DNA of 64,000 nucleotides from an uncultured Methanosarcinales archaeon (GCA_964637115.1 CAZWVL010000004.1:75258-139257); one strand, 5' to 3'; numbered from the stretch's first letter, positions 1 to 64,000 are shown. The notes: generated by a model from the sequence alone, not told the origin. Program-made: numbers and translations.

Positions 1-667
1 TTGCGTCAGCGCTTTCTTTCTTGAACGAATCATCAAGTGTTGTCGGCGCTATATTCAGGAATACGAATTTTGTGTGCTGGTATTCTTCGCTTTTAAGGGA
101 AGGAACTTTGTCTAAAGTAATATTTTCATAGCTGATTAACTGCGGAATGTTTTTTGTTAATTGTTTAAGGAATGAAATACTGCCTGATTCTTCTGTATAA
201 ACAAAGTAGTATTTGATGTTTGGATTTGTCAAATAAAGAAAGTTTGTAACACGATATGGCAGCTTTAATTCAAGTGCCCATACTGTTATGTCTTGATCTT
301 CAAGGAGTTCTGGCGCAAACATTGCTTTATCTCCAAATGGTTTTGGCGCGTTTTCTATTCTAAATCGGCAATTACACCCGGTTAAACATTCAAAGACGAT
401 GCCTTGCGGCGGAACAGGTAATCTCTGTGCTGTTCCTCTGCTCACTATCGCTCCTGTAAATATGTTTTCAATATCTGTTGCGAGAGTTAATTGTAGTTTT
501 TCCTGGCTGTATGCCCGTTGTTTGTACGCTACACTAAAGAAGAATGCTAAAATTAAAGCGCCTGCTATCAAAATGAAGATCCAGTGAAATTGTAACTCAA
601 ATCCCTTTTTGCTAAAAGGGTGCCGCAGTCCCCCGAAGGGGACTGCAGCGGTGCGGTCTATTGCCAT
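1..667 (-). CDS. Pilin-like protein with class III signal peptide-type N-terminus (3' end outside window)
   Basis: Absent from the ORF track because it runs off the window. My minus-strand translation from ATG 665-667 reads MAIDRTAAVPFGGLRHPFSKKG|FELQFHWIFILIAGALILAFFFSVAYKQ... and stays open to position 1. The start overlaps the stop (658-660) of the upstream gene. Confidence 0.55.
   Translation of the reverse strand, partial: MAIDRTAAVPFGGLRHPFSKKGFELQFHWIFILIAGALILAFFFSVAYKQRAYSQEKLQLTLATDIENIFTGAIVSRGTAQRLPVPPQGIVFECLTGCNCRFRIENAPKPFGDKAMFAPELLEDQDITVWALELKLPYRVTNFLYLTNPNIKYYFVYTEESGSISFLKQLTKNIPQLISYENITLDKVPSLKSEEYQHTKFVFLNIAPTTLDDSFKKESADA
625..646 (-). other. 9-bp hairpin with C(UUCG)G tetraloop on the mRNA strand
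   Basis: Plus strand GCAGTCCCC-CGAA-GGGGACTGC. On the minus strand the loop reads TTCG. It lies between the stop of the 180-aa gene and the pilin-type motif of the next gene. Confidence 0.65.
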
Positions 668-1200
668 TGTGATACTTTTGCCTTTTTGCCCGTTCCCTCT
701 AGGCGTACGGTAACTCCATTAACGTTTGGAATGCATACTGAGCCGTTGGCTACTTGCAAATCTGGGAAGTAAAAGTTTTCGAGTGCTCTTGGAACAACAA
801 ACACGTTTCCGCTTTTTACGGCGCAGGCGTCTTGTGCCCACGGAACTTTGATTTCTTGGTTTGGCAGCACGAGTTCTGGTGTTGTTGTTGAACAAGTCAT
901 TGGGTCGAGAAAGCATACGCCAAAGTATTTGCTGGGCAGTTTCAAAGTGACTTTTCTTACCGTGCCAAAATCTCTTTTGACGCTTTCAACTGCTGTTTCC
1001 AAGTCTGTTTTGAAATCTATTATTACGACTTGTTCTTGCCGCTCAATAAAAAACTTGACTGCCTTGTAGCCGTATGAAATTATTAGCACAAACACCAGTC
1101 CTGCGAGTATGTAGATGAAGACTTGTCCCATTATTTGGCCTCTTCTCTTATACCCGCCACGCGCTTTTACAATTAAATCAGCGTTTGTGCCTTTTCCCAT
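658..1200 (-). CDS. Small membrane-anchored pilin-like protein (class III signal peptide-type N-terminus)
   Basis: 180-aa ORF. N-terminus MGKGTNADLIVKARGGYKRRG|QIMGQVFIYILAGLVFVLIISYGY has basic residues plus Gly followed by a hydrophobic helix. It overlaps the upstream giant gene by 23 nt. Confidence 0.55.
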   Translation of the reverse strand: MGKGTNADLIVKARGGYKRRGQIMGQVFIYILAGLVFVLIISYGYKAVKFFIERQEQVVIIDFKTDLETAVESVKRDFGTVRKVTLKLPSKYFGVCFLDPMTCSTTTPELVLPNQEIKVPWAQDACAVKSGNVFVVPRALENFYFPDLQVANGSVCIPNVNGVTVRLEGTGKKAKVSQWQ

Positions 1201-4200
1201 AGTGTTCCAGTTCTTTTTCCAGTTCTTCTTTGTGTGTCTTGTAGTATTCTGCGGTTATCTTGAGTTTGTGGAACAGTTCTTCCATTTCTTCTTTTGATAG
1301 AAGTCCTGCTTTCAGAAGCTTGTATTTTACCAGCAGATCTTTCTGCTCGTCCTCGCCTAGTTCTTCGAGCATTGTGCGCAATTTCATTAATGGCGCTTCT
1401 GTTGTTGCTTTTTCTTTGTGTGCCATTTTGCGAAGTTGTTCGAGTGCTTCGTGGAATTTCTTTGGTGGAAGTGGTTTTTTCTTGATTTCTTTTTCCAGGG
1501 GAATCCAGTTTTTGTCTGGTAATTCTTCTTCTTTGGCGAACGTGCGCAGTTTTTCTATTTCGTCTTCAATGATTTTCTTTACTGGCTTTTCTTCTGCTTT
1601 TGCTGTTGGAACAACTGGTTTTCTTTTTTCTTTTTGTTGTAAAAGCACTATATAGCCCCCATATCCAATGCCTGTTATTGCCAGCAGTATGAATAACACT
1701 TTGAGGAATCCTAAAAATCCTGATGGCGGGTGGCTTGCGGGGTCTAGTGGGTCTGTTCCTTTTTCTACTTCAACACCGTCTTTCCATCCATCTCCATCCG
1801 TGTCTTTTTTAACCGGATTTGTTCCTAATTTGAATTCTTGTAAATTGGTTAGCTTGTCTTTGTCAGGGTCCGCGTCTTCAGCTGCTTCTGGGCAGTCGAT
1901 GCAGCCGAAATTGTCCATCCGCCACCTGTCGTTTATTTCGTCGCCGAGTGTAAAGGTTTGTGATGGCCCGCAGCCTCTTTCATCTATTTGCTCATCTGCC
2001 GGCGTGTTCAAACATTTGTCAACATCATCCGTTATTCCGTCAAGGTCTTCGTCTCCTGCTGGTTCTGAACTGCAAATTTTCAAGTCTAGCTTGCACCATA
2101 GTGGCGTTTCGCAGTCTATGTTTTCTTCGCAGTTCTTGCCTTCTTTGCATCTGTCGCATGGTCCTCCGCAGTCTATGTCTGTTTCGCCTGGGTCATTGAC
2201 TTTGTTTGCACAGGGCGGAGCATCAGTGCAAACACTTTTCAAAAGATCGCAGTATCCTGAATCACAGTCATCGTGTCTTATGCATCCTTTGTCGTTTTCG
2301 CATTTGTTGCATACTTGTCCACCGCAATCCACGTCTGATTCGAGACCGTTCATTACGCCGTCATCACATGCTGCAACTTTGCAAATGTTGTCTTGGCAGT
2401 AGTTTGTCGCGCAATCTTCGTTCGAAATGCACGCTGCTCCTTCAGGACAGCCGTCGCACTCTCCCCCACAGTCTACCCCTACTTCTCCAATACTCTTTTC
2501 GCCGTCTTGGCAAGGCTCTGGTTCTCTTGATATGTCCACTTTGACTCCATCACTTTCCATTGGCTCGCTGATCAAGCCAACTTGGCTTACTGCCTTGACT
2601 GAGAAGCTATAGCGTTTGTTGTTTTGCAGGGGTAATGGTGAACCGTTTTGTGTTCGCGAGATGTAGTGATACTCTCCATTCGTAACATTGCTTACTAAGT
2701 CTTTTATTACTATTTGTTTTTCCGGTAGTCCTTGTAATGTTACAAGGTAGTGTGATATATTGACATCTTCATCTTTTCCTTTGAACGCTACCCTTATCTT
2801 GCTCTTTGACCAAGTGATTTCTGGGTCGTCTTCAAACACTCCATCGTCCTTAACGTATTCCATTGTTGGCGGAGTTGTGTCTATCAGCACTGGTATTGTT
2901 ATGACGTCAGATTGTTCTCCTGACACGTGCATACACTTGACATAGTAGGTATAATCTCCTGGGTTGCTGACTGTTATAAACTGCCATTGTGTGTATCCTG
3001 AGGTGCACGCGCCCATACATCTTGTCGTATCATCTGGTCTTTCCCCAAAGTAGCAGAATACTCTTTTGTTTGCAACAACTCCAATGGTAAAGTTCAGAGT
3101 TCCAAATCCGATTGGCGTGCTGCTGGAAACATTTAATGGCAGGGATAAGTCAACCGTGAATGGCACGGATATTGGCTCCGAGACCAACTGATTTTTCCCT
3201 TTGCAGGTGATGTGGTAAGAATATGATTTTTTTTCTGTGACGTTTACCGGCGCTCCAAGGACTTGTTTTGGCAGTACGTCATATCCTGGAAACTTATTTT
3301 CCATTTGTGGGAAGTTGCTTGATATCAGTGAGTATTTGCAAAATCCTGGCTTGTCAAGCTGTACTTTGAGTGTTGTTGCGTAAATTTCTTTGGCCGGGAT
3401 GTATTGTTCTGCTATTACTGCGGGTTCTGCGTATGCTTTTACAATGTTTATCGGTTCTGTGTCTTGTGTGAGGTTGAATGTTCTTTGCACAATTCCGAAT
3501 TCTGCAAACTTGCAGTAGACGTGGATTGGATACTCGCGTTGTGCATTGAATGGTATCGCGACTTCTGTTGCCGTGTGGATTGTTCCTGTTCCTTCAAATG
3601 CTATGAAGATTTCAAAGTCTGATGGGTTTGGCGCTGTTGGAGTGTCGTATACGTATGCGCAGGTGCTTGGCAGTGGTGTTTCTATAGTCACGTTGAATAT
3701 TGAGAATGGTGTGACGCCAAATGCTGGTGCAAGCAGTCTGATACTTGGTTTTTTAGTCGCGATATAGAAGCTGCTTTGTTTGTAGATATCTAATCCATTG
3801 AAACCTTGCGCGTCTACTGCAATTGTAACTTTTCCTCCAACCACATTGTCTATTTTTGCAGTAAATGTTTGGTTGTTGGTTGTTTTGAATAATGTTGTAA
3901 TGTCTCTTGAGGTTTGTTTTGGAACATAAGGATCGTCAAATGCATCCGACAGCAATTGCACGGAATCGAGCGTGACTTGTTTGGTGAAATTTAATTCCAC
4001 GTCTACACTTGTTTTGTTGAAGTAGCTTCCATCTGGTGGAGTAATTGTTAAGCCGGCCAGTTCAGGGTCTACAACAAGTATGTAACTGATGCCTGGGGGA
4101 TCAACATAGATGTTTTTTGCGTTATGGCCATTGACGCTGAAATTGTACACTCCCAGCAAGTCTGATATTGGTACGAAGTTGTGCATTGCTGCCATTCCTG

Positions 4201-6277
4201 ATGTTTCTTGTTGCAGCGCAATGCCTTCTCCTGGTCGCGAAATATCTACATATGTTATTTGCGTTGGCTCGTCAAAGAGCATTGTGAATGTTGGCCGTTT
4301 TGCTGACGTGTAGATTGTCTTGCCGATTACTCTGCCTCCGGTGATATTGATTCCTAGCAGTCTTGGGCCGTTGCAGTTGTCGCAGCTGTAAATGTCAATG
4401 TGCTTGATTATTTCGAGATTGTTTGCCGCGTCTCTGCCGTAAAACCACAATGTGTTGTTTCCTGCAGAGAACTTGGCGACTGTTTTGTTGCCGTCTTTTA
4501 GTACCGTGTTCTTCAAGCTCAATCTTGTTGAGTTTGTCACAATGCTGTACGATTGCGCATTTAGGCAGGAATTGGTCGAATTTTGTACGCAAAGATATGC
4601 TTTGTATCCTGGCATGCCAGTATAGTCTTGCAGCGGGCTTGTTTTGTTTATCTTGTCAAACAATCTAATGTTGATGTAGTCTACTCTGTTTGCCTGGCCT
4701 GTTGGAATTAATGTTGACAGTGGAGGGAAGTAATCCATTTCGCAAGTTTTGTTTCCTGGCTTGCAGTCTTGGAATCCTGCTCCTGTGCTTCCGTCTGCGT
4801 TTTTGACACAGCCTACTGCCAGTCTGTATTCGCAAACTCCTATGCTGCAGATATCTGTGCTTTTTTGCGCTATGCTGTTATCTGGGTTTAGTCTGATTCC
4901 GTCAACTGGTGAGTTACATTGCAATGAAGTATAATCTGAACAGGATGCCTCATCACAGGTCTTGCTTACTTTTCTGTCCTTGTCAAAAAAGCACGGGTAG
5001 AGTGAGTTGCTTAGCGCGTTGCTTTTTTCTTCACGGCAGGCATCCCATATTAAGCTTGCTACGTCTGCATTTTCTATGCCTGTCGTGCCGTTTACGCTGC
5101 AGAGTTTGCAGTTGTTGTATCTTCTGTCGATGCACACTCCCACTCCTAAATCTTCGTATACATTGTTCCATTGGCATTCTCCTGCTCCGCAGTTGTCTTT
5201 CGCGCAGGCAGCTTTGCTTTTGTAGTCATAGCAAGTCATTTTAGGATCGCAGTTGTAGCACTTGTCTTTTACTGTGATGCTTTTATCATAGAAACAGTAA
5301 CGCGGGATATTTCCGAATAAATCGCAGGTTTGCGGAGTGGCATAAAGGCCGAATGGGTCAAATCCGTTGCTGCAGATTTCGCGGGTTGCACAGCGTGGTC
5401 CTTTTTCGTCTGAAATGCAAAACTCGTTCTTTCTGAAATCGCATTGCACTTTCGGACTTGGTTCTATCAGACGATTTTGGTCGTTGCAAAGCCAGGCCTT
5501 GTTTAGGCTTGTTGCGAATGTTACGTTAACATTTATTCCAAATGAAGAGGTGAATGCGAGTGCCTCTGTTCCTCCATAGCCGAATTTGGTCAGATAACTT
5601 CTGAATTGGTCATAGTAGAAGTAATTGACGCAGAAAGTGTTTTCTTGTTGGTGCCAGCATTCAATGTCTCCTGCATTGCCTGTTGCAGAGGCTGGATCGC
5701 TGTCTCCTGCAATGGTGTAGTGGGCTACAACAGAATACGTGTAATCCATATTAAATTCGAGGTCCACATCTTCATCTGTGAAAACTGTTGCTGAGGGCGT
5801 TATCGCAATGCTTTTGAAATTCTCACATCCTGTTCCCGCACAACGCGATATGTTCAGATAGTCTGCCGTGCATGGCAGGATGAACGTTAGTCTCAACGCT
5901 TTTTTTCCCTTGATTGATATTATGTTCAAATTTTCCGGTGCTGGTTTGTATGCGGGACTGCCGCATCCGGTGATGATTGGCGCGCAGTCTCCTGGACAGG
6001 CTGTTGCTGTTTCTCCTGGTTGGCAGACGCCGTCTCCGCAGAGTACCGCTCCGGGTGGAGCGAGTGTTGCGTTGCAGTGTTTGCTACACGTGATTGCAAT
6101 GCTCGGAGGCGGGCCGATAAATGTGAAACCCCGTTCTGCGCATTCTGCTGGTGTTGAGAAGCTGCCGTTCTTGACAACTGGGTCGCAGCAGCAGCCGACT
6201 TCTTGTGCGCTTGAGAAGAGCGGTATGGCTAGCAGAATTGCTGCAATAATTGTTGTTATGATTATCGCTCTTCGCAT
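1178..6277 (-). CDS. Giant (1699 aa) Cys-rich type I membrane surface protein, putative adhesin
   Basis: Sec-type signal MRRAIIITTIIAAILLAIPLFSSAQE and very many Cys. Three tandem DCGG-x-C modules. Asp-rich Ca-binding-type repeats (DTDGDGWKDGVEVEKGTDPLDP, DEDLDGITDDVDKC). One TM (FLGFLKVLFILLAITGIGYGGYIVLL) is followed by a 153-aa K/E-rich tail. Confidence 0.85.
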   Translation of the reverse strand: MRRAIIITTIIAAILLAIPLFSSAQEVGCCCDPVVKNGSFSTPAECAERGFTFIGPPPSIAITCSKHCNATLAPPGAVLCGDGVCQPGETATACPGDCAPIITGCGSPAYKPAPENLNIISIKGKKALRLTFILPCTADYLNISRCAGTGCENFKSIAITPSATVFTDEDVDLEFNMDYTYSVVAHYTIAGDSDPASATGNAGDIECWHQQENTFCVNYFYYDQFRSYLTKFGYGGTEALAFTSSFGINVNVTFATSLNKAWLCNDQNRLIEPSPKVQCDFRKNEFCISDEKGPRCATREICSNGFDPFGLYATPQTCDLFGNIPRYCFYDKSITVKDKCYNCDPKMTCYDYKSKAACAKDNCGAGECQWNNVYEDLGVGVCIDRRYNNCKLCSVNGTTGIENADVASLIWDACREEKSNALSNSLYPCFFDKDRKVSKTCDEASCSDYTSLQCNSPVDGIRLNPDNSIAQKSTDICSIGVCEYRLAVGCVKNADGSTGAGFQDCKPGNKTCEMDYFPPLSTLIPTGQANRVDYINIRLFDKINKTSPLQDYTGMPGYKAYLCVQNSTNSCLNAQSYSIVTNSTRLSLKNTVLKDGNKTVAKFSAGNNTLWFYGRDAANNLEIIKHIDIYSCDNCNGPRLLGINITGGRVIGKTIYTSAKRPTFTMLFDEPTQITYVDISRPGEGIALQQETSGMAAMHNFVPISDLLGVYNFSVNGHNAKNIYVDPPGISYILVVDPELAGLTITPPDGSYFNKTSVDVELNFTKQVTLDSVQLLSDAFDDPYVPKQTSRDITTLFKTTNNQTFTAKIDNVVGGKVTIAVDAQGFNGLDIYKQSSFYIATKKPSIRLLAPAFGVTPFSIFNVTIETPLPSTCAYVYDTPTAPNPSDFEIFIAFEGTGTIHTATEVAIPFNAQREYPIHVYCKFAEFGIVQRTFNLTQDTEPINIVKAYAEPAVIAEQYIPAKEIYATTLKVQLDKPGFCKYSLISSNFPQMENKFPGYDVLPKQVLGAPVNVTEKKSYSYHITCKGKNQLVSEPISVPFTVDLSLPLNVSSSTPIGFGTLNFTIGVVANKRVFCYFGERPDDTTRCMGACTSGYTQWQFITVSNPGDYTYYVKCMHVSGEQSDVITIPVLIDTTPPTMEYVKDDGVFEDDPEITWSKSKIRVAFKGKDEDVNISHYLVTLQGLPEKQIVIKDLVSNVTNGEYHYISRTQNGSPLPLQNNKRYSFSVKAVSQVGLISEPMESDGVKVDISREPEPCQDGEKSIGEVGVDCGGECDGCPEGAACISNEDCATNYCQDNICKVAACDDGVMNGLESDVDCGGQVCNKCENDKGCIRHDDCDSGYCDLLKSVCTDAPPCANKVNDPGETDIDCGGPCDRCKEGKNCEENIDCETPLWCKLDLKICSSEPAGDEDLDGITDDVDKCLNTPADEQIDERGCGPSQTFTLGDEINDRWRMDNFGCIDCPEAAEDADPDKDKLTNLQEFKLGTNPVKKDTDGDGWKDGVEVEKGTDPLDPASHPPSGFLGFLKVLFILLAITGIGYGGYIVLLQQKEKRKPVVPTAKAEEKPVKKIIEDEIEKLRTFAKEEELPDKNWIPLEKEIKKKPLPPKKFHEALEQLRKMAHKEKATTEAPLMKLRTMLEELGEDEQKDLLVKYKLLKAGLLSKEEMEELFHKLKITAEYYKTHKEELEKELEHYGKRHKR

Positions 6278-7734
6278 ATTGTTACCTGTAATGGGATTTC
6301 TTGCGAGTCATACCATTCATCCGGGTATGTGCTTCTGTCTTTTGCGTAGACTGTTATGCTGTAGGCAAAATTGGGTGCATCTTTGGAAATTTCATTTCCT
6401 CCGCTTGGCGGGAGGTGCACTGCATACGTGACCTTGTCTTCGTCCGGGTCTGATGCGTTCAATTGTATGAGATATGGATTCTGCACGTCTGCTTCTTGGC
6501 ACGGGTCATTGAATGACAGCACGTTATCCTGCACAGTAACTACCGTGCTTCTGCTTTCAGAAACGTGGAACGTTACATCTTTCAGTGGTGTTGTGTCTAT
6601 CTGCCATAATGCCGGTATTCTGTTTTTTCTGGGTATCCAGAATTCAAATGGCTTGTTTGCTACAACGCTTTGCGCGTCCTTTACTGAAACAAAGCTGTCT
6701 TCCCCGTATGGCAGGATGCCGACTGAGAATGCTCCGATGTTTTGCGGAGTGTAGGAAATGTCCGTGACATCAGAATCAATCATTTGCTTGACTGTATAGT
6801 AAATGGTTGCCAGTCTGACTGGTGCTTTGATTGCGAAGTCTGCAAGTAAGGTTTTATCTCCTCCTGGTGTTGTTACTTCAACTGGCCAGTCGAGTTCTAT
6901 TGTGATATATTGTTCTCCGGCGAATTGTTCTTGTCTTTGTGCAAAAATTAGCGTGGCTGTTGACTTTCCTCCAGTTATTGAGTATCCTTTTTCTTCAAAT
7001 GTTTTCCAGTCTACGCAGTTTGCTGTTTTTTTGGCAATAAATGTTTCAAGGTTTTCCTGTATCGAATTGCTTACGTATTCTCCTGTTTGTGCACTTACTT
7101 TGTACAACGATGGCATCGTGTTCTTGCCATAGTATCCTTTGAATAATGGAGTTGTTTCTCCTGGAGGATAGGGGAATCCAGGATACGGATATTCTGGCGG
7201 CTCTGAGAAAAATAGCGTGCTGACATTTCCTTCTGGCGGCAGGATTAGATATTGTACTTTTAGCTGTTCTGCCCTGTCAGGATCTGTGTACATTACAAAG
7301 CTTCCTGGTGCAGGTTCTGGTGTTATTCCTCCTTGGTTTTGATAAATTACTCCTCCTTGTCTGCCGATTAGCGAGAGTGCTTCAGTTGTTGCTAATGACA
7401 AACACGTTGTAATGTAGTCTTGTATTGGCTGTATGCCGAATTTTTCTGTGGTTTGCTGTGTTTGCTTTACTTCAATGCGCTGCTTCATTTTTGTGCCGAC
7501 ATATAGCGCGATTGAAAATGCGACGAGCACCAAGATTCCGATGATGATGAAGATTGTTATTTGTCCTCGTTTACGTGAAATCCTGGCCGCGCTGGTCTTA
7601 CGAACTGATTTTTCTCCCCCGTACTTGCAAGGGGGAGAAAAATCACCTCGACGCGGTCGAGGCACCGCGGCAAATATGTACAACAGTGATCTTATCACGG
7701 ACTCACCCTGAGCATTCCTACCACTTCTTCCCAC
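6262..7734 (-). CDS. Pilin-like surface protein with class III signal peptide-type motif (true start uncertain)
   Basis: 490-aa ORF. The motif SRKRG|QITIFIIIGILVLVAFSIALYVG begins at residue 53. The region before it contains two perfect hairpins. It overlaps both neighbours (16 nt and 40 nt). Confidence 0.7.
   Translation of the reverse strand: MGRSGRNAQGESVIRSLLYIFAAVPRPRRGDFSPPCKYGGEKSVRKTSAARISRKRGQITIFIIIGILVLVAFSIALYVGTKMKQRIEVKQTQQTTEKFGIQPIQDYITTCLSLATTEALSLIGRQGGVIYQNQGGITPEPAPGSFVMYTDPDRAEQLKVQYLILPPEGNVSTLFFSEPPEYPYPGFPYPPGETTPLFKGYYGKNTMPSLYKVSAQTGEYVSNSIQENLETFIAKKTANCVDWKTFEEKGYSITGGKSTATLIFAQRQEQFAGEQYITIELDWPVEVTTPGGDKTLLADFAIKAPVRLATIYYTVKQMIDSDVTDISYTPQNIGAFSVGILPYGEDSFVSVKDAQSVVANKPFEFWIPRKNRIPALWQIDTTPLKDVTFHVSESRSTVVTVQDNVLSFNDPCQEADVQNPYLIQLNASDPDEDKVTYAVHLPPSGGNEISKDAPNFAYSITVYAKDRSTYPDEWYDSQEIPLQVTICEER
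7607..7662 (-). other. Two adjacent perfect hairpins (14-bp and 7-bp stems) at an intercistronic junction
   Basis: GATTTTTCTCCCCC (7607-7620) pairs with GGGGGAGAAAAATC (7631-7644). CCTCGAC (7646-7652) pairs with GTCGAGG (7656-7662). Confidence 0.7.
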
Positions 7735-8819
7735 GCGTCTACAATGCTTTGTCTGATGTCAAACTTGTTGACTGGCGGATTCCTGTGCGCTGCAACGTAG
7801 AATTCTGACGCTGTTGGTTGTATTTCGCAGTTGGCTCTGCTGTCGTATCCTTTGATTATGTGGTCACAAGTGCCGTTTGGAAGGTTAATGTTTGAAAAGT
7901 ACCATCCTGCGTAATCAATTTGTGTTAGTGTAACGTTTTTTTGTCTAAAGCTGTAGACAAAGTCAAAGTCTTCTTTTGCAATGTAGATTTGCTTGAACGC
8001 TGGTGTTTGGTTGAAGAATGTGTAGTTGTATTGTGCTATGTCTGGATTGTACACGTGATCAAACACGTAATTTTTCAGTTTGTTGTATGGAGTCATGAAG
8101 AATTGTTCTGTTATTGGATTGACTGGTGGCAGGATTGCCGTGTGAGCGTAAATGATGCTTTTTGTGTCGTAGTTGTACCATACTCCGAACTCGCATAGGT
8201 CGTAGTCCTTGTCATTGTTGATCGCGTTGTCGCAGCTGTCTTCGCTCAAGTTCAGTGCGAGCAATGGGCTCTTTGAACCATCAATTTCTGTGTTTATGGC
8301 AGTTCCGAATGCTACATTGTTTCCGTGTCTTAAAACGCACACAGAGTTGACGCAGTTTCTTAATGCTCGGCCGCCTGTCGGCATGCAGAACTTTCCGAGG
8401 AAACTTATTACGGCGCCATAGTCTGTTCGGTATGAATACCGGTTGAATACTTTATCGTAATCGTCACAGTAGATGGAGAAGTTTGTCGGGCTCTGGTTGA
8501 GTGCAAGACTGATTAATTGTGTTGAAACAAGTTTTGTTCGTGAGCTCCACTGGCCCATGTCGCAGTAATTGTCTTCGATAAATTGCGTGTTGTTGATGCA
8601 TTTTGGCTTGTCTTCGTTGCTTTGTTCGCTCCAGTATCTGTCTGGGAAATTGTCCCATGCAGGATTAAATGCGTTGCTTACAAGGCATTGGCTTGTTTCT
8701 GTGCAGAATCCTATTGTTTTTCTGTCCCAATCTTGTCTTATGCTGACTTCAACCCAGTCTGCTGCTTGCACGAATGGTACTAGAATTAAGAACAGTAAAA
8801 CCAGATTTTTTACTGACAT
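7695..8819 (-). CDS. Secreted Cys-containing protein of unknown function
   Basis: 374-aa ORF with Sec-type signal MSVKNLVLLFLILVPFVQA|ADW. Many Cys and N-x-S/T sites. It overlaps the upstream gene by 10 nt. Confidence 0.7.
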   Translation of the reverse strand: MSVKNLVLLFLILVPFVQAADWVEVSIRQDWDRKTIGFCTETSQCLVSNAFNPAWDNFPDRYWSEQSNEDKPKCINNTQFIEDNYCDMGQWSSRTKLVSTQLISLALNQSPTNFSIYCDDYDKVFNRYSYRTDYGAVISFLGKFCMPTGGRALRNCVNSVCVLRHGNNVAFGTAINTEIDGSKSPLLALNLSEDSCDNAINNDKDYDLCEFGVWYNYDTKSIIYAHTAILPPVNPITEQFFMTPYNKLKNYVFDHVYNPDIAQYNYTFFNQTPAFKQIYIAKEDFDFVYSFRQKNVTLTQIDYAGWYFSNINLPNGTCDHIIKGYDSRANCEIQPTASEFYVAAHRNPPVNKFDIRQSIVDAWEEVVGMLRVSP

Positions 8820-10513
8820 AGGAATCCTCTCTGGCCAATAATGTAGTATTCGCCGATGTTTCTACAGTTTTTGCCGTCCCAGCATTGGTCTTCTGGGCAG
8901 CAGCCTTTTTGTTGTTCGTTTTCAAGAGGCGTCCATTTTGTTTGTTTTATGACAGTTGTTTCTATGTTGTTTGTAAAGTACCATTGACCTGATGGAATGC
9001 AGATTGAGTTGGGCTTGGTTCCAGTTAATAACGTGTTAAGGAGTGGAATTCCGCACGCCGGTTGTACTGTGATAGTTATGTCTGTGTCTTGCAGTATGGC
9101 CGTCATTGGTGTGTTAATGTCAGGATTGCATTTGTAATACTCGCCCCTGTGCGACAAAATCGTTTTTTGAGAATCTAGGAAAGTTCCGCTTGGAAGGAAT
9201 TCGTTGTTGTAGCATACTCCTGCTGTTCCAGTGCCCGCATACGGGTCTTCGTACGTGCGCAACGGATCGTCTGGTTCGCCGCAGCATTGTGTGCCTGTCC
9301 ATTTGAGTGCTGCATTTTCACAAGTGGCTCTGTCTTCAATTGACACGCTGAATATTCCGTTTGAATTGCAATAGTTTTTCTTTCCGTCAATGAGTATGTT
9401 CGCGCCCGGCTCTAATGCGGTCGGCGAATAGGGTGTTCCTCCGCCGCATTCAATGATGTTTTCTCCCTGGCAAATGTAATCGTGCTCCCCTATTTTGATA
9501 ATGCCGTTTAGCTGCTGGATTTTGTCTGCTGGGATAATGGTTTGCGGAATGTGTGTACACGTGTAGAATATGCTGCCATTGGATACAACTTTCATTACTG
9601 GGCAGCTTCCACTAAGCGGTGTGATTAATCCAATATCTCCAAGTGCTGCCCATTTCCAGAAGCTTTCTGCATCTTGACCGCAGACTGCTTGCTTGTCGGC
9701 ATACCATTGGCAACCGCTGGCCGGCAGGTAGCCTGCATCTCCGCAGCATTTTCCGTCAAACCAGTCCTTTCCTTCATCAAAGCAATCTTCTTCGTCGAAG
9801 TAGTCGCAGTGGGGATTACCATCAGCATCAGTATTAGAATCTGAGTTCAGACACGTATAAGTGATGTCGTTAAACCCTGATGTTTCTGTTCTGCTGGTTG
9901 AGCTCGAACCTGTTTGATCATCAAACCATATCGGTGCTTTTGTGGTTGAGCTGTACGCCTTTACTGTGCCATTAAAATTTGAAACATCGATTATTTCTCT
10001 TACTCGTTTCAGGTTTATGGCGTTTGTTCCTCTGAGAGAGAAAAGGTCTCGTACTATGGTTGCTGCTGCTCCTCCAACTTGCACAACTTTTGATATGGTT
10101 ATTTGTAAAGTCCCTGTATTGCGTGATCCTTCATATGAAAATACTACTGTGCTCACTGTCTTTCCATAAGTGAAGTTCACTGTTTGCGTTGGTATGTTTG
10201 CCAGATCTTTGCATATTTTTGAATCGTCTTGATTTTGTGCACATAACTTGACGGCCCCGCACTGATATGTCCTTCTAAAAATATTAAAACATATGGGCAG
10301 ATTTGCTACTGTTTGCAGTTGTTGAACAAATGGAGAATCCGGCAGGGTGAGCGTTGCGGTTGAAGGATAACTTGCTCCAATGATTGCAGTTGTTCCAAGG
10401 TTTGCAGTGAAATCCAGTTGCTTGCTTTCGTTGATTGAGATTGTGAAGATGGCATCTTCTGCAAGAACTGCTATGCTTAGTAATAGGAAAATGAATAGGT
10501 AAACAGACCGCAT
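8810..10513 (-). CDS. Secreted Cys-rich protein of unknown function (first gene of the surface operon)
   Basis: 567-aa ORF with signal MRSVYLFIFLLLSIAVLA|EDA. Recurrent CCG-type motifs (KCCGDAGY, TQCCGEPDD, KGCCPEDQCWDGKNC). An A/T-rich TATA-like stretch lies at ~10524-10535 just upstream. Confidence 0.75.
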   Translation of the reverse strand: MRSVYLFIFLLLSIAVLAEDAIFTISINESKQLDFTANLGTTAIIGASYPSTATLTLPDSPFVQQLQTVANLPICFNIFRRTYQCGAVKLCAQNQDDSKICKDLANIPTQTVNFTYGKTVSTVVFSYEGSRNTGTLQITISKVVQVGGAAATIVRDLFSLRGTNAINLKRVREIIDVSNFNGTVKAYSSTTKAPIWFDDQTGSSSTSRTETSGFNDITYTCLNSDSNTDADGNPHCDYFDEEDCFDEGKDWFDGKCCGDAGYLPASGCQWYADKQAVCGQDAESFWKWAALGDIGLITPLSGSCPVMKVVSNGSIFYTCTHIPQTIIPADKIQQLNGIIKIGEHDYICQGENIIECGGGTPYSPTALEPGANILIDGKKNYCNSNGIFSVSIEDRATCENAALKWTGTQCCGEPDDPLRTYEDPYAGTGTAGVCYNNEFLPSGTFLDSQKTILSHRGEYYKCNPDINTPMTAILQDTDITITVQPACGIPLLNTLLTGTKPNSICIPSGQWYFTNNIETTVIKQTKWTPLENEQQKGCCPEDQCWDGKNCRNIGEYYIIGQRGFLCQ

Positions 10514-10593
10514 TATCCCCCTCTTTTTATATAGTTAGAACTGGTTTTGCTTTATATATTTTCCTGACAGAATTCTGGGATAATGGCAGAATA

Positions 10594-11151
10594 CTATTTG
10601 AGGGCTTGCTGTGCTTGGTTTTCATCCATTCCCAGCTGAATAAAGAATGCTTTCAATTCTGCTGGCGCGCGCATTTCGTATGGGCTTATTGCAAAGCTGG
10701 CAATTTTTGTTGATGTTTTAAATTTTCTGCAGAAAGTTATATTTTGCATTATTCTGCCAAGCAGTTGCACTCTTTTTTGTCCATAAGTTTGCAGGATTGT
10801 TGAGAATGAAAATCCTATGCGTACTTTTTTCTCGGTTGCTAATTTGCACAATACCTGATTCATTCCTGATTCTCTGTAGTGTGTGTGGTCTTTTATTTCC
10901 TGCAGTTCAAACCCAACTACCATGTCTGCTCCTCTTTCAATTGCTTCCCTGCTTGCTGGGCAGATTGCGAGCACATCATTGTCCTTTGCTTTCTGAATGT
11001 GTTTTGGCTCAACAAGTAACGCATTGGCTACATCGCCTTCATAAAATTCTGATGGTTGTTTGTATGCAAATATTAGTCCTGAAATGCCGAGTTTTCTGGC
11101 CATTTCAATGAATTCGCTTTCATTCTTATTGGGAAACACAATGTCTATCAT
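10594..11151 (-). CDS. rnp3: RNase P protein component 3 (Rpp30 family)
   Basis: Protein ...MIDIVFPNKNESEFIEMARKLGISGLIF...GADMVVGFE...HYRESGMNQVLCKLATEKKVRIGFSFSTIL...FCRKFKTSTKIASFAISPYEMRAPAEL resembles the archaeal Rpp30 TIM-barrel pattern recalled from Pyrococcus. I start at the internal ATG (11149-11151) because the tracked start (11220) would overlap the divergent neighbour. Confidence 0.7.
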   Translation of the reverse strand: MIDIVFPNKNESEFIEMARKLGISGLIFAYKQPSEFYEGDVANALLVEPKHIQKAKDNDVLAICPASREAIERGADMVVGFELQEIKDHTHYRESGMNQVLCKLATEKKVRIGFSFSTILQTYGQKRVQLLGRIMQNITFCRKFKTSTKIASFAISPYEMRAPAELKAFFIQLGMDENQAQQALK

Positions 11152-11202
11152 GAAAATTTTTCTACGATAACTATTTAAAAGACTTTCGTCGATAAATGGA
11201 AT

Positions 11203-11895
11203 ATGCACGAACGTATTCAAAAGATTCTCGCACAGGCAGGCATTGCAAGCAGGCGCAAATGCGAAGATCTTATTGCAAAAGGCCGTGTTTTAGTAAATGG
11301 CAAAGTAGCTACGCTTGGGGAAAAAGCTGACGCAGAAAAGGATAAAATTGTTGTGAACGGAAAGCTGGTTGAAGTCCAAAAGAAAGTGTACATAATGTTG
11401 AACAAGCCCGGGGGCTACGTAACTACTGTCAGTGAAAAGCACTATATGAAAACAGTTATGGATCTTGTGAAGATTCCAGAAAGAATTTTTCCGGTTGGCA
11501 GGCTTGACAAGGATACCGAAGGATTATTGCTCCTGACTAACGACGGAGAATTGGCAAACAAATTAACTCATCCTCGTTATGAGGTTGAGAAAGAATATTT
11601 CGTTGTTGTTAACAGGCCTATTTCTGACAAGCACATGGAACTTCTGCAGAAAGGTATTGTGATTGATGGCAGAAGAGTGCAGATTCGCGGTATTGATGTT
11701 TGGGCTGCGAAAGCAATGATCCGGATTCACGAAGGAAGGAAACATATTGTTAGGAGGTTGTTTGAAAAAGTTGGTTTGACTGTTGTCCGCCTCTCGCGCA
11801 CGCGTGTTGGCAGGCTTGAAATTGGCAATTTGCAGCCCGGCAAATGGCGCCACCTTTCTGATGCGGAGCTTCGCAGGTTGCAGCACGTTAAATAA
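11203..11895 (+). CDS. Pseudouridine synthase, RsuA/RluB family (S4 domain + catalytic domain)
   Basis: N-terminal S4 motif RIQKILAQAGIASRRKCEDLIAKGRVLVNGK. Catalytic motif FPVGRLDKDTEGLLLLTNDGELANKLTHP. Confidence 0.9.
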   Translation: MHERIQKILAQAGIASRRKCEDLIAKGRVLVNGKVATLGEKADAEKDKIVVNGKLVEVQKKVYIMLNKPGGYVTTVSEKHYMKTVMDLVKIPERIFPVGRLDKDTEGLLLLTNDGELANKLTHPRYEVEKEYFVVVNRPISDKHMELLQKGIVIDGRRVQIRGIDVWAAKAMIRIHEGRKHIVRRLFEKVGLTVVRLSRTRVGRLEIGNLQPGKWRHLSDAELRRLQHVK

Positions 11896-11921
11896 GTCTA
11901 TTTAAATGGTTCTTCAGTAAG

Positions 11922-11930
11922 CTTTTTAAA
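11922..11930 (+). promoter_or_regulatory. TATA-box-like element upstream of eL34 gene
   Basis: CTTTTTAAA lies ~25 nt upstream of ATG 11954, a leaderless-type spacing. Confidence 0.4.
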
Positions 11931-11953
11931 CCCCCTCTTGTCCCCACGTCTAT

Positions 11954-12220
11954 ATGGTTACTGTTAGATATCGTTCAAGAACGTTCAGGCGTGTTTACTT
12001 AACTACGCCTGGCGGTACGAACAAGATACTGTACAAGCGGCGCAGAAAAGCTAAGCCGCAGTGTGCTCAATGCAGTGCTTTCCTTCCTGGTGTTGCTAGA
12101 GGCACGAAGACGCAAGTGCGTGCATTGCCGCGCAGTGCTCGCAGACCAGAACGCCCGTATGGCGGAATGTTGTGCAGTGCTTGCACTCGAAGAACGATTA
12201 TCGCAAAAGTTAGAGTTTAG
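11954..12220 (+). CDS. rpl34e: Ribosomal protein eL34
   Basis: MVTVRYRSRTFRRVYLTTPGGTNKILYKRRRKAKPQCAQCSAFLPGV... matches the typical L34e, including the Cys pairs. Confidence 0.9.
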   Translation: MVTVRYRSRTFRRVYLTTPGGTNKILYKRRRKAKPQCAQCSAFLPGVARGTKTQVRALPRSARRPERPYGGMLCSACTRRTIIAKVRV

Positions 12221-12247
12221 TTCCTGTAGTATCGGCGACGGCTACAG

Positions 12248-12628
12248 TTGATGGAGGAACAAAAAATGATTGAAATTGGAAGAGTTTGTGTGAAGATTGC
12301 TGGCAGAGATGCTGGCTTGAAGTGCGTTGTTGTTGAAGATCTTGGCAAGAATTTAGTTCTAATTGACGGCCAGACTAGAAGGCGCAAGTGTAATATTACT
12401 CATCTTGAGCCATTAGCTCAAAAGCTTGACATTGAAAAAGGCACATCTCACGAAAAAGTTGCTGCTGCTTTCAAGAAGGTTGAAGTTTCTATTGTTGAGC
12501 GCAAGTCAAAAGTAAAAGCTCCGGCGCAGAAAGTCACGCCAAGGGCTCAGGTCAAAGCAGCGCCGGCTGAAAAACCAAATGTTGCAAAACCAGCTGTGAA
12601 GAAAGTTCCTGAGAAGAAGGCTGAATAA
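12248..12628 (+). CDS. rpl14e: Ribosomal protein eL14 with K/A/P-rich C-terminal tail
   Basis: KOW-type core IEIGRVCVKIAGRDAGLKCVVVEDLGKNLVLIDG. Tail KAPAQKVTPRAQVKAAPAEKPNVAKPAVKKVPEKKAE. Confidence 0.85.
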   Translation: MMEEQKMIEIGRVCVKIAGRDAGLKCVVVEDLGKNLVLIDGQTRRRKCNITHLEPLAQKLDIEKGTSHEKVAAAFKKVEVSIVERKSKVKAPAQKVTPRAQVKAAPAEKPNVAKPAVKKVPEKKAE

Positions 12629-12700
12629 ATTCTCACACAATTAGTTTTGTTGTGATCATGAACCGAAACCTATAATACCTTTTATGCCTTCCCTAGGTCA

Positions 12701-12997
12701 ATGCAAGGATACTACGGGCCTGGCGGGGAAGCAATGCGGGATGTCTTTCTTGGCTCGTATCATCCGCTCTATCCGGAAAAAACCTCTTTCCACGATTTGA
12801 TGAAGCAGGGGCGTGCGCTGCGCAAGAAAGCCCATGAGGCGGTCAAGCCGGCCACAACCATAACTGCAGAGGATCTCCAGACGCGGCTTGATGCAACCGA
12901 CGCGCCTGTAATCGAAGTGCATCCCCAGTATGGTGCGCGCATCATCCCGGACGAAGAACGGAAGTTAAGAGATGACGCAGCACAAAAACGTTGCTGA
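12701..12997 (+). CDS. Hypothetical 98-aa protein inside a GC-rich island (coding status uncertain)
   Basis: ORF with atypical composition (my per-line counts give 53-60% GC) and codons rare elsewhere (CCG, GCG, CGC). ORFs are also open on the opposite strand (12698-12922, 12769-13017). I recognise no family. Confidence 0.3.
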   Translation: MQGYYGPGGEAMRDVFLGSYHPLYPEKTSFHDLMKQGRALRKKAHEAVKPATTITAEDLQTRLDATDAPVIEVHPQYGARIIPDEERKLRDDAAQKRC

Positions 12998-13035
12998 AAA
13001 GAAGGCTTAAATAGCAACGCTGGCTAAGTGCGCTC

Positions 13036-13923
13036 ATGGTTGCGACTTGGATTATTTACGCCCTATTGTTTCCTGCACTCATCGCATTTGTTAATGTTCT
13101 TGACAAATTCTTGATTGAAAAAAGAATACGTGATTATTTTTCACTGATGTTTGTTATTGGATTTATTTCGCTCGTTGTGGGATTATTGTTGACGTTCTTC
13201 ATATCGTGGCACGGAGCAAGTCTCAATCATGTGTTCCTGGGATTGTTTGCGGGAATGCTTATCGGAGTGAATTATTTCGTTTATTACAAAGCGTTAACGT
13301 TTGAGGAAGTGTCACGAGTGGTTTCAATTTATTACACAACGCCGATAATTGTTCTTTTCCTGGCTTCGATAATTCTTGGGGAATCTCTTCCCATTTGGAA
13401 ATATGGTGCAATCATACTAGCAACTCTCGGTGCAGTGCTCATTGGCATGGATCGCTTTGAGCGCATTCCTATTATGCGCAGGGGATTCTGGCTTATCGTA
13501 TTCAGTTGTGTCTTGATTGGGTTCATAAACATTAATGCAAAGTATCTGCTCAAGAACATATCACCTTGGAACGTGATTGCGTTGGAAACTCTTGGATTAT
13601 CGATTGTGCTGCTTATGCTGGTTTTTTCAAGGCGGGCACGGGTGAATTTAAAACAAACCATGAAGAATTTCCCGCTCATTTTAATATCAGAGTCCAGCAC
13701 GTATCTGTCGTGGCTATTCTTTAACATGGCTGCAGCATTGACTGAGGTTTCAAAAGTGAGCGCGATGGGGTCGTTGCAGCCGTTATACGTGCTCATCCTC
13801 ATGGTCTTGCTCAGTTCATTTATACCTCATATTTTGAAGGAAACATTTACGAAAAAGACGCTTGCGATTAAAGTAATCTCAATACTTATGATTGTTGTTG
13901 GAACATTCTTCGTAGCACTTTAG
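13036..13923 (+). CDS. EamA/DMT-family transporter
   Basis: 295 aa with about 10 hydrophobic segments in two similar halves, the typical drug/metabolite transporter architecture. Confidence 0.7.
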   Translation: MVATWIIYALLFPALIAFVNVLDKFLIEKRIRDYFSLMFVIGFISLVVGLLLTFFISWHGASLNHVFLGLFAGMLIGVNYFVYYKALTFEEVSRVVSIYYTTPIIVLFLASIILGESLPIWKYGAIILATLGAVLIGMDRFERIPIMRRGFWLIVFSCVLIGFININAKYLLKNISPWNVIALETLGLSIVLLMLVFSRRARVNLKQTMKNFPLILISESSTYLSWLFFNMAAALTEVSKVSAMGSLQPLYVLILMVLLSSFIPHILKETFTKKTLAIKVISILMIVVGTFFVAL

Positions 13924-15548
13924 AACAAAGCTGACAAATTAATCTCGCACGCAGCGACAGGCACTGTTAATCCAAATTTCTCGAGAACGATAGGGTGTAT
14001 TTCTCCTATGAAGCCGATTGGTCTTTTATTGACGAATATTCCTGCTGCCCTTCCTGGTATAAAGCAGTCTAGTTCGTATTCTTCGATTGAGTATTGAACT
14101 CCTGCATTTCGCAAAGTACTTTCTACTGCTTGTCGCATTTCAGTGAAAGTTGCACCTGAGTGTGCCGTTGCTGCTGCCAGGTGTTGTTCATCGTGTGTTT
14201 CTTTTTGCCGCACGGCGATGAGTCCTTGTTCAAAGATTTTTTGCGGATAATCAACGTGTTTGTTCTTTGACAAAACATCGAGCATTTGTGGCAGTATCAG
14301 CGTCCGAATGCAGCTATAAGTTTGTGAAATAAAGTTCTCTATCTCAACTGTGCCTGGATCATCAATATTCATCTTGTCGTAAAGAAGTTCTTTGTTGCAT
14401 AGCACTGGGCTCATTATTTCTTGGTAGCCGAGGCCTATCCAGAATACGCGTTGCGTGTCTATTTTCTGCTGCATTGCACTAGTGCTGCCTCGCGTGTATG
14501 AAGTTAGCGGCAGTGGTTTGAAGTTTTCATAACCGTGGGCAATACCAATGTCTTCTATGATATCGACTTCGCCCATGATGTCGTTGCGGTAGCTTGGTAT
14601 TGTTACAGTTCCAGAATTATAATTGTAGCCCGTTCTCATAAGTGCGTCTTTTATTTCGTTGCTTTTGAGCTGCAGGCCGAGCAATTTATCAACATTTTTC
14701 TCATTTAGTTTGATTGTCTTTGTATGTAGTGTTGGCGTAACAACTTTCTTGCCTGAATATTCGATAATGCACGGTTCTATCTTAAATCCTCTTTCAGAGA
14801 GCGCATACGCAAAAATGTTCGCAACCAACTGAACTGATTCTTCATCAGTTCCAGTCGTGTCGAAGAATATGCTGTCGTCTCCGGGCTTTACTTTTCCAGT
14901 CTGTTCGCTATTAATTATTGGAATTAAAGACATAATTTCTTTTTTCGCATCAACAAATACAGGATATACGCTTTCGTGTCGTATCAGATGTCCGTATTCT
15001 TTGCCTTTCGGGTGTTTTTCAAGTGCTTGTCTTAAGCTCATCGACTGGTGGAAATCTAATGGCGTGAATAATTCTGTAGGCGAAGCTGCTTTGCAGCTTA
15101 CTGGGAAAGTGATTGCTTTCAATGGATACACGCCAATGGAAATCTTCTGTCTTTTTCTGCCGAAGTTTTCAGCAAGTTTTTCTTGTAATTGTATGAGTTG
15201 TTTCAGCAAATAATCGTCTATTTTCTTGCCATAAGCTTTGAAGCAGGCGATGTGAGGTCTTATTTTGCTTAATCTTTTGTCATAGATGACTTTGTCTTTT
15301 GCCTTTTCAAGTTTAAGCATTGGAATGCCTTTTTGTTTGCCGAGCAATCCTCTGAACAATCGTGCAAGCCCTTCAACGCTCCATAAGTATGGCAGATTTG
15401 TGTCGTTGTACTTTACTGTCATTTCGTGGCCGAGCTTGGAATCTAGTTCTGCCTTTGCGCAGTCCAACAGTTGTATCAATTTCTTTTCGTCCAGCTTTTG
15501 CCCGACAAGTTTTTGTAAATCATCAGCTGAGAAAGTGATGGTTGGCAT
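13920..15548 (-). CDS. pheT: Phenylalanine--tRNA ligase beta subunit (archaeal type)
   Basis: MPTITFSADDLQKLVGQKLDEKKLIQLLDCAKAELD...YNDTNLPYLWSVEGLARLFRG matches the archaeal PheT N-terminus. It sits directly downstream of pheS. Confidence 0.92.
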   Translation of the reverse strand: MPTITFSADDLQKLVGQKLDEKKLIQLLDCAKAELDSKLGHEMTVKYNDTNLPYLWSVEGLARLFRGLLGKQKGIPMLKLEKAKDKVIYDKRLSKIRPHIACFKAYGKKIDDYLLKQLIQLQEKLAENFGRKRQKISIGVYPLKAITFPVSCKAASPTELFTPLDFHQSMSLRQALEKHPKGKEYGHLIRHESVYPVFVDAKKEIMSLIPIINSEQTGKVKPGDDSIFFDTTGTDEESVQLVANIFAYALSERGFKIEPCIIEYSGKKVVTPTLHTKTIKLNEKNVDKLLGLQLKSNEIKDALMRTGYNYNSGTVTIPSYRNDIMGEVDIIEDIGIAHGYENFKPLPLTSYTRGSTSAMQQKIDTQRVFWIGLGYQEIMSPVLCNKELLYDKMNIDDPGTVEIENFISQTYSCIRTLILPQMLDVLSKNKHVDYPQKIFEQGLIAVRQKETHDEQHLAAATAHSGATFTEMRQAVESTLRNAGVQYSIEEYELDCFIPGRAAGIFVNKRPIGFIGEIHPIVLEKFGLTVPVAACEINLSALF

Positions 15549-17069
15549 TTAGATCACCGGCGAGTTTCGTAAAAATGACAGGTCGTGCGAGAACAAATCA
15601 CGAATATCTTTGTATCCTAGTTTGAACATTCCTATTCTGTCTATTCCTAATCCCCAGGCGAGAACGCTGATATTTTTGCCAAGTAATGGTGCAACCACTT
15701 CTGGCCTGAAGATTCCTGCCCCGCCCAACTCTATCCACCCAAGTTGTGGGTGTTTTGCATATAGTTCTGCTGATGGTTCGGTGAATGGGAAATATCCCGG
15801 TACTATTCTGATTTCTTCTGCATCTGCAAATTCTTTTGCGAACATTTCTAACAGCCCGACTAAGTGTCTGAACGTTAGTCCTTCTTCTATGATGATTCCT
15901 TCTGTTTGGTTAAAATCTGGAAGATGTGTTGAGTCGATGACATCATGTCTGAATACTCGTGTAATGCCAAAGTACTTGCCAGGTGTTTTCAAATCTTTTG
16001 ATGCCAGCATGCGTGCTGAGCACGCAGTGCCTTGTGTTCTTAGGACGTGTCTGTGTGTTCTTTCAGCATCAAATGCGTACTTCCATCCCGTGCTTCCTGT
16101 AATGCCGTGTTCGTGTGCTGCTTGTACTTTTTTGACTAGTTTCTCGTCCAGCTTGCCGTATTTTGGCTCTGCAGTATAATACGCGTCGTGAATATCTCTT
16201 GCAGAATGGAATTGTGGCATATACAATGAATCCATGTTCCAAAATTCCGTTTCTACCAGTGGTCCGTCCATTTCTTGGAAGCCGAGTGCCACAAATTTTG
16301 CTCTGACCCATTCTAGGAATGCTCTGTATGGTTGTTTTTTTCCTCCAGAAACTTCTGGCACGTTTATCATAACATCATAGCGCCTGAACGTTTTGTTTTT
16401 CCACGTACCTTCGCGTAAAAGTTGCGGCGTTATAGTATCAACTATATTCTCGTCCCTTACTCCGACAGAAACCAGTTTTTTTCCTAAATCAGTGAGTTTT
16501 GCTTTTTTTATTCTTTTGATTTCCACTTGCACGAGGTCTTTTCTTTTTCTCAGTTGTTCGAGTGCTTGTTTTTCTTCTGCTTTAAATTCTGATATTTTTG
16601 CCGGGAAATGTTTTTTGAGGAACTTTTCTTCTAAAAATTCTGTGTTGAGAAGTCTTTTTCCGTTGTCTGTTATTTTTACAATCAAATCTTTTTCTTTAAT
16701 TAAAGTAATTGCGCCTTTTTGTCTCAGCAATCCAAGGCAGATGTTTACTTCTTCCTTGTTTAGTCCTGTTTTGTCGGCTAACTTTCCCAGCGGTATGTCT
16801 TTTTCTTTGATAGTTAGGAGAAATCTTCTCTCAGGCAGTCCTTTTTTCAGGTATTCTTGTCCGTTTTTGCCTAGAATCACGAGTTCCTGAGGTTCTGTTT
16901 CAATAGTTACTGCTTTTTTATTCTCGAGCCATTGCAGTGCTCGCATGGCTTCGACATCTTTCAGCCCTGCTGCAGAAGAAAGGTCTTCTAAGTATGGATG
17001 CCGTTCTAATTCTGGCAGCACTCGTCTCTCATACGGGTGCAGGCCTTGTATAAGTTTTTTGATGTCCAT
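15549..17069 (-). CDS. pheS: Phenylalanine--tRNA ligase alpha subunit
   Basis: Class II motifs FRHDVIDSTHLPDFNQTEG, PGYFPFTEPSAE and GGAGIFRPEVV...AWGLGIDRI. Confidence 0.95.
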   Translation of the reverse strand: MDIKKLIQGLHPYERRVLPELERHPYLEDLSSAAGLKDVEAMRALQWLENKKAVTIETEPQELVILGKNGQEYLKKGLPERRFLLTIKEKDIPLGKLADKTGLNKEEVNICLGLLRQKGAITLIKEKDLIVKITDNGKRLLNTEFLEEKFLKKHFPAKISEFKAEEKQALEQLRKRKDLVQVEIKRIKKAKLTDLGKKLVSVGVRDENIVDTITPQLLREGTWKNKTFRRYDVMINVPEVSGGKKQPYRAFLEWVRAKFVALGFQEMDGPLVETEFWNMDSLYMPQFHSARDIHDAYYTAEPKYGKLDEKLVKKVQAAHEHGITGSTGWKYAFDAERTHRHVLRTQGTACSARMLASKDLKTPGKYFGITRVFRHDVIDSTHLPDFNQTEGIIIEEGLTFRHLVGLLEMFAKEFADAEEIRIVPGYFPFTEPSAELYAKHPQLGWIELGGAGIFRPEVVAPLLGKNISVLAWGLGIDRIGMFKLGYKDIRDLFSHDLSFLRNSPVI

Positions 17070-17094
17070 AAAGAAGAAAAAATGAAAAAAAGAA

Positions 17095-17904
17095 TCACTT
17101 AAAAGACGGATCTTTCATGCCTTTCCAGGCGGTGTTGAACATTCCTTCCAGTGCCCCTGCAAAGAATGGTGTGTTGACCCAGATGCCGACATCGTAGGTT
17201 GGATGTACTTCCTGGTCGTCCATTATCATGAATACCAGTTCCTTTCCGTCGACGATGCAGAAACGCGCCTTGCTATCTGTATGCTTTACTTCTGCAACGC
17301 TCTGGATGTCTTGTACGGCGTTCTTTGTTTCTTTTGTTAATTGCGCAGCGATGCGGACTTTGACTCCCTTTTTCTTTAATTTTTCAAACACTGGTTTTAG
17401 TCCTTCAACTTTGCGCATGAAGCCTTGCGGTGTCGTCATGATTGTAACGCTTTTTTGCGCGTTGCGGATGACTAGTTCCAAATGTGAATACAAATTGTGC
17501 CGACCGCGTAAGCTTCCGGAAAGTTCTGTTGGCTCAACTAATTCTACGCCTTGTGTGTGCAGTGTGTTTAATTCTCCGAGAACATCTGTTTTCTTGAGGT
17601 CTTCGAGTCTTTTAACACGCTCGTTTGCTTCTTCACTTAAGTTCTTCTTGACTCTTTCAAGGACTTCTCCTGGAGCAACTGCAATGTACTTTATAGGCTT
17701 GCCAAGTTTCATTATGACGAAGCCTTTTCTTTCTAGTGATTCGAGAACATCGTAGCTTCTGCTTCTTGGGACGTTTGCAATGTCGGAAAGTTCGCCTGCT
17801 GTTGCAACGCCACGTGATAACAGTGCTGTCCAGATCTTGACTTCATATAAGTTCAGGACAAAGTAGCGCCTGAGCTTGCTTAAAAATTCTTCCTTGACTA
17901 TCAT
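17095..17904 (-). CDS. TrmB-family transcriptional regulator (paralog 1)
   Basis: wHTH segment LYEVKIWTALLSRGVATAGELSDIANVPRSRSYDVLESLERKGFVIMKLGKPIKYIAV. Strong SD (GGGGGGAGGT) 5 nt upstream of the ATG. Confidence 0.85.
   Translation of the reverse strand: MIVKEEFLSKLRRYFVLNLYEVKIWTALLSRGVATAGELSDIANVPRSRSYDVLESLERKGFVIMKLGKPIKYIAVAPGEVLERVKKNLSEEANERVKRLEDLKKTDVLGELNTLHTQGVELVEPTELSGSLRGRHNLYSHLELVIRNAQKSVTIMTTPQGFMRKVEGLKPVFEKLKKKGVKVRIAAQLTKETKNAVQDIQSVAEVKHTDSKARFCIVDGKELVFMIMDDQEVHPTYDVGIWVNTPFFAGALEGMFNTAWKGMKDPSFK
17650..17835. repeat. Dispersed ~185-bp paralogous block (TrmB wHTH-coding segment), copy 1
   Basis: By-eye alignment to 38243-38428 gives roughly 85% nucleotide identity. 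Differences are mostly synonymous, and 52 aa are identical. Confidence 0.8.
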
Positions 17905-17926
17905 TGATACCTCCCCCCTTTTTGCG

Positions 17927-17961
17927 ACGGGAAGACGGAATTTTCACTCCGGTTTTCCCGT
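17927..17961 (-). other. Hairpin in the leader region upstream of TrmB paralog 1
   Basis: ACGGGAA (17927-17933) pairs with TTCCCGT (17955-17961). An inner CGGA/TCCG stem is present. The hairpin lies just upstream of the SD. Confidence 0.4.
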
Positions 17962-18161
17962 AACACGTTTTTGTTATTCACTTGAGGTAAAACAATTCGG
18001 TATTAAAACTTTTTGGTCGTACTTTTGTAGTAGTCTCTATATTTTTACCCCAAACAGTTACTCCAGCAGGGGATTGCCACTCTGAAGTCACACTTCTGTG
18101 TGAGTGAAGGGATATTTAAGTTTTTAGTGTGTGTAAAAATACGTTTTAGAAGTAGTGATTG

Positions 18162-19217
18162 TTACTCATATGATAGCTTATAGCGTAACAGAGCCGCTAT
18201 TCCGCTTAGTCCGTCGAGTTTCTTGCCTCCTATGTGCTCGCCAGAGATGATTACAACTGTTCCTTTTTGCTTGTCTGTTGTCCTCATTATGCTGTCTACG
18301 CGTGCAAACATATTTTCCTGGCGTAATTTTTGTATTAAAGTGTCCGTAACCAATAACGTTGCTACTGCTCCTGAAATTGCTGCTTCTTCTGTTGCCTTCA
18401 CTCCATAGACTACTGCTCCTTTTTTCGAGATTTCTTCAAGGACCTTTTCTACTAATATCATTTCTTTTGACGCTCTTTCCTGCCGAAGTGCAGTTTGCAC
18501 TTCATCTCTTTTCAACACTTCATCGATTGCTCTTTCATCGACTGATGAACAGGTTGCTTGGATGATTTTTTTCCTGAGAACATCATTTTTCAGGACTTTG
18601 AAGAGTTCTTCTTTCCAGAATGCCGGGCTTGCTAGAATGATGAAATCTAATTTGTACCTCTCATCATATTGTTCAAGCATTTTAATTATCTCTTCGTAGA
18701 AACTTGTCTTCGCCTTAATGCCTGTTCTTTTTTTCTCAACTTCTCCTTCGATATGCGATAGCATTTCCGCGCCTGCTCTTTTCATGCGTGCAAAATATGC
18801 TTCTTCTCGGTCAAATATGCAGATAATGATTTTTGCTGGTTTTGTTTCTGCGGCTTCTGTTAACCTGTCTAACTGGTAGCCGTACCAGTGTTCTTTTTGT
18901 ATGGTTAACGTTGTTCCCGGCTCGATGGCAAAGGTGTGATAGCTGCCGTGCGGCACGTCTTCTGGCCCTTCCAGTATTTTGCCGCTTGCGCGAAGAGCAT
19001 TTGTTGTCTTTGAAAACTCTACTTTTTCAACAGTTAAGGCCATGTATACCATTCTTTTTGTTGCTTCTGCTTCTTCGCTTACTTTGATTTTGCGGGGCGT
19101 TTTGCCTTTTATGGTGTCTCCAAAATCTATCAGCTGTGATAAGTACCATACGTCTTCAGGTGTTTCTACATTCACCTTGACTTCTCCTTGTCTAAGATTT
19201 TTACTAAGTATCTTCAT
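18162..19217 (-). CDS. pelA: Pelota (Dom34-type mRNA surveillance / ribosome rescue factor)
   Basis: MKILSKNLRQGEVKVNVETPEDVWYLSQLIDFGDTIKGKT... and a C-terminal eRF1-like region ...GGKKLDGLSGIAALLRY. Confidence 0.92.
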   Translation of the reverse strand: MKILSKNLRQGEVKVNVETPEDVWYLSQLIDFGDTIKGKTPRKIKVSEEAEATKRMVYMALTVEKVEFSKTTNALRASGKILEGPEDVPHGSYHTFAIEPGTTLTIQKEHWYGYQLDRLTEAAETKPAKIIICIFDREEAYFARMKRAGAEMLSHIEGEVEKKRTGIKAKTSFYEEIIKMLEQYDERYKLDFIILASPAFWKEELFKVLKNDVLRKKIIQATCSSVDERAIDEVLKRDEVQTALRQERASKEMILVEKVLEEISKKGAVVYGVKATEEAAISGAVATLLVTDTLIQKLRQENMFARVDSIMRTTDKQKGTVVIISGEHIGGKKLDGLSGIAALLRYKLSYE

Positions 19218-19289
19218 AGAGAAGAAGGACGTGTAAAAACATTTAAATAGTATTCGATATGGCTATAGAATATCAAAAAAGGTGAATCC

Positions 19290-20447
19290 ATGAACAAGCG
19301 CGGTGATAGGGCACAGGGTGGCGGACCAGCTGCTGCGCTTATTGGAATTATCACCCTGTTGTTCATTTTCTACATATTGTTCCTTCCTCCTGAAGAACGC
19401 AGAGAGCTTTTGGAGGGCGATAACGCTACTTTTGACGAAGAAGGCGGGCTGCTTTTGGATGAAGCTCCTGGCACGCTGACTTTTACGGAAAAGGGCGTGT
19501 TTGACCATAGTATTTCCAATGTTTACCTTGTTGAAACAAAAAATGCCGTTGTCTTGGGTTCTGAAAATCCGTTTATTGTGAAAAAGGGCTGGTTTGGAGA
19601 GCAGACTAAGTCTATGGTTTTCGGCGTTTCTGATATGGAAAATACTGAAAACTTGATGTTGAGTTTCCAGGCGCCTGAAAGAAAGGGCAATCTTGTGATT
19701 GCATTGAATGGCCAGAAGATTTTTGAGAGTGAGGTTAAAGTGCAGAATCCTCCTCCTGTTTTGCTGCCAAAGCCTTTGTTGAAGCCAACAAACCAGCTGG
19801 ACTTTTCCGTTGCTGGAGGTTTCTTTTCGAAGAGGAAGTATTCGTTGTCTGATGTGAAAGTTGTTGGCGATATTACTGATGTTAAGAAGCAGGTTGCCCA
19901 AAATACTTTCACTATTTCTGATACTGAAAAGGAAAATCTTGATACTTCATTCCTTGACTTTTATCCGATTTGTGACCAGCGCACTGTTGGTGTTTTGACG
20001 CTCGAGTTGAATGGCAAAATTATCTTTTCCGCAGCTCCCGCATGTGACAGTTTAAACAGGCAGGACTTGTATGCTGAAGACTTGCGTTCTGGAAAGAACA
20101 CCGTTATTTTCAGGATTGACAGGGGAAGTTATCGTGTTGAGCAGATTCGCGTGAGAACTATTTTAGAACCTGTCAAGGCATACATTGATTTCTTCAATAT
20201 CAAAAGCAGTGTATACAATGACATCTTGGACAGGGAGCGTCAAGTTATTCTAAGGATGGAATTTGTTGATGATGAAAAACAGAAAAGGGCTGAATTAAAT
20301 TTGAACGGCAGAAAGGATGCTATTGACCAGCGTGATAATGTTTATGAGCGCGATGTTAGTTCTTGGATTAAAGAGGGTAGCAACTATATCGAGATTAAAC
20401 CGCTGACTGAGCTTGACGTTGTCAGGCTGGAAGTCCGCGCGGATTAA
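19290..20447 (+). CDS. N-terminally anchored envelope protein with three LNG-type beta-rich repeats (unknown family)
   Basis: 385 aa. Anchor MNKRGDRAQGGGPAAALIGIITLLFIFYILFLPP. Recurring segments LVIALNGQKIF, LTLELNGKIIF and AELNLNGRKDAI. First gene of a five-gene operon. Confidence 0.7.
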   Translation: MNKRGDRAQGGGPAAALIGIITLLFIFYILFLPPEERRELLEGDNATFDEEGGLLLDEAPGTLTFTEKGVFDHSISNVYLVETKNAVVLGSENPFIVKKGWFGEQTKSMVFGVSDMENTENLMLSFQAPERKGNLVIALNGQKIFESEVKVQNPPPVLLPKPLLKPTNQLDFSVAGGFFSKRKYSLSDVKVVGDITDVKKQVAQNTFTISDTEKENLDTSFLDFYPICDQRTVGVLTLELNGKIIFSAAPACDSLNRQDLYAEDLRSGKNTVIFRIDRGSYRVEQIRVRTILEPVKAYIDFFNIKSSVYNDILDRERQVILRMEFVDDEKQKRAELNLNGRKDAIDQRDNVYERDVSSWIKEGSNYIEIKPLTELDVVRLEVRAD

Positions 20448-20449
20448 AG

Positions 20450-22210
20450 ATGCCAAATTGGAAAGCATGGGCCGCTAATCTGGTTGCTCCAGGTTCTGGA
20501 TTTCTTGTAAAGATGGCTGACAAGTTTAAGAAAAAACCTATGATGACTGCTGCAGCGGCTGGTGCTGCCGGCGGCGTTGCTGTGGGTGCAGCTGCTGTTT
20601 ATGCGCGTCCAGAACCGGCTCCTGCGCCTCAACAAGCTCCGGTTTATGCCGCGCCTTCAGGACCGGGCATTACAAGTAAAATTGTTGGTGGCACGTGGCT
20701 CGCATTAAAAGGATTGTTTGGCTCTGTGCTTCCCGAAACTGCTGGCAGGAACATTCTTCGTGCTGTTTTGATTTTAGGTGCTGCTTTGGCGTTTTATGTT
20801 TTGTTGAAAAGATTGGGAATTAGAACTCCGTTTAATGTTTCTTTCATTGTGATTTTCGGCATTGCTGCAGCTGTTTACGAGCTCGCGCCAGAGCCGATTG
20901 GGAAATTATTCAAGTGGGCTTCATTGATTTTCGGAGGATTTGTCGGTTTTTGGGCTTTAGCTATCGGTCCTTTCAGCCCTTCAATTGCAAAATGGGCCAC
21001 ACTCTCGTGGCTCATATTGTATACTGTGCTGTTTTTCTCTATTCTTAGATTCAAGAAAGGAATGATTGTGCTCACGTTCAACGCACTCATTTTTGGCTTG
21101 TTGTTCACGAATTTTTACAATGGCGTGTACGAGGCTGGAACTCCCTTGCATACTGCGTTGCAGGGCCAGCAAAGCGCGTGGAGGGAGTTGTATAGGGATA
21201 TCTCAGGAGCAGGTAAGGAAGCGTATGCTGGATTGGGACGGCAGCTTTATTTTTTCAAACCAGACAGTTATGATCTTGGTGTTGAAGAAAATGCTGCGCG
21301 TCCTTTGGGTGTTTATTTGAAGGATATTGGCGTTACTTCAAAGACAATTTTAATTGATGATAATGTAAATGTGTTTGCCACTTTGAAATCTTTGTCTTTC
21401 AAGACTGATGCTGAACTGAAAATTGATGTTGCTTGTTACGAGGAAGGATTTGAGGATATGCCTGATAAGCGCGGCATTATTACGCCGCTCGCTTCTGTCC
21501 CCTTGAGGGAGGATGAAGAGCAGCCTGTTGATTGCAACATTGATGCTGCCAATCTTGGTATTGGAAGTCATAACATTGCTATTGAGGCAACATTTGGTTT
21601 CCCAACAAGCGCTTATCTGAAAAGCTACTTTATGCTGCAAGATCAGATACGCGCTTACAAAAAACAGCATCCTGAGGAAGAAGCAAATCCATTGGATGCC
21701 TTCGAAATTACTGATAAAAACCCGATTGCGAAGTATACTGGCGGGCCTTTGTACATTGGTATGGGTGCTGGCCAACAGCCGATTCCCCTGCCTTCAGAGA
21801 ATTTTGGCCCGACCTTGACTATAACTCTTGACCGCAATTCTGGCTGGGATGGAGATCTTATAAGTGTGAAAAAGATTACGATTGCTGTTCCTCCTGGTTT
21901 GAAAGTTTCTAAGATTAGCGGCAGGAGTGTGGAGAAGTATTGCCAGATTGTTTCAGAAGAGGATACTTGTGTTCTTGACAAGCCTGAAATTCTTGACAGG
22001 TTATTTCCCCCCGCTGAGAAACCTGTCCACTTGGAGAAGAAGATTCGCGTTGAGACTTTGATTACTGATAAAGCAAAGCTTATGGCAAATGCTCCGCTCG
22101 CGATCAGAAGCTTTAAAGTAACAGCTGATTATGTGTTCCGTATTAAGAAGACATCAGAAAGTATAACTGTGCAGGCGCCAAAAGTGCCTAAGACTGGAGG
22201 CATTGCGTGA
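20450..22210 (+). CDS. Polytopic membrane protein with C-terminal ectodomain related to the downstream lipobox proteins
   Basis: 586 aa. Ala/Gly/Pro-rich N-terminus, about 5 hydrophobic segments (residues ~95-250), then a ~300-aa soluble part. That part has motifs paralleling the paralogs (VACYEEG, GMGAGQQPIPL, TADYVFR). It starts 2 nt after the upstream stop. Confidence 0.75.
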   Translation: MPNWKAWAANLVAPGSGFLVKMADKFKKKPMMTAAAAGAAGGVAVGAAAVYARPEPAPAPQQAPVYAAPSGPGITSKIVGGTWLALKGLFGSVLPETAGRNILRAVLILGAALAFYVLLKRLGIRTPFNVSFIVIFGIAAAVYELAPEPIGKLFKWASLIFGGFVGFWALAIGPFSPSIAKWATLSWLILYTVLFFSILRFKKGMIVLTFNALIFGLLFTNFYNGVYEAGTPLHTALQGQQSAWRELYRDISGAGKEAYAGLGRQLYFFKPDSYDLGVEENAARPLGVYLKDIGVTSKTILIDDNVNVFATLKSLSFKTDAELKIDVACYEEGFEDMPDKRGIITPLASVPLREDEEQPVDCNIDAANLGIGSHNIAIEATFGFPTSAYLKSYFMLQDQIRAYKKQHPEEEANPLDAFEITDKNPIAKYTGGPLYIGMGAGQQPIPLPSENFGPTLTITLDRNSGWDGDLISVKKITIAVPPGLKVSKISGRSVEKYCQIVSEEDTCVLDKPEILDRLFPPAEKPVHLEKKIRVETLITDKAKLMANAPLAIRSFKVTADYVFRIKKTSESITVQAPKVPKTGGIA

Positions 22211-23127
22211 AAAAATTAATTTTACTGCTATTATTACTTGCTGCCTGTCAGTTCCAAGTTCCCACAAAAACAAAGTTTCCTCAGGAAATCCCCGTTTTTA
22301 CAGGAACTACCGCTCTTGAAGCTGCTTTTAATCCTGCTTCGATGAGCAACATTATCATGTGTCAGCAGGCTGATGTTTATGTTGATGTTAAGAATACTGG
22401 CGCATCCAATATTGTTGATGGCACGTTAACTTTCATTACTGAAGATCAGTATTTGATGCCTTTGTCTGAGCGTGTTAGAAAGTTTTCTTTACTTGGAAAA
22501 TCTCAGTTTAATCCTAAAGGTGGTTTTGACCAGGTGAATTTTAAGGTTAAGAATATTGGCATCTTGCCGCAGTTTGAAAGCTATCAGTCCGATCTTATCT
22601 TCCGTGCTTGTTACAAGTACGATACTATTGCTGCTGCGCAGGTTTGTATTGATCCTGATGTCGCTAATTTGAATCCTCGTAAGACTTGTCGTGCAACACC
22701 TGTTGTCTTGCCTGGGGGCCAGGGCGCTCCTGTTGCAGTTACGCGTGTTGAGCCTTTGATGGTTCCTGAGGGCGACCAAATTCATCCTGTGTTCGTGGTT
22801 TATGTTCAACAGCTTGGAAGAGGCGATGTGGTTAAGCCAGAGGGCTCGGAGCTTGCTTGCACTGGTGGTGGCGGGCCTCTTTTGGCAAGTTATGCTTCTG
22901 TACGCGCCTCAATTCAGAACAGGGAATTGAAGTGTGAGCCCAACCCTGTGAGAATTGAGCCTGGCCAGGAATCCAGGTTTATTTGCGAGCGCCAGGACAT
23001 GTTGTTTGGCCCTACTTCAGGCACGTTTAGCACCATTTTGTCAGTTCAGCTTGATTACGGTTACGTAACGAGTGCGTTATTGCCGATGACCATTACAAGG
23101 CTTCCGGGACAGGCGCCATGCAAATAG
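22207..23127 (+). CDS. Lipobox envelope protein, paralog A (unknown family)
   Basis: GTG start in a GTGA overlap with the upstream stop. N-terminus MKKLILLLLLLAAC. Motifs ACYKYDTIAAAQVCIDPD, GGQGAPVAVTRVE, QLGRGDVV and LDYGY are shared with paralogs B and C. Confidence 0.75.
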   Translation: MKKLILLLLLLAACQFQVPTKTKFPQEIPVFTGTTALEAAFNPASMSNIIMCQQADVYVDVKNTGASNIVDGTLTFITEDQYLMPLSERVRKFSLLGKSQFNPKGGFDQVNFKVKNIGILPQFESYQSDLIFRACYKYDTIAAAQVCIDPDVANLNPRKTCRATPVVLPGGQGAPVAVTRVEPLMVPEGDQIHPVFVVYVQQLGRGDVVKPEGSELACTGGGGPLLASYASVRASIQNRELKCEPNPVRIEPGQESRFICERQDMLFGPTSGTFSTILSVQLDYGYVTSALLPMTITRLPGQAPCK

Positions 23128-23160
23128 TTACCAAAAAGTATTTATAAGGTAGTGATTGGA

Positions 23161-24102
23161 ATGACATATATGAAAAAGAGTCTGATGATTATATTTTTGC
23201 TAGTGTTCTTGATTGCCTGTGCGAGGATTGGAAAGAAGGGTGAGCAGCCGCAGCCTCAGGAGTTTCGTTCTGGTACGCAGGGAATTTACATGCAGTTTGT
23301 TCCAAACCTGCCTCCACCTAAAGTGTTTGACCGGGAGCCGTTGAACGTTATGATTCAGATTGAGAACAGGGGTACTGCTATGGTTGGCTCTGTTGGCCTT
23401 GACAAGGTTTACCTTTCTGGTTTTGATAACAATATCATCACTGGTATTCCGATGGATGGTGTTGACATTCCTCAAATGGAGGGTCGTGGTCCTTATATGC
23501 CGCAGGGCGGAATTGATACTGTCAGCTTCAGGGGAATTATCCAACCTTTGGGTGCAAAGAGGATTGACAAGTATCAGCCTACTTTGCTGGCTACTGCCTG
23601 TTATCATTATGAGACAATCGCTAGTGCTCAAGTGTGCATTGATCCTAATCCTTATGCGCCGACAAACATTGTAAAGGTGTGCACGCCTTCCACTGTCGGT
23701 CTTGGCAGCCAGGGCGCGCCGATTGCAGTTACTAGTGTTGAAGTTGTCCCATCGCCTGAGAAAACAAGATTCAAGATTAGCATTTCAAATGTTGGTGGCG
23801 GTGATGTGTTTAGGTCGCGTTACTTAAACGCGTGCAGTCCGTATAGCGGCGGTCTTGGCTTTAATGAAGTTGATTTTGTGAGAGTTGATAACGTCGTTAT
23901 TTCTGGACAAACCATAAAGGATACTTGTAAGCCGTTTAGTGACCGTGAGTTTATTCGTTTGACAAATGGCCAGGCCCAGTTATTCTGCGAGTTTAATGCT
24001 CCTCCTGGTCAGAGTGCGTTCTTGACTCCTTTGGAAATTTGGCTTGATTATGGCTATCGTTCGAGCATTTTCAGGCAGCTCGACATTAGACCTGTTTCGT
24101 AA
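23161..24102 (+). CDS. Lipobox envelope protein, paralog B (unknown family)
   Basis: N-terminus (MTY)MKKSLMIIFLLVFLIAC. Motifs ACYHYETIASAQVCIDPN, GSQGAPIAVTSVE, NVGGGDVF and LDYGY. The track starts at GTG 23152; ATG 23161 or 23170 is more likely. Confidence 0.75.
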   Translation: MTYMKKSLMIIFLLVFLIACARIGKKGEQPQPQEFRSGTQGIYMQFVPNLPPPKVFDREPLNVMIQIENRGTAMVGSVGLDKVYLSGFDNNIITGIPMDGVDIPQMEGRGPYMPQGGIDTVSFRGIIQPLGAKRIDKYQPTLLATACYHYETIASAQVCIDPNPYAPTNIVKVCTPSTVGLGSQGAPIAVTSVEVVPSPEKTRFKISISNVGGGDVFRSRYLNACSPYSGGLGFNEVDFVRVDNVVISGQTIKDTCKPFSDREFIRLTNGQAQLFCEFNAPPGQSAFLTPLEIWLDYGYRSSIFRQLDIRPVS

Positions 24103-24137
24103 CATTTAAATAAGTACATTCTTGATTAAGTTCAAAA

Positions 24138-25082
24138 ATGAGGCGATTGATTGTTATATTGATGTTGGCACTTCTTGTAATTGCTTGTAAGCAGGGCGCT
24201 AAGAAGCAAGTTGACCTTGAAGCTCCATTCTTGGGCGGCTCGCAAGGACTGGCCATAGATTTCCAGGATTTGCGAAAAGACGTTTTTGACGGGGGACAGG
24301 ACCCGTTTGACGTGATTGTCAAGCTTGAAAACAAAGGAGAGGCTTTAGTCAAGAAGGAGAACGTTCAGGTGAAGATTTCAGGCATTAATCCTGTCGAATT
24401 CGGCAAGAGCGAACTTGACTTGGTTAAGAACGCGCCTGATGATGCTATTGAAATGAGAAAAGATCCTCAAGGCGGCACGCTTCCAGGACAACAAGTTTTT
24501 GTAGAATTTGTCGGCTTAAACCATAACGGCCTTATTGCAGGAGCGTCTGCACAATTCCCCTTAAGAGCTGATGTTTGCTATTTGTACCGCACAAGAACAG
24601 TTAGCGAGCTGTGCGTGAGGGAAAATTTGCTGACTCCGAGAGTGGGCGGCATTTGTGAACTCAATGAGGATAAAAAGTTCTTCAACAGTGGTGCGCCTGT
24701 TCAAGTGGTGAACTTCAGGGAATCAACACGCGCCAAAGACAAGATCGGTTTCAGTTTTGAAATTAAGAACATCGGAACAGGCAACGTTTTCCAGAGAAAC
24801 TCGATGTGTGATAGGACTGAGCGCAAGAATGAAAACAGAGTGTTTGTTATCGTTGAAACAGGCCTGAGCGGCTTGCAGTGCACGGGTTTGGAGACTGCTG
24901 GAAGGGGAGCTGAAGGTTTTGTTACATTATATGGCGGCTCTAAGATTGTTTCTTGCTCACAGTCCATCTCATCACGTTCTGATTATGAACAATTGGTAAA
25001 CATCGAAACTATTTATGATTACGAGCAATCAATCCAGTCAACAATTGCGGTGAAGAGTTCTGGTGAAGGAACTTCTGGCTAA
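24138..25082 (+). CDS. Lipobox envelope protein, paralog C (divergent)
   Basis: N-terminus MRRLIVILMLALLVIAC. Motifs DVCYLYRTRTVSELCVREN, NSGAPVQVVNFRE, NIGTGNVF and IYDYE. TATA-like CATTTAAATAAG lies ~25 nt upstream. Confidence 0.75.
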   Translation: MRRLIVILMLALLVIACKQGAKKQVDLEAPFLGGSQGLAIDFQDLRKDVFDGGQDPFDVIVKLENKGEALVKKENVQVKISGINPVEFGKSELDLVKNAPDDAIEMRKDPQGGTLPGQQVFVEFVGLNHNGLIAGASAQFPLRADVCYLYRTRTVSELCVRENLLTPRVGGICELNEDKKFFNSGAPVQVVNFRESTRAKDKIGFSFEIKNIGTGNVFQRNSMCDRTERKNENRVFVIVETGLSGLQCTGLETAGRGAEGFVTLYGGSKIVSCSQSISSRSDYEQLVNIETIYDYEQSIQSTIAVKSSGEGTSG

Positions 25083-25514
25083 ATGCACCGCGATGTTGCA
25101 CTGATTATTTTCTATAAAGATAATAAGATTTTGATACAGGATCGCCGTGATATGAGTAAATTTGGTGAAGAATATGGCTACTTTGGTGGCAGTATTGACG
25201 CTGGTGAAACTCCGGAAGAGGCAGTTATTCGTGAGACAAGGGAGGAATTGTCTTTTGAGTTGAAGGAATTTGATTTTTTCAGAAAGTTTCATCACAAAGT
25301 TCAGGATTTCACTTTAACATTATATGTTTTTGTAGCACCATGCCCATCACTGTCTGCATTCAAACAAAAAGAGGGTCAAGGCATGATTCTAGTTACGGAA
25401 AAGGAAGGTCAGCAGTTGAAAATGCCTTCGCATGCTGAGAAAAATGGCGGAGATTATGAGATAATGCGGGAAGTTTTTACTTGGTTACGCGCCAGCAAGA
25501 ACAAACTGCGCTAA
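25083..25514 (+). CDS. Nudix hydrolase
   Basis: Nudix box GGSIDAGETPEEAVIRETREELSFE. The start is fused to the upstream stop (TAAATG). Confidence 0.85.
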   Translation: MHRDVALIIFYKDNKILIQDRRDMSKFGEEYGYFGGSIDAGETPEEAVIRETREELSFELKEFDFFRKFHHKVQDFTLTLYVFVAPCPSLSAFKQKEGQGMILVTEKEGQQLKMPSHAEKNGGDYEIMREVFTWLRASKNKLR

Positions 25515-26444
25515 TAAAGCTTCCAACTGAATAAACTCATCTGAGCCTTCCACCAGTCTGAACTCTATTTCTCCGCACTTGTCTATCAAACTGACTTTTT
25601 TCCTGCCTTCTATTTCTAAGTTCCAGATTTCGCTTTGTATTTGTTTTATCGCATCGAGGCCTGATAGGCCGTACCTTAACATGACATCAAGCAATTTCTC
25701 TCGCGCTTTTATAAAGTCTCCTTTCATCGCTGTTATTAGGACTTCTTTGACTTCTGCTGGCTCGGCTACTGATGCGAGAGAATAAACAGTTTCTGGAGTG
25801 ATATTTTTTGCCACCGCTGCACAGCTTTGTAGAATATTTACAACTCTTCTGCAGTCTCCTTCCGCAACTGTTACTAATGCGTTTTTTGCCTCTGTTGTCA
25901 TGGCTAGTTTTTCTCCTGAAATCACATTGTCAATGAGCGCGATTACGTGTTCTTTTGCTAGGGGCTTGAATCTGAATACTGCGCATCTGCTTTGTATTGG
26001 ATCAATTATCTTGCTGCTGTAGTTTGCCGCCATAATGAACCTGCATGTTGAGGTGTAGTTTTCCATTGTTCTGCGCAATGCTTGCTGTGCTTCTTTTGTA
26101 AGAGCGTCACATTCGTCTAGGAAGATTATCTTGAATGGCACGTTGCCGATGGCTTTTGTCCTAGCAAAGTCTTTAACTTTGCTTCGCACTATATCGATGC
26201 CTCTTTCATCGCTTGCATTGAGCTCAAGGAAATTTTCCCTATAGGATTCTCCAAAGAATGCTCGTGCAAGAACGAGTGCGAGGGTGCTTTTTCCTACACC
26301 TGCTGGACCTGAAAATAAAAGATGTGGGAGGTTTTTCTGCCTGACGAACGCCTCTAATTTTTCCACTATTTCTTCTTGGCCTTTCAGGTCATCGAACTTT
26401 TTAGGGCGGTATTTCTCTGTCCAGATAGTTGATGAATCCCCCAT
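25485..26444 (-). CDS. rfcS: Replication factor C small subunit
   Basis: WTEKYRPKKFDDLKGQEEIV, Walker A GPAGVGKST, IIFLDECDALT and SRC motif IIDPIQSRC. Confidence 0.95.
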   Translation of the reverse strand: MGDSSTIWTEKYRPKKFDDLKGQEEIVEKLEAFVRQKNLPHLLFSGPAGVGKSTLALVLARAFFGESYRENFLELNASDERGIDIVRSKVKDFARTKAIGNVPFKIIFLDECDALTKEAQQALRRTMENYTSTCRFIMAANYSSKIIDPIQSRCAVFRFKPLAKEHVIALIDNVISGEKLAMTTEAKNALVTVAEGDCRRVVNILQSCAAVAKNITPETVYSLASVAEPAEVKEVLITAMKGDFIKAREKLLDVMLRYGLSGLDAIKQIQSEIWNLEIEGRKKVSLIDKCGEIEFRLVEGSDEFIQLEALLAQFVLAGA

Positions 26445-26492
26445 AGTAAAACGACTAACGTAAGATTATAAAAAGATTGTTGTAGCTAAGAA

Positions 26493-26768
26493 TCAAACAA
26501 TGTCTTCTTCAGAAATGACTAGGAAGTCACCCATGGCTATTACTGCGCTGAATGGGATGAGTAATTCTCCTGACTTGCCTTTCTCGAGCTCGAGTTTCTC
26601 AGTATATTGTGTCGGATTCTTGAGAATAACGTGGATGAGCTCGCCTGATTTGGTTTCAAAGGCTATGTCTCCTACTTCTCCGAATCTTTTGCCGCTCTTG
26701 CTCACTACTGTTTTGCCGATGAGTTGCTTTGAGAATTTTTTTGCTTGATCGTCCATATGGCGTATCAC
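26493..26768 (-). CDS. PRC-barrel domain protein
   Basis: 91 aa. LIGKTVVSKSGKRFGEVGDIAFETKSGELIHVIL...LIPFSAVIAMGDFLVI matches the archaeal PRC-barrel pattern. Confidence 0.65.
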   Translation of the reverse strand: MIRHMDDQAKKFSKQLIGKTVVSKSGKRFGEVGDIAFETKSGELIHVILKNPTQYTEKLELEKGKSGELLIPFSAVIAMGDFLVISEEDIV

Positions 26769-26840
26769 CTTTCTTGAATGATAACACTTCCGAGAGTGAG
26801 ATTGTATTTAAAGCTTTCTGTTGAGGTTTTTGAGCAATTG

Positions 26841-26884
26841 TCAAGAACCACCAAGCATTAGATAATAATTGTGGTGGTTCTTGA
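26841..26884. other. Perfect 13-bp-stem hairpin in divergent intergenic region
   Basis: TCAAGAACCACCA (26841-26853) pairs with TGGTGGTTCTTGA (26872-26884). The loop is 18 nt and AT-rich. Confidence 0.7.
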
Positions 26885-26890
26885 GCATGC

Positions 26891-26930
26891 TCGGAAACCT
26901 CTCAATGGTTTCCGTGCAGGAGGTTTCCGA
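26891..26930. other. Hairpin with two alternative 3' arms
   Basis: TCGGAAACCTC (26891-26901) pairs with GAGGTTTCCGA (26920-26930). Alternatively CGGAAACC pairs with the nearer GGTTTCCG (26907-26914). Confidence 0.65.
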
Positions 26931-26990
26931 CATATAACTGGCTCTGGACGAAAATTTTACAGTGCTGTCTGTGAGCTTTAGTGCAAAACA

Positions 26991-27000
26991 TTTATAAAAA
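26991..27000 (+). promoter_or_regulatory. TATA-box-like element upstream of tyrS
   Basis: TTTATAAAAA lies ~25 nt upstream of ATG 27021. Confidence 0.45.
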
Positions 27001-27020
27001 GGGATACGGGTGTTGTTGAC

Positions 27021-28055
27021 ATGGACTTGGATGAAAGGTTTGAGCTTGTAAAGAGGAATACCCAGGAAATTATAACTGAGGAAGAACTGAAGGACTTGTT
27101 AAAAAAGAAAAAGCAGCCGGTTGTCTATTTGGGAACTTCCGTTACTGGCATGCCGCACATTGGTTATTTTGTCTGGGCTACCAAGATGGCCGATTTTATC
27201 AGGGCTGGTTTTAAGGTTAAAGTGTTGCTTGCGGATATTCATGGTGCGCTTGACAAAACTCCCTGGGAATTGCTTGAGAAAAGGTATGAATACTACAAGA
27301 TTGTTATTCCTGCATTGTTCGATTCAATTGGCGCGGATACAAAGAAAGTGGAAATTGTAAAGGGTAGTGATTTCCAGCTGAAGAAAGAGTTTATGTTTGA
27401 CGTGTTGAAGATGTCTACGTATGTTACCGTGCACGATTGCACAAAGGCCGCTTCTGAAGTTGTGAAGATGGAAGATAGCCCTAAATTGTCTGGTTTGATT
27501 TACCCAATCATGCAGAGTATTGACGAGGAATATCTGGATGTTGATATTCAATATGGGGGCATTGACCAGAGAAAGATTTTAGTTTTTGCGCGGGAAAATA
27601 TGCCTAAGCTTGGCTACAAAAGACGTGTTGAGATAATGACTGCTCTCGTGCCTGGCCTGACTCCTGGTGGCAAGATGTCAAGTTCTGAGAAGGCTTCAAA
27701 GATTGATTTGTTGGACAGCGAGAAAATAGTGAATGAAAAGATGAACGCTGCATTCTGCGAGCCGGGGATTGTTGAAAACAATGGTGTGCTTGCGTTTTTG
27801 AGATACGTTATTATGGTGCACAAGCAGGACAAGAAAGATGTATTTGTGATTGAACGTCCTGAGAAGTTTGGCGGCAAGTTGGAATACAAAACGTATGATG
27901 CTGTTGAAAATGATTATACTGCGAAGAAGCTTCATCCTATGGATTTGAAGAAGGCAGTTGCGAAGGAAATCAATAAACTCCTTGAGCCTGTTAGGAAAAA
28001 AATGAAAAGCAAGGAAAAGCTTGTGAAGGAAGCGTACCCTGATCATGTTTGGTAG
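27021..28055 (+). CDS. tyrS: Tyrosine--tRNA ligase (archaeal type)
   Basis: Close parallel to recalled M. jannaschii TyrRS: ...LVKRNTQEIITEEELKDLL..., HIGH-like MPHIGY, KMSSS, RPEKFGG...LHPMDLKKAVAKEINKLLEPVRK. Confidence 0.95.
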   Translation: MDLDERFELVKRNTQEIITEEELKDLLKKKKQPVVYLGTSVTGMPHIGYFVWATKMADFIRAGFKVKVLLADIHGALDKTPWELLEKRYEYYKIVIPALFDSIGADTKKVEIVKGSDFQLKKEFMFDVLKMSTYVTVHDCTKAASEVVKMEDSPKLSGLIYPIMQSIDEEYLDVDIQYGGIDQRKILVFARENMPKLGYKRRVEIMTALVPGLTPGGKMSSSEKASKIDLLDSEKIVNEKMNAAFCEPGIVENNGVLAFLRYVIMVHKQDKKDVFVIERPEKFGGKLEYKTYDAVENDYTAKKLHPMDLKKAVAKEINKLLEPVRKKMKSKEKLVKEAYPDHVW

Positions 28056-29058
28056 GTTGCAGAGAATTCTTCAGAATGAAAACATAGGCTTGGCGTTATT
28101 CTTCAACTCCGACGCGAATATAGCATATTTTGCCGGCGTGAAGCCCGATACAGCATGCTTGGCTATACCTTTGTCCGGAAAACCGGTGTTGTTTGTTCCG
28201 GGTTTTGAGGCGCCAAGGATGGCTAAGACCTCAACTATTGAAGTGGTGCAGGTTGGCAGGGATTTTCTAAAAACAGTGCACGGCCAGTTTCCTGCAGGAA
28301 AGATTGGCATTATGCCTGCTTCTATCAGTTATGACATTGCTCTAAAAGTGAAAAATGAATGGTCTGCTGAGCTTGTGAGCATCGAGGATTCGTGCCGTGA
28401 TTTGAGATTGGTAAAGACAAGGGAAGAAATTAAACGCATTACTAAAGCGTGTGCTATAACTGATGTGTTATTTGAAGAACTTTGCCAGAGTATGCACGAA
28501 TTCAAAACTGAGCGTGACGTTTCAGTTTTCTTGAACACGCGGATAAGTCAGTTTGGATTCGAGCCGAGCTTTCCGGCTATTGTAGCATCTGGCAGGAATG
28601 GAGCAACGCCTCATCACGTTCCCTCAAAGAGCAAATTACAGGACTTCACAGTCCTTGATTTTGGTATTATCTACAAAAATTATTGTTCTGACATTACACG
28701 AACTGTCTTTATCGGCACGCCAACAAAAAAAGACAGGAAAGTGTACGGCAATCTGTTAAGTATACAAAAGAAATGTGTTGCAAGAGTTAAGCCGGGCATA
28801 ACTTTGGAAGAAATCGATGAACTTGCTCACAAAGAAATTGGCCCTTCAATGAGTCACAGATTGGGACATTCTGTTGGCATTGAAGTGCACGACGTGCAGC
28901 CGAGGCCTTGGACTTTACAGCCCGGAAACATTGTAACGATTGAGCCTGGCACGTATACCAATTTTGGAATCCGTATTGAGGACGATATTTTAGTGGCTGA
29001 AAAAGGGCCTGTTTTATTGACGAGAGCATCGAAAGAATTGAGAGTCTTTAGACGATAG
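28045..29058 (+). CDS. M24-family Xaa-Pro peptidase
   Basis: Pita-bread fold motifs DFGIIYKNYCSDITRT, HRLGHSVGIEVHD and IEPGTYT..FGIRIEDDILV. Confidence 0.88.
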   Translation: MFGRLQRILQNENIGLALFFNSDANIAYFAGVKPDTACLAIPLSGKPVLFVPGFEAPRMAKTSTIEVVQVGRDFLKTVHGQFPAGKIGIMPASISYDIALKVKNEWSAELVSIEDSCRDLRLVKTREEIKRITKACAITDVLFEELCQSMHEFKTERDVSVFLNTRISQFGFEPSFPAIVASGRNGATPHHVPSKSKLQDFTVLDFGIIYKNYCSDITRTVFIGTPTKKDRKVYGNLLSIQKKCVARVKPGITLEEIDELAHKEIGPSMSHRLGHSVGIEVHDVQPRPWTLQPGNIVTIEPGTYTNFGIRIEDDILVAEKGPVLLTRASKELRVFRR

Positions 29059-29092
29059 CTTTAAATACCTTCATTCTTGTTGTTTTCAAAAG

Positions 29093-30250
29093 ATGACTGA
29101 GAAAGAATCTACTACAAAGGAAAGCACAGCGAAAGACAGCGTGTCATTCAGCTATCAGGCAGATATGTCTGGTTTGGAAGAGGAAAATCGTTTCTTAAGG
29201 GAAAGTGTCGAGAATCTTGAGCGTGAATTGGAAAAGTTCAGGCGCACTCCTTTGATTGCGTGTGAAGTGCGTGATTTTATTGACAGCAAAGCGCTTATCA
29301 GATTACCAAATGGCAATGAGTTCTTGGTTGATATCATGGATGGCTGCGATAAACTTGCAGTTGGAGACATGGTTTTGGCAGAGCAGAAGAACCTGACTAT
29401 CGTGCGCAAGATGCTACAGCTGAGAAGATTTGATGCTGATAAATTTGTCATTATAGAAAAACCAACAATTTCCTGGGAGCAGGTTGGCGGTTTGAAGGAT
29501 CAGGAGAATGAAATAAAGGAAGTTATTGAACTGCCTTTGATGAAGCCGGAATTGTTCAAGAAAGTCGGAATTGAGCCTCCAAAAGGTATTTTGTTGTACG
29601 GCCCGCCAGGAACTGGAAAGACTTTACTGGCAAAAGCAGTTGCTGCTTCTACCAAAAGCACGTTCATTGAAGTTGTTGGTAGCGAATTAGTTCAGAAATT
29701 TATTGGTGAGGGCGCGAAGTTGGTTAAGGAGATTTTCCAGCTTGCAAGAGAAAAAGCCCCAAGCATCATTTTCATTGATGAAATGGACGCGATCGCGGCA
29801 GTGCGTATGGACATTGGCACTTCCGGAGAGCGTGAAGTGCAGAGAACTTTTATGCAATTGTTGGCAGAGATCGACGGCTTTGACCCATTGGATAACGTGA
29901 AAATTATCGGCTGTACTAACAGAAAAGATATTTTGGATCCCGCAATCGTCCGCCCAGGACGTTTGGACAGGCTGATTCATGTTCCCATTCCAAACGAAGA
30001 AGCGAGAAAAGAAATTTTCAAGATTCATACGAAAAGAATGACCTTGGGCAAATTAAACACGGAAAAGCTTATCAAGATGCTGGAAGGCTTCAGTGGAGCT
30101 GAGATTAAGGCAGTTGCGACTGAGGCGGGTTACTTTGCCATTCGTGATAATAGAGTAAAAATTAAGGAAGCGGACTTTTTCGAAGCTGTCCAAAAGGTTT
30201 CTGCAGAAGTTGACATTGAAGGCGATGATTATCTTAGAATGTTCGGATGA
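29093..30250 (+). CDS. pan: Proteasome-activating nucleotidase (AAA ATPase)
   Basis: N-terminal coiled coil (LEEENRFLRESVENLERELEKF), OB region, Walker A GPPGTGKT, IIFIDEMDA. Confidence 0.92.
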   Translation: MTEKESTTKESTAKDSVSFSYQADMSGLEEENRFLRESVENLERELEKFRRTPLIACEVRDFIDSKALIRLPNGNEFLVDIMDGCDKLAVGDMVLAEQKNLTIVRKMLQLRRFDADKFVIIEKPTISWEQVGGLKDQENEIKEVIELPLMKPELFKKVGIEPPKGILLYGPPGTGKTLLAKAVAASTKSTFIEVVGSELVQKFIGEGAKLVKEIFQLAREKAPSIIFIDEMDAIAAVRMDIGTSGEREVQRTFMQLLAEIDGFDPLDNVKIIGCTNRKDILDPAIVRPGRLDRLIHVPIPNEEARKEIFKIHTKRMTLGKLNTEKLIKMLEGFSGAEIKAVATEAGYFAIRDNRVKIKEADFFEAVQKVSAEVDIEGDDYLRMFG

Positions 30251-31031
30251 CTTTCGCATCAATACAAATACGATATCTTCTTACGCCAACTTGTTGTGTT
30301 CTTACTACCCTTAATATTTTGCAGTTTTTCATCTTTCGCGCAGGTTCCTCAAGATTTTCCTCAGGTGCGAAATCATAAATATGCAGAATTGTTCCTTTTT
30401 TGGCGAATTTCATTAATGTTGAAAGTAATTTTACTCCTTCGTGTGGGATTGCAGAGATTATCCTGTCAAACTTTGCCAGTTTTATTTTTCTGATGTCTCC
30501 TTTTACACAAATAATCTTGTTTGACATTTTGTTGAGCTGCACATTCTTAATTGCATACTTGTGAGCAATTGGATTTGCTTCAACAGCAATTATTTGCTTT
30601 GCGGGAGAGTGTTTTGCAAGAACTAACGGATAAGGAGCAACACCTGAACCAACAACAAGGACCGTTTCTCCTTTCTTTACTTGTTTTGCAATTCTAATGC
30701 GTTCAGATCCTAGTCGTGGTGAGAAATAGCATTGCGCCGTATCTAATTTCATTAGCAATCCACTTTCTTTTTGTGTTGTTTCGTATCGTTTTTCTCCTGC
30801 AATGATGCGGAGTTTTTGTTTTCTGTACTTGCCTGTGTGCTCTCCGGCTGCTGCAACGACTTTGATGTTGCTGAAAAGTGTTAGAATTATTTTGCCGATT
30901 AGTTTTTCTTTCTTTTTGAGTTCTTTTGGTATTTCGATGATTAAAATATCTCCTATTATGTCAAAACTGGTCTTGAGTGCCTTCAATTCTTTGGCAGAAA
31001 GCTTGTTTTTGAGCGCTTCGCGCAAGTTCAT
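30234..31031 (-). CDS. trm5: tRNA (guanine37-N1)-methyltransferase Trm5/TYW2 family
   Basis: Met-10-type motifs CYFSPRLGSERIRI, GETVLVVGSGVAPYPLVLAK and IIAVEANPIAHKYAIKNVQLN. Confidence 0.8.
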   Translation of the reverse strand: MNLREALKNKLSAKELKALKTSFDIIGDILIIEIPKELKKKEKLIGKIILTLFSNIKVVAAAGEHTGKYRKQKLRIIAGEKRYETTQKESGLLMKLDTAQCYFSPRLGSERIRIAKQVKKGETVLVVGSGVAPYPLVLAKHSPAKQIIAVEANPIAHKYAIKNVQLNKMSNKIICVKGDIRKIKLAKFDRIISAIPHEGVKLLSTLMKFAKKGTILHIYDFAPEENLEEPARKMKNCKILRVVRTQQVGVRRYRICIDAKVIRTF

Positions 31032-32038
31032 GCAAAATCTCCTAATCCTTTTTGGTGTTTTGCCGGCGCAATGGCGTCAAGTGCCTTGTCAACTCTTTCT
31101 GCGCTGAAGTCGTGCTGTTCGACGAGGAAGTGATAAAGGCGTTTTCTATCGACAGGCTTCCATTCAAGTGAGTAATTGTCAGTCACCGGTATTTTTTTGA
31201 ATACGGTGAGGACTTCTTTCCAGTCAAACTCTGGCTTTAATGGCTCAAAGACCGCTTCTGGTGTTTCGTGCTGTCTTACAAGTGCAAGTCCTTTCTTTGG
31301 CCCGATACCCTTTACCCCGCCAGGAGCGTAGTCTGTTCCTGTGAGAATGGCTAGCCACATTAATTTTTCTTGAGTTATTCCAAGCGCCGTTAAATTTTCC
31401 TTAAGGTCGATAAGTGTCGGCTCTACAGTTGTAAACGCGAGCTTTCCTGGTACTTTTCTTCTTCCTTCTATCGATAGGTTCTGTAGGAGAATTGGTGTGC
31501 CGTGAAGAAGTGAATCGTAGTCTTGTGATGAGACTGCCCAGCCGTGGCCTTTCTTGACCATGTGCGCTGCTTGTGCTTCTCCTTCGCTTGGTGCTTGCAC
31601 CCATGGAATGCCAAGTCCTGTCAATAATTCTTGTGCCTGTGCGACCATGTCGCGGGTTAGTCGGGAAGTTCGTGCTGCATATTTTCGCATGGCTTCCGTG
31701 TCTTCTGTAGCGAGTGCGTGTTCATATTTCTGCGCGGCTTCTTTTTTTAATTCTGCTCTTTTTGCTAGTTCTTTGTGTTTTAATTCTGGAACTTGTCCGT
31801 CGAAGACAAATGCCAGTTTGATTCTTTTCTGCATTAAATTTGTGACGCGTGAAAATAGTCCTATTAAATGGCTGGTGACGTGGCCGTGGTGGTCTGTAAA
31901 CAAGCTGCCATCTCTGCCTCGAATGTTGCTGAGAAATTGGTACAGCATATTGTACCCGTCTACAATCAGTATCTTGCCGGCTAAGTCTTCAAATGTGACT
32001 GGATGTCTTATAATTATGTCTTTCAAATTGACTCCCAT
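31028..32038 (-). CDS. fen: Flap endonuclease 1
   Basis: MGVNLKDII...LAGKILIVDGYNMLYQFLSNIRGRDGSLFTD..GHVTSHL. C-terminal PIP-like QKGLGDFA. Confidence 0.95.
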   Translation of the reverse strand: MGVNLKDIIIRHPVTFEDLAGKILIVDGYNMLYQFLSNIRGRDGSLFTDHHGHVTSHLIGLFSRVTNLMQKRIKLAFVFDGQVPELKHKELAKRAELKKEAAQKYEHALATEDTEAMRKYAARTSRLTRDMVAQAQELLTGLGIPWVQAPSEGEAQAAHMVKKGHGWAVSSQDYDSLLHGTPILLQNLSIEGRRKVPGKLAFTTVEPTLIDLKENLTALGITQEKLMWLAILTGTDYAPGGVKGIGPKKGLALVRQHETPEAVFEPLKPEFDWKEVLTVFKKIPVTDNYSLEWKPVDRKRLYHFLVEQHDFSAERVDKALDAIAPAKHQKGLGDFA

Positions 32039-32039
32039 T

Positions 32040-32885
32040 TTAGACTTTTTTCACCGTTATTCCTTTTAATTGTGCGAGAACTGTTTGTGCTTGTTTCGTT
32101 AGCTCGCCGTCTGTCAGGAAAATGACAGGGAGTTTTTTGATTTGTCCTTGGACGTATGCCGCGCTGATGTCAGCATCTGTTATTTTTTTCTTGCTGCGCG
32201 CTTTGCAATAATAAGAGAGTATTCCTACTGGTGATGGAATCTCCACAATAAGGTCAAAATCTGTTTTCTTTTTCACGGTTGTTTTTTCGTGCAGTGTGAT
32301 GTTGTTTTGCGTGAAGAATCCGTGTAATTTGTCCCAGAAGTCTCCGCTTGGCGCCGTTGTTTTTGGCGCGAGTGTTTCCTGTACTGGTTTTGGCTTTGTT
32401 TCTTGTTTTGGCTCTGTTTGTAATTTTTGTGGCTGCAGGGCTTTTGGCGGCTCTAATCTCTCCCTAATAACTGCTTCTGCTTGTTTGTCATCCAGCTCAA
32501 ACCATTTCCAGAAGGTTTCTTGTCCATTCTCGTGCTGAACAATGAGTGGTTTTGCGAAGTCCTTGACTACTTGTAGTGAAACTCGTGTTAATGGGTCTGC
32601 TTCATTTTCGCGTATGATTTTTTCTTCCTGTAATAGTAAAACTGTCCTTCTGTCTTTTTCGTTTAGGCTGCTGATGTGGTTTAGCAGTTGTGCCTCTTTT
32701 CCTGGCACGTAATAGAGTGGTGATCCTCCTACCTTGAGCGTGGATGTTTTTAGCAGTCCTTTGGAGCACATTTCTGAGAGCATTGCTCCTGCAAGTATGC
32801 TGTTTGTGCTGAGTGCTTTTGCAACGCCAGTAGGCAGTAAGGGGGCATTTTGTGCTAACCCAAGTATTTTGTCTCTGTATTCCAT
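32040..32885 (-). CDS. Hypothetical protein: N-terminal winged-helix-like region, P/Q/K linker, C-terminal nuclease-fold-like region
   Basis: 281 aa. No family recognised. The domain guess rests only on sequence patterns (GVAKALSTNSILAGAMLSEMCSKGLL; DFDLIVEIPS...YYCKARSKKK). Confidence 0.55.
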   Translation of the reverse strand: MEYRDKILGLAQNAPLLPTGVAKALSTNSILAGAMLSEMCSKGLLKTSTLKVGGSPLYYVPGKEAQLLNHISSLNEKDRRTVLLLQEEKIIRENEADPLTRVSLQVVKDFAKPLIVQHENGQETFWKWFELDDKQAEAVIRERLEPPKALQPQKLQTEPKQETKPKPVQETLAPKTTAPSGDFWDKLHGFFTQNNITLHEKTTVKKKTDFDLIVEIPSPVGILSYYCKARSKKKITDADISAAYVQGQIKKLPVIFLTDGELTKQAQTVLAQLKGITVKKV

Positions 32886-32918
32886 AAGAAAAATTCAAAT
32901 GTCTGGCTATTTAAGTTT

Positions 32919-33446
32919 TTAGGGACGGAGCCATCTGGCTTCCCAGTAGCTGACATCTCCTTCGTCATCTACAACTGCTATCAAGAGGCGTTTTTTTGTG
33001 CTGTGCGCTACTCTGTTTTTTGCTGCAAAGTCCTGCCAGGTCATTTTTTGTGATTCTTTGACTGGGTAGACTATCCATTTTGCGTGGTCTTGTCCTGGCT
33101 TGACTCCTCTTTCGTATATTCTGAAGTCTGCGCCGAACTTTAATGCTGTCTTGATGACGTATCCTCTGTTTCTAAAATCTTTGAATACTGCGTATCTTGT
33201 CCAGAAATCGTGCTCTAATTTTGCTGCTTTTTTGCCGAGCTTGTCAGAATTTATTGACTTGCTTCTGCCGTCAAGAACGTTTATTCTTTTCTTTTCAGCA
33301 AGGTAGACTGCTTCCAAAAGAGAGAGCTTTACTCTGCCATCTGCAAGCTGAGTGCCATAACTGTTTTTTTCGAATAATTCTCTGGCTTCCGGGCTGTTTT
33401 CAGTTACAACGGCTTCTTTTATGAGCAATGTTTTTATTTCTTGCAT
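32919..33446 (-). CDS. endA: tRNA-splicing endonuclease
   Basis: LSLLEAVYL..., YAVFKDFRNRGYVIKTALKFGADFRIYERG...HAKWIV matches the homotetramer-type EndA pattern. Confidence 0.9.
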   Translation of the reverse strand: MQEIKTLLIKEAVVTENSPEARELFEKNSYGTQLADGRVKLSLLEAVYLAEKKRINVLDGRSKSINSDKLGKKAAKLEHDFWTRYAVFKDFRNRGYVIKTALKFGADFRIYERGVKPGQDHAKWIVYPVKESQKMTWQDFAAKNRVAHSTKKRLLIAVVDDEGDVSYWEARWLRP

Positions 33447-33489
33447 AATATTGCCTCCAGTATATAGGTTTAAAAACCTTTGCCATACC

Positions 33490-33496
33490 TTTATAA
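33490..33496 (+). promoter_or_regulatory. TATA-box-like element upstream of rnz
   Basis: TTTATAA is centred ~27 nt upstream of ATG 33520. Confidence 0.45.
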
Positions 33497-33519
33497 GTAT
33501 AGAGGAGAAAATTCAGCAA

Positions 33520-34410
33520 ATGCAAATTACGTTTTTGGGCACATCGTGTATGATGCCGACAAAGGAAAGAAACCCAAGCGCGGTCTTTATGCAGTTTAAG
33601 TCAGATGGCATTCTATTTGATTGCGGCGAGGGCACTCAAAGACAGATGAAAATAGCAGGTATTCCTTTGTCTAAGGTTACAAGGATTTGCATTTCTCACT
33701 GGCACGGCGACCATATTTTAGGCTTGCCAGGTATGCTTCTGACAATTGCATCTTTGGATCTTAGCAGGAGTGTTGAAATTTATGGTCCCAGGGGAAGCAA
33801 GAAGGCGTTTCAGGCTTTGTTTGGTGGTATTGAGTTTGAGACTAAGTTTAACATCAAGATTACTGAAGTGCACGAGGGAATGTTTTTTGAGGATGAGGAT
33901 TTTGCTTTGGAAAGTTTGCCGATGAAGCATCCCGTGCCTTGCGTTGCTTTTGCGTTCATCGAGAAGGATAGGAGAAGAATCAAGGTTGATTATGTGAAAA
34001 AACTGGACATTCCAGACGGCCCATTATTGGGAAAGTTACAACGGGGAGAAAATGTTGAGTTCAAGGGAAAGAAAGTTTTGGCAGATGACGCTACCACATT
34101 GATTAAGGGAAGGAAGATTGTTTTCATGACTGATACGCTCATTAATGATAATTGTTTCAAATTGGCTGCGAATGCCGATATGTTGATTATTGACAGCACT
34201 TATTCCAGTAAATTAAAGGATAAAGCTATCGAACACGGTCACTTGACTGCATTAGAAGCCGGCCAGATTGCATCACGTTCAGGTGTAAAGAAATTAGTTC
34301 TTACTCATTTCAGCGCCCGCTACAAAAACACTTCTGAATTGGAAGAAGATGCAAGAACTGCATTTGATAATGTGATTTGCGCTCACGATTTTATGCGAAT
34401 TACGCCGTAG
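33520..34410 (+). CDS. rnz: Ribonuclease Z (tRNA 3' endonuclease)
   Basis: MQITFLGTSCMMPTKERN...FDCGEGTQRQM...SHWHGDHILGLPGML. The tracked ORF starts at 33421, but the conserved N-terminus and TATA spacing favour 33520. Confidence 0.9.
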   Translation: MQITFLGTSCMMPTKERNPSAVFMQFKSDGILFDCGEGTQRQMKIAGIPLSKVTRICISHWHGDHILGLPGMLLTIASLDLSRSVEIYGPRGSKKAFQALFGGIEFETKFNIKITEVHEGMFFEDEDFALESLPMKHPVPCVAFAFIEKDRRRIKVDYVKKLDIPDGPLLGKLQRGENVEFKGKKVLADDATTLIKGRKIVFMTDTLINDNCFKLAANADMLIIDSTYSSKLKDKAIEHGHLTALEAGQIASRSGVKKLVLTHFSARYKNTSELEEDARTAFDNVICAHDFMRITP

Positions 34411-34467
34411 ACCATACAAAAAGGTAGAGGATTTGGGAAGACTAGGAAACCTTGAGCAGATTTGGGT

Positions 34468-34821
34468 TTAAGATTTCTTTATGGACAACTTACCAATATA
34501 TCCTGCCACGAAGAACACTATTAAAAAGATTAGAAACGCGAGCCCTAATTCTTCTATCCCTCCCCTGATACTGTTTATTGCTCCCGTTGTTGCAAGAACG
34601 ACTAAGCCAATTGTTGCACCTGATTTAAACGATGCAAGCTGAGGATATTTTCTTGAAAAAACAATCACTGAAGCCAGCACAAGTGCTGCAAGCAAAATTA
34701 GGTGATACAAACCATTGGTGGTAATTAGCCCTAGCAAGTAAAACAGAATCGAAGTAATAATCACATTTCCAATAGACCAACTAAATAAATCAACTTCCAT
34801 AGTTTCTCCAACAGAATCCAT
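34468..34821 (-). CDS. Small integral membrane protein (3-4 TM), unknown function
   Basis: 117 aa, almost entirely hydrophobic segments. Confidence 0.5.
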   Translation of the reverse strand: MDSVGETMEVDLFSWSIGNVIITSILFYLLGLITTNGLYHLILLAALVLASVIVFSRKYPQLASFKSGATIGLVVLATTGAINSIRGGIEELGLAFLIFLIVFFVAGYIGKLSIKKS

Positions 34822-34887
34822 CTATTTAACTTTTATGGTTGAAATTCAAAAATCTCACGTTTTCCTGCGGTTTAAATCAATATTAAT

Positions 34888-35211
34888 TCAAATTCCTATT
34901 TCAATCTTCCATTTCATTGGAATAAATGTTAGATTGATAAGGTGTTTAAACTCGCTTTTCTTTTTCCAGTGCGATAATTGAGATTTTATTTCTTCCACAA
35001 GCGCATCTTCGTCTTTAATCTTGTGTGCGCTCATTTGGATGAAAATCTCTATTGGCGCAATTTTTATTTTGATTTGTGAGCTGTTTGCGTATACAAAGAC
35101 GTCTTCTATGTTTGTTGCATCAGAAACGATTTTTTGTATTGCTATAGATAACGCCGTAACTTCTTTCTTCCCTACTTTTTCATCATCGTAATCTATGCGA
35201 ATGACTGGCAT
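34888..35211 (-). CDS. Hypothetical protein (MP- N-terminus, possible tautomerase-like fold)
   Basis: 107 aa starting MPVIRIDYDD. The function call is only a guess from the Pro-2 N-terminus and beta-alpha-beta-like pattern. Confidence 0.45.
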   Translation of the reverse strand: MPVIRIDYDDEKVGKKEVTALSIAIQKIVSDATNIEDVFVYANSSQIKIKIAPIEIFIQMSAHKIKDEDALVEEIKSQLSHWKKKSEFKHLINLTFIPMKWKIEIGI

Positions 35212-35220
35212 TTTGCTTGC

Positions 35221-35439
35221 TCACTTCTTCACAGCGAGCTTGATATCTCCTGCCTTGATTGTTTTCCTGCCAGCGTGTAATGCAAACTTTACTGCATCAG
35301 CAGCAACTGTTTTGCCGTATTCTTCAAGAACTTCCTTAAGTGCTGCTTTTGCCTTGTCTGAAACTCGCTCTGCGCCTGCCTGTTTCATTAATTGCTCCAT
35401 TGCTGCGAGCGGTATGAGTCTTTTTGAGTTTACTACCAT
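35221..35439 (-). CDS. Archaeal histone (HMf family)
   Basis: LIPLAAMEQLMKQAGAERVSDKAKAALKEVLEEYGKTVAADAVKFALHAGRKTIKAGDIKLAVKK. I start at the internal ATG 35437-35439, which is preceded by GAGGTGG. Confidence 0.93.
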   Translation of the reverse strand: MVVNSKRLIPLAAMEQLMKQAGAERVSDKAKAALKEVLEEYGKTVAADAVKFALHAGRKTIKAGDIKLAVKK

Positions 35440-35510
35440 CGTTAACCACCTCAAAAAGCCCAAAACAGCCTTGTTTATTTAAAATTTGCCATTTTCGTTC
35501 TTTTTTAATA

Positions 35511-35566
35511 ATTTCCGACGAACAAGCCCGACTGAACGGAGTTCAGAGGGCATTGTGAGGAGTGTT
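35511..35566. repeat. Conserved ~56-nt structured intergenic element, copy A (candidate small RNA or cis-element)
   Basis: ATTTCCGACGAACAAGCCCGACTGAACGGAGTTCAGAGGGCATTGTGAGGAGTGTT. A second copy lies at 51223-51277. All stem differences between the copies are compensatory. Confidence 0.7.
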
Positions 35567-35606
35567 TTAGAAAGTAATTTATGCTGCGAATTGTCTTGCT
35601 GTTGTT

Positions 35607-36002
35607 ATGAAAGCTAAGCTAAAGGGCTCTAATGCAGAAAGAGAATTGATTCATTTGTTCTGGGCTACTAAAGAGTGGACTGCTTGCAGGGTTGCTGGCA
35701 GCGGCAGTATGAAGTATCCTGCTCCTGATATTATTGCAAATAAAGCAGGAATCAACTTGGCAATTGAGTGCAAGTCAACTGGCAGTGATTATCAGTATTT
35801 GGAAAAACGTGAAGTTGAAGAACTGGCAGCATATGCAAAACTTGCTGGCGCCAGGCCTTTGATTGCTGTTCGTTTTAATAGAATGCCGTGGCGTTTTCTT
35901 AATTTGGATGATTTGAATGCCACTGAACGGAATTTTGTTATTACGCCTGAAATGGCTGAATTAAAGGGCTTGACATTTGAACAGCTGGCGAAACATTTAT
36001 AA
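35607..36002 (+). CDS. hjc: Holliday junction resolvase Hjc
   Basis: KGSNAERELIHLFW...ACRVAGSG...PDIIANKAG..LAIECKST...PLIAVRF parallels recalled Pyrococcus Hjc. Confidence 0.9.
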   Translation: MKAKLKGSNAERELIHLFWATKEWTACRVAGSGSMKYPAPDIIANKAGINLAIECKSTGSDYQYLEKREVEELAAYAKLAGARPLIAVRFNRMPWRFLNLDDLNATERNFVITPEMAELKGLTFEQLAKHL

Positions 36003-36025
36003 ATGCCTCCCGTCGGAAAAAGACC

Positions 36026-36622
36026 GTGCCACAGAATCATAAAATTACAAGCAAGATTGTCGAAGAAATCGTTTCTGAAGTTGCTGGCGAGGATGTTTTG
36101 CCTTTGGTTAAGGCATTAAGAAACAAGAGCAATGTGTCGGAATTTAAGCTTGCTGACAGCATTAAGAAGGAGATTAATCTCACCAGAAACATGCTTTACA
36201 GGTTGTATGATAACAATCTCGTCAGCTTTATAAGGAAAAAGGACAAGAAAAAGGGCTGGTACATCTACTATTGGACTTTTAATCAGAAGCGCATTAAGGA
36301 CTTGGCAAGCGATATCAAGAAGCGCAAGGTTGAGCGTTTGAATGAGCGTTTGCAGCGTGAAAAAACAACCCAGTTCTACATTTGTGCAAATAAATGTGTA
36401 CGATTGGACTTTGAACAGAGCCACGATTTCAATTTTAAATGTCCTGAATGCGGCCAATTGTTGGACCTTGAGGATAACTCAAAGAAGATTAAGGAATTGG
36501 AAACCGATCTGGAAAGATTGGAGAAGGAATTGAGGCCGGTCGTAAAGGTGGCTGTGGTTGTAAAGGCGAAACCGGCAAAGCCTGTGAAGGCGAAGAAATC
36601 ATCCAAGAAAAAGCGGAAGTGA
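36026..36622 (+). CDS. tfe: Transcription factor E (TFE alpha) with K-rich tail
   Basis: Winged helix (LPLVKALRNKSNVSEFKLADSIKKEINLTRNMLYRLYDNNLVSF) plus Zn-ribbon (FYICANKCVRLDF...FKCPECG). Tail KAKPAKPVKAKKSSKKKRK. Confidence 0.85.
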   Translation: MPQNHKITSKIVEEIVSEVAGEDVLPLVKALRNKSNVSEFKLADSIKKEINLTRNMLYRLYDNNLVSFIRKKDKKKGWYIYYWTFNQKRIKDLASDIKKRKVERLNERLQREKTTQFYICANKCVRLDFEQSHDFNFKCPECGQLLDLEDNSKKIKELETDLERLEKELRPVVKVAVVVKAKPAKPVKAKKSSKKKRK

Positions 36623-37127
36623 TTTCTTTTTCTAAGTGTTCTGGTGAATAAATTCCGAGTTCCGTGACCATTCTGTGAACAGATGCTATGTCGTGTGTTG
36701 CTGGCCTTTCTTTTGTGAATTGCAGTACACTTCCTACGGCAATTATTTCTTTATGTGGCAGGTCGCGTGCTTCTTTTGGCAGAAATAACGCTCCGTCTGA
36801 ACTTAGTCCATCCGGTTCTGCGAGGAATACGTCTGCTTCAGAGGGCTTGTAATTTGAAAGTACGCCTGCTTTGAGAAAGTTCTCAATGGCTTCTTTAGAG
36901 CCTTGTATACTGATAATTTTGCAATTTTTAGATTTAGCTATTTGTGGAAGAACATTCGCAAGTATTCCTTTTGGATGATACGCGCAAACAATGCTGCCTT
37001 TTGGGACAACTTTCTCAAGATGATATGAAATTGCGCTTAGCGCATTTTCAAAATGTCGCAATAATCTGCCGCGGTGTTGTGTCTTGCTGACTTTGTCAAT
37101 CAGAAATGAAGAAGAAAACGTTTTCAT
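36489..37127 (-). CDS. eIF-2B alpha/beta/delta-family-like protein (short form)
   Basis: From MKTFSSSF...: GSIVCAYHPKGILANVLPQIAKSKNCKIISIQGSKEAIENFLKAGV...ADVFLAEPDGLSSDGALF...VTELGIYSP resembles the IF-2B family pattern. ATG 37125-37127 forms an ATGA overlap with the upstream small ORF. The 39-aa P/S-rich tail is antisense to the tfe 3' end. Confidence 0.55.
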   Translation of the reverse strand: MKTFSSSFLIDKVSKTQHRGRLLRHFENALSAISYHLEKVVPKGSIVCAYHPKGILANVLPQIAKSKNCKIISIQGSKEAIENFLKAGVLSNYKPSEADVFLAEPDGLSSDGALFLPKEARDLPHKEIIAVGSVLQFTKERPATHDIASVHRMVTELGIYSPEHLEKEITSAFSWMISSPSQALPVSPLQPQPPLRPASIPSPIFPDRFPIP

Positions 37128-37318
37128 CTCTTGCGTTTCATTCCGTGTTCTATGCGGATTTCTTCCTGGAGCACTTTGTGCATGATTGTATCCATGTGTT
37201 CTTCTATGCGTGCCACTCTTCTTTCCATTAGAACTAGCACTCTCATGCAATACACTATTCCGAATAATACTCCTACTATGACTGCAAGAACAATTCTGAT
37301 GACTGCATCTTCTGCCAT
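37124..37318 (-). CDS. Small single-TM protein
   Basis: 64 aa: MAEDAVIRIVLAVIVGVLFGIVYCMRVLVLMERRVARIEEHMD... Its stop overlaps the start of the downstream gene (ATGA). Confidence 0.45.
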   Translation of the reverse strand: MAEDAVIRIVLAVIVGVLFGIVYCMRVLVLMERRVARIEEHMDTIMHKVLQEEIRIEHGMKRKR

Positions 37319-37388
37319 GATGATACACCTCTCTTTTCTAATAGTTATTTATAAGTAAAGAGTATAAAAAGGTTTGGGTGTTTAAATA

Positions 37389-37709
37389 TTAAACAGCCAA
37401 AGATTTGATGATTATCGCGGGATTTATTTTCTCTTCTTTAGAAGTGAGCTCGACCAGTTTTTCTAAATTTTGCTTATGACGAGTGCAGGCGCCGATTGAA
37501 ACACTTGCATCGCAGGGCATTGTTGCATCGTATGACAGTTCTGCATGCAGCCAAAAATTTCTGAACATTTTAAGAACGTTTTCTCCGGTGACGACATTAT
37601 GAACTTGTCCTTTTGCGCGTGGTTGCAGAAATGGCTCAGTTGTATTACAAATATAGCAAGGCCTATTTCCTTCATCTATTCGCTCAACGCGATATAACTC
37701 TTCGCTCAT
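37389..37709 (-). CDS. Hypothetical Cys-containing protein
   Basis: 106 aa. CxxC (CYIC) plus distal C/C/H (CDAS..GACTRH) suggest possible metal binding. It lies 5 nt downstream of TrmB paralog 2. Confidence 0.5.
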   Translation of the reverse strand: MSEELYRVERIDEGNRPCYICNTTEPFLQPRAKGQVHNVVTGENVLKMFRNFWLHAELSYDATMPCDASVSIGACTRHKQNLEKLVELTSKEEKINPAIIIKSLAV

Positions 37710-37714
37710 AGAAC

Positions 37715-38509
37715 TTAGTTCTTGTCCCAGATCATGTTGAACATGTTTTCGAATGATTTGGCGAAGTTTGCCGCGCTGACCCAGACGCCGAAGTCGTAGT
37801 TCGGGTGTATATCTGCATCGTCAAGAACCATAAAAGTAACCTGTTTGCCGTCTACAACGCAGAAGCGTGCTGGCAACGCATCAACATTCTTTATCTGTGC
37901 GAACTGCGCAAGCACTTTTGATTGTGCTTTTGTTGGCACGAGAATCTTTATGCGCACTCCTCTTTCTTTTGCTTTTTGGAATACGTTTTTAAAAGCCTCT
38001 GTTTTTCTGTTCAATCCAGATTCAGTTGTCATCAAGCAAACGGTTTTTTCTGCGCTTTTGATTGTTGAAGCAAGATGGTTGTAAAGGTTGGTTCTTCCCC
38101 TTACTGCGCCTGTTAAATCGGCGGGTTCAACAAGTTCAATACCTTGTTTGTGGAGAACGTTTAATTCTCCCAAAACTTCGCTTTTCTTCAGGCTTTCTAT
38201 TAGGTCTGCTTGTTTGTCAGCATCATCCTTGATTGCCTTTTTGACTCTTTCAAGGACTTCTGCTGGAGGAACTGCGATATATTTTATTGGTTTGCCAAGC
38301 TTCATTATGACAAATCCTTTTCGTTCTAATGATTCGAGAACATCATAACTTCTGCTTCTAGGAACGTTTGCAATATCAGAAAGTTCGCCTGCTGTTGCAA
38401 CACCACGTGATAATAGTGCTGTCCAAAGCTTTGCTTCGTAGCTGTTCAATCCAAAATCCTTGAGCTTATTCAAAAAATCCTTTTGAACTATCATTGTGGT
38501 GTACCCCAA
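37715..38509 (-). CDS. TrmB-family transcriptional regulator (paralog 2)
   Basis: Its wHTH matches paralog 1 over 52 identical residues (WTALLSRGVATAGELSDIANVPRSRSYDVLESLERKGFVIMKLGKPIKYIAV). The C-terminal domain is diverged. Confidence 0.85.
   Translation of the reverse strand: MGYTTMIVQKDFLNKLKDFGLNSYEAKLWTALLSRGVATAGELSDIANVPRSRSYDVLESLERKGFVIMKLGKPIKYIAVPPAEVLERVKKAIKDDADKQADLIESLKKSEVLGELNVLHKQGIELVEPADLTGAVRGRTNLYNHLASTIKSAEKTVCLMTTESGLNRKTEAFKNVFQKAKERGVRIKILVPTKAQSKVLAQFAQIKNVDALPARFCVVDGKQVTFMVLDDADIHPNYDFGVWVSAANFAKSFENMFNMIWDKN
38243..38428. repeat. Dispersed ~185-bp paralogous block (TrmB wHTH-coding segment), copy 2
   Basis: See 17650-17835. Confidence 0.8.
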
Positions 38510-38611
38510 TATTCATGTTGTTACTCATCCGTAGGTATAACCCATATATAAATGTTTCCGTTTTTCACCCTTCATTAGTAATAAAAACACGGCTTTTAAA
38601 GGAATGATAGT

Positions 38612-38637
38612 CACCCTCCCCTATTTCCTATGCAAAT
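38612..38637 (-). repeat. ORB-like box (inverted, shorter spacer)
   Basis: The reverse complement reads ATTTGCATAGGAAATAGGGGAGGGTG: a TGCA-TAG-GAAA core plus a G-run, with 2 nt between GAAA and GGGG instead of 4. Confidence 0.45.
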
Positions 38638-38777
38638 CGCCTTATTGTTATTCTGATGATTCTTCTTTATTATTATATTATATCTATATAGAAAATAATT
38701 ATAATAACAATCACTCTCTTCACAACTCACTCTTAAAAACAAACAAAACAATAAAACACCCTTTTCCCTTCACTACC

Positions 38778-38798
38778 GTTCCATACGAAACCAAGGGG
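38778..38798 (+). repeat. ORB-like box with G-string
   Basis: GTTCCATACGAAACCAAGGGG follows the pattern TCCA-N3-GAAA-YC-N2-GGGG. The box at 51163-51184 shares this pattern. Confidence 0.6.
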
Positions 38799-38837
38799 TG
38801 TCTCCTCTCCAAAAGTTTATATATAACTATCGCTGCT

Positions 38838-38858
38838 GGTTCCATACGCAAAAAAGCC
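38838..38858 (+). repeat. Mini-ORB-like box (core only)
   Basis: GGTTCCATACGCAAAAAAGCC repeats the GTTCCATACG core of 38778-38787 but has no G-string. Confidence 0.45.
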
Positions 38859-38892
38859 AAAAAGGAGGTTTTTTTGTAAAGTTGGTGATTTC

Positions 38893-40110
38893 ATGAAGGA
38901 AAAGGGGTTGGTTGACTTTTTTGAGAAGTTCTTAGAAAAGAAACCGGTTTTCAAGGATAAAACGATTTTGCAGTCAAATTATAGTCCAAGTACAATCTTG
39001 CACAGAGATGAACAAATGCAACAATTGGCAAACATGCTTGCTCCAGCGTTAAGATTGGAAAAGCCCTCTAATGTTTTCGTTTATGGAAAGACAGGAACAG
39101 GCAAAACACTAACCGTAAAATACACAGCTCAACAATTGTCAGAAATTGCAGCACAAAAAAAGCTCCCACTCAAAGTCATTTATCTTAATTGTAAGCTGAA
39201 AAAACTTGCAGATACTGAGTATCGTTTGGTCGCTCAGCTTTTGCGCGAATATGGAAAGAACATTCCTACAACAGGCCTGCCGACTGATGAAGTTTATCAT
39301 ATTTTTTATAGGATAATTGACAAGGAAAAGCACATTCTGTTGCTGATTTTGGACGAAATTGATCAGCTGATTGGCAAGGCCGGTGACGAACTGCTGTACA
39401 ATCTTACCCGAATCAACGCTGAGCTGAAAAACACGCAGATTACGCTTGTCGGAATTTCAAATGATCTAGTTTTTACTGACTCGCTTGATCCAAGAGTAAA
39501 GAGTTCGCTGAGTGAAGAAGATTTGGTTTTTCCTCCTTATAATGCTGAGCAGATTCAGAACATTTTGCAACAGCGCGCCAAGTTGGCCTTCAGTCCTGGG
39601 ATTGTTGAAGATGGTGTGTTGGAAAAGTGTGCCGCTTTTGCTGCCAGGGAGCACGGTGACGCACGACGCGCGTTGGAATTGCTCAGAGTTTCTGGCGAAC
39701 TGGCAGAGCGCCAGAACGAAAGCAAAATAAGCATTGCGCATCTTGACCAGGCTGAGGAAAAAATCGAGCGTGATAGGATTCTTGATCTGGTTTCAACACA
39801 GCCTAAACAGTATCAGGTCACCTTATTCTCAATTTTGAACGCCTGCAACCAAAAACAGGGTGTTTTTACCGGTGAGATTTATTCATTGTACGAGCGCTGC
39901 TGTTCGCAGACCGGCTTGCGTCCGTTGACTCAGCGCCGCGTGAGCGACATTATTGCTGAATTGGATATGCTGGGCATCATTAATGCCAAGGTCATCAGCA
40001 AGGGTAGGTATGGGCGTACAAGGGAAATCAGCATCGGCACAAATGACGGCATTACTCAGAAAATCAGGGGTATTTTGAATGAAGAGCTTGGGTTGTCATG
40101 GAGCAGTTAG
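38893..40110 (+). CDS. cdc6: Orc1/Cdc6 replication initiator
   Basis: AAA+ Walker A VFVYGKTGTGKT, Walker B LLILDEIDQL and a C-terminal winged helix (RRVSDIIAELDMLGIINAKVISKGRYGRT). Confidence 0.95.
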   Translation: MKEKGLVDFFEKFLEKKPVFKDKTILQSNYSPSTILHRDEQMQQLANMLAPALRLEKPSNVFVYGKTGTGKTLTVKYTAQQLSEIAAQKKLPLKVIYLNCKLKKLADTEYRLVAQLLREYGKNIPTTGLPTDEVYHIFYRIIDKEKHILLLILDEIDQLIGKAGDELLYNLTRINAELKNTQITLVGISNDLVFTDSLDPRVKSSLSEEDLVFPPYNAEQIQNILQQRAKLAFSPGIVEDGVLEKCAAFAAREHGDARRALELLRVSGELAERQNESKISIAHLDQAEEKIERDRILDLVSTQPKQYQVTLFSILNACNQKQGVFTGEIYSLYERCCSQTGLRPLTQRRVSDIIAELDMLGIINAKVISKGRYGRTREISIGTNDGITQKIRGILNEELGLSWSS

Positions 40111-41531
40111 TCAAGAAAAAGGAAATCGTTAGCGCATTTTTGAAAGGTAATGTTTTAGTCAGCAAACAAGTACTTGAGAGGCTTAGTCAGCCTGAAGTTG
40201 TTGAGCAATGGCATAATGCTTTGGCGCAGGGAGTGCATCCTTCTGAATTGCTCGGCCCGGAGAAATCTCCAGGTTCTTCAGTGCGTATTGTTTGGGAGTA
40301 TGATGACAAGCCTAAAAAGAGGACTGTTCAGGATTTTGTTGATTATTTTAACGCGCGTTATCGTGCTTTGGAAAAGCTGCTCCACAATCGCCAGGAATTG
40401 CAGAATCTTACTTCAATCGGGCGTTTGAGGGGAAAGAAAGATCGTGAGCAAGTTTCAATTATTGGAATAATATTTGAGAAGTATAAGACGAAGAATGAGC
40501 ACTGGATGTTGAAGTTGGAAGACACTACTGGTACTATCAACGTGCTTATTTCAAAATCAAAGCAGGATCAGCACATTCTCGCAGCAGATATTGTTCTTGA
40601 TGAAGTTATTGGAGTTAGAGGGGTTTTAGGAGACGGCGTAATCTTCGCCGACACATTCGTTATTCCGGATGTTCCCATTTTAGAATCAAAAAAAACTCCT
40701 GATGAGGTCTATGCGGCGGTATTATCATGCATTCACGTTGGTTCTGGAAGGTTTGAGCACGAAAAATTCAATAACTTCTTGGAATGGGTGAACGGCAATT
40801 ATGGCACGCCCGAACAAAAAGAAATTTCAAGCAAGTTGAAATACGTGTTTATCTGCGGGGATTTGGTTGACGGCGTTGGTATTTACCCTCAGCAGGAGAA
40901 AGAACTTTCAATTACCGATATTCGTGAGCAGTATCGCGAGTGCGCGCAGTTATTGTCGAGAATACGTAAGGACGTGCAGGTTATCATCGGTCCCGGCAAT
41001 CACGACGTTGGCAGGATAAGTGAGCCGCAGCCAAAACTGTTAAAGGATTATACAAAACCATTGTGGGACTTGCCCAATGTAACAATGGTTTGCAATCCTT
41101 GCATGACTAATATTCACGCTTCTCCGGAATTTGGAGGTCTTGACATACTCACCTATCATGGCTACAGTTTTGATGACTATGGTGAAATTGTGCCCAGCAT
41201 TAAGAATTCAGGCAAGCACATTTCTGATCGTGCGCCGCTGATTATGCGCTTCTTGCTGCAGCGCCGTCATCTTGCTCCGCAGCATACTTCCACATTGTAT
41301 ATTCCTGATGCAAGAATGGATCCTTTGGTCATAGAGAAAGTTCCTGACTTGTTTTTTGCGGGTCATATCCATAAGGCCGGTGCGTTGCAATATCGTGGCA
41401 TTACTTTGGTTTCTGCAAGTTGCTTCCAGGGGAAAACTGATTTTCAGGAAAAAGTTGGTCATGACCCCGATCCTGGCGTTGTTCCTGTGGTCAATCTGCA
41501 GACACGGCAAATATCAATGATGAGGTTCTGA
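40098..41531 (+). CDS. polB: DNA polymerase II (PolD) small subunit DP1
   Basis: OB region plus calcineurin-like phosphoesterase motifs (FICGDLVDGVGIY, GPGNHD, TYHGYSFDD, FFAGHIH). It overlaps cdc6 by 13 nt. Confidence 0.9.
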   Translation: MEQLVKKKEIVSAFLKGNVLVSKQVLERLSQPEVVEQWHNALAQGVHPSELLGPEKSPGSSVRIVWEYDDKPKKRTVQDFVDYFNARYRALEKLLHNRQELQNLTSIGRLRGKKDREQVSIIGIIFEKYKTKNEHWMLKLEDTTGTINVLISKSKQDQHILAADIVLDEVIGVRGVLGDGVIFADTFVIPDVPILESKKTPDEVYAAVLSCIHVGSGRFEHEKFNNFLEWVNGNYGTPEQKEISSKLKYVFICGDLVDGVGIYPQQEKELSITDIREQYRECAQLLSRIRKDVQVIIGPGNHDVGRISEPQPKLLKDYTKPLWDLPNVTMVCNPCMTNIHASPEFGGLDILTYHGYSFDDYGEIVPSIKNSGKHISDRAPLIMRFLLQRRHLAPQHTSTLYIPDARMDPLVIEKVPDLFFAGHIHKAGALQYRGITLVSASCFQGKTDFQEKVGHDPDPGVVPVVNLQTRQISMMRF

Positions 41532-44500
41532 ATGGTAAGCGCATCTCCTGAGATGAACAAGTATTTTGAACAGTTGAAGGCAGAAGTTGCCAGACTGCAC
41601 GGTGTTGCATCACGGGCGCGTTCAAAGAGCCGCGACCCAGAACTCGTTGTTGAAGTATCTCTTGCCGAGAATATGGCTCAGCGTGTTGTCGGCTTGATTT
41701 CTGTCATCGCTCCGCAAATCGTGAATTCTGGAGTTGTCGAGCGTATTATTGAGTTGGAAAAGCAGTATGGTTCTCTTGACTGGCGCGTCGCGCTAAAAAT
41801 ATCAGAAGAGGTCGCATTAGAGAAATTCTGTAAGTTTACTGACAAGAAAGAAGCAATGGAAATAGGCATACGTACTGGTTTTGCGTACGTGACAGTCGGA
41901 GTTGTAAGCTCGCCGTTGGACGGTATTGTCAATATCGAAATCAAGAAGCGCATGGACGGCAGGGGAGAGTATTTGTGTGTTAATTTCGCCGGTCCGATTA
42001 GAAATGCAGGAGGAACGGCCGCCGCCATCAGTGTCATCATCACTGATTACGTCCGTAAGTGCATGGGCTATGATGTTTATGACGCAACTGCGGATGAATG
42101 CAGGCGTGCCGTGACAGAACTGCAGGATTACCATGAACGTGTTACCAATTTGCAATACTTTCCTAGCGATAGGGAGGTTGATTTCTTGCTCAAGCACTTG
42201 CCTGTTGAGGTGGGAGGGGATGCGAGCGAACAGATTGAAGTATCCAATTATAAGGACCTGCCACGTGTTCCCACCAACAAGATCAGGAGCGGGTATTGTT
42301 TGGTTCTTTCAAGTTGTATTCCTTTGAAGGCACCGAAATTATGGCAGAAATTAGGCGCGTGGGGCAAGGATTTCGGTCTTGATGCGTGGAACTTCCTGGA
42401 GGAATTCTTGCATATTCAGAAGAAGGCAAAGGCTGGGAAGTCTTCTGTTTCTGCAGGCCAGAAAATCACGCCTGATTACACGTACATTTCTGACTTGGTG
42501 GCCGGCAGGCCTGTGCTTGGTTATCCGCTTCGTGCCGGCGGCTTTAGGTTGCGGTATGGCCGTTCTCGTACTTCTGGTTTAAGCGCGCAGGGCATGCATC
42601 CGGCAACTATGTATATTCTCAATCAGTATATTGCAACCGGCACGCAGCTGAAGACCGAACGTCCGGGGAAAGCTGCGAGTATGACTTCATGTGATTTGAT
42701 TGAAGGTCCGATTGTGTGCATGGCAGATGGTTCTGTGCTTCAGCTTCGTTCACTGGATGATGCTAAGCGTGCGCATCCGTTTGTTAAGGAAATTTTGTTT
42801 TTAGGTGACATTTTGGTTGCGTATGGCGATTTTTTCAACCGTGCGCACGTGCTTGCCCCTGCTGGTTATTGTCCTGAATGGTGGGCGCAGGAGGTTGAGA
42901 AGGCCGTTCAAAATGTGGAACTTGATGCTCGGCTGAAGGAGTTATTGGCGGACCCGTTAAGAAACATTCCAACAGCGTTGGAGGCTATTCAGATTGCGCG
43001 CACCACCCAGACTCCGCTGCATCCCGAATTTTCATTGTATTGGAACACGATTTCTCTTGACGAGTTTAGGGGTTTGTTGGACTGGTTTGATCACGCAAAA
43101 GTTCATACAACTGAGCATGGAGTCCTCAAGATTGTTTTGCCAAAGAGTGATGCCAAGCGTGCTCTCGAGCTTATCGGCTGCCCTCATTCTTTTGTGAATA
43201 ACGAGTTTGTCGTCATTGATAGGGATTTCGCTACAGTTCTTTCAGCGTTGCTGCATTTGTTGGAAGAAAAGCCCAGTACGCTCAAGAAATACATAGCGTC
43301 AGAGAAATCTGTTCTCGATGCTGTTAACCAGTTTGCTCCTTTTGCAGTCCGAGATAAGGCAGGAACTTTTATTGGTACGCGTATGGGTCGTCCTGAGAAG
43401 GCAAAGCAGCGTGAGCTTACAGGAAGTCCACACGTGTTGTTTCCGGTCGGAGAAGAAGGCGGGCGATTGCGCAGTTTCCAGAGTGCATTGGTGTCTGGAA
43501 AAGTCACTGCAGATTTTCCATTCTTTTATTGTCAGAAGTGCAATGCCGAGACTGTGTTGAGTGCGTGTGAGGTGTGCGGTTCTCCGGCACAGCAGAAGTG
43601 GAAATGTGTCCGTTGCGGTCTGATTGGAGAAAAAATTTGCAAAATTCATGGTGATGCTGAGAAGAGTTCTGAGCGTTCCATTCCGCTCAAACATTATTTT
43701 GATTGTATTCTCAAGCAGTTGAACATTAGACAATATCCTGAGCTTATCAAGGGCGTGCGTGGCACGAGCAACAAAGAACACATCCCTGAGCATTTGGGCA
43801 AGGGCATTTTACGCGCGCGGTATGATATTCACGTGTATAAGGATGGCACTACACGGTATGACATGACTCAGTTGCCCTTGACTCACTTTAAGCCGTGCGA
43901 GATTGGCACGCCTGTTTTGCGTTTGCGTGAGCTTGGCTACGTGAAAGACATTCACGGCAATGATTTAGTCAGCGATGATCAGATTCTTGAGATTAAGCCG
44001 CAGGATATTATTTTGCCGAGCTGTGATGAAAGTCCTGATGATGGCGCTGACAAGGTGTTGTTGAACATCGCTCGTTTTATCGATGATGAATTGGAATATC
44101 TTTATGGGTTGCCTAGGTTGTACAGCACGAATACAACCCTTGATCTTGTAGGACATCTTGTCATTGCGCTTGCTCCGCACACAAGTGCGGGAACATTGTC
44201 GCGTATTATTGGCTTTAGCAAGACACAGGGGCTGTTTGCGCATCCATTATTGCACGCTGCCACCAGAAGAGACTGTGATGGAGATGAGGCCTGTGTTATT
44301 TTGTTGATGGACGCATTTCTTAATTTTAGTAAGAAATACTTGCCTGGAAGTCGCGGTTCTACTATGGATACGCCGCTTGTGCTTACCAGCGTCTTAACTC
44401 CATCCGAAGTTGATGACATGGCATTTGACGTGGATATCGCTTGGAAATATCCGCTTGAGTTGTACGAAGCAAGTTTGCAGTATAAAATGCCTTGGGAAGT

Positions 44501-45023
44501 GAAGATTCCTCAGATTAAAAGTTGCCTCGGCAGGCCTGAGCAGTATGAAAAAATGGGTTTTACGCATGATATTACGAATCTGAACAAGGCAGTTCCGTGC
44601 AGTGCTTACAAAACCTTGCCTTCCATGGAAGAGAAGCTGAAAGGTCAGATGGACATTGCTGAAAAGTTGAGGAGTGTTGATGTTTCTGATGTTGCGCGTC
44701 TTGTTATTGAAAAGCATTTTCTGAAGGATACTAAGGGCAATTTGAGAAAGTTTTCTATGCAGGAATTTAGGTGTGTTCATTGTAATGAAAAATTCCGTCG
44801 CCCTCCATTGGTCGGCAAGTGCACTGAGTGCAATGGCAAGATTGTATTTACAATCAGCGAGGGTTCGATTGCGAAATATTTGGAGCCAACTATCTCTCTT
44901 GCAAAGAAGTATAATGTCTCTCCATACTTGCAGCAAACGATAGAATTACTGCGTGTCAGGATGGAGGCTGTCTTCGGAAAAGAGCCCGACAAGCAGGTCG
45001 GCCTTGGAGCGTGGTTTGGGTGA
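41532..45023 (+). CDS. polC: DNA polymerase II (PolD) large subunit DP2
   Basis: 1163 aa. Conserved segments GRPVLGYPLRAGGFRLRYGRSRTSGL, TRMGRPEKA, Cys clusters (CQKCNAE...CEVCGS; CVHCNEKFRRPPLVGKCTECNG), LFAHPLLHAATRRDCDGDE. No intein-sized insertion. Confidence 0.95.
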   Translation: MVSASPEMNKYFEQLKAEVARLHGVASRARSKSRDPELVVEVSLAENMAQRVVGLISVIAPQIVNSGVVERIIELEKQYGSLDWRVALKISEEVALEKFCKFTDKKEAMEIGIRTGFAYVTVGVVSSPLDGIVNIEIKKRMDGRGEYLCVNFAGPIRNAGGTAAAISVIITDYVRKCMGYDVYDATADECRRAVTELQDYHERVTNLQYFPSDREVDFLLKHLPVEVGGDASEQIEVSNYKDLPRVPTNKIRSGYCLVLSSCIPLKAPKLWQKLGAWGKDFGLDAWNFLEEFLHIQKKAKAGKSSVSAGQKITPDYTYISDLVAGRPVLGYPLRAGGFRLRYGRSRTSGLSAQGMHPATMYILNQYIATGTQLKTERPGKAASMTSCDLIEGPIVCMADGSVLQLRSLDDAKRAHPFVKEILFLGDILVAYGDFFNRAHVLAPAGYCPEWWAQEVEKAVQNVELDARLKELLADPLRNIPTALEAIQIARTTQTPLHPEFSLYWNTISLDEFRGLLDWFDHAKVHTTEHGVLKIVLPKSDAKRALELIGCPHSFVNNEFVVIDRDFATVLSALLHLLEEKPSTLKKYIASEKSVLDAVNQFAPFAVRDKAGTFIGTRMGRPEKAKQRELTGSPHVLFPVGEEGGRLRSFQSALVSGKVTADFPFFYCQKCNAETVLSACEVCGSPAQQKWKCVRCGLIGEKICKIHGDAEKSSERSIPLKHYFDCILKQLNIRQYPELIKGVRGTSNKEHIPEHLGKGILRARYDIHVYKDGTTRYDMTQLPLTHFKPCEIGTPVLRLRELGYVKDIHGNDLVSDDQILEIKPQDIILPSCDESPDDGADKVLLNIARFIDDELEYLYGLPRLYSTNTTLDLVGHLVIALAPHTSAGTLSRIIGFSKTQGLFAHPLLHAATRRDCDGDEACVILLMDAFLNFSKKYLPGSRGSTMDTPLVLTSVLTPSEVDDMAFDVDIAWKYPLELYEASLQYKMPWEVKIPQIKSCLGRPEQYEKMGFTHDITNLNKAVPCSAYKTLPSMEEKLKGQMDIAEKLRSVDVSDVARLVIEKHFLKDTKGNLRKFSMQEFRCVHCNEKFRRPPLVGKCTECNGKIVFTISEGSIAKYLEPTISLAKKYNVSPYLQQTIELLRVRMEAVFGKEPDKQVGLGAWFG

Positions 45024-45042
45024 GGACCGCGGGGTTCCAGAA

Positions 45043-45063
45043 GGGGCCGGCGGTTGAGGCCCC
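45043..45063 (+). other. GC-rich hairpin just downstream of the DP2 stop
   Basis: GGGGCC (45043-45048) pairs with GGCCCC (45058-45063). The loop is 9 nt. Confidence 0.5.
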
Positions 45064-45088
45064 TTCGATATCAAATGCGCAGCCTAAA

Positions 45089-45484
45089 ATGCGCCCCGGC
45101 GTCGGCGTTGGCGTCTTTGTTAGGAAGGACGGATTGATTTTATTGCAAAAACGTGTTGGTGCTCATGGAACTGGAACCTGGTCTCTGCCAGGCGGTCATC
45201 TGGAATATGGCGAAACTCCTGAGCAGACTGCAATAAGAGAAACCAAAGAAGAAGTTAATGTTGATATTAAAAATGTGAAAGTCATCGGATTGACAAATGA
45301 TATTCATCGTGAGGAAAACAAGCATTATATCACGATTTTTGTTGAAGCTGAGTATGCAGGTGGTGAGCCAAAAGCAAATGAGCCAGATTCCACAACAGAT
45401 GTTCGCTGGTGCTCGCCTGGTGAATTGCCTGAGCCTTTGTTTTTACCGGTCAAGAATTTCGTCGAAAACCGGAGGCTGTTATGA
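45089..45484 (+). CDS. Nudix hydrolase
   Basis: Nudix box GGHLEYGETPEQTAIRETKEEVNVD. The tracked GTG start (45011) would overlap DP2 and span the hairpin, so ATG 45089 is preferred. Confidence 0.85.
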   Translation: MRPGVGVGVFVRKDGLILLQKRVGAHGTGTWSLPGGHLEYGETPEQTAIRETKEEVNVDIKNVKVIGLTNDIHREENKHYITIFVEAEYAGGEPKANEPDSTTDVRWCSPGELPEPLFLPVKNFVENRRLL

Positions 45485-45765
45485 AACTTATTCGAAACAA
45501 CGTGCCCGAAATTATGAAAGCAAAAGGCGAAATTCCTAAAACGCATATTGCTGATGAGGAAGAATACAAGCGTTTGCTCATCGCTAAATTGGTGGAAGAA
45601 GCGCACGAATATCGCTTAAAGCCATCAGCTGAAGAATTGGGAGACGTCCTTGAAGTTGTGCACGCATTGGCAGAACAGTATGGCGGTTTTAACAAAGTTG
45701 ATGAAGTCAGGAAGAAGAAAACTGCTGAGCGTGGCAATTTTTCTAAAAAGATAGTCTTAGATTAA
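45481..45765 (+). CDS. MazG-like all-alpha NTP pyrophosphohydrolase (PRA-PH-like house-cleaning enzyme)
   Basis: MKLIRNNVPEIMKAKGE...EEEYKRLLIAKLVEEAHEY...EELGDVLEVVHALAEQYG...KKKTAERGNFSKKIVL matches the recalled family pattern. ATGA overlap with the Nudix gene. Confidence 0.7.
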   Translation: MKLIRNNVPEIMKAKGEIPKTHIADEEEYKRLLIAKLVEEAHEYRLKPSAEELGDVLEVVHALAEQYGGFNKVDEVRKKKTAERGNFSKKIVLD

Positions 45766-46065
45766 TTATTCGTGTATTAAGGCCGCTTGTGCGTGCGGTA
45801 TTCCTTTTATTTTTATAACGTGTTCTTTGTCAATTACATCTTCCTGGAGGCCGAGTGCAATGGCTTCGTCTCCGACTAAATTCACGCCATCCGCGTTCCT
45901 GATTAAATCTCCAATCTCCTGCACGCTTCTTTCTTCTCCTTTGTAGAAGTCTCCGCGCAGGTCGAGTTGCTTTCCATTTTCTTCAAATACTTGCCCGAGA
46001 AGTTCTTTGTCGCATACCGAGACAATAGTCCGGTGTTCTTTTCTGTGCAGTTTGACTAGCATCAT
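45766..46065 (-). CDS. DUF424-family protein
   Basis: MMLVKLHRKEHRTIVSVCDKELLGQVFEENGKQLDL..FYKGEE...IKGIPHAQAALI. ATGA overlap with the aIF2-beta stop. Confidence 0.6.
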   Translation of the reverse strand: MMLVKLHRKEHRTIVSVCDKELLGQVFEENGKQLDLRGDFYKGEERSVQEIGDLIRNADGVNLVGDEAIALGLQEDVIDKEHVIKIKGIPHAQAALIHE

Positions 46066-46472
46066 ATTTTGGACTTTACCGGGTGTTTGCTGCCGCACGC
46101 ACTGCACTTCAGGAAGCTGAAGTCGCCTTCTTTCTTGATTTCAGTATCTGGCTTGCCGCAGTCTGGGCATAAAACAAATTCGTGTGCGTATTGTTTTATC
46201 TTGTCGTTGATTCTGCTTGCAGCGATTTTTGCTCCCAGTACAAGCGAGCCCGATTTGTAAATCTCGCCTGGTGTTGCCAGTTCTTTCAAAACATATTTTA
46301 GCAAATGGTCTGCTTGCCTTCGCAGTGTGCTGGCTATCTGTAAGAAATTAGTAATGACGGTTTTATTGCCCTCAAGATGGCCGCGCACTTTTGGTATTTC
46401 AAAGCGTTCTTTTTCAAAGACGCTTTGCGGTAGTCGTTCCCTTGCGCGCTGTAATAGCTTGTCATATTCCAT
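46062..46472 (-). CDS. eif2b: Translation initiation factor aIF-2 beta subunit
   Basis: MEYDKLLQRARERLPQSV...FEIPKV...GNKTVITNF..IA..L.R...HLLKYVLKELAT and Zn-ribbon CPDCGKPDT...CSACGS. I start at the internal ATG 46470-46472. Confidence 0.93.
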   Translation of the reverse strand: MEYDKLLQRARERLPQSVFEKERFEIPKVRGHLEGNKTVITNFLQIASTLRRQADHLLKYVLKELATPGEIYKSGSLVLGAKIAASRINDKIKQYAHEFVLCPDCGKPDTEIKKEGDFSFLKCSACGSKHPVKSKI

Positions 46473-46495
46473 TCGGCAAAAAAGCATCGAAATCA

Positions 46496-46503
46496 TATAT
46501 AAA
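46496..46503 (-). promoter_or_regulatory. TATA-box-like element upstream of aIF2-beta
   Basis: Minus strand TTTATATA lies ~26 nt upstream of ATG 46472. Confidence 0.4.
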
Positions 46504-46566
46504 TCTTTGCTGTGCTGTCAACCAAAAGTATATATAGGCATATGTGCGAATAATGGAAGAAAAAGA

Positions 46567-47415
46567 ATGGTGCTGGAATCAATTTTTAATCCCCCAAGCG
46601 CAGAAAGACATCCGCTTGCAGTGTTTGGTCTTGGGTTTGTTTATGCAACGATTGCTATTTTCCTGGCGCTCTGGATTTTTGAGGAGCAGAGCAGCATGGT
46701 GATGGTGTTTTTGTCATCGCTCGCAGCTCTGCCGTTGATGTTTCACACGATGCGTTTTGAGGAGAACAAGGATTTGGTGGTGCAGGAACATCAATCAATG
46801 CTGCGCCAGCACGCTCCTGCATTGTTGTTTTATCTTACATTGTTTTGCGGTATGGCGGTTGCGTTTTCATTTTGGTATATTGCGCTTCCTGCAGACACCT
46901 CTTCAGGCCTGTTTCGCGTTCAAGCCCAAACCATTTCCAATCTGAACCAGCACGTTACCGGGAAAATTACGCAGTCAGCTTTGTTGAGTAAGATCTTTCT
47001 TAATAACATTAAAGTAGTTATTTTCTGTATTATGTTCAGTTTCTTGTACAGTTCTGGCGCGATTTTCATTTTGGCGTGGAACGCAAGCGTGATTGGAGCG
47101 GCTGTGGGGAACTTTGTTCGTTCGCATATGGCAAAGTTTGCTGGTGCAGAAGGAATGCCTCTTGTGGGCGCATATTTTTACGTTAGCTCTTTAAGCGTTC
47201 TGCGTTATGCTATTCACGGCATTCCGGAAATTTTTGCTTATATTGTTGCAGGCCTTGCAGGTGGTATTCTATCAATTGCAATTGTGAAGCACGATTTCGG
47301 AACGGGTAAGTTTGAGAAAGTGTTGCTGGACGTGTCTGATTTGGTTTTGTTGTCAGTTCTTATTTTATTCATCGCAGCAATTATAGAAGTGTTTGTTACG
47401 CCCGCTCTATTCTAA
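46567..47415 (+). CDS. SpoIIM-like (DUF95) membrane protein
   Basis: From MVLESIFNPPSAERHPLAVFGLGFVYATIAIF... The family-typical motif is HGIPEIFAYIVAGLAGG. The tracked start 46327 overlaps aIF2-beta and is rejected. Confidence 0.7.
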   Translation: MVLESIFNPPSAERHPLAVFGLGFVYATIAIFLALWIFEEQSSMVMVFLSSLAALPLMFHTMRFEENKDLVVQEHQSMLRQHAPALLFYLTLFCGMAVAFSFWYIALPADTSSGLFRVQAQTISNLNQHVTGKITQSALLSKIFLNNIKVVIFCIMFSFLYSSGAIFILAWNASVIGAAVGNFVRSHMAKFAGAEGMPLVGAYFYVSSLSVLRYAIHGIPEIFAYIVAGLAGGILSIAIVKHDFGTGKFEKVLLDVSDLVLLSVLILFIAAIIEVFVTPALF

Positions 47416-47925
47416 CACTTTCAGCTTTCCCGGCCGCGTTTCAAATAATTCTCCTACTGCAAGCAAGTGCACGATCTTTTCTTCATTGTTGCCGATTTTT
47501 GCCAGGACTGCATTGTAATCCGCTCCTTCGCCGGTATCAAGCGCTCTGACGATTGAGAGCACATCTGTTTGTTGCGTTTTAGTTGGCGCTGTTTTCTTTC
47601 TTAATTCCAGCCATTTTGGGTCAATTTTTTTTACGATTTCGCCTAGAACGTATTGTTGGTCGTTGTATACGCGCGGTCTTCCAATTACGAGCACTGGGTC
47701 GCCGATATTAACCGCAACCGGCGTTTCAAAACTTCTGACCAGAATGCTTCCCGTGCCATCATCGATTACTAAATCATTTGTGGATACAGCTATGCCGTAG
47801 ATTCTTAGCCTTTCCAAGGAAGTTCCATTTGAAAGAACGACTTGTACGGGAGTGTCTTCGTTTTGCTGGAAGCTTCCGCTAAGGAGTTCTGCTATCCATA
47901 TTGCAACTGCTGGTTTCCGCTCCAC
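47407..47925 (-). CDS. OB-fold plus winged-helix protein (RPA32 / RPA-associated-like)
   Basis: KPAVAIWIAELLSG...RLRIYGIAV...VIDDGTGSILVRSF...GDPVLVIGRPRVY is an OB pattern. The C-terminal part (VLSIVRALDTGEGADYNAVLAKIG) is wH-like. Assignment is by pattern only. Confidence 0.5.
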   Translation of the reverse strand: MERKPAVAIWIAELLSGSFQQNEDTPVQVVLSNGTSLERLRIYGIAVSTNDLVIDDGTGSILVRSFETPVAVNIGDPVLVIGRPRVYNDQQYVLGEIVKKIDPKWLELRKKTAPTKTQQTDVLSIVRALDTGEGADYNAVLAKIGNNEEKIVHLLAVGELFETRPGKLKVLE

Positions 47926-48014
47926 CCGTGAAAGGGCATATTGGTCTGCTATTTATTTTTATCGTGCTGTACATAAAGATTTAAATAGCTTCATAAGAGT
48001 GTTAGAATGAAAAA

Positions 48015-49094
48015 ATGGTGCAGCAAAGTTTGATTGAATACATTCAGAAACTCCTTAAGTTAGGTTATGATGCCGGCACTATCCGGACGACTTTGTTGAA
48101 TGCAGGCTATTCTCCTTATGATATTGATACGGCTCTTAGGATTGCAGGTGCGCCTGAACGTAAAATTGGAACAAAAACTCTTATTATTGCTTTTGTTGCA
48201 TTGTTGGTGCTTAGTGTTGCAGTTCTTTTAATGCTTAAGGCTTTGCAGAAGCCTCCCGTTCAATTGAGTTTTAATGTTGATTTGTTCAGCACTCAGGTTG
48301 AACCTGGCAGGGATTTGGTTATCAATGCCGCTATTGTCAATCCGAGTGGCAGCAAAACATCAGGTTTGATTGATTACGAAGTTGCCGGTCCTACGGGAGT
48401 GGTTGCAACAAAGACAGTGAGTTTTTCAGTTACGACTCAGTCTAGCGTTCCAACAGTTATTTCTATTCCTGTAACCGCTCCGTTAGGCACTTATTCTGTT
48501 GTTGCTAAGATGTCTTATGGTGCCAAGTTTGTTCAATTGTCGCGTAGTTTTGAAGTTGTGTCAAGGGCAGAAGTTCAAGTTCCTGGTGAAGTGTTAGTGC
48601 AAAAGAAGGAAGAACGGGCAAGAGAATTGCAATTGGCTTGTCCTGGCGGTTGTGATGATTTGAACTTTTGTACTGTTGATAAATGTGAGCTTGGAACTTG
48701 CGTTTATACTCCTATTGTGCCGTGCTGTGGCAACCGTCAGTGCGAAGAAGGAGAGTCTCCTTCCGCTTGCGCTCTTGACTGCAGTGAAAAGCCTATTAGT
48801 GTTGATGATATTACAAAGAAAGCTGTTGAGGCAGCAGCTGCTGATGTCGGCAGGGCTTCGGAGATTTGTGATAAGTTGGCCCAGCGCGTCTTTATTGATA
48901 CGTGTTTGATTGACGTGTCTGAAGCTGCCAAGTCAAAGGAGCCGTGCTCTTCTATAGTTGATTCTGAGAAGCGTGATGCTTGTTTGATCCCATTTGCATA
49001 TCAGGGCGACTACTCTGTATGCGCTGATATCACAAACAAGTACATGAAGAATTCGTGTTTGTCGTTGGCGCAGATGTCTCAGTTGAAAGTTTAA
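48015..49094 (+). CDS. Membrane-anchored Cys-rich surface protein
   Basis: Cytoplasmic helical N-domain (IEYIQKLLKLGYDAGTIRTTLLNAGYSPYDIDTALRIA), one TM, a beta-rich region, then the Cys cluster CPGGCDDLNFCTVDKCELGTCVYTPIVPCCGNRQCEEGESPSACALDC. Confidence 0.7.
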   Translation: MVQQSLIEYIQKLLKLGYDAGTIRTTLLNAGYSPYDIDTALRIAGAPERKIGTKTLIIAFVALLVLSVAVLLMLKALQKPPVQLSFNVDLFSTQVEPGRDLVINAAIVNPSGSKTSGLIDYEVAGPTGVVATKTVSFSVTTQSSVPTVISIPVTAPLGTYSVVAKMSYGAKFVQLSRSFEVVSRAEVQVPGEVLVQKKEERARELQLACPGGCDDLNFCTVDKCELGTCVYTPIVPCCGNRQCEEGESPSACALDCSEKPISVDDITKKAVEAAAADVGRASEICDKLAQRVFIDTCLIDVSEAAKSKEPCSSIVDSEKRDACLIPFAYQGDYSVCADITNKYMKNSCLSLAQMSQLKV

Positions 49095-51100
49095 ATTCTA
49101 CTGATGAATCCTCTTCTGGGCTCGAAGATGTCTCCTGCGCGCTTTAGTTTTTGAAGGATTTCTTCTGCTTCGGCTTCAGTGATATTCTTTTCCAATGCGG
49201 TTTTGATTATTTCTTCAACTTGTATGGCCTTGCCGACTTTTGCTTCGAGTTCGTGTATGATTTCTTTCATGACGACGAGCTTGTTTCTTGTGCTGGCCGG
49301 CGTTTCTGATAGCCTGTCAACGTCAAACGTTCCTGTTTTCTCATCATATGCAACTTGTCTGAGGCAGAAATCCATAAGTTCGACTGCCTTTCTTGCGTCC
49401 TTCTTGGTTACCTTATCGCTTAATCTTAATCTCGCGCTCGCTTCTGACAATCTTACGAGTCCTTCTAGTTGTCTTGCTGAGATTGGGACCGCCTTGAACC
49501 CCTCGCCGCTTGAACTCGCCCTCATTTTCAGATAGTAATCGCGCAGTTCTTCGATGGCTGCATCAGTTAGTTTTGGAAAGATGTTTTGTCTGGAAAATGC
49601 AAAGTATTTGCGCAGAGTTTTTGTGTCAATTTCCGGTTTTTCAACATTGTTTTTGTGCAGTTCAAGGATGAACTGTGCCATCTTTTCATCTTTGGCTTGA
49701 TCAGGAATATCCTTGATTGGAAAGATTAGGTCAAATCTGTTAATCAGGGTTGGCGCGAGATTGATCTGGTTTGCAACGGTGTCGTACGGGTCAAATCTTC
49801 CGAATTTTGGGTTTGCCGCTGCTAGCACGGTTGTCTCACAGCGTAATGATGCTTGGATGTTTGCTTTGCTGATCGTTACGCTTTGTTGTTCCAACGCTTC
49901 GTGCATTGCCCATCCGTCCTCCTTGCTCATCTTGTCCATTTCATCAATGCAGCAGAGGCCTCTGTTTGCTAATACTAATGCTCCTGCTTCAAGGCTCCAG
50001 CCTTGCAGGAATTCGTCCTTTACAACTGCCGCTGAAAGTCCTGCGCCACTTGAGCCGCGTCCGGTTACATACCGGGCCTTAGGAGCAACAAATTGCATTC
50101 TTTTGAGTAATTGTGATTTTGCAGCGCCCGGGTCTCCAACGAGCAGAACATGGATATCTCCTCTAGTGATCACACCATCATCTCTTTTCTTTCTCACGCC
50201 TCCTGCTAGTTGTAATGCAAGTGCCTCTTTTGTTTTTTCATGTCCGTAAATGCTTGGCGCCATGGAGTTGACGATTTTCTTCATTAATTGTGGGTCTTTT
50301 GCCAAATCCTTGATTTGTTTCAGATCTTCCGGAGAAATATTTATTTCACTGTAATCTTCATCGACTGCCTCGATTTGGTTTGCTTCTATGAACAGGTCAA
50401 ATTTTGTGCTTTGTCCTCCTGTTTTGAGAAAGATTGGAACTTCTTTGACCTGTCCCACCACTTGGACGCGCGCGCCAGGGTTGGTGCGTTTTTCCGTTAG
50501 TGGTGAGACTAGGTCGTTTCTGAGCAGGACGTTCATTCTTTTTGGTTGTTCTCCGCCTTCCAATTGCTCTGGCATTTCTTCCAGGACCATCATCTGCGCA
50601 TCATTCAGTTCTTTGCTCATCATTCTGAATTTTCCTTTTCTTCCACAGCTGCATCTTGTTGGTTCTTGGAATTTGCTGTCAAGCTGTAAAATGTTGAATA
50701 CGTTTCCGCAGCTTGGGCATTCGAATCTTGCTGAAGCAACTTGCGGTCTTATCTCTGATTTATTTCTGACAACACCGTCAAATGTGAGCATTTTATTGAG
50801 ATTCTTGCTTCTGATCTCTCTGACCATTATTCTGGCGCTTACAGGCAGTGCTCTGAAGCGCAGTACAAACCCTTTGACTTCCTTGCCAAGATTTAGCTGC
50901 TCAACTGCCAGTTCTCCTGCTTTGAGGATTTCTTCTGGCTGGTCTAAAAATAAGTCTGCCAGCTCCGGGTCAAAAACAGCAAGCGCGGCAAATTCTAGCG
51001 TTATGCTTTTTTCTCCTTTTCGTACGCGTTCTAAGAGCTGGTCATAGTATGTTTTCTCTAGAAATTCCTGCATCTTTGAAATAAGTGTTGCCGCGTCCAT
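49091..51100 (-). CDS. mcm: MCM replicative helicase
   Basis: Zn motif CPSCGN...CSCG, Walker A IHVLLVGDPGAAKSQLL, Walker B CCIDEMDKM, arginine finger region SVLAAANP. No intein. Confidence 0.95.
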   Translation of the reverse strand: MDAATLISKMQEFLEKTYYDQLLERVRKGEKSITLEFAALAVFDPELADLFLDQPEEILKAGELAVEQLNLGKEVKGFVLRFRALPVSARIMVREIRSKNLNKMLTFDGVVRNKSEIRPQVASARFECPSCGNVFNILQLDSKFQEPTRCSCGRKGKFRMMSKELNDAQMMVLEEMPEQLEGGEQPKRMNVLLRNDLVSPLTEKRTNPGARVQVVGQVKEVPIFLKTGGQSTKFDLFIEANQIEAVDEDYSEINISPEDLKQIKDLAKDPQLMKKIVNSMAPSIYGHEKTKEALALQLAGGVRKKRDDGVITRGDIHVLLVGDPGAAKSQLLKRMQFVAPKARYVTGRGSSGAGLSAAVVKDEFLQGWSLEAGALVLANRGLCCIDEMDKMSKEDGWAMHEALEQQSVTISKANIQASLRCETTVLAAANPKFGRFDPYDTVANQINLAPTLINRFDLIFPIKDIPDQAKDEKMAQFILELHKNNVEKPEIDTKTLRKYFAFSRQNIFPKLTDAAIEELRDYYLKMRASSSGEGFKAVPISARQLEGLVRLSEASARLRLSDKVTKKDARKAVELMDFCLRQVAYDEKTGTFDVDRLSETPASTRNKLVVMKEIIHELEAKVGKAIQVEEIIKTALEKNITEAEAEEILQKLKRAGDIFEPRRGFISRI

Positions 51101-51162
51101 TTACCAACCCCGTGTGTGCGAGAATATCGTCAATTAAAAAGGTTTATGGTGCTGGAGTTATT

Positions 51163-51184
51163 AACCCCACGATTTCCACTGGAG
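51163..51184 (-). repeat. ORB-like box with G-string upstream of mcm
   Basis: The reverse complement CTCCAGTGGAAATCGTGGGGTT is the classical archaeal ORB core (TCCAGTGGAAA) plus a G-run. It has the same spacing as the origin box at 38778-38798. Confidence 0.6.
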
Positions 51185-51222
51185 TTTATCGACGAGAAAA
51201 TGCAAAGGTTTGTAATTTAATT

Positions 51223-51277
51223 ATTTCGACGAACAAGCGCGACATAACGGAGTTATGAGCGCATTGTGAGAAGTGTT
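51223..51277. repeat. Conserved ~56-nt structured intergenic element, copy B
   Basis: ATTTCGACGAACAAGCGCGACATAACGGAGTTATGAGCGCATTGTGAGAAGTGTT. See copy A at 35511-35566. Confidence 0.7.
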
Positions 51278-51300
51278 AATGTCCGAAGGACCAATATGCA

Positions 51301-51318
51301 GAATAAAAGAAAATAATT
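51301..51318 (-). terminator. T-rich tract downstream of tbp
   Basis: Minus strand reads CAGCAATTATTTTCTTTTATTC immediately after the tbp stop (51323-51325). Archaeal termination typically uses oligo-T. Confidence 0.35.
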
Positions 51319-51322
51319 GCTG

Positions 51323-51904
51323 TTACTTCTGCTTTATCTTTTTCAGATTCTCAATGAGCTTGTCTAGTGCACGGTTAACTTCTTCTTCTGATTTTGTTCC
51401 GGTGCAGACAACCTTGCCGTTCGAGAAAAGCAAAAAGGTTGCTTTCAATTCTGGCAGCTTGTAGACAAGTCCTGGGAATTGTTCTGGTTCGTATTCTGTG
51501 TTCTCAAGCTTCATTGCAAGAATGTTCAGGTTCAAGTCCATTCCTACTGATCCAGACGCAACTATGTTTTGTATCTTGACTTCTGGGAAGTCCTTGATTT
51601 TGACGTTGATTTTTTCAAGTGATTTGATTATTTTGCGGATGCTTTCGTGCACGTTTGCCATTGTGCGGGCTCCTGTGCAGACAATCTTGCCTGAGCTGAA
51701 AATCAAAGCGCTTGTTTTTGGTTCTTTGATTCTTATTACCAGTCCTGGGAATTGTTCAGGGTTGTATTCTGTGTTAGAAAGCGTTGCTGCCATCTTTTCC
51801 AGCGGTATATCGTGTCCTAATGATGCGCTGACAACGATGTTCACAACTCTTATTTCGCGCTTGCCCGAATTCTTTTCAGCTTTTGCCATGTGAATAACCC
51901 CCAA
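51323..51904 (-). CDS. tbp: TATA-box binding protein
   Basis: Two direct repeats: NIVVSASLGHDIPLEKMA...EYNPEQFPGLVIRIKEPKTSALIFSSGKIVCTGA and NIVASGSVGMDLNLNILA...EYEPEQFPGLVYKLPELKATFLLFSNGKVVCTG. Confidence 0.95.
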   Translation of the reverse strand: MGVIHMAKAEKNSGKREIRVVNIVVSASLGHDIPLEKMAATLSNTEYNPEQFPGLVIRIKEPKTSALIFSSGKIVCTGARTMANVHESIRKIIKSLEKINVKIKDFPEVKIQNIVASGSVGMDLNLNILAMKLENTEYEPEQFPGLVYKLPELKATFLLFSNGKVVCTGTKSEEEVNRALDKLIENLKKIKQK

Positions 51905-52019
51905 ATACCAATATTTGCTTTAAAAAGGGACTTTGTTTAAATACCTTTTGATTTATATATGAAAAGGCGTTTATCGACGCTGGCAATTAATTATTTTCTA
52001 TATGGAAATTTATAAGATT

Positions 52020-52655
52020 TTACTTCTTTTCCAACAATACATAGTAGGCGGGAATTTGGAGGTCTGGTTTTTGAGGAACCCTGATTATTTTTTTCTCTAC
52101 CACGTTGAAATTTGGTGAACAAATATGCAACATATCATCGATTGTAGCAAAGTATAAAATAATCCCCGTTGGTGATGTTCTAAATTTTCCTGTTCCCCAA
52201 TAATCAAATTCTCCGCTGAAGGCGACTGAAAGATATTTTCCTTCTTTGTCAAGTAATCGTGCAATATTTTGAACATATTCTCGTCTCTCTTTTTCATCGG
52301 TTATTTCGTGCAAAAATCTCCAGTCGAAAATAAAATCAAACGTGCCGGAAAATTTATACAAATCACGATAATCTTTTACTAAGAATTCCACTTCTACATT
52401 GGCCTCTTTCGCATGTTGTTTTGCATAGCGAATAGCAAGCGGTGATCGGTCAAGTGCCGTAACTTTAAATCCAGAAGATGCTAAGAAGATTGAGTGATAT
52501 CCTTCTCCACAGGCTATTTCGAGAACTTTACAACCCGCAGGAATTTTCTGTTTATTGACTAAATCCACCAATTCAGGATGAGGTTCCTTGAATGTCCAGG
52601 GAGCTTCCTCGGGGTTTTTGTAGATTTTTTCAAATTCTTGTGCGAAGTCTTGCAT
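52020..52655 (-). CDS. Class I SAM-dependent methyltransferase
   Basis: Motif I VLEIACGEGYHSIFLASSGFKVTALDRSPLAI. Confidence 0.8.
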   Translation of the reverse strand: MQDFAQEFEKIYKNPEEAPWTFKEPHPELVDLVNKQKIPAGCKVLEIACGEGYHSIFLASSGFKVTALDRSPLAIRYAKQHAKEANVEVEFLVKDYRDLYKFSGTFDFIFDWRFLHEITDEKERREYVQNIARLLDKEGKYLSVAFSGEFDYWGTGKFRTSPTGIILYFATIDDMLHICSPNFNVVEKKIIRVPQKPDLQIPAYYVLLEKK

Positions 52656-52656
52656 C

Positions 52657-53397
52657 TTAGTATATTTTCATCAATTTTCTTAACACAGTACTAAACACAA
52701 TTGCAAATATGATGTATGCCCATATCCAGCTTAGTTTCCAGAATACTTTCAATGTTTTGTTGCCAAGTGAGACCATCTTGAATACGTCGCTTTTGTACGT
52801 CTCTGAGACTGTTGCGTATTTTCTTCCTGTTGTTATCAGCACTCTTTTGTCAACTTCTTGCCCGTTGCTGGCTAGTGTTACAAAGTAATCTCCTTCATTT
52901 CCCTTGAGCGAGAACGTGGCCATTTTATTTTCAATTTGTTTTGTTGAGTCTCCAACAATCTGTAATCCTTCTGGCGCAGTTATGCTTGCATTTCCAGTCA
53001 TTTCTTTTTCAAAAGTTGTCGTAATTGTAAATTCCTCATTCGGCATTAAAGGTTGGTATGCAAAGTTTGAGTTCATCCATCCGAAAATCAGCAGTATTGG
53101 AATGAAAGTGATGAATGTTGACTTCATGCTTTTGGCCATGTATTGCATGTTTACGCTCATCGCTTGTTTCTGCACCTGCATCATTTTCTCCGGGTGTTCC
53201 TTCAATTCCTTCATTTTTTTCTGGTGCTCTTTGAGCTCTTCTTTCAGCCTTTTCATTTCTTCTTGGTTGGTAGTCCATTTGTAGATCAAAGTGATAAGAA
53301 GTGAGATTATGAACGATAGTATTGCTATGGCAAGCAGCGGATTCCAGTTGAGCATAAATCCGAACGCAGTGTCAAAGAATGGGTCTAGAAATGACAT
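52657..53397 (-). CDS. DUF106 / EMC3-like archaeal YidC/Oxa1-type membrane protein with inserted ectodomain
   Basis: LLAIAILSFIISLLITLIYKWTTNQEEMKRLKEELKEHQKKMKELKEHPEKMMQVQKQAMSVNMQYMAKSMKSTFITFIPILLIFGWM is the family pattern. It sits directly downstream of secY. Confidence 0.7.
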   Translation of the reverse strand: MSFLDPFFDTAFGFMLNWNPLLAIAILSFIISLLITLIYKWTTNQEEMKRLKEELKEHQKKMKELKEHPEKMMQVQKQAMSVNMQYMAKSMKSTFITFIPILLIFGWMNSNFAYQPLMPNEEFTITTTFEKEMTGNASITAPEGLQIVGDSTKQIENKMATFSLKGNEGDYFVTLASNGQEVDKRVLITTGRKYATVSETYKSDVFKMVSLGNKTLKVFWKLSWIWAYIIFAIVFSTVLRKLMKIY

Positions 53398-54789
53398 TTA
53401 TCCTCCCATGAATTTGCGGAGCATAGGGTTCATATCCATCATGTGTTGTCTTGCAATGTCTTCGTACATTCTGTATATGATCATGACGCTCAAAAGCAGT
53501 GAAGTTCCATTGGTTAGTGCTCCGCTGATGTCTGCTATTCCTGATAGTATGCCTACAACTATTGCGCCCATGATAGTTAGTGGGCCGATATACCTCTGCA
53601 GTAGTCTTTCCAGCACTCTTTCGTCTTTTCTGAATCCTGGAATTTGCAATCCTGATGACATGATTTGTTTTGCTTGTGAACGTGCATCCATTCCTGAGGT
53701 TTGCACCCAGAACCATGAGAATACAACCGCTCCAATAGTCAGTATGACTGCGTACATGATGCCTTGGAATACGGTTCCAAGAGTCAAGCCTCCTTTAATC
53801 GCTCCTCCGACAAGGTCTGGCGGCGTTACCCAGGATACTAATCCTGTTGCAGGGCTATTTCCTGCAAATGTTCCAAGTATCGGCAATCCCCAGTTTTGCA
53901 ATAATCTTGCCCATAGCTGTATATTTGCCAATAGAGCGCTCATTAATATGATAGGAATGTTGGAAGTATAGATGAAGTGTAATGGCCATCTTATGCCGTG
54001 TCCTCTTACTCTTCCAAATGATAATGGAATCTCAACTTTCATTGCTTGTGCATAGACTGCTACTGCAAATACCGCTACTGTTGATAATATTCCTGCGAGC
54101 ATTAAGAATGCAGTTTGCGGATCTCCTGCAGCTAAACTCTGGAATAACGCGGGAATAGCTCCCGTTGCTACACCAGGGTTGGTAGGAGATGGTAATGGCG
54201 AAAGCAGTCTGATAAACAACGATTGTGAAACTCCTGCAACAATAAATAGGCTAATTCCTGATCCAAATCCCCATTTTTGAACTACTTCGTCCATGAACAT
54301 TATCAATAGTCCGCCTAGGCATAATTGGAATACGAGTAATAATTCAAGTTGGAAATACAATGCAGTTCCTACTGCTGCTTCTGGTGGCGCTAGTCCTCCC
54401 ATGAAGACGTAAATTGCCGCTTCAAATATTACGAAGAACATTGACAATAATTTCTGTATTCCTGTGAATCTTTGTTTTCCTGTTTTTGTTGTCAAATCAA
54501 ACTTTACCAGTCCTGAGCCATTCAGTAATTGCAAGACAATGCTTGCCGTGACAATTGGACCAATACCTAATGATATGATGCTTCCAAAGCTTGCTCCTAG
54601 AATGACTGAAAGTAATTCAAATCTTTGCAGTGCGTTTTGTCCTAATCCAAAAAGAGGCACAAGTCCAAGAATGAAAAAGAGCACCAGCATGATGCCGGTC
54701 CATTTGAGTTTTTCTTTGAATGAGAGTTTTTTCTGCGTTGGAGGAGCAACTTCCGGCAGATTCATTAGTATGCTGTCTAAAAATGCCAT
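53398..54789 (-). CDS. secY: Preprotein translocase subunit SecY
   Basis: 463 aa with 10 TM. Typical N-terminus ...PEVAPPTQKKLSFKEKLKWTGIMLVLFFILG. Position after uL15. Confidence 0.95.
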   Translation of the reverse strand: MAFLDSILMNLPEVAPPTQKKLSFKEKLKWTGIMLVLFFILGLVPLFGLGQNALQRFELLSVILGASFGSIISLGIGPIVTASIVLQLLNGSGLVKFDLTTKTGKQRFTGIQKLLSMFFVIFEAAIYVFMGGLAPPEAAVGTALYFQLELLLVFQLCLGGLLIMFMDEVVQKWGFGSGISLFIVAGVSQSLFIRLLSPLPSPTNPGVATGAIPALFQSLAAGDPQTAFLMLAGILSTVAVFAVAVYAQAMKVEIPLSFGRVRGHGIRWPLHFIYTSNIPIILMSALLANIQLWARLLQNWGLPILGTFAGNSPATGLVSWVTPPDLVGGAIKGGLTLGTVFQGIMYAVILTIGAVVFSWFWVQTSGMDARSQAKQIMSSGLQIPGFRKDERVLERLLQRYIGPLTIMGAIVVGILSGIADISGALTNGTSLLLSVMIIYRMYEDIARQHMMDMNPMLRKFMGG

Positions 54790-55227
54790 TTACTTAGCCA
54801 CAACCTCGCCGCCAGCTGCTTTGATTTTTTCTGCAGCGCCTGCAGCTGCTGTTGGTATGGTAATCTTGAGTTTTTTAGTAACTTTGCCAGTTCCCAATAA
54901 CTTGGTGTAACCCAAAGCTCCTAAATTCACGGCAATTATGCCTGCTTCTTGTTTTGCGTGTTTTTGTTCAATAAATGCCGGTAGTTTGTCTTCGAGATCT
55001 TTTATTGATATTACGCAGTCTTGTGTTATTTGTCCTTTGCTTACAAAGCCATGCTTACCAAAATAATCAGTTTTCGTACCCCAAATGGAAGGCTTTTTGT
55101 TATCAGACTTCTTGCCAGTGCCCGCATTACCGTAGCCGCCTCTTTGTCCTGAGTTTCTGTGTTTGTTTCTTCCCCAGCCGTGCGTTCCATGGCTTCTGCT
55201 TGATTTCTTGCGCTTGTTGACTGTCAT
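54790..55227 (-). CDS. rpl15: Ribosomal protein uL15
   Basis: RSHGTHGWGRNKHRNSGQRGGYGNAGTGKK. Cluster position. Confidence 0.9.
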   Translation of the reverse strand: MTVNKRKKSSRSHGTHGWGRNKHRNSGQRGGYGNAGTGKKSDNKKPSIWGTKTDYFGKHGFVSKGQITQDCVISIKDLEDKLPAFIEQKHAKQEAGIIAVNLGALGYTKLLGTGKVTKKLKITIPTAAAGAAEKIKAAGGEVVAK

Positions 55228-55228
55228 C

Positions 55229-55570
55229 TTAAATCATCCTCATTAGTAAATCATTGATTTTTTCCTTTCTGTCGCCTGTTGCGCCACCCATTTTGAACGG
55301 CATCTTTACTCCTTTTCTGCCGTATCCTTTGCGCGGAGGGTTTAATTTGAATACCTTGTCGCCTTTCTTCTTGAGTGCTGCTAGTGTTTTCTCATCAACT
55401 GGCCCCCAAGTTGCAAATGGCGTGATTGGCTTGAGCATGCCTTTTATGTGCGGAGCATCTTCTACAACAACACAATGGTTTTTCTTGTTCAGTCCGAGCA
55501 TTACAAAAGTGCCGCGTACTTTAAAACCAATGCGTACGTCTCCTCTAACACGAACGATTGCGAGCTTCAT
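55229..55570 (-). CDS. rpl30: Ribosomal protein uL30
   Basis: MKLAIVRVRGDVRIGFKVRGTFVMLGLNKKNHCVVV. ATGA overlap with the uS5 stop. The tracked N-terminal extension is rejected. Confidence 0.88.
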   Translation of the reverse strand: MKLAIVRVRGDVRIGFKVRGTFVMLGLNKKNHCVVVEDAPHIKGMLKPITPFATWGPVDEKTLAALKKKGDKVFKLNPPRKGYGRKGVKMPFKMGGATGDRKEKINDLLMRMI

Positions 55571-56367
55571 CTTTTTCTGCCCTCTATCATATACACGTTT
55601 TTGACGTGTGCTGGTCTTGGTTTGAATGTGTTTAACTGTTTCAAAGCAGCAATGCACGCCACAATCACGTTTACTTTTGAGCGTGTCTGGCCGAACGCTT
55701 TGCTGTAAACGTTTTCAATGCCTGCCAGTTTCAAAACTTTTGCGCATTCTTGTTCTATAATTAGGCCTTGGCCTTTTGGTGCCGGCATTAATCTCATGCG
55801 AACTGATCCGCACTTGCCTTCTACTTGCCACGGGATGCTGTGCGGTTCGCTGGTAGCGTCTTCCCAACTGCCTGCCCCTCTTCTGATCTTGAATATCGAT
55901 ATTTTTGCATTTCTGATTGCCTTTTCTCGTGCAGGAACTGTGTCCTTGCTTTTTCCATAACCAATGCCGACGTATCCATCCGAGTTTCCAACTACTGCCA
56001 TGCATGCAAAGCTTGGCTTATTTCCTTCCGGTGTTTTCTTTTGTGTTTGTCTGAAGATTCTTTTTGAACCTCCACCGAACTTTCCTTTGCTTTGTCCTAT
56101 CATTAGCAGTTCTGACTGCACGTTTGGCATCAGGATATCAACTATTTGTTCTTCTAGGATTGGTATTCCGTTGTTCAAAATCTCATCAATGTCCTTGATC
56201 TCTCCGCTCTTGACTTTCTTGCCAACTGAGGTTTTTGGCTGCCATCCTTCGACATCTATCTTGATTTCCGGCTTGGTTTCTTTTTCTATTTCAGGAAGTT
56301 CAGTGATTACGTCTTTTTCAACTTCAAGTTTTTCTTCTTCCTCTGTTGCTTTTTCTTCCGGTTTCAT
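55567..56367 (-). CDS. rps5: Ribosomal protein uS5 (E/K-rich N-terminal extension)
   Basis: FACMAVVGNSDGYVGIGYGKSKDTVPAREKAIRNAK...GSWEDA...PHSIPWQVEGKCGSVRMRLMPAPKGQGLI. Confidence 0.92.
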   Translation of the reverse strand: MKPEEKATEEEEKLEVEKDVITELPEIEKETKPEIKIDVEGWQPKTSVGKKVKSGEIKDIDEILNNGIPILEEQIVDILMPNVQSELLMIGQSKGKFGGGSKRIFRQTQKKTPEGNKPSFACMAVVGNSDGYVGIGYGKSKDTVPAREKAIRNAKISIFKIRRGAGSWEDATSEPHSIPWQVEGKCGSVRMRLMPAPKGQGLIIEQECAKVLKLAGIENVYSKAFGQTRSKVNVIVACIAALKQLNTFKPRPAHVKNVYMIEGRKR

Positions 56368-56939
56368 TGTGCACCTATTGTTTTCTTGACTTGGTCAAAG
56401 TGTGTTGGCAGTGTTTCTGGGTCTACGTTTGCTTTCAGGTAAGCACTAAATTGTTTCTGATATTTTTCCTTGTTTGCTTTCAGTTGTTTGGCGTATGCTG
56501 CTACCTGTTCTCCTCTTATTCTGTTCATGCTTGGTGCGATTTCTTTCGCAAATGGCACTTGTAATCCTCCGTCAGCTGCTCCCTGTGCTGCTGCGTAAAG
56601 GATGCATCCTTTGACGCTGGTATACTGGCCTATGTCAAGCACGCATACTATTTTCTGTTTTGCTTTCTTTGCTAGCAGTAATCCGGTCAGATATGCCGCA
56701 CTCGTGTTTCCAGTTCCTGCCTTCCAGCCGTGTTTGTTGAGTTCTTTTGAGTGTGCGCTTGCTATTACTTTGTCTCCTGTCTGGTTGAATTCAATTAATT
56801 GCAGGCTTATGTGTTTTAGGCTCTTTCGTACGACAAGTCTCGGCTTTCTGCCTAGCAGCAGTTTCAAACGCTTCTTGTAATCTGTTCTTCCTTCCCGTTT
56901 TCTGCGGTACGCTACTGTGTAAACTCTGTGTGTTGCCAT
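56364..56939 (-). CDS. rpl18: Ribosomal protein uL18
   Basis: YRRKREGRTDYKKRLKLLLGRKPRLVVRKSLKHISLQLIE. Confidence 0.92.
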   Translation of the reverse strand: MATHRVYTVAYRRKREGRTDYKKRLKLLLGRKPRLVVRKSLKHISLQLIEFNQTGDKVIASAHSKELNKHGWKAGTGNTSAAYLTGLLLAKKAKQKIVCVLDIGQYTSVKGCILYAAAQGAADGGLQVPFAKEIAPSMNRIRGEQVAAYAKQLKANKEKYQKQFSAYLKANVDPETLPTHFDQVKKTIGAQ

Positions 56940-56940
56940 T

Positions 56941-57387
56941 TTACTTTTTCCTTATCATTTCTTGTTCTTGTATGTAGATTTTGACGTGTTTTGTGCTTCT
57001 GAAAAATCCGCCCTTGATTTTCGCATAAATTGATTTGAATGCTTCGTTGTCGATGATTTTGTTTTCCTTCAATTTCTTTGCGAGGGCGCGTTGTGAGCGT
57101 ACGTTTGAAATCCAGTGTGTTTTTGGATTCAATCGTGCAGTTGCTTTTCCTTTTCTGCTGCCGTGTCCTGAGCGTCTGCCTTTTTTCTTTTGTGCTGAAA
57201 TGTGTTTTGCTCGCGCTCTGCTTATTCCTTGTTTTTGGACTTTGTAGACCGTGCCTTTGTTGATTAGCCTGAGTACGTCAAACTTGGTGATGGCTTCCTT
57301 GATCTCGCTTAGCTTTGAAGGGTCAAATTTGACTCTGCCTAGTCCGCAGTTCAGTACTTGGGATGCGAGGCGTTTCTGGAGTTTCAT
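56941..57387 (-). CDS. rpl19e: Ribosomal protein eL19
   Basis: MKLQKRLASQVLNCGLGRVKFDP...RRSGHGSRKGKATAR. Confidence 0.95.
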   Translation of the reverse strand: MKLQKRLASQVLNCGLGRVKFDPSKLSEIKEAITKFDVLRLINKGTVYKVQKQGISRARAKHISAQKKKGRRSGHGSRKGKATARLNPKTHWISNVRSQRALAKKLKENKIIDNEAFKSIYAKIKGGFFRSTKHVKIYIQEQEMIRKK

Positions 57388-57388
57388 C

Positions 57389-57946
57389 TTATGCCTCCTT
57401 CTGCGTCAAAACTTTTTCCATGTCTTTTCTTTCCTGTTCTTTTGTAACCGGCTCTTGCTTTGCTTCTTTCTTTGGTGCTGCTTTTGTTGTTGTTTGTTTT
57501 TTCTGTTGTCTTTGTTTTTTCTCTTCTTTTCGTGCACTTACTTTGCCGGTAAGATTCTTGATTTCTTCGTCGATGTTTTTTACATTGAAGACCGTGATGT
57601 TTTTTTGTTTGCACGCAGTTAGCAGTTCCGTTTTTCTTTTGCCGCCTACGCTGGCAAGTACGACGCCCTGTGTTTTTGGGTCAATGACTGAGAGTTCGGT
57701 GAGCGTATTTATCAGAACTGATGCCAGTCCTGATGCGTGGAGTCCTCTGACTTCAGCTGGCCCCCTGTAGCCAGTATTTACGCTTGCTGGCCTTCCCCAC
57801 ACGCCGTGTCGCATTTTGCTGTGCATTCCTTTTGGTTTGCGCCATCTTCTTTGTGTTTCAGGGCGTTTGTGATGGTCCTGCATAACAAATTCTGGGCGCC
57901 TTTTGCTTATTTCTTTTCTTAGTATGAGGAGTTTTTTGGTTGTCAT
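57389..57946 (-). CDS. rpl32e: Ribosomal protein eL32 with K-rich C-terminal extension
   Basis: RRWRKPKGMHSKMR....GYRGPAEVRGLHASG. Tail KKQRQQKKQTTTKAAPKKEAKQEPV. Confidence 0.9.
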   Translation of the reverse strand: MTTKKLLILRKEISKRRPEFVMQDHHKRPETQRRWRKPKGMHSKMRHGVWGRPASVNTGYRGPAEVRGLHASGLASVLINTLTELSVIDPKTQGVVLASVGGKRKTELLTACKQKNITVFNVKNIDEEIKNLTGKVSARKEEKKQRQQKKQTTTKAAPKKEAKQEPVTKEQERKDMEKVLTQKEA

Positions 57947-58491
57947 GCTTCTGTTACCTTCTTTCCTGCCTTTTCAGTCATGTATATTCCGTCTTGGAAT
58001 ACTCTCAAGTCCCTGTTGCTCTTTGACGTTAACAGTTCAATGTCGCTTGCCTGTTGTCCTGCCAAATCCTTGTCGCAGCTTTCTACTGATATCTGGTCGC
58101 CTTCGACCTTTACGCTTACTCCTTTCTTGAGTTTTAGTGTTCTTGGGCTTTTTTCTCCCAAAAAGTTCTTGACTATGAATTGTTCTCCTTGGATTGAGAC
58201 GTTCATTGGGAAGTGTCCGCTGCATATTTTGAGTCGGTACTGGTATGGTGCCTGCACTCCCAACATCATGTTTTTCAGGTGTGCTGTGAATGTGTTGATG
58301 ATTCTTTTCTGTCTTTTTGTATCCGTGGCTGCTGAGATTGAAACTATGTTGCCATCTGCTTTTATTTTGATCATGGGGTCTTTCATTGACTTGGCAACTT
58401 CTCCTTTAGGGCCCTTGACAGTAACTATGCCGTTAGCAACTGTTGCCGTCACTCCATTCGGCAGTTCTGTTTTTTCTTCAAGTTTTGCCAT
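57943..58491 (-). CDS. rpl6: Ribosomal protein uL6
   Basis: PNGVTATVANGIVTVKGPKGEV...YQYRLKICSGHFPMNVSIQGEQFIVKNFLGEK. Confidence 0.92.
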   Translation of the reverse strand: MAKLEEKTELPNGVTATVANGIVTVKGPKGEVAKSMKDPMIKIKADGNIVSISAATDTKRQKRIINTFTAHLKNMMLGVQAPYQYRLKICSGHFPMNVSIQGEQFIVKNFLGEKSPRTLKLKKGVSVKVEGDQISVESCDKDLAGQQASDIELLTSKSNRDLRVFQDGIYMTEKAGKKVTEA

Positions 58492-58881
58492 TTAGTAGCA
58501 GTACGCAATCAAGCGTCCTCCAATGCCTTTTTCACGGGCTTGTTCGTGTGTCATTAGTCCGTGTGGTGTGCTGAGTATCAGTATACCAACACCATTTGCT
58601 GGCAGGTATCGCTTCTCAAACTTTTGGAATTCTTGGTTCTTTAATGAAAATCTTGGCTTGATGACTCCGCACTTGTTTACGTTGCTCATCAAATGCAATT
58701 TTGCAAAGCCCCCTCTGCCTTCGCTCATTTCTTCCAGCTGGCCAACATAGCCGTGCTCTTGCATGATTGATAATACTCGTCTGATTATTTTGCTGACTGG
58801 GTGGATGAGGAGTTCTCGTTTTCCAGTTCCTTCATACGTGAGAATTGCCGACATCACGTTTGCTAATGGGTCGTTTAACAT
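58492..58881 (-). CDS. rps8: Ribosomal protein uS8
   Basis: MLNDPLANVMSAILTYEGTGKRELLIHPVSKIIRRVLSIMQEHGYVG...GILILSTPHGLMTHEQAREKGIGGRLIAYCY. The tracked 84-aa N-terminal extension overlaps uS14 and is rejected. Confidence 0.92.
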   Translation of the reverse strand: MLNDPLANVMSAILTYEGTGKRELLIHPVSKIIRRVLSIMQEHGYVGQLEEMSEGRGGFAKLHLMSNVNKCGVIKPRFSLKNQEFQKFEKRYLPANGVGILILSTPHGLMTHEQAREKGIGGRLIAYCY

Positions 58882-58889
58882 TTTTCCTC

Positions 58890-59120
58890 CTAACTGTACT
58901 TCTTGAATCCGATTTTGGTTGCGACTTCTCTGAAGCAGCACCGGCATAATCCGATTCCGTATTTGCCGATGTGTGCTCCAAATCTTCCGCATCTGCCGCA
59001 GCGCTTTAATGCTTGTCCTGTCGCGCGTACTTTCGGCGAGTTGTGTTTGATGTACTTCTTCAGCTTGATTGGTTTCGCTTTCAGTTGCTTGAATGCTTTT
59101 TTCCAGTCGCTTGTTGTCAT
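58890..59120 (-). CDS. rps14: Ribosomal protein uS14 (Zn-ribbon type)
   Basis: [26 protein letters not shown]. Cluster position. Confidence 0.9.
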
Positions 59121-59632
59121 GCTTTCTCACCAATCGTTATGCCAAAGGTCTTTTGCATGAATGTCATCGCTTCTGCTTTGCTGACCATGTGTTTCTTTGG
59201 TATGTTTTTCTGTTCGAGTTTGCGTCGCTTTATTCTGTATCCTGGTTTTTCTAGGGTGACGCACACTTGTAATCCTAATACTCCGATTTTCGGGTCGTAC
59301 GTGACTCCTGGTATATCGATGTATTCGTGAATGCCGAAGCTGATATTTCCTGTTTCGTCAAACTGGCTGTCGCGCAGGCGTTTTTCTTTTGCATCCAATA
59401 ATCGCTTCAATATTTCAGTGGCCCTGTTCTTTCTTAGTGTGAGCTTGCAGCCGATTGGCAGTCCCGGTCTTAATCCCCATGTCGGGATTCTTTTCATCGT
59501 GACTGTTTTTATGGGGCTTATTCCTGTTATCATCTTAAGCACGACCACTCCTTTTTCTAATCGGTTCTGGTCTTTTCCTGCTCCTATGTTGAGCGTGATT
59601 TTCTCTATCCTTGGTGTTTGCATTGGGTTCAT
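59117..59632 (-). CDS. rpl5: Ribosomal protein uL5
   Basis: [14 protein letters not shown]...[31 protein letters not shown]. Confidence 0.92.
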
Positions 59633-60306
59633 AGTTTCACTGCTGGTTTATCCTTGCCTACGACAAACGCGACTTGTTTGAGTGTTTCGAATTTTTCTTT
59701 TCCTTTGGTGAACCATAATCGGTCTCCTTGGATGTCATCGATGACTGCTATTGTGCCCGTATGTTTTCCGCTTGTCATGAATGCCGTATTTCCTTTTGCA
59801 AGTGGGAAGTGGCCGATTATTTTCTGGCTCGGGACTTCAATGAGCAGGCTGTCGCCGGTTGCGTACGTTCCCTTATCTGCCAGAATGTTTCTTCCGCTTG
59901 ACAGGTTGAGCTGAACTTTGTTTCCTTTGACTATTCTTTTGCCAATGACTCTGCAGATTTTCTTGCTCATGTCTGCATCGCTTGTTTCAATGAACTTGAG
60001 TCTTCCTTTGTCGTTAAGCGTGCATCTGAGATTGATATTTGGTTTGAGGTGTATGGCATCCATGAAGCCCGTGCTGTAACTAGGTTCTCTGACAACGCTG
60101 CCGTCTACCATGACAACTTTTTCATTCAGTATTTTCTTGATTTCTCTGCCGGTTTTTGCAAAACCGAGCTGTTTTAACAGCAAAGCTATTGGCAGTGAAC
60201 GCTCGAATGGATGAGCTCCCGCTTGCGGTCTGATTATCCACTTTGTTGTTTTTCTGAGGATTGTCCAGCTTTTTGGCGCATTGTATGCTTTGAGATGGTT
60301 GCTCAT
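59629..60306 (-). CDS. rps4e: Ribosomal protein eS4
   Basis: HLKAYNAPKSW.I.RKTTKWIIRPQAGAHPFERSLPIALLL. Confidence 0.95.
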   Translation of the reverse strand: MSNHLKAYNAPKSWTILRKTTKWIIRPQAGAHPFERSLPIALLLKQLGFAKTGREIKKILNEKVVMVDGSVVREPSYSTGFMDAIHLKPNINLRCTLNDKGRLKFIETSDADMSKKICRVIGKRIVKGNKVQLNLSSGRNILADKGTYATGDSLLIEVPSQKIIGHFPLAKGNTAFMTSGKHTGTIAVIDDIQGDRLWFTKGKEKFETLKQVAFVVGKDKPAVKL

Positions 60307-60677
60307 TTCTTTTCACCTTCGGGCGATAGTCTTCGTTTGTCTGTTTGTAATTCTTGGATTAGCAATTGTGAAGGATGTATTGCGTAGAGTGACTTGCTGC
60401 CGTCTTTTTTGACCATCTCGATACCTGTTATGAATACTTTCATGCGCGTTGTATTGACTCTGTCAACTGTCCCCGTTTTGCCTTTGTGTTGGCCGCGCAT
60501 AACCTTCACTTTATCTCCTTTTCTAACTCTTAGCGATCTTTTTTTGAGTTTTTGTCTGAGGTCTTTTGACAAATGGCTGCCCAGTAACGTGCTTCTGATG
60601 TGCAATGGCGCATTGCGTACGTACATGCGCTGTTTGCCTGGTTTCACGCTTCCGCTAAACGATGCGTTCCATTTCAT
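60303..60677 (-). CDS. rpl24: Ribosomal protein uL24
   Basis: KOW segment RVRKGDKVKVMRGQHKGKTGTVDRV. Confidence 0.9.
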   Translation of the reverse strand: MKWNASFSGSVKPGKQRMYVRNAPLHIRSTLLGSHLSKDLRQKLKKRSLRVRKGDKVKVMRGQHKGKTGTVDRVNTTRMKVFITGIEMVKKDGSKSLYAIHPSQLLIQELQTDKRRLSPEGEKK

Positions 60678-61075
60678 ACGACTGTGCTCGCGATTTTAGC
60701 CACCATTGGCCATTTGTCTGCCGCTTCTTTCGCTATTGGTCCCTTGATCATTGTGCCTTTTGGGTTGCCCATTTCGTCCTTGAGCACAACTGCCGCGTTG
60801 TCTTCAAAGCGTACGTGCGTGCCGTCAAGGCGCCGGTATGGCATGCGCTGTCTGACAATGATTGCTGCTACAACTTGTTTTCTCATTTCAGGTTTGCCTT
60901 CAACAACTGAGCACATTACATAGTCTCCTATTGTTGCTGAAGGTTTTCTGCCTTTGACGGTTTTTGCGTTTTTCACGCTAATAATTCTGAGTATTCTTGC
61001 TCCGCTGTTGTCGCACGCGAGCACGTTTGCCGTGTGCGGGAGTCCTCTTGTGAGTCGTGCTTTAACTGCTTTCAT
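60674..61075 (-). CDS. rpl14: Ribosomal protein uL14
   Basis: LACDNSGARILRIISV...GDYVMCSVVEGKPEMRKQVVAAIIVRQR. Confidence 0.95.
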   Translation of the reverse strand: MKAVKARLTRGLPHTANVLACDNSGARILRIISVKNAKTVKGRKPSATIGDYVMCSVVEGKPEMRKQVVAAIIVRQRMPYRRLDGTHVRFEDNAAVVLKDEMGNPKGTMIKGPIAKEAADKWPMVAKIASTVV

Positions 61076-61397
61076 CTTCCTTCTTCTCCTGTTTTACTTT
61101 TGCTTCTTCCATCAGTTCTTGTTTTGCCGCGAACAGCTTTTCATAGCCGACTTTCTCTACTATGATGAAGTGTTTGGTTTTGCTGATTGGTCTGCATTCG
61201 ATTAGTTTGACAATGTCTCCTTTCTTTGCATCGATACTTTGTGGATTGTGAGCTTTGACCCTTGTTCTGCTGGTCATGTAACGCTCGTACTTGCTTACGT
61301 ATTTTCGTCTAGGCCATTCTACTGTTGCCGTGGATTGCATTTTGGCATCTACAACGACGCCGGTAAATGTTCTTCCTCTGGTTCTGATTGTTTCCAT
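61062..61397 (-). CDS. rps17: Ribosomal protein uS17
   Basis: GRTFTGVVVDAKMQSTATVEW...KAHNPQSIDAKKGDIVKLIECRPISKTKHF. Confidence 0.9.
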   Translation of the reverse strand: METIRTRGRTFTGVVVDAKMQSTATVEWPRRKYVSKYERYMTSRTRVKAHNPQSIDAKKGDIVKLIECRPISKTKHFIIVEKVGYEKLFAAKQELMEEAKVKQEKKEDESS

Positions 61398-61652
61398 TTA
61401 GTTCACCTTGATCTTGACGCGTTCTTCCGGTGCTGCGAGGACGTCATCCCCCGCAATCTCCTGGCCGTCGATTTCAAACACGCTTCCGTGTTTCTGCACG
61501 CGCTTCACTCCCCTTGCGGTTTCCACCACTATTGTGTTGCGTGTTTCATCGACGACAATTCCCTCAACTTTCTGGCTTGGGTTTGATGCCGTGATGACGC
61601 AAATGTGTTTGCCTATCCATTCTGCATGAATAACGTGTGTACTCATGCTCAC
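61398..61652 (-). CDS. rnp1: RNase P protein component 1 (Rpp29/Pop4)
   Basis: WIGKHICVITASNPSQKVEGIVVDETRNTIVVETARGVKRVQKHGSVFEI. Conserved position between SUI1 and uS17. Confidence 0.85.
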   Translation of the reverse strand: MSMSTHVIHAEWIGKHICVITASNPSQKVEGIVVDETRNTIVVETARGVKRVQKHGSVFEIDGQEIAGDDVLAAPEERVKIKVN

Positions 61653-61954
61653 TTGACTATGATTGTTTCTGGTGCAAATCCTGCCTCGATGAGGATTTGT
61701 TTTGCTTTTTGTTTGTGTTCGCCCTGCAGCTCGATCTTGCCTTCTTTGATTGTGCCGCCGCAGGCCAGTTTTGCCTTCAGTTTCTTGGCAAGTTGGTCGA
61801 GGTCGATTTCTTTGGAATCGATTCCCTCTATGATTGTATACATCTTGTTGAATTTTTTTGCCTCGGTTCGCACGATAATTTTCTGGCTTTCCTTGGCAAT
61901 GCTTTCACACACGCAGAGCTCTTTTGGGAGCCCGCACGTTACGCATACAGTCAT
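61649..61954 (-). CDS. sui1: Translation initiation factor SUI1 (aIF1)
   Basis: CVTCGLPKELCVCE...IIVRTEAKKFNKMYTIIEGI...LAKKLKAKLACGGTIKEGKIELQGEH. Confidence 0.9.
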   Translation of the reverse strand: MTVCVTCGLPKELCVCESIAKESQKIIVRTEAKKFNKMYTIIEGIDSKEIDLDQLAKKLKAKLACGGTIKEGKIELQGEHKQKAKQILIEAGFAPETIIVK

Positions 61955-62235
61955 ATTTTTTTCGCTGCCTCCGAGTCTTTTGACGAGGAGACTCGACGAA
62001 CGTTGTTCGTCGCTGCCTCCTTAGAGACGCCGCCAACTTTGGTTGGCGAAGCCTTTTGTGCGAGTATTGTGTGGATGCGTGCTATTGTTTTCTTTGCAAG
62101 TCTGAGCTTGCCCGGATTTTTCGGTATTGTGCCCGTGGCAACTTGCGCGTTATCTTTCATGAGTTCTTTGTGCAGCTCAAGGATTTTTTGCTTGAGGTCT
62201 GCTTCTCCCAGTACGCGCAGTTCCTTGATCTTCAT
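61951..62235 (-). CDS. rpl29: Ribosomal protein uL29 with ~30-aa C-terminal extension
   Basis: MKIKELRVLGEADLKQKILELHKELMKDNAQVATG. The extension is encoded by a hairpin-rich segment (61972-62048). Confidence 0.9.
   Translation of the reverse strand: MKIKELRVLGEADLKQKILELHKELMKDNAQVATGTIPKNPGKLRLAKKTIARIHTILAQKASPTKVGGVSKEAATNNVRRVSSSKDSEAAKKI
61972..62048 (-). other. Three consecutive hairpins flanked by an 11-nt direct repeat inside the uL29 3' extension
   Basis: CGAGTC/GACTCG (61972-61977 / 61990-61995). GACGAAC/GTTCGTC (61995-62001 / 62005-62011). CGCCAAC/GTTGGCG (62031-62037 / 62042-62048). TCGCTGCCTCC occurs at 61962-61972 and 62010-62020. Confidence 0.6.
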
Positions 62236-62891
62236 GTTTTCTCCTCAATCTTTTCAGTTTTTGCCTGCTTCTCTGTTGTTTTTTCTATCGGCACGTCTTT
62301 CTTGACTTCAATGTCGTCAGGCAGCTTGACGTCCGGCGTCATTATCGCTACTTGTATTCCGATTTCTCCTGTTTTCATGATAGAGACTGCTTGTGCTCGT
62401 TTGACTCCTTCTACTGCAATGTTGCCGCACTTTTTGAGGTAGCCTGAGTAGAATCGCCAGGTTTTTGCTCGTTGTGATGGCACTTTGCCTGAAATCAAAA
62501 CTTCAATTCCTAACGCCCCTGCTCCCATGACATCCATCATTGTCTTGTGTCCTATTGCTTTGAACTTGTTGATTCCAAATCTTTCTATTGTGCTCGCGAT
62601 TCTTTCTGCTACAATTTGAGCGTCCAGGTTTGGATTCTCGACTTCCGCTATCTCAATCTGCGGGTTTTCAAGGTTGAATTTCTTCTTGAGCGTGTTTGTA
62701 AGCTTCTTGATGTTCTCTCCTTTTCTGCCGACGACCAATCCTGGTCTGCTTGCGTAGATGACTACCTTTTCCCCGAGTGGAGTTCTTACTAATTTGGTGT
62801 GTGAGTGGCCTACATTTTTCAGCGTCTGTGAGATAAACTCCTGGATTTGGAATTCTTTCAGTCTTTCTGCGATGAATTTGCGTTCAATCAT
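62232..62891 (-). CDS. rps3: Ribosomal protein uS3
   Basis: KH domain ...VRTPLGEKVVIYASRPGLVVGRKGENIKKL. Confidence 0.95.
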   Translation of the reverse strand: MIERKFIAERLKEFQIQEFISQTLKNVGHSHTKLVRTPLGEKVVIYASRPGLVVGRKGENIKKLTNTLKKKFNLENPQIEIAEVENPNLDAQIVAERIASTIERFGINKFKAIGHKTMMDVMGAGALGIEVLISGKVPSQRAKTWRFYSGYLKKCGNIAVEGVKRAQAVSIMKTGEIGIQVAIMTPDVKLPDDIEVKKDVPIEKTTEKQAKTEKIEEKT

Positions 62892-63358
62892 TTTTTAGCC
62901 ACCTGAACTTTTTTCACTTCAACATCTTGTTTCTTGATCTCTTCAACTATCAGTTCGATGTGTGTTCTTTTTGCTTTTGCCCGTTGTCTTCCGTTGTGCA
63001 TTACTGTTGGTCCTTTTTGTGCGCTCGCGTGCGTGATTATCAGGTTTCCTGTGCTTAATCCTTTGAATTGGGCGTTTGCTTCTGCGTTTTTCAGAATCTT
63101 GAGTATCTGGTCGCACGTTGTTGGTGCGTAGCTTCCAGGTCCCATTCCTGCCTTGTGTCCGGTGTTTCTGTTGTATTTTTTCATTTCTATTGGTCTTTTG
63201 AGCGCCATGGCATCTTCAAGCAGTTTCTTCGCTTTCTGCAAGTTCAATCCCCTTATTGCCGAGCATACTTGTGTGCTTTGTTTGCGGGAGATTGGTAGTG
63301 CTAATCCTACTGCTTTTGCGCTGTTTTCCGTTATTTTTGTTGAGTATGCGTATGCCAT
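62888..63358 (-). CDS. rpl22: Ribosomal protein uL22
   Basis: AKAVGLALPISRKQSTQVCSAIRGLNLQKAKKLLEDA...ITHASAQKGPTVMHNGRQRAKAKRTHIELIV. Confidence 0.92.
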   Translation of the reverse strand: MAYAYSTKITENSAKAVGLALPISRKQSTQVCSAIRGLNLQKAKKLLEDAMALKRPIEMKKYNRNTGHKAGMGPGSYAPTTCDQILKILKNAEANAQFKGLSTGNLIITHASAQKGPTVMHNGRQRAKAKRTHIELIVEEIKKQDVEVKKVQVAKK

Positions 63359-63359
63359 T

Positions 63360-63749
63360 TTATCTCACCGAGAGTGATGCGCTGCTTCTTGTTGCTCCGA
63401 TACCTGGTGCGCTGTGCCTGACTTGTCTTCGAGTCTGTGCGAATTCTCCGAGTCTGTGGGCAAGCATTTCCGGCTCGAGCTGTAGCATTATCCATTCTTT
63501 GCCGTTGTGGACTTTAACCACTTTACCGACCATTTCTGGGATGATTATCATGTCTCTGCAGTGTGCTTTGATGTCTTTCTCGTTTGCTTTAATGCTGGCG
63601 AGGAATTTTTTTTCTACTTCAGTGAATCCTCTCTTTATTTTTCTGCGCTCGCGTGCTGGGACGAGTTTTGCGAACTCTTCTAGGCTGAGCTTCTGTATTT
63701 CCTGTATGTTTTTTCCGCGATAGAGGAATTCTTTAGCCATAGAAATCAC
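63360..63749 (-). CDS. rps19: Ribosomal protein uS19
   Basis: IIIPEMVGKVVKVHNGKEWIMLQLEPEMLAHRLGEFAQTR..VRHSAPGIGATRSS. Confidence 0.95.
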   Translation of the reverse strand: MISMAKEFLYRGKNIQEIQKLSLEEFAKLVPARERRKIKRGFTEVEKKFLASIKANEKDIKAHCRDMIIIPEMVGKVVKVHNGKEWIMLQLEPEMLAHRLGEFAQTRRQVRHSAPGIGATRSSASLSVR

Positions 63750-63801
63750 CTCTGGCGGTTTCTGGGGTTTCGGAAAACTTGTTTTCAGTTACCATTTTTT
63801 A

Positions 63802-64000
63802 TCACTTCTTCCTTCCAGTTTGTCTTGGCCACAATTTTCCAACCTTTCTGCCAGGTGGTGCGAAGTGGCCGACTGACTTGTTCTTTGCTTTTCTGCTCGT
63901 ACGCTTGTTTCCGTACGGGTGGTCAACTGCGTTTTGTGCTGCAGCGCTTGGGTTTGGCCAGCGCTTGTTGGTCATTCTCTTTCTGAAATGCTTGACTCCT
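63802..64000 (-). CDS. rpl2: Ribosomal protein uL2 (C-terminal part; 5' end outside window)
   Basis: Not in the ORF track. My minus-strand translation gives ...NAVDHPYGNKRTSRKAKNKSVGHFAPPGRKVGKLWPRQTGRKK* with the stop at 63802-63804. Confidence 0.85.
   Translation of the reverse strand, partial: GVKHFRKRMTNKRWPNPSAAAQNAVDHPYGNKRTSRKAKNKSVGHFAPPGRKVGKLWPRQTGRKK

What the first reader, a model, noticed from the sequence alone, without database searches (positions are those of the whole stretch)
35511..35566. Conserved ~56-nt intergenic element present twice, with three compensatory base-pair changes
**The two copies**
- Copy A (35511-35566): ATTTCCGACGAACAAGCCCGACTGAACGGAGTTCAGAGGGCATTGTGAGGAGTGTT.
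- Copy B (51223-51277): ATTTCGACGAACAAGCGCGACATAACGGAGTTATGAGCGCATTGTGAGAAGTGTT.

**Differences**
- They differ by one indel and seven substitutions.
- Six of the seven substitutions form three compensatory pairs in one interrupted hairpin: GCCC-GA-CTGAAC-GGA-GTTCAG-A-GGGC versus GCGC-GA-CATAAC-GGA-GTTATG-A-GCGC.
- Base pairing is therefore preserved rather than sequence, while the single-stranded flanks (CGACGAACAAG and GCATTGTGAG-AGTGTT) are invariant.
- Weak similarity extends ~10 nt upstream (TTTAAT-ATTT).

**Context**
- Copy A lies between the histone and hjc promoters.
- Copy B lies between mcm and tbp, next to an ORB-like box.
- I see no C/D-box or H/ACA signature and cannot tell the transcribed strand.
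- This is a good candidate for an undescribed small RNA or RNA/DNA-level regulatory hairpin tied to chromatin and replication genes.
Basis: seen in the sequence. Interest (0 to 1): 0.65.

Follow-up and report, generated by a model that had tools for sequence, protein, structure and literature searches.

The report
Strand-locked hairpin repeat in Woesearchaeota
The two look-alike intergenic hairpins are real members of an undescribed family of about 80-base structured repeats scattered through Woesearchaeota (DPANN archaea) genomes, always pointing the same way relative to the genome's strand bias, and they are not specific to chromatin or replication genes.

Summary
Copies A (35512-35586) and B (51223-51301) are the only two in the window, and their differences are compensatory. 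Pattern scans and a covariation model recovered about 40 further copies in Woesearchaeota/Nanoarchaeota contigs. No Rfam family matches.

Each unit has:
- an invariant "foot" (UUYC-GAC-GA-ACAA ... A-UUGU-GA-GGAGU)
- a hypervariable, strongly covarying hairpin capped by GGA
- often a GC mini-hairpin (GCGAAGC, CCGAAGG)
- an AUGCWG end

Neighbouring genes are diverse, so the link to chromatin and replication genes fails. Orthologous sites can be filled, empty or hold a different variant, and copies recombine.

Copies at one locus always share a strand. In every locus that strand is the G- and T-rich one, also at synonymous sites of genes on both strands. No promoter sits at a fixed distance.

Best reading (about 0.45): a DNA-level element whose sense strand folds when single-stranded, REP-, IS200/IS605-end- or attC-like, with the enzyme unknown.

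Main rival (about 0.3): a small RNA whose foot is a textbook protein-dependent K-turn for L7Ae.

No informative RNA data exist.

The parts
35512..35586 (+). Copy A, whole unit: foot, variable hairpin, U-rich tail and AUGCUG end
   Evidence: Sequence. Covariation-model hit 35505-35575, 96.6 bits. The 3' limit is set by analogy with the filled/empty comparison at site B and by the family-wide end motif.
35512..35525 (+). A, 5' foot strand: UUUCC (possible C-helix), GAC (3-nt bulge), GA, ACAA (pairs with UUGU)
   Evidence: ACAA/UUGU covaries to ACUC/GAGU in variants found only by the model.
35526..35551 (+). A, variable hairpin GCCC-GA-CUGAAC [GGA] GUUCAG-A-GGGC; loop at 35538-35540
   Evidence: Folds. 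Covariation counts.
35552..35564 (+). A, 3' foot strand: bulged A, UUGU, GA, GGAG, UG
   Evidence: Invariant or nearly invariant columns.
35565..35586 (+). A, U-rich tail and end motif (AUGCUG at 35581-35586). It overlaps the TTTATGCTG box that sits about 30 nt before the hjc start codon
51223..51301 (+). Copy B, whole unit
   Evidence: Model hit 51216-51286, 87.7 bits. Relatives and co-occurring strains skip about 51191/51199 to 51323 and carry about 24-34 other letters there. This puts the right boundary after ATGCAG(A).
51223..51236 (+). B, 5' foot strand: AUUUC, GAC, GA, ACAA
51237..51262 (+). B, variable hairpin GCGC-GA-CAUAAC [GGA] GUUAUG-A-GCGC; loop at 51249-51251
51263..51275 (+). B, 3' foot strand: A, UUGU, GA, GAAG, UG
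51281..51291 (+). B, mini-hairpin GUCC-GAA-GGAC (CCGAAGG core)
   Evidence: Predicted in the DNA fold. The stem covaries across copies: GGC/GCC, GCC/GGC, GUCC/GGAC, GGGC/GCCC.
51296..51301 (+). B, end motif AUGCAG
35500..35511 (.). AT-rich, TATA-like box abutting A. This is context, probably not part of the unit
   Evidence: TATA-like 8-mers start at -15 to -11 in 13 of 22 independent flank groups. The box is kept at the empty site L010 and is absent at L046.
51211..51222 (.). AT-rich, TATA-like box abutting B (context)

Best explanation
A and B are two members of an undescribed family of roughly 75-130-nt dispersed repeats in Woesearchaeota-lineage (DPANN) archaea. The family most likely acts as DNA, not as an independently transcribed RNA.

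Shown:
- Only one strand (the + strand here) makes the good structure.
- That strand is always the G- and T-rich strand of the surrounding chromosome. Under the standard deamination model of replication skew (background knowledge) this is the strand most often exposed as the template for lagging-strand synthesis.

Inferred mechanism:
- When that strand is single-stranded the unit snaps into a compact fold built from sheared G.A pairs.
- The fold has a GA-zippered foot, a covarying stem capped by a GNA triloop, and often a GCGAAGC- or CCGAAGG-type mini-hairpin.
- A structure- and strand-specific enzyme acting in trans recognises the folded form. An HUH/Y1-type transposase or a recombinase is the best guess. 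None was identified.
- This would explain four things that are shown: the orientation lock, arrival at and loss from intergenic sites, swapping of variants at one site, and recombination between copies that gains or loses the genes between them.

The element is not specific to the histone, hjc, mcm or tbp genes. In the window it simply occupies two intergenic spacers.
For: 1. Family and structure: about 40 copies with strong covariation.
2. One-strand folding: the variable hairpin is more stable on the + strand in 19 copies, on the - strand in 2, with 9 ties. G.U outnumbers A.C 61 to 12.
3. Orientation lock, whole loci: on the element's sense strand AT skew is below 0 in 31 of 31 loci and GC skew above 0 in 27 of 31.
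4. Orientation lock, synonymous sites: the same asymmetry holds at third codon positions of genes on both strands (AT3 -0.39 and -0.54; GC3 +0.22 and +0.25). It was checked on mcm and tbp against hjc and tfe and on every long ORF of the window. This covers about 18 independent loci, although most coding lies on the element's strand in only 7 of 22 loci.
5. Co-orientation: all copies within each multi-copy locus share a strand (window 2, L016 3, L021 4, L025 5, L027 2, L031 2, L036 2).
6. No promoter at a fixed distance. A TATA-like box abuts the 5' end in 13 of 22 flank groups. That would start + strand transcription at about +17, inside the hairpin. It fits the divergent neighbour instead, whose start codon lies 30-45 nt away in about 10 copies.
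7. Loops: nearly all structural loops are C-GNA-G or C-GNNA-G (GGA, GAA, GUA, GCA, GCCA, GCUA). No GNRA or UNCG tetraloop is present. GCGNAGC and GCGNNAGC are the 'mini-hairpin DNA' motifs, much more stable as DNA than as RNA and found at ssDNA priming sites (PMC13037366).
8. Mobility and recombination at the two window sites. The hjc site is filled in the window, L006, L008, L020, L029 and L043, and empty in L010. The mcm-tbp site holds a short form in the window and a long form in L046. It is empty in L048 and in co-occurring strains, and L045 and L047 carry other inserts.
9. Variant swapping. L043 is 92% identical to the window in the flanks yet carries the hairpin type of the 75%-identical L029.
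10. Recombination between copies. L021 copy 4055 combines the 5' part of L025 copy 4377 with the 3' part of copy 2911. The 388-aa NUMOD3 gene between them is missing.
11. Few G.U intermediates in the clean stems: 4, against 6 other mismatches.
Against: - The invariant foot fits the RNA K-turn definition very well, and a K-turn needs 2'-OH groups.
- The 3' module (GC mini-hairpin, U-rich tract, unit end) looks like a transcript end.
- No transposase or recombinase gene was found near any copy. This is a weak test: tblastn with three remembered sequences over 407 kb and Pfam on 20 neighbours.
- There are no terminal inverted repeats, no convincing target-site duplication, and only one large hairpin per unit.
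- The strand asymmetry does not flip anywhere in the held DNA, including at the likely origin upstream of cdc6. Its replication origin is therefore inferred, not shown.
- The two independent tRNA genes seen (the orthologous L017/L018 pair and the intron-bearing one in L019) also lie on the G/T-rich strand. RNA genes may therefore share this orientation.
- Pattern scans forced CGACGAACAA and TTGTGAGGAG, so part of the foot's 'invariance' is ascertainment.
Confidence: 0.45

Rival explanations
1. K-turn small RNA. The + strand is transcribed, or processed out of longer transcripts, into a 55-85-nt RNA. Its 5' and 3' flanks form a protein-dependent kink-turn: C-helix UUYC/GGAG with -1b:-1n = C:G, a 3-nt bulge GAC, tandem G.A and A.G pairs, and an NC helix ACAA/UUGU with 3b:3n = A:U. 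The K-turn sits at the base of a covarying hairpin. L7Ae binds it, protects the ends and defines an RNP of unknown role, such as an L7Ae sponge, a scaffold or a degenerate box C/D relative. The GC mini-hairpin and U-rich tract would act as terminator.
For: - The foot matches the K-turn definition point by point (3-nt bulge followed by tandem G:A pairs, -1b:-1n usually C:G; PMC6298567). It occurs only on the + strand.
- The bulge GAC resembles the GAU bulge of the l7ae 5'-UTR K-turns. From memory, it also resembles the GAA bulge of Kt-7 (GGCGAAGAACC).
- The NC helix covaries in copies found without the pattern.
- In B the G-to-A change in GGAG faces U instead of C.
- A Watson-Crick 3b:3n pair predicts folding only when protein binds, as in box C/D and l7ae leaders.
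- The unit ends at a hairpin plus U-rich motif.
- From background knowledge, archaeal C/D sRNA genes are known to lack their own promoters and to move around genomes.
Against: - No promoter sits at a consistent distance. The abutting TATA-like box would start transcription inside the hairpin.
- Many copies are wedged between a divergent start codon 30-45 nt away and a convergent gene end.
- The C-helix is often only 2-3 pairs. Its 3' strand GGAGU stays invariant while the 5' partner varies.
- A no-bulge pairing, (CGA)2 against (GAG)2, explains the same invariant letters.
- Some variants replace the G.A pairs with Watson-Crick pairs or A.A.
- Loops are GNA/GNNA, never GNRA or UNCG.
- The 100% orientation lock to the G/T-rich strand is not expected of ordinary sRNA genes when protein genes show no such bias.
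- No RNA reads were found, but the libraries are uninformative.
Confidence: 0.3
2. Host replication-linked DNA signal that is not mobile. The hairpins form on the lagging-strand template and serve the replisome. They might exclude single-strand-binding protein and mark primase or restart sites, in the manner of phage G4 origin and RSF1010 ssiA mini-hairpins. Alternatively they act as polar fork or segregation signals.
For: - The orientation lock to strand asymmetry.
- The GCGAAGC and CCGAAGG mini-hairpins are the same motifs as at ssDNA priming sites (PMC13037366).
- B lies beside a conserved ORB-like box upstream of mcm.
Against: - Copies are dispensable at orthologous sites.
- They are densest in accessory gene islands.
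- They number only a few per genome and are irregularly spaced.
- Nothing ties them to fork biology directly.
Confidence: 0.1
3. Double-stranded promoter-proximal element. The unit is a binding site or portable upstream module for the divergent gene. The reverse complement of its 5' end (CGTCGGAAAT) would serve as a BRE next to the abutting TATA box.
For: - In about two-thirds of copies the 5' end faces a divergent gene start.
- In about 10 copies the start codon is 30-45 nt away, the spacing expected of a leaderless promoter.
- CGGAAAT fits the BRE consensus CRNAANT (consensus from memory).
Against: - A duplex protein site gives no reason for a covarying palindrome with strand-specific G.U and G.A pairs.
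- About a third of copies follow a same-strand gene end or have no divergent neighbour.
- The TATA-like box stays at the empty site L010 and is missing at L046.
Confidence: 0.05

Closest known systems
IS200/IS605 transposon ends, their miniature derivatives (PATEs), and bacterial REP elements mobilised by RAYT (HUH/Y1) enzymes
   Same: - Short imperfect hairpins with conserved unpaired or bulged bases at the foot.
- Recognised on one DNA strand only.
- No terminal inverted repeats and no target duplication.
- Orientation biased towards the lagging-strand template.
- Intergenic, dispersed, and recombination-prone.
   Different: - No Y1 transposase was found.
- There is one large hairpin per unit rather than left- and right-end hairpins.
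- No defined tetranucleotide target was demonstrated, only a TTY preference 5' of the unit.
- Copy number is low (a few to about ten per genome).
- The lineage is archaeal DPANN, and the foot also reads as an RNA K-turn.
Integron attC sites (for example Vibrio VCRs)
   Same: - Folded single-strand substrate of 55-140 nt.
- Conserved base helices with extrahelical bases and an unpaired spacer, and a sequence-free variable top.
- Co-oriented arrays separated by one or a few accessory genes, including toxin-antitoxin genes.
- Site-by-site recombination that removes the intervening gene and leaves a hybrid site.
   Different: - The core sites RYYYAAC and GTTRRRY are absent.
- No integrase is nearby.
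- Genes between copies point either way and keep their own promoters.
- Copies also sit singly in core housekeeping loci.
L7Ae-binding K-turn stem-loops (l7ae 5'-UTR regulators, box C/D terminal K-turn, Kt-7)
   Same: - C:G at -1, a 3-nt bulge beginning GA, tandem G.A/A.G pairs, and a weak C-helix.
- The C-helix contains a GGAG (Shine-Dalgarno-like) run.
- A Watson-Crick 3b:3n pair implies folding only on protein binding.
   Different: - No C box (RUGAUGA), D box (CUGA) or guide regions.
- Not in front of l7ae or any consistent ORF.
- No start codon at Shine-Dalgarno distance.
- Transcription is unproven.
- The family behaves like a mobile repeat.
Mini-hairpin DNA (GCGNAGC/GCGNNAGC) at single-strand initiation sites (phage G4 origin, RSF1010 ssiA)
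   Same: - The same loop and closing-pair rule (C-GNA-G, C-GNNA-G).
- Located on a strand expected to be single-stranded during replication.
   Different: - Those sites are single and plasmid- or phage-borne, with demonstrated primase use.
- Here the motifs are part of a larger chromosomal repeat of unknown use.

Membership tests
K-turn (kink-turn) RNA motif | A 3-nt bulge followed on the same strand by G,A that form tandem sheared G.A/A.G pairs with a GA on the opposite strand | tested here: met
   GAC-GA ... GA occurs in 29 of 30 aligned copies; L006 has AA on the 3' strand. The motif is on the + strand only. Ascertainment caveat: the scans fixed these letters. Among copies found without the pattern, most keep it and three variant types do not.
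K-turn (kink-turn) RNA motif | A canonical (C) helix before the bulge, usually with -1b:-1n = C:G, and a non-canonical helix after the G.A pairs | tested here: inconclusive
   C13:G56 is invariant and the NC helix ACAA/UUGU covaries to ACUC/GAGU. However, the C-helix is 2-5 pairs, mostly U.G, and shows almost no two-sided covariation.
K-turn (kink-turn) RNA motif | Exists as RNA and is bound and folded by an L7Ae-family protein | not testable with these tools
   Metatranscriptome contigs gave nothing. No L7Ae gene lies in the held DNA.
Box C/D sRNA | C box RUGAUGA and D box CUGA, plus C'/D' boxes and 10-12-nt guides complementary to rRNA or tRNA | tested here: not met
   The corresponding letters are ACGAACA and GUGA. 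The interior is a self-paired covarying hairpin of 26 nt, not guides.
H/ACA sRNA | A hairpin with a pseudouridylation pocket, an apical K-turn or K-loop, and a 3' ACA box | tested here: not met
   The K-turn-like motif is at the base, not the apex. There is no pocket and no ACA after the stem.
IS200/IS605 ends, PATE, REP | Strand-specific hairpin with orientation tied to the lagging-strand template | tested here: met
   + strand folding. The sense strand is the G/T-rich strand in all loci, also at synonymous sites of genes on both strands. That this asymmetry comes from replication is inferred.
IS200/IS605 ends, PATE, REP | A cognate HUH/Y1 transposase (TnpA or RAYT) in the genome | tested here: inconclusive
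   tblastn with two remembered TnpA sequences over 407 kb of held DNA found nothing. Whole genomes were not available.
IS200/IS605 ends, PATE, REP | Left- and right-end hairpins, with insertion 3' of a fixed 4-5-nt target and no duplication | tested here: inconclusive
   Each unit has one large hairpin plus a mini-hairpin. The 5' junction prefers TTY. No duplication was found. ATGCARA occurs on both sides of B and at the empty L010 site, but not consistently elsewhere.
Integron attC | Core sites R'' RYYYAAC and R' GTTRRRY pairing at the base | tested here: not met
   The base reads UUYC GAC GA ACAA / UUGU GA GGAG. There is no GTTRRRY.
Integron attC | Co-oriented arrays next to an integron integrase gene | tested here: inconclusive
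   Co-oriented arrays exist, with 5 copies in 10.5 kb (L025) and 4 in 8 kb (L021). No integrase is on these short contigs.
MITE | Terminal inverted repeats and a target-site duplication | tested here: not met
   The ends CGACGAAC... and ...AUGCAG are not inverted repeats, and no consistent duplication is seen.

The most novel reading that the evidence does not exclude
Woesearchaeota carry a previously unseen single-strand DNA recombination or transposition system. Its site is this GA-zippered, GNA-capped hairpin. It would be active on the lagging-strand template and would shuffle accessory genes (toxin-antitoxin genes, homing-endonuclease-like genes and small ORFs) between co-oriented copies. 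That would make it an archaeal counterpart of REP/RAYT or integron cassettes, with an unrelated site and an unidentified enzyme. Alternatively, and equally novel, it is a new class of L7Ae K-turn RNP RNA in DPANN archaea.
Probability: 0.25. Interest if true: 0.85.

Novelty: new variant of a known kind. Interest (0 to 1): 0.6.

Why it matters
DPANN archaea are known almost only from metagenomes, and their non-coding repertoire is essentially uncharted. This family gives a defined, searchable element with a covariation model and clear anatomy.

- It marks intergenic insertion hot spots and recombination junctions.
- It is locked to one chromosomal strand.
- If it is a single-strand DNA site, it points to an unrecognised mobile or recombination system that shapes accessory gene islands in reduced genomes. 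It would also give a ready marker of replication direction in fragmentary assemblies.
- If it is an RNA, it would be a new L7Ae-type RNP.
- Either way, the element should not be read as a regulator of histone, hjc or mcm expression.

Tried and rejected
- **Known RNA families.** Rfam at gathering and at permissive thresholds gave nothing credible. ARAGORN found no tRNA or tmRNA in the window. Split-tRNA halves, box C/D and H/ACA were rejected on box sequences and geometry.
- **Att sites of a 15.7 kb island.** The two copies as attL/attR were rejected. The copies differ by compensated changes, and the region between them is core (cdc6, PolD, mcm).
- **Small ORF or Shine-Dalgarno sequestration.** GGAG is never followed by a conserved start codon at the right distance, and the AUG after B is not conserved.
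- **5' UTR or 3' UTR element of a neighbour.** Rejected because copies occur in every orientation relative to their neighbours.
- **The 49-52-nt insertion as a bulge-helix-bulge intron.** The insertion lies between CAUUG and UGAGGAG in L021, L036 and L046. No BHB geometry is present. It is a two-hairpin module that pairs with both foot strands (CGUC with GACG; UUUCCGAC with GGAG). It was left unexplained.
- **Target-site duplication and terminal inverted repeats.** ATGCARA flanks B and marks the empty L010 site, but the pattern is inconsistent elsewhere.
- **AUGCWG as a genome-wide signal.** The motif is not enriched in the window.
- **Origin association.** There is a single ORB-like core near B at chance frequency. 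There is no skew flip at the cdc6-upstream AT-rich region.
- **Viral origin.** No match in viral contigs.
- **Expression.** Metatranscriptome contigs from two studies hold nothing over the elements. These libraries are uninformative for RNAs under 100 nt.
- **Protein partners in held DNA.** tblastn for L7Ae, Nop5, fibrillarin, Y1 transposases and Xer gave no hits. Sequences were remembered, so these are weak tests.
- **Automatic loop census.** Too noisy. Loop types were tabulated by eye.

Full report
**1. The observation**

- Copy A (35511-35566) and copy B (51223-51277) are present as written, both on the + strand.
- They are the only copies in the window. This follows from pattern searches with up to three mismatches, the repeat finder and a covariation model scored at every position (96.6 and 87.7 bits; next best 12.4 bits).
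- Six of the seven internal substitutions are three double-compensated pairs in one interrupted hairpin.
- An ungapped alignment removes the supposed indel. It places the seventh change (G to A in GAGGAG) opposite a C-to-U change.
- Both strands fold better than shuffles, as RNA and as DNA.
- Pfam confirms the context: histone (-), hjc and tfe (+) around A, and mcm (-) and tbp (-) around B.
- tbp and mcm are tandem on the - strand, so B lies antisense in the spacer between them.

**2. A family, not a pair**

- Hjc and TBP homologues place the window in Woesearchaeota/Nanoarchaeia.
- Syntenic histone-hjc spacers carry the element in L006 and L008 and lack it in L010.
- One scan each of the genome and metagenome collections, followed by model searches, gave about 40 distinct copies. 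All lie on Woesearchaeota- or Nanoarchaeota-type contigs, with two to at least five copies per genome bin. Three pattern hits without a hairpin were discarded.
- Viral contigs hold no copy.
- Rfam 15 has no matching family.
- In the source metagenomes, depth over the element is 3-5 times that of its flanks. Assembly graphs break inside it.

**3. Anatomy**

From 5' to 3' the unit consists of:
- a foot strand, UUYC-GAC-GA-ACAA
- a 26-nt hairpin of about 7 bp, a one-base 5' bulge, 4 bp and a GGA loop; in about half the copies a G.A/A.G step replaces two pairs
- a bulged A, then UUGU-GA-GGAG-U(G/C)U
- a U-rich linker
- in about two-thirds of copies, a 3-4-bp GC mini-hairpin
- 3-8 bases later, the end motif (U)UAUGC(A/U)G

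The right boundary comes from the mcm-tbp spacer. The window and L046 are filled. L048 and co-occurring strains are empty, and the shared flank resumes just after ATGCAG(A). So A spans about 35512-35586 and B about 51223-51301.

A long form carries a conserved 49-52-nt two-hairpin module inserted between CAUUG and UGAGGAG (L021, L036, L046).

**4. Structure is selected, on one strand**

- In 30 distinct copies 88.9% of cells pair, against 75.4 +/- 0.9% in shuffles and 32-45% with slid partners.
- There are 68 doubly changed cells against 17.8 +/- 3.0 (0 of 500 shuffles).
- 9-11 hairpin pairs carry two-sided changes, several of them with four pair types.
- The hairpin columns were free (N) in the search patterns, so this result is unbiased.
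- The foot letters were fixed by the patterns, so their invariance is partly ascertainment.
- Copies found only by synteny or by the model show the foot helix ACAA/UUGU covarying to ACUC/GAGU.
- The + strand is the structured one. G.U outnumbers A.C 61 to 12, and the variable hairpin is more stable on + in 19 copies against 2, with 9 ties.

**5. It is not about chromatin or replication genes**

- Neighbours are diverse: a ribonucleotide-reductase-like gene, rpS15, an XPD-like helicase, rpoN and rps9, a tRNA, PIN, nucleotidyltransferase, DUF2283, Bro-N, DprA, a NUMOD3 endonuclease-like gene and lipoproteins.
- Copies sit between divergent, convergent and tandem genes. They are therefore not a UTR of a particular neighbour.
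- About two-thirds have a divergent gene start on the 5' side.
- In about ten copies the start codon is only 30-45 nt away. The AT box abutting the element is then that gene's TATA box.

**6. Dynamics**

- The hjc and mcm sites are each filled, empty or differently filled among relatives.
- L043 is 92% identical to the window across the locus. Yet its hairpin differs at about 8 of 26 positions and matches the type of L029, which is 75% identical.
- L025 has five co-oriented copies in 10.5 kb and L021 has four in 8 kb.
- L021's copy at 4055 joins the 5' part of L025 copy 4377 to the 3' part of copy 2911. It lacks the 388-aa NUMOD3 gene that lies between them.
- L025 copy 1757 and L021 copy 5206 share the upstream flank but differ in hairpin, tail and downstream genes.
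- Copies therefore recombine and mark synteny breaks.

**7. The orientation lock**

- Every multi-copy locus has all its copies on one strand.
- On the element's sense strand, AT skew is negative in 31 of 31 loci and GC skew positive in 27 of 31.
- The asymmetry holds at third codon positions of genes on both strands. Same-strand genes show AT3 -0.39 and GC3 +0.22. Opposite-strand genes, read on the element strand, show AT3 -0.54 and GC3 +0.25.
- mcm and tbp have A3 far above T3 and C3 above G3, while hjc and tfe show the reverse.
- Every long ORF of the window behaves this way.
- With about 18 independent loci, the lock is far beyond chance. It is independent of gene direction.
- Background knowledge attributes this kind of synonymous, transcription-independent G+T excess to the strand most exposed as lagging-strand template.
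- No skew flip lies within the held DNA, not even at the AT-rich, repeat-bearing region upstream of cdc6. The replication link is therefore inferred.

**8. Weighing RNA against DNA**

For RNA:
- The foot is a textbook K-turn: C:G at -1, a 3-nt bulge GAC, tandem G.A/A.G pairs, and a Watson-Crick 3b:3n pair. That last feature predicts folding only on L7Ae binding, as in box C/D and l7ae leaders (PMC6298567).
- The unit ends with a hairpin followed by a U-rich tract.

Against RNA:
- No promoter lies at a fixed distance, and the abutting TATA-like box would start transcription inside the stem.
- The C-helix is weak and does not covary. The same letters also pair without a bulge, as (CGA)2 against (GAG)2.
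- Structural loops follow the C-GNA-G / C-GNNA-G rule of DNA mini-hairpins, including GCGAAGC and CCGAAGG themselves. These are far less stable as RNA (PMC13037366). None is GNRA or UNCG.
- G.U intermediates are scarce in the clean stems.
- The orientation lock and the repeat-like dynamics fit single-strand DNA elements such as IS200/IS605 ends, REP and attC.

I therefore commit to a DNA-level, strand-specific hairpin element at about 0.45. The K-turn RNA stands at about 0.3. A non-mobile replication signal (0.1) and a duplex promoter module (0.05) rank lower.

The enzyme, the exact ends and any transcript remain unknown. The available metatranscriptomes were uninformative.

**9. Novelty**

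No described family fits.
- Box C/D, H/ACA, attC core sites and MITE ends were tested and are not met.
- The K-turn and IS200/REP-like criteria are partly met.

It is best filed as a new variant among structured dispersed repeats. The two more exciting readings, a new archaeal single-strand DNA recombination system or a new K-turn RNP, are both open and directly testable.

Noticed in passing
window 1-64000 (every ORF of at least 120 aa): There is a very strong strand asymmetry at synonymous sites, uniform over the whole window. Read on the + strand, T3 exceeds A3 and G3 exceeds C3 for genes on either strand (AT3 skew -0.05 to -0.80). No flip occurs anywhere. The ribosomal-protein operon (52-64 kb) lies on the strand opposite the G/T-rich one.
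   Followed up: partly
window 38495-38907 (between a TrmB-like gene and cdc6/orc1): This is a likely replication-origin-like spacer. It has a 100-nt AT-rich stretch (38650-38760) and two GTTCCATACG(A/C)AA repeats (38778 and 38839). It is followed by cdc6 and PolD DP1-DP2, as in Pyrococcus. Neither GC nor AT skew changes sign here.
   Followed up: partly
window 51173-51184; L045-L048 upstream of mcm: A dyad box TTTCCNNTGGAR (ORB-like core) and an ATATTAAAAAGGTTTATGG promoter region are conserved upstream of mcm in all relatives. The spacer just beyond the box is an insertion hot spot: the element, its long form, a 72-aa ORF, a 129-aa ORF, or nothing.
   Followed up: partly
L021 6912, L036 10306, L046 3714-3590 (sense strand): The long form of the element carries a 49-52-nt two-hairpin module at one fixed position inside the 3' foot strand. 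Its ends pair with both foot strands, and its hairpins covary (AUC/GAU to AGC/GCU). Its origin and role are unexplained.
   Followed up: partly
window 17531-17906 and 38124-38496: Two paralogous TrmB-family regulator genes (269 and 264 aa) share 74-85% DNA identity over about 370 nt. One of them sits next to the cdc6-upstream spacer.
   Followed up: no
L019 about 4440-4550 (- strand): A tRNA-like gene (GGGCCCGTAGCTCAG...GGTTCAAATCCCACCGGGCCCG) has a long insertion and was missed by ARAGORN. It is probably an intron-containing tRNA about 125 nt downstream of an element copy.
   Followed up: no
L025 2951-4117: A 388-aa gene with a NUMOD3 motif and a C-terminal nuclease-like region lies between two element copies. 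It is absent from the syntenic L021, consistent with a mobile homing-endonuclease-like gene.
   Followed up: partly
L013, L018, L020 (record titles): Short contigs carrying the element are binned as Nitrosopumilaceae or Methanosarcinales MAGs. Their content (hjc locus, Woesearchaeota-like flanks) suggests mis-binning.
   Followed up: no
L015, L016 997, L021 6912, L027 1259, L030, L032, L036, L044 (-70 to -1 of the element): One subfamily has a conserved 5' extension of about 70 nt. It carries two TTGTCCAGTG boxes and a hairpin plus T-run. Its function is unknown.
   Followed up: no
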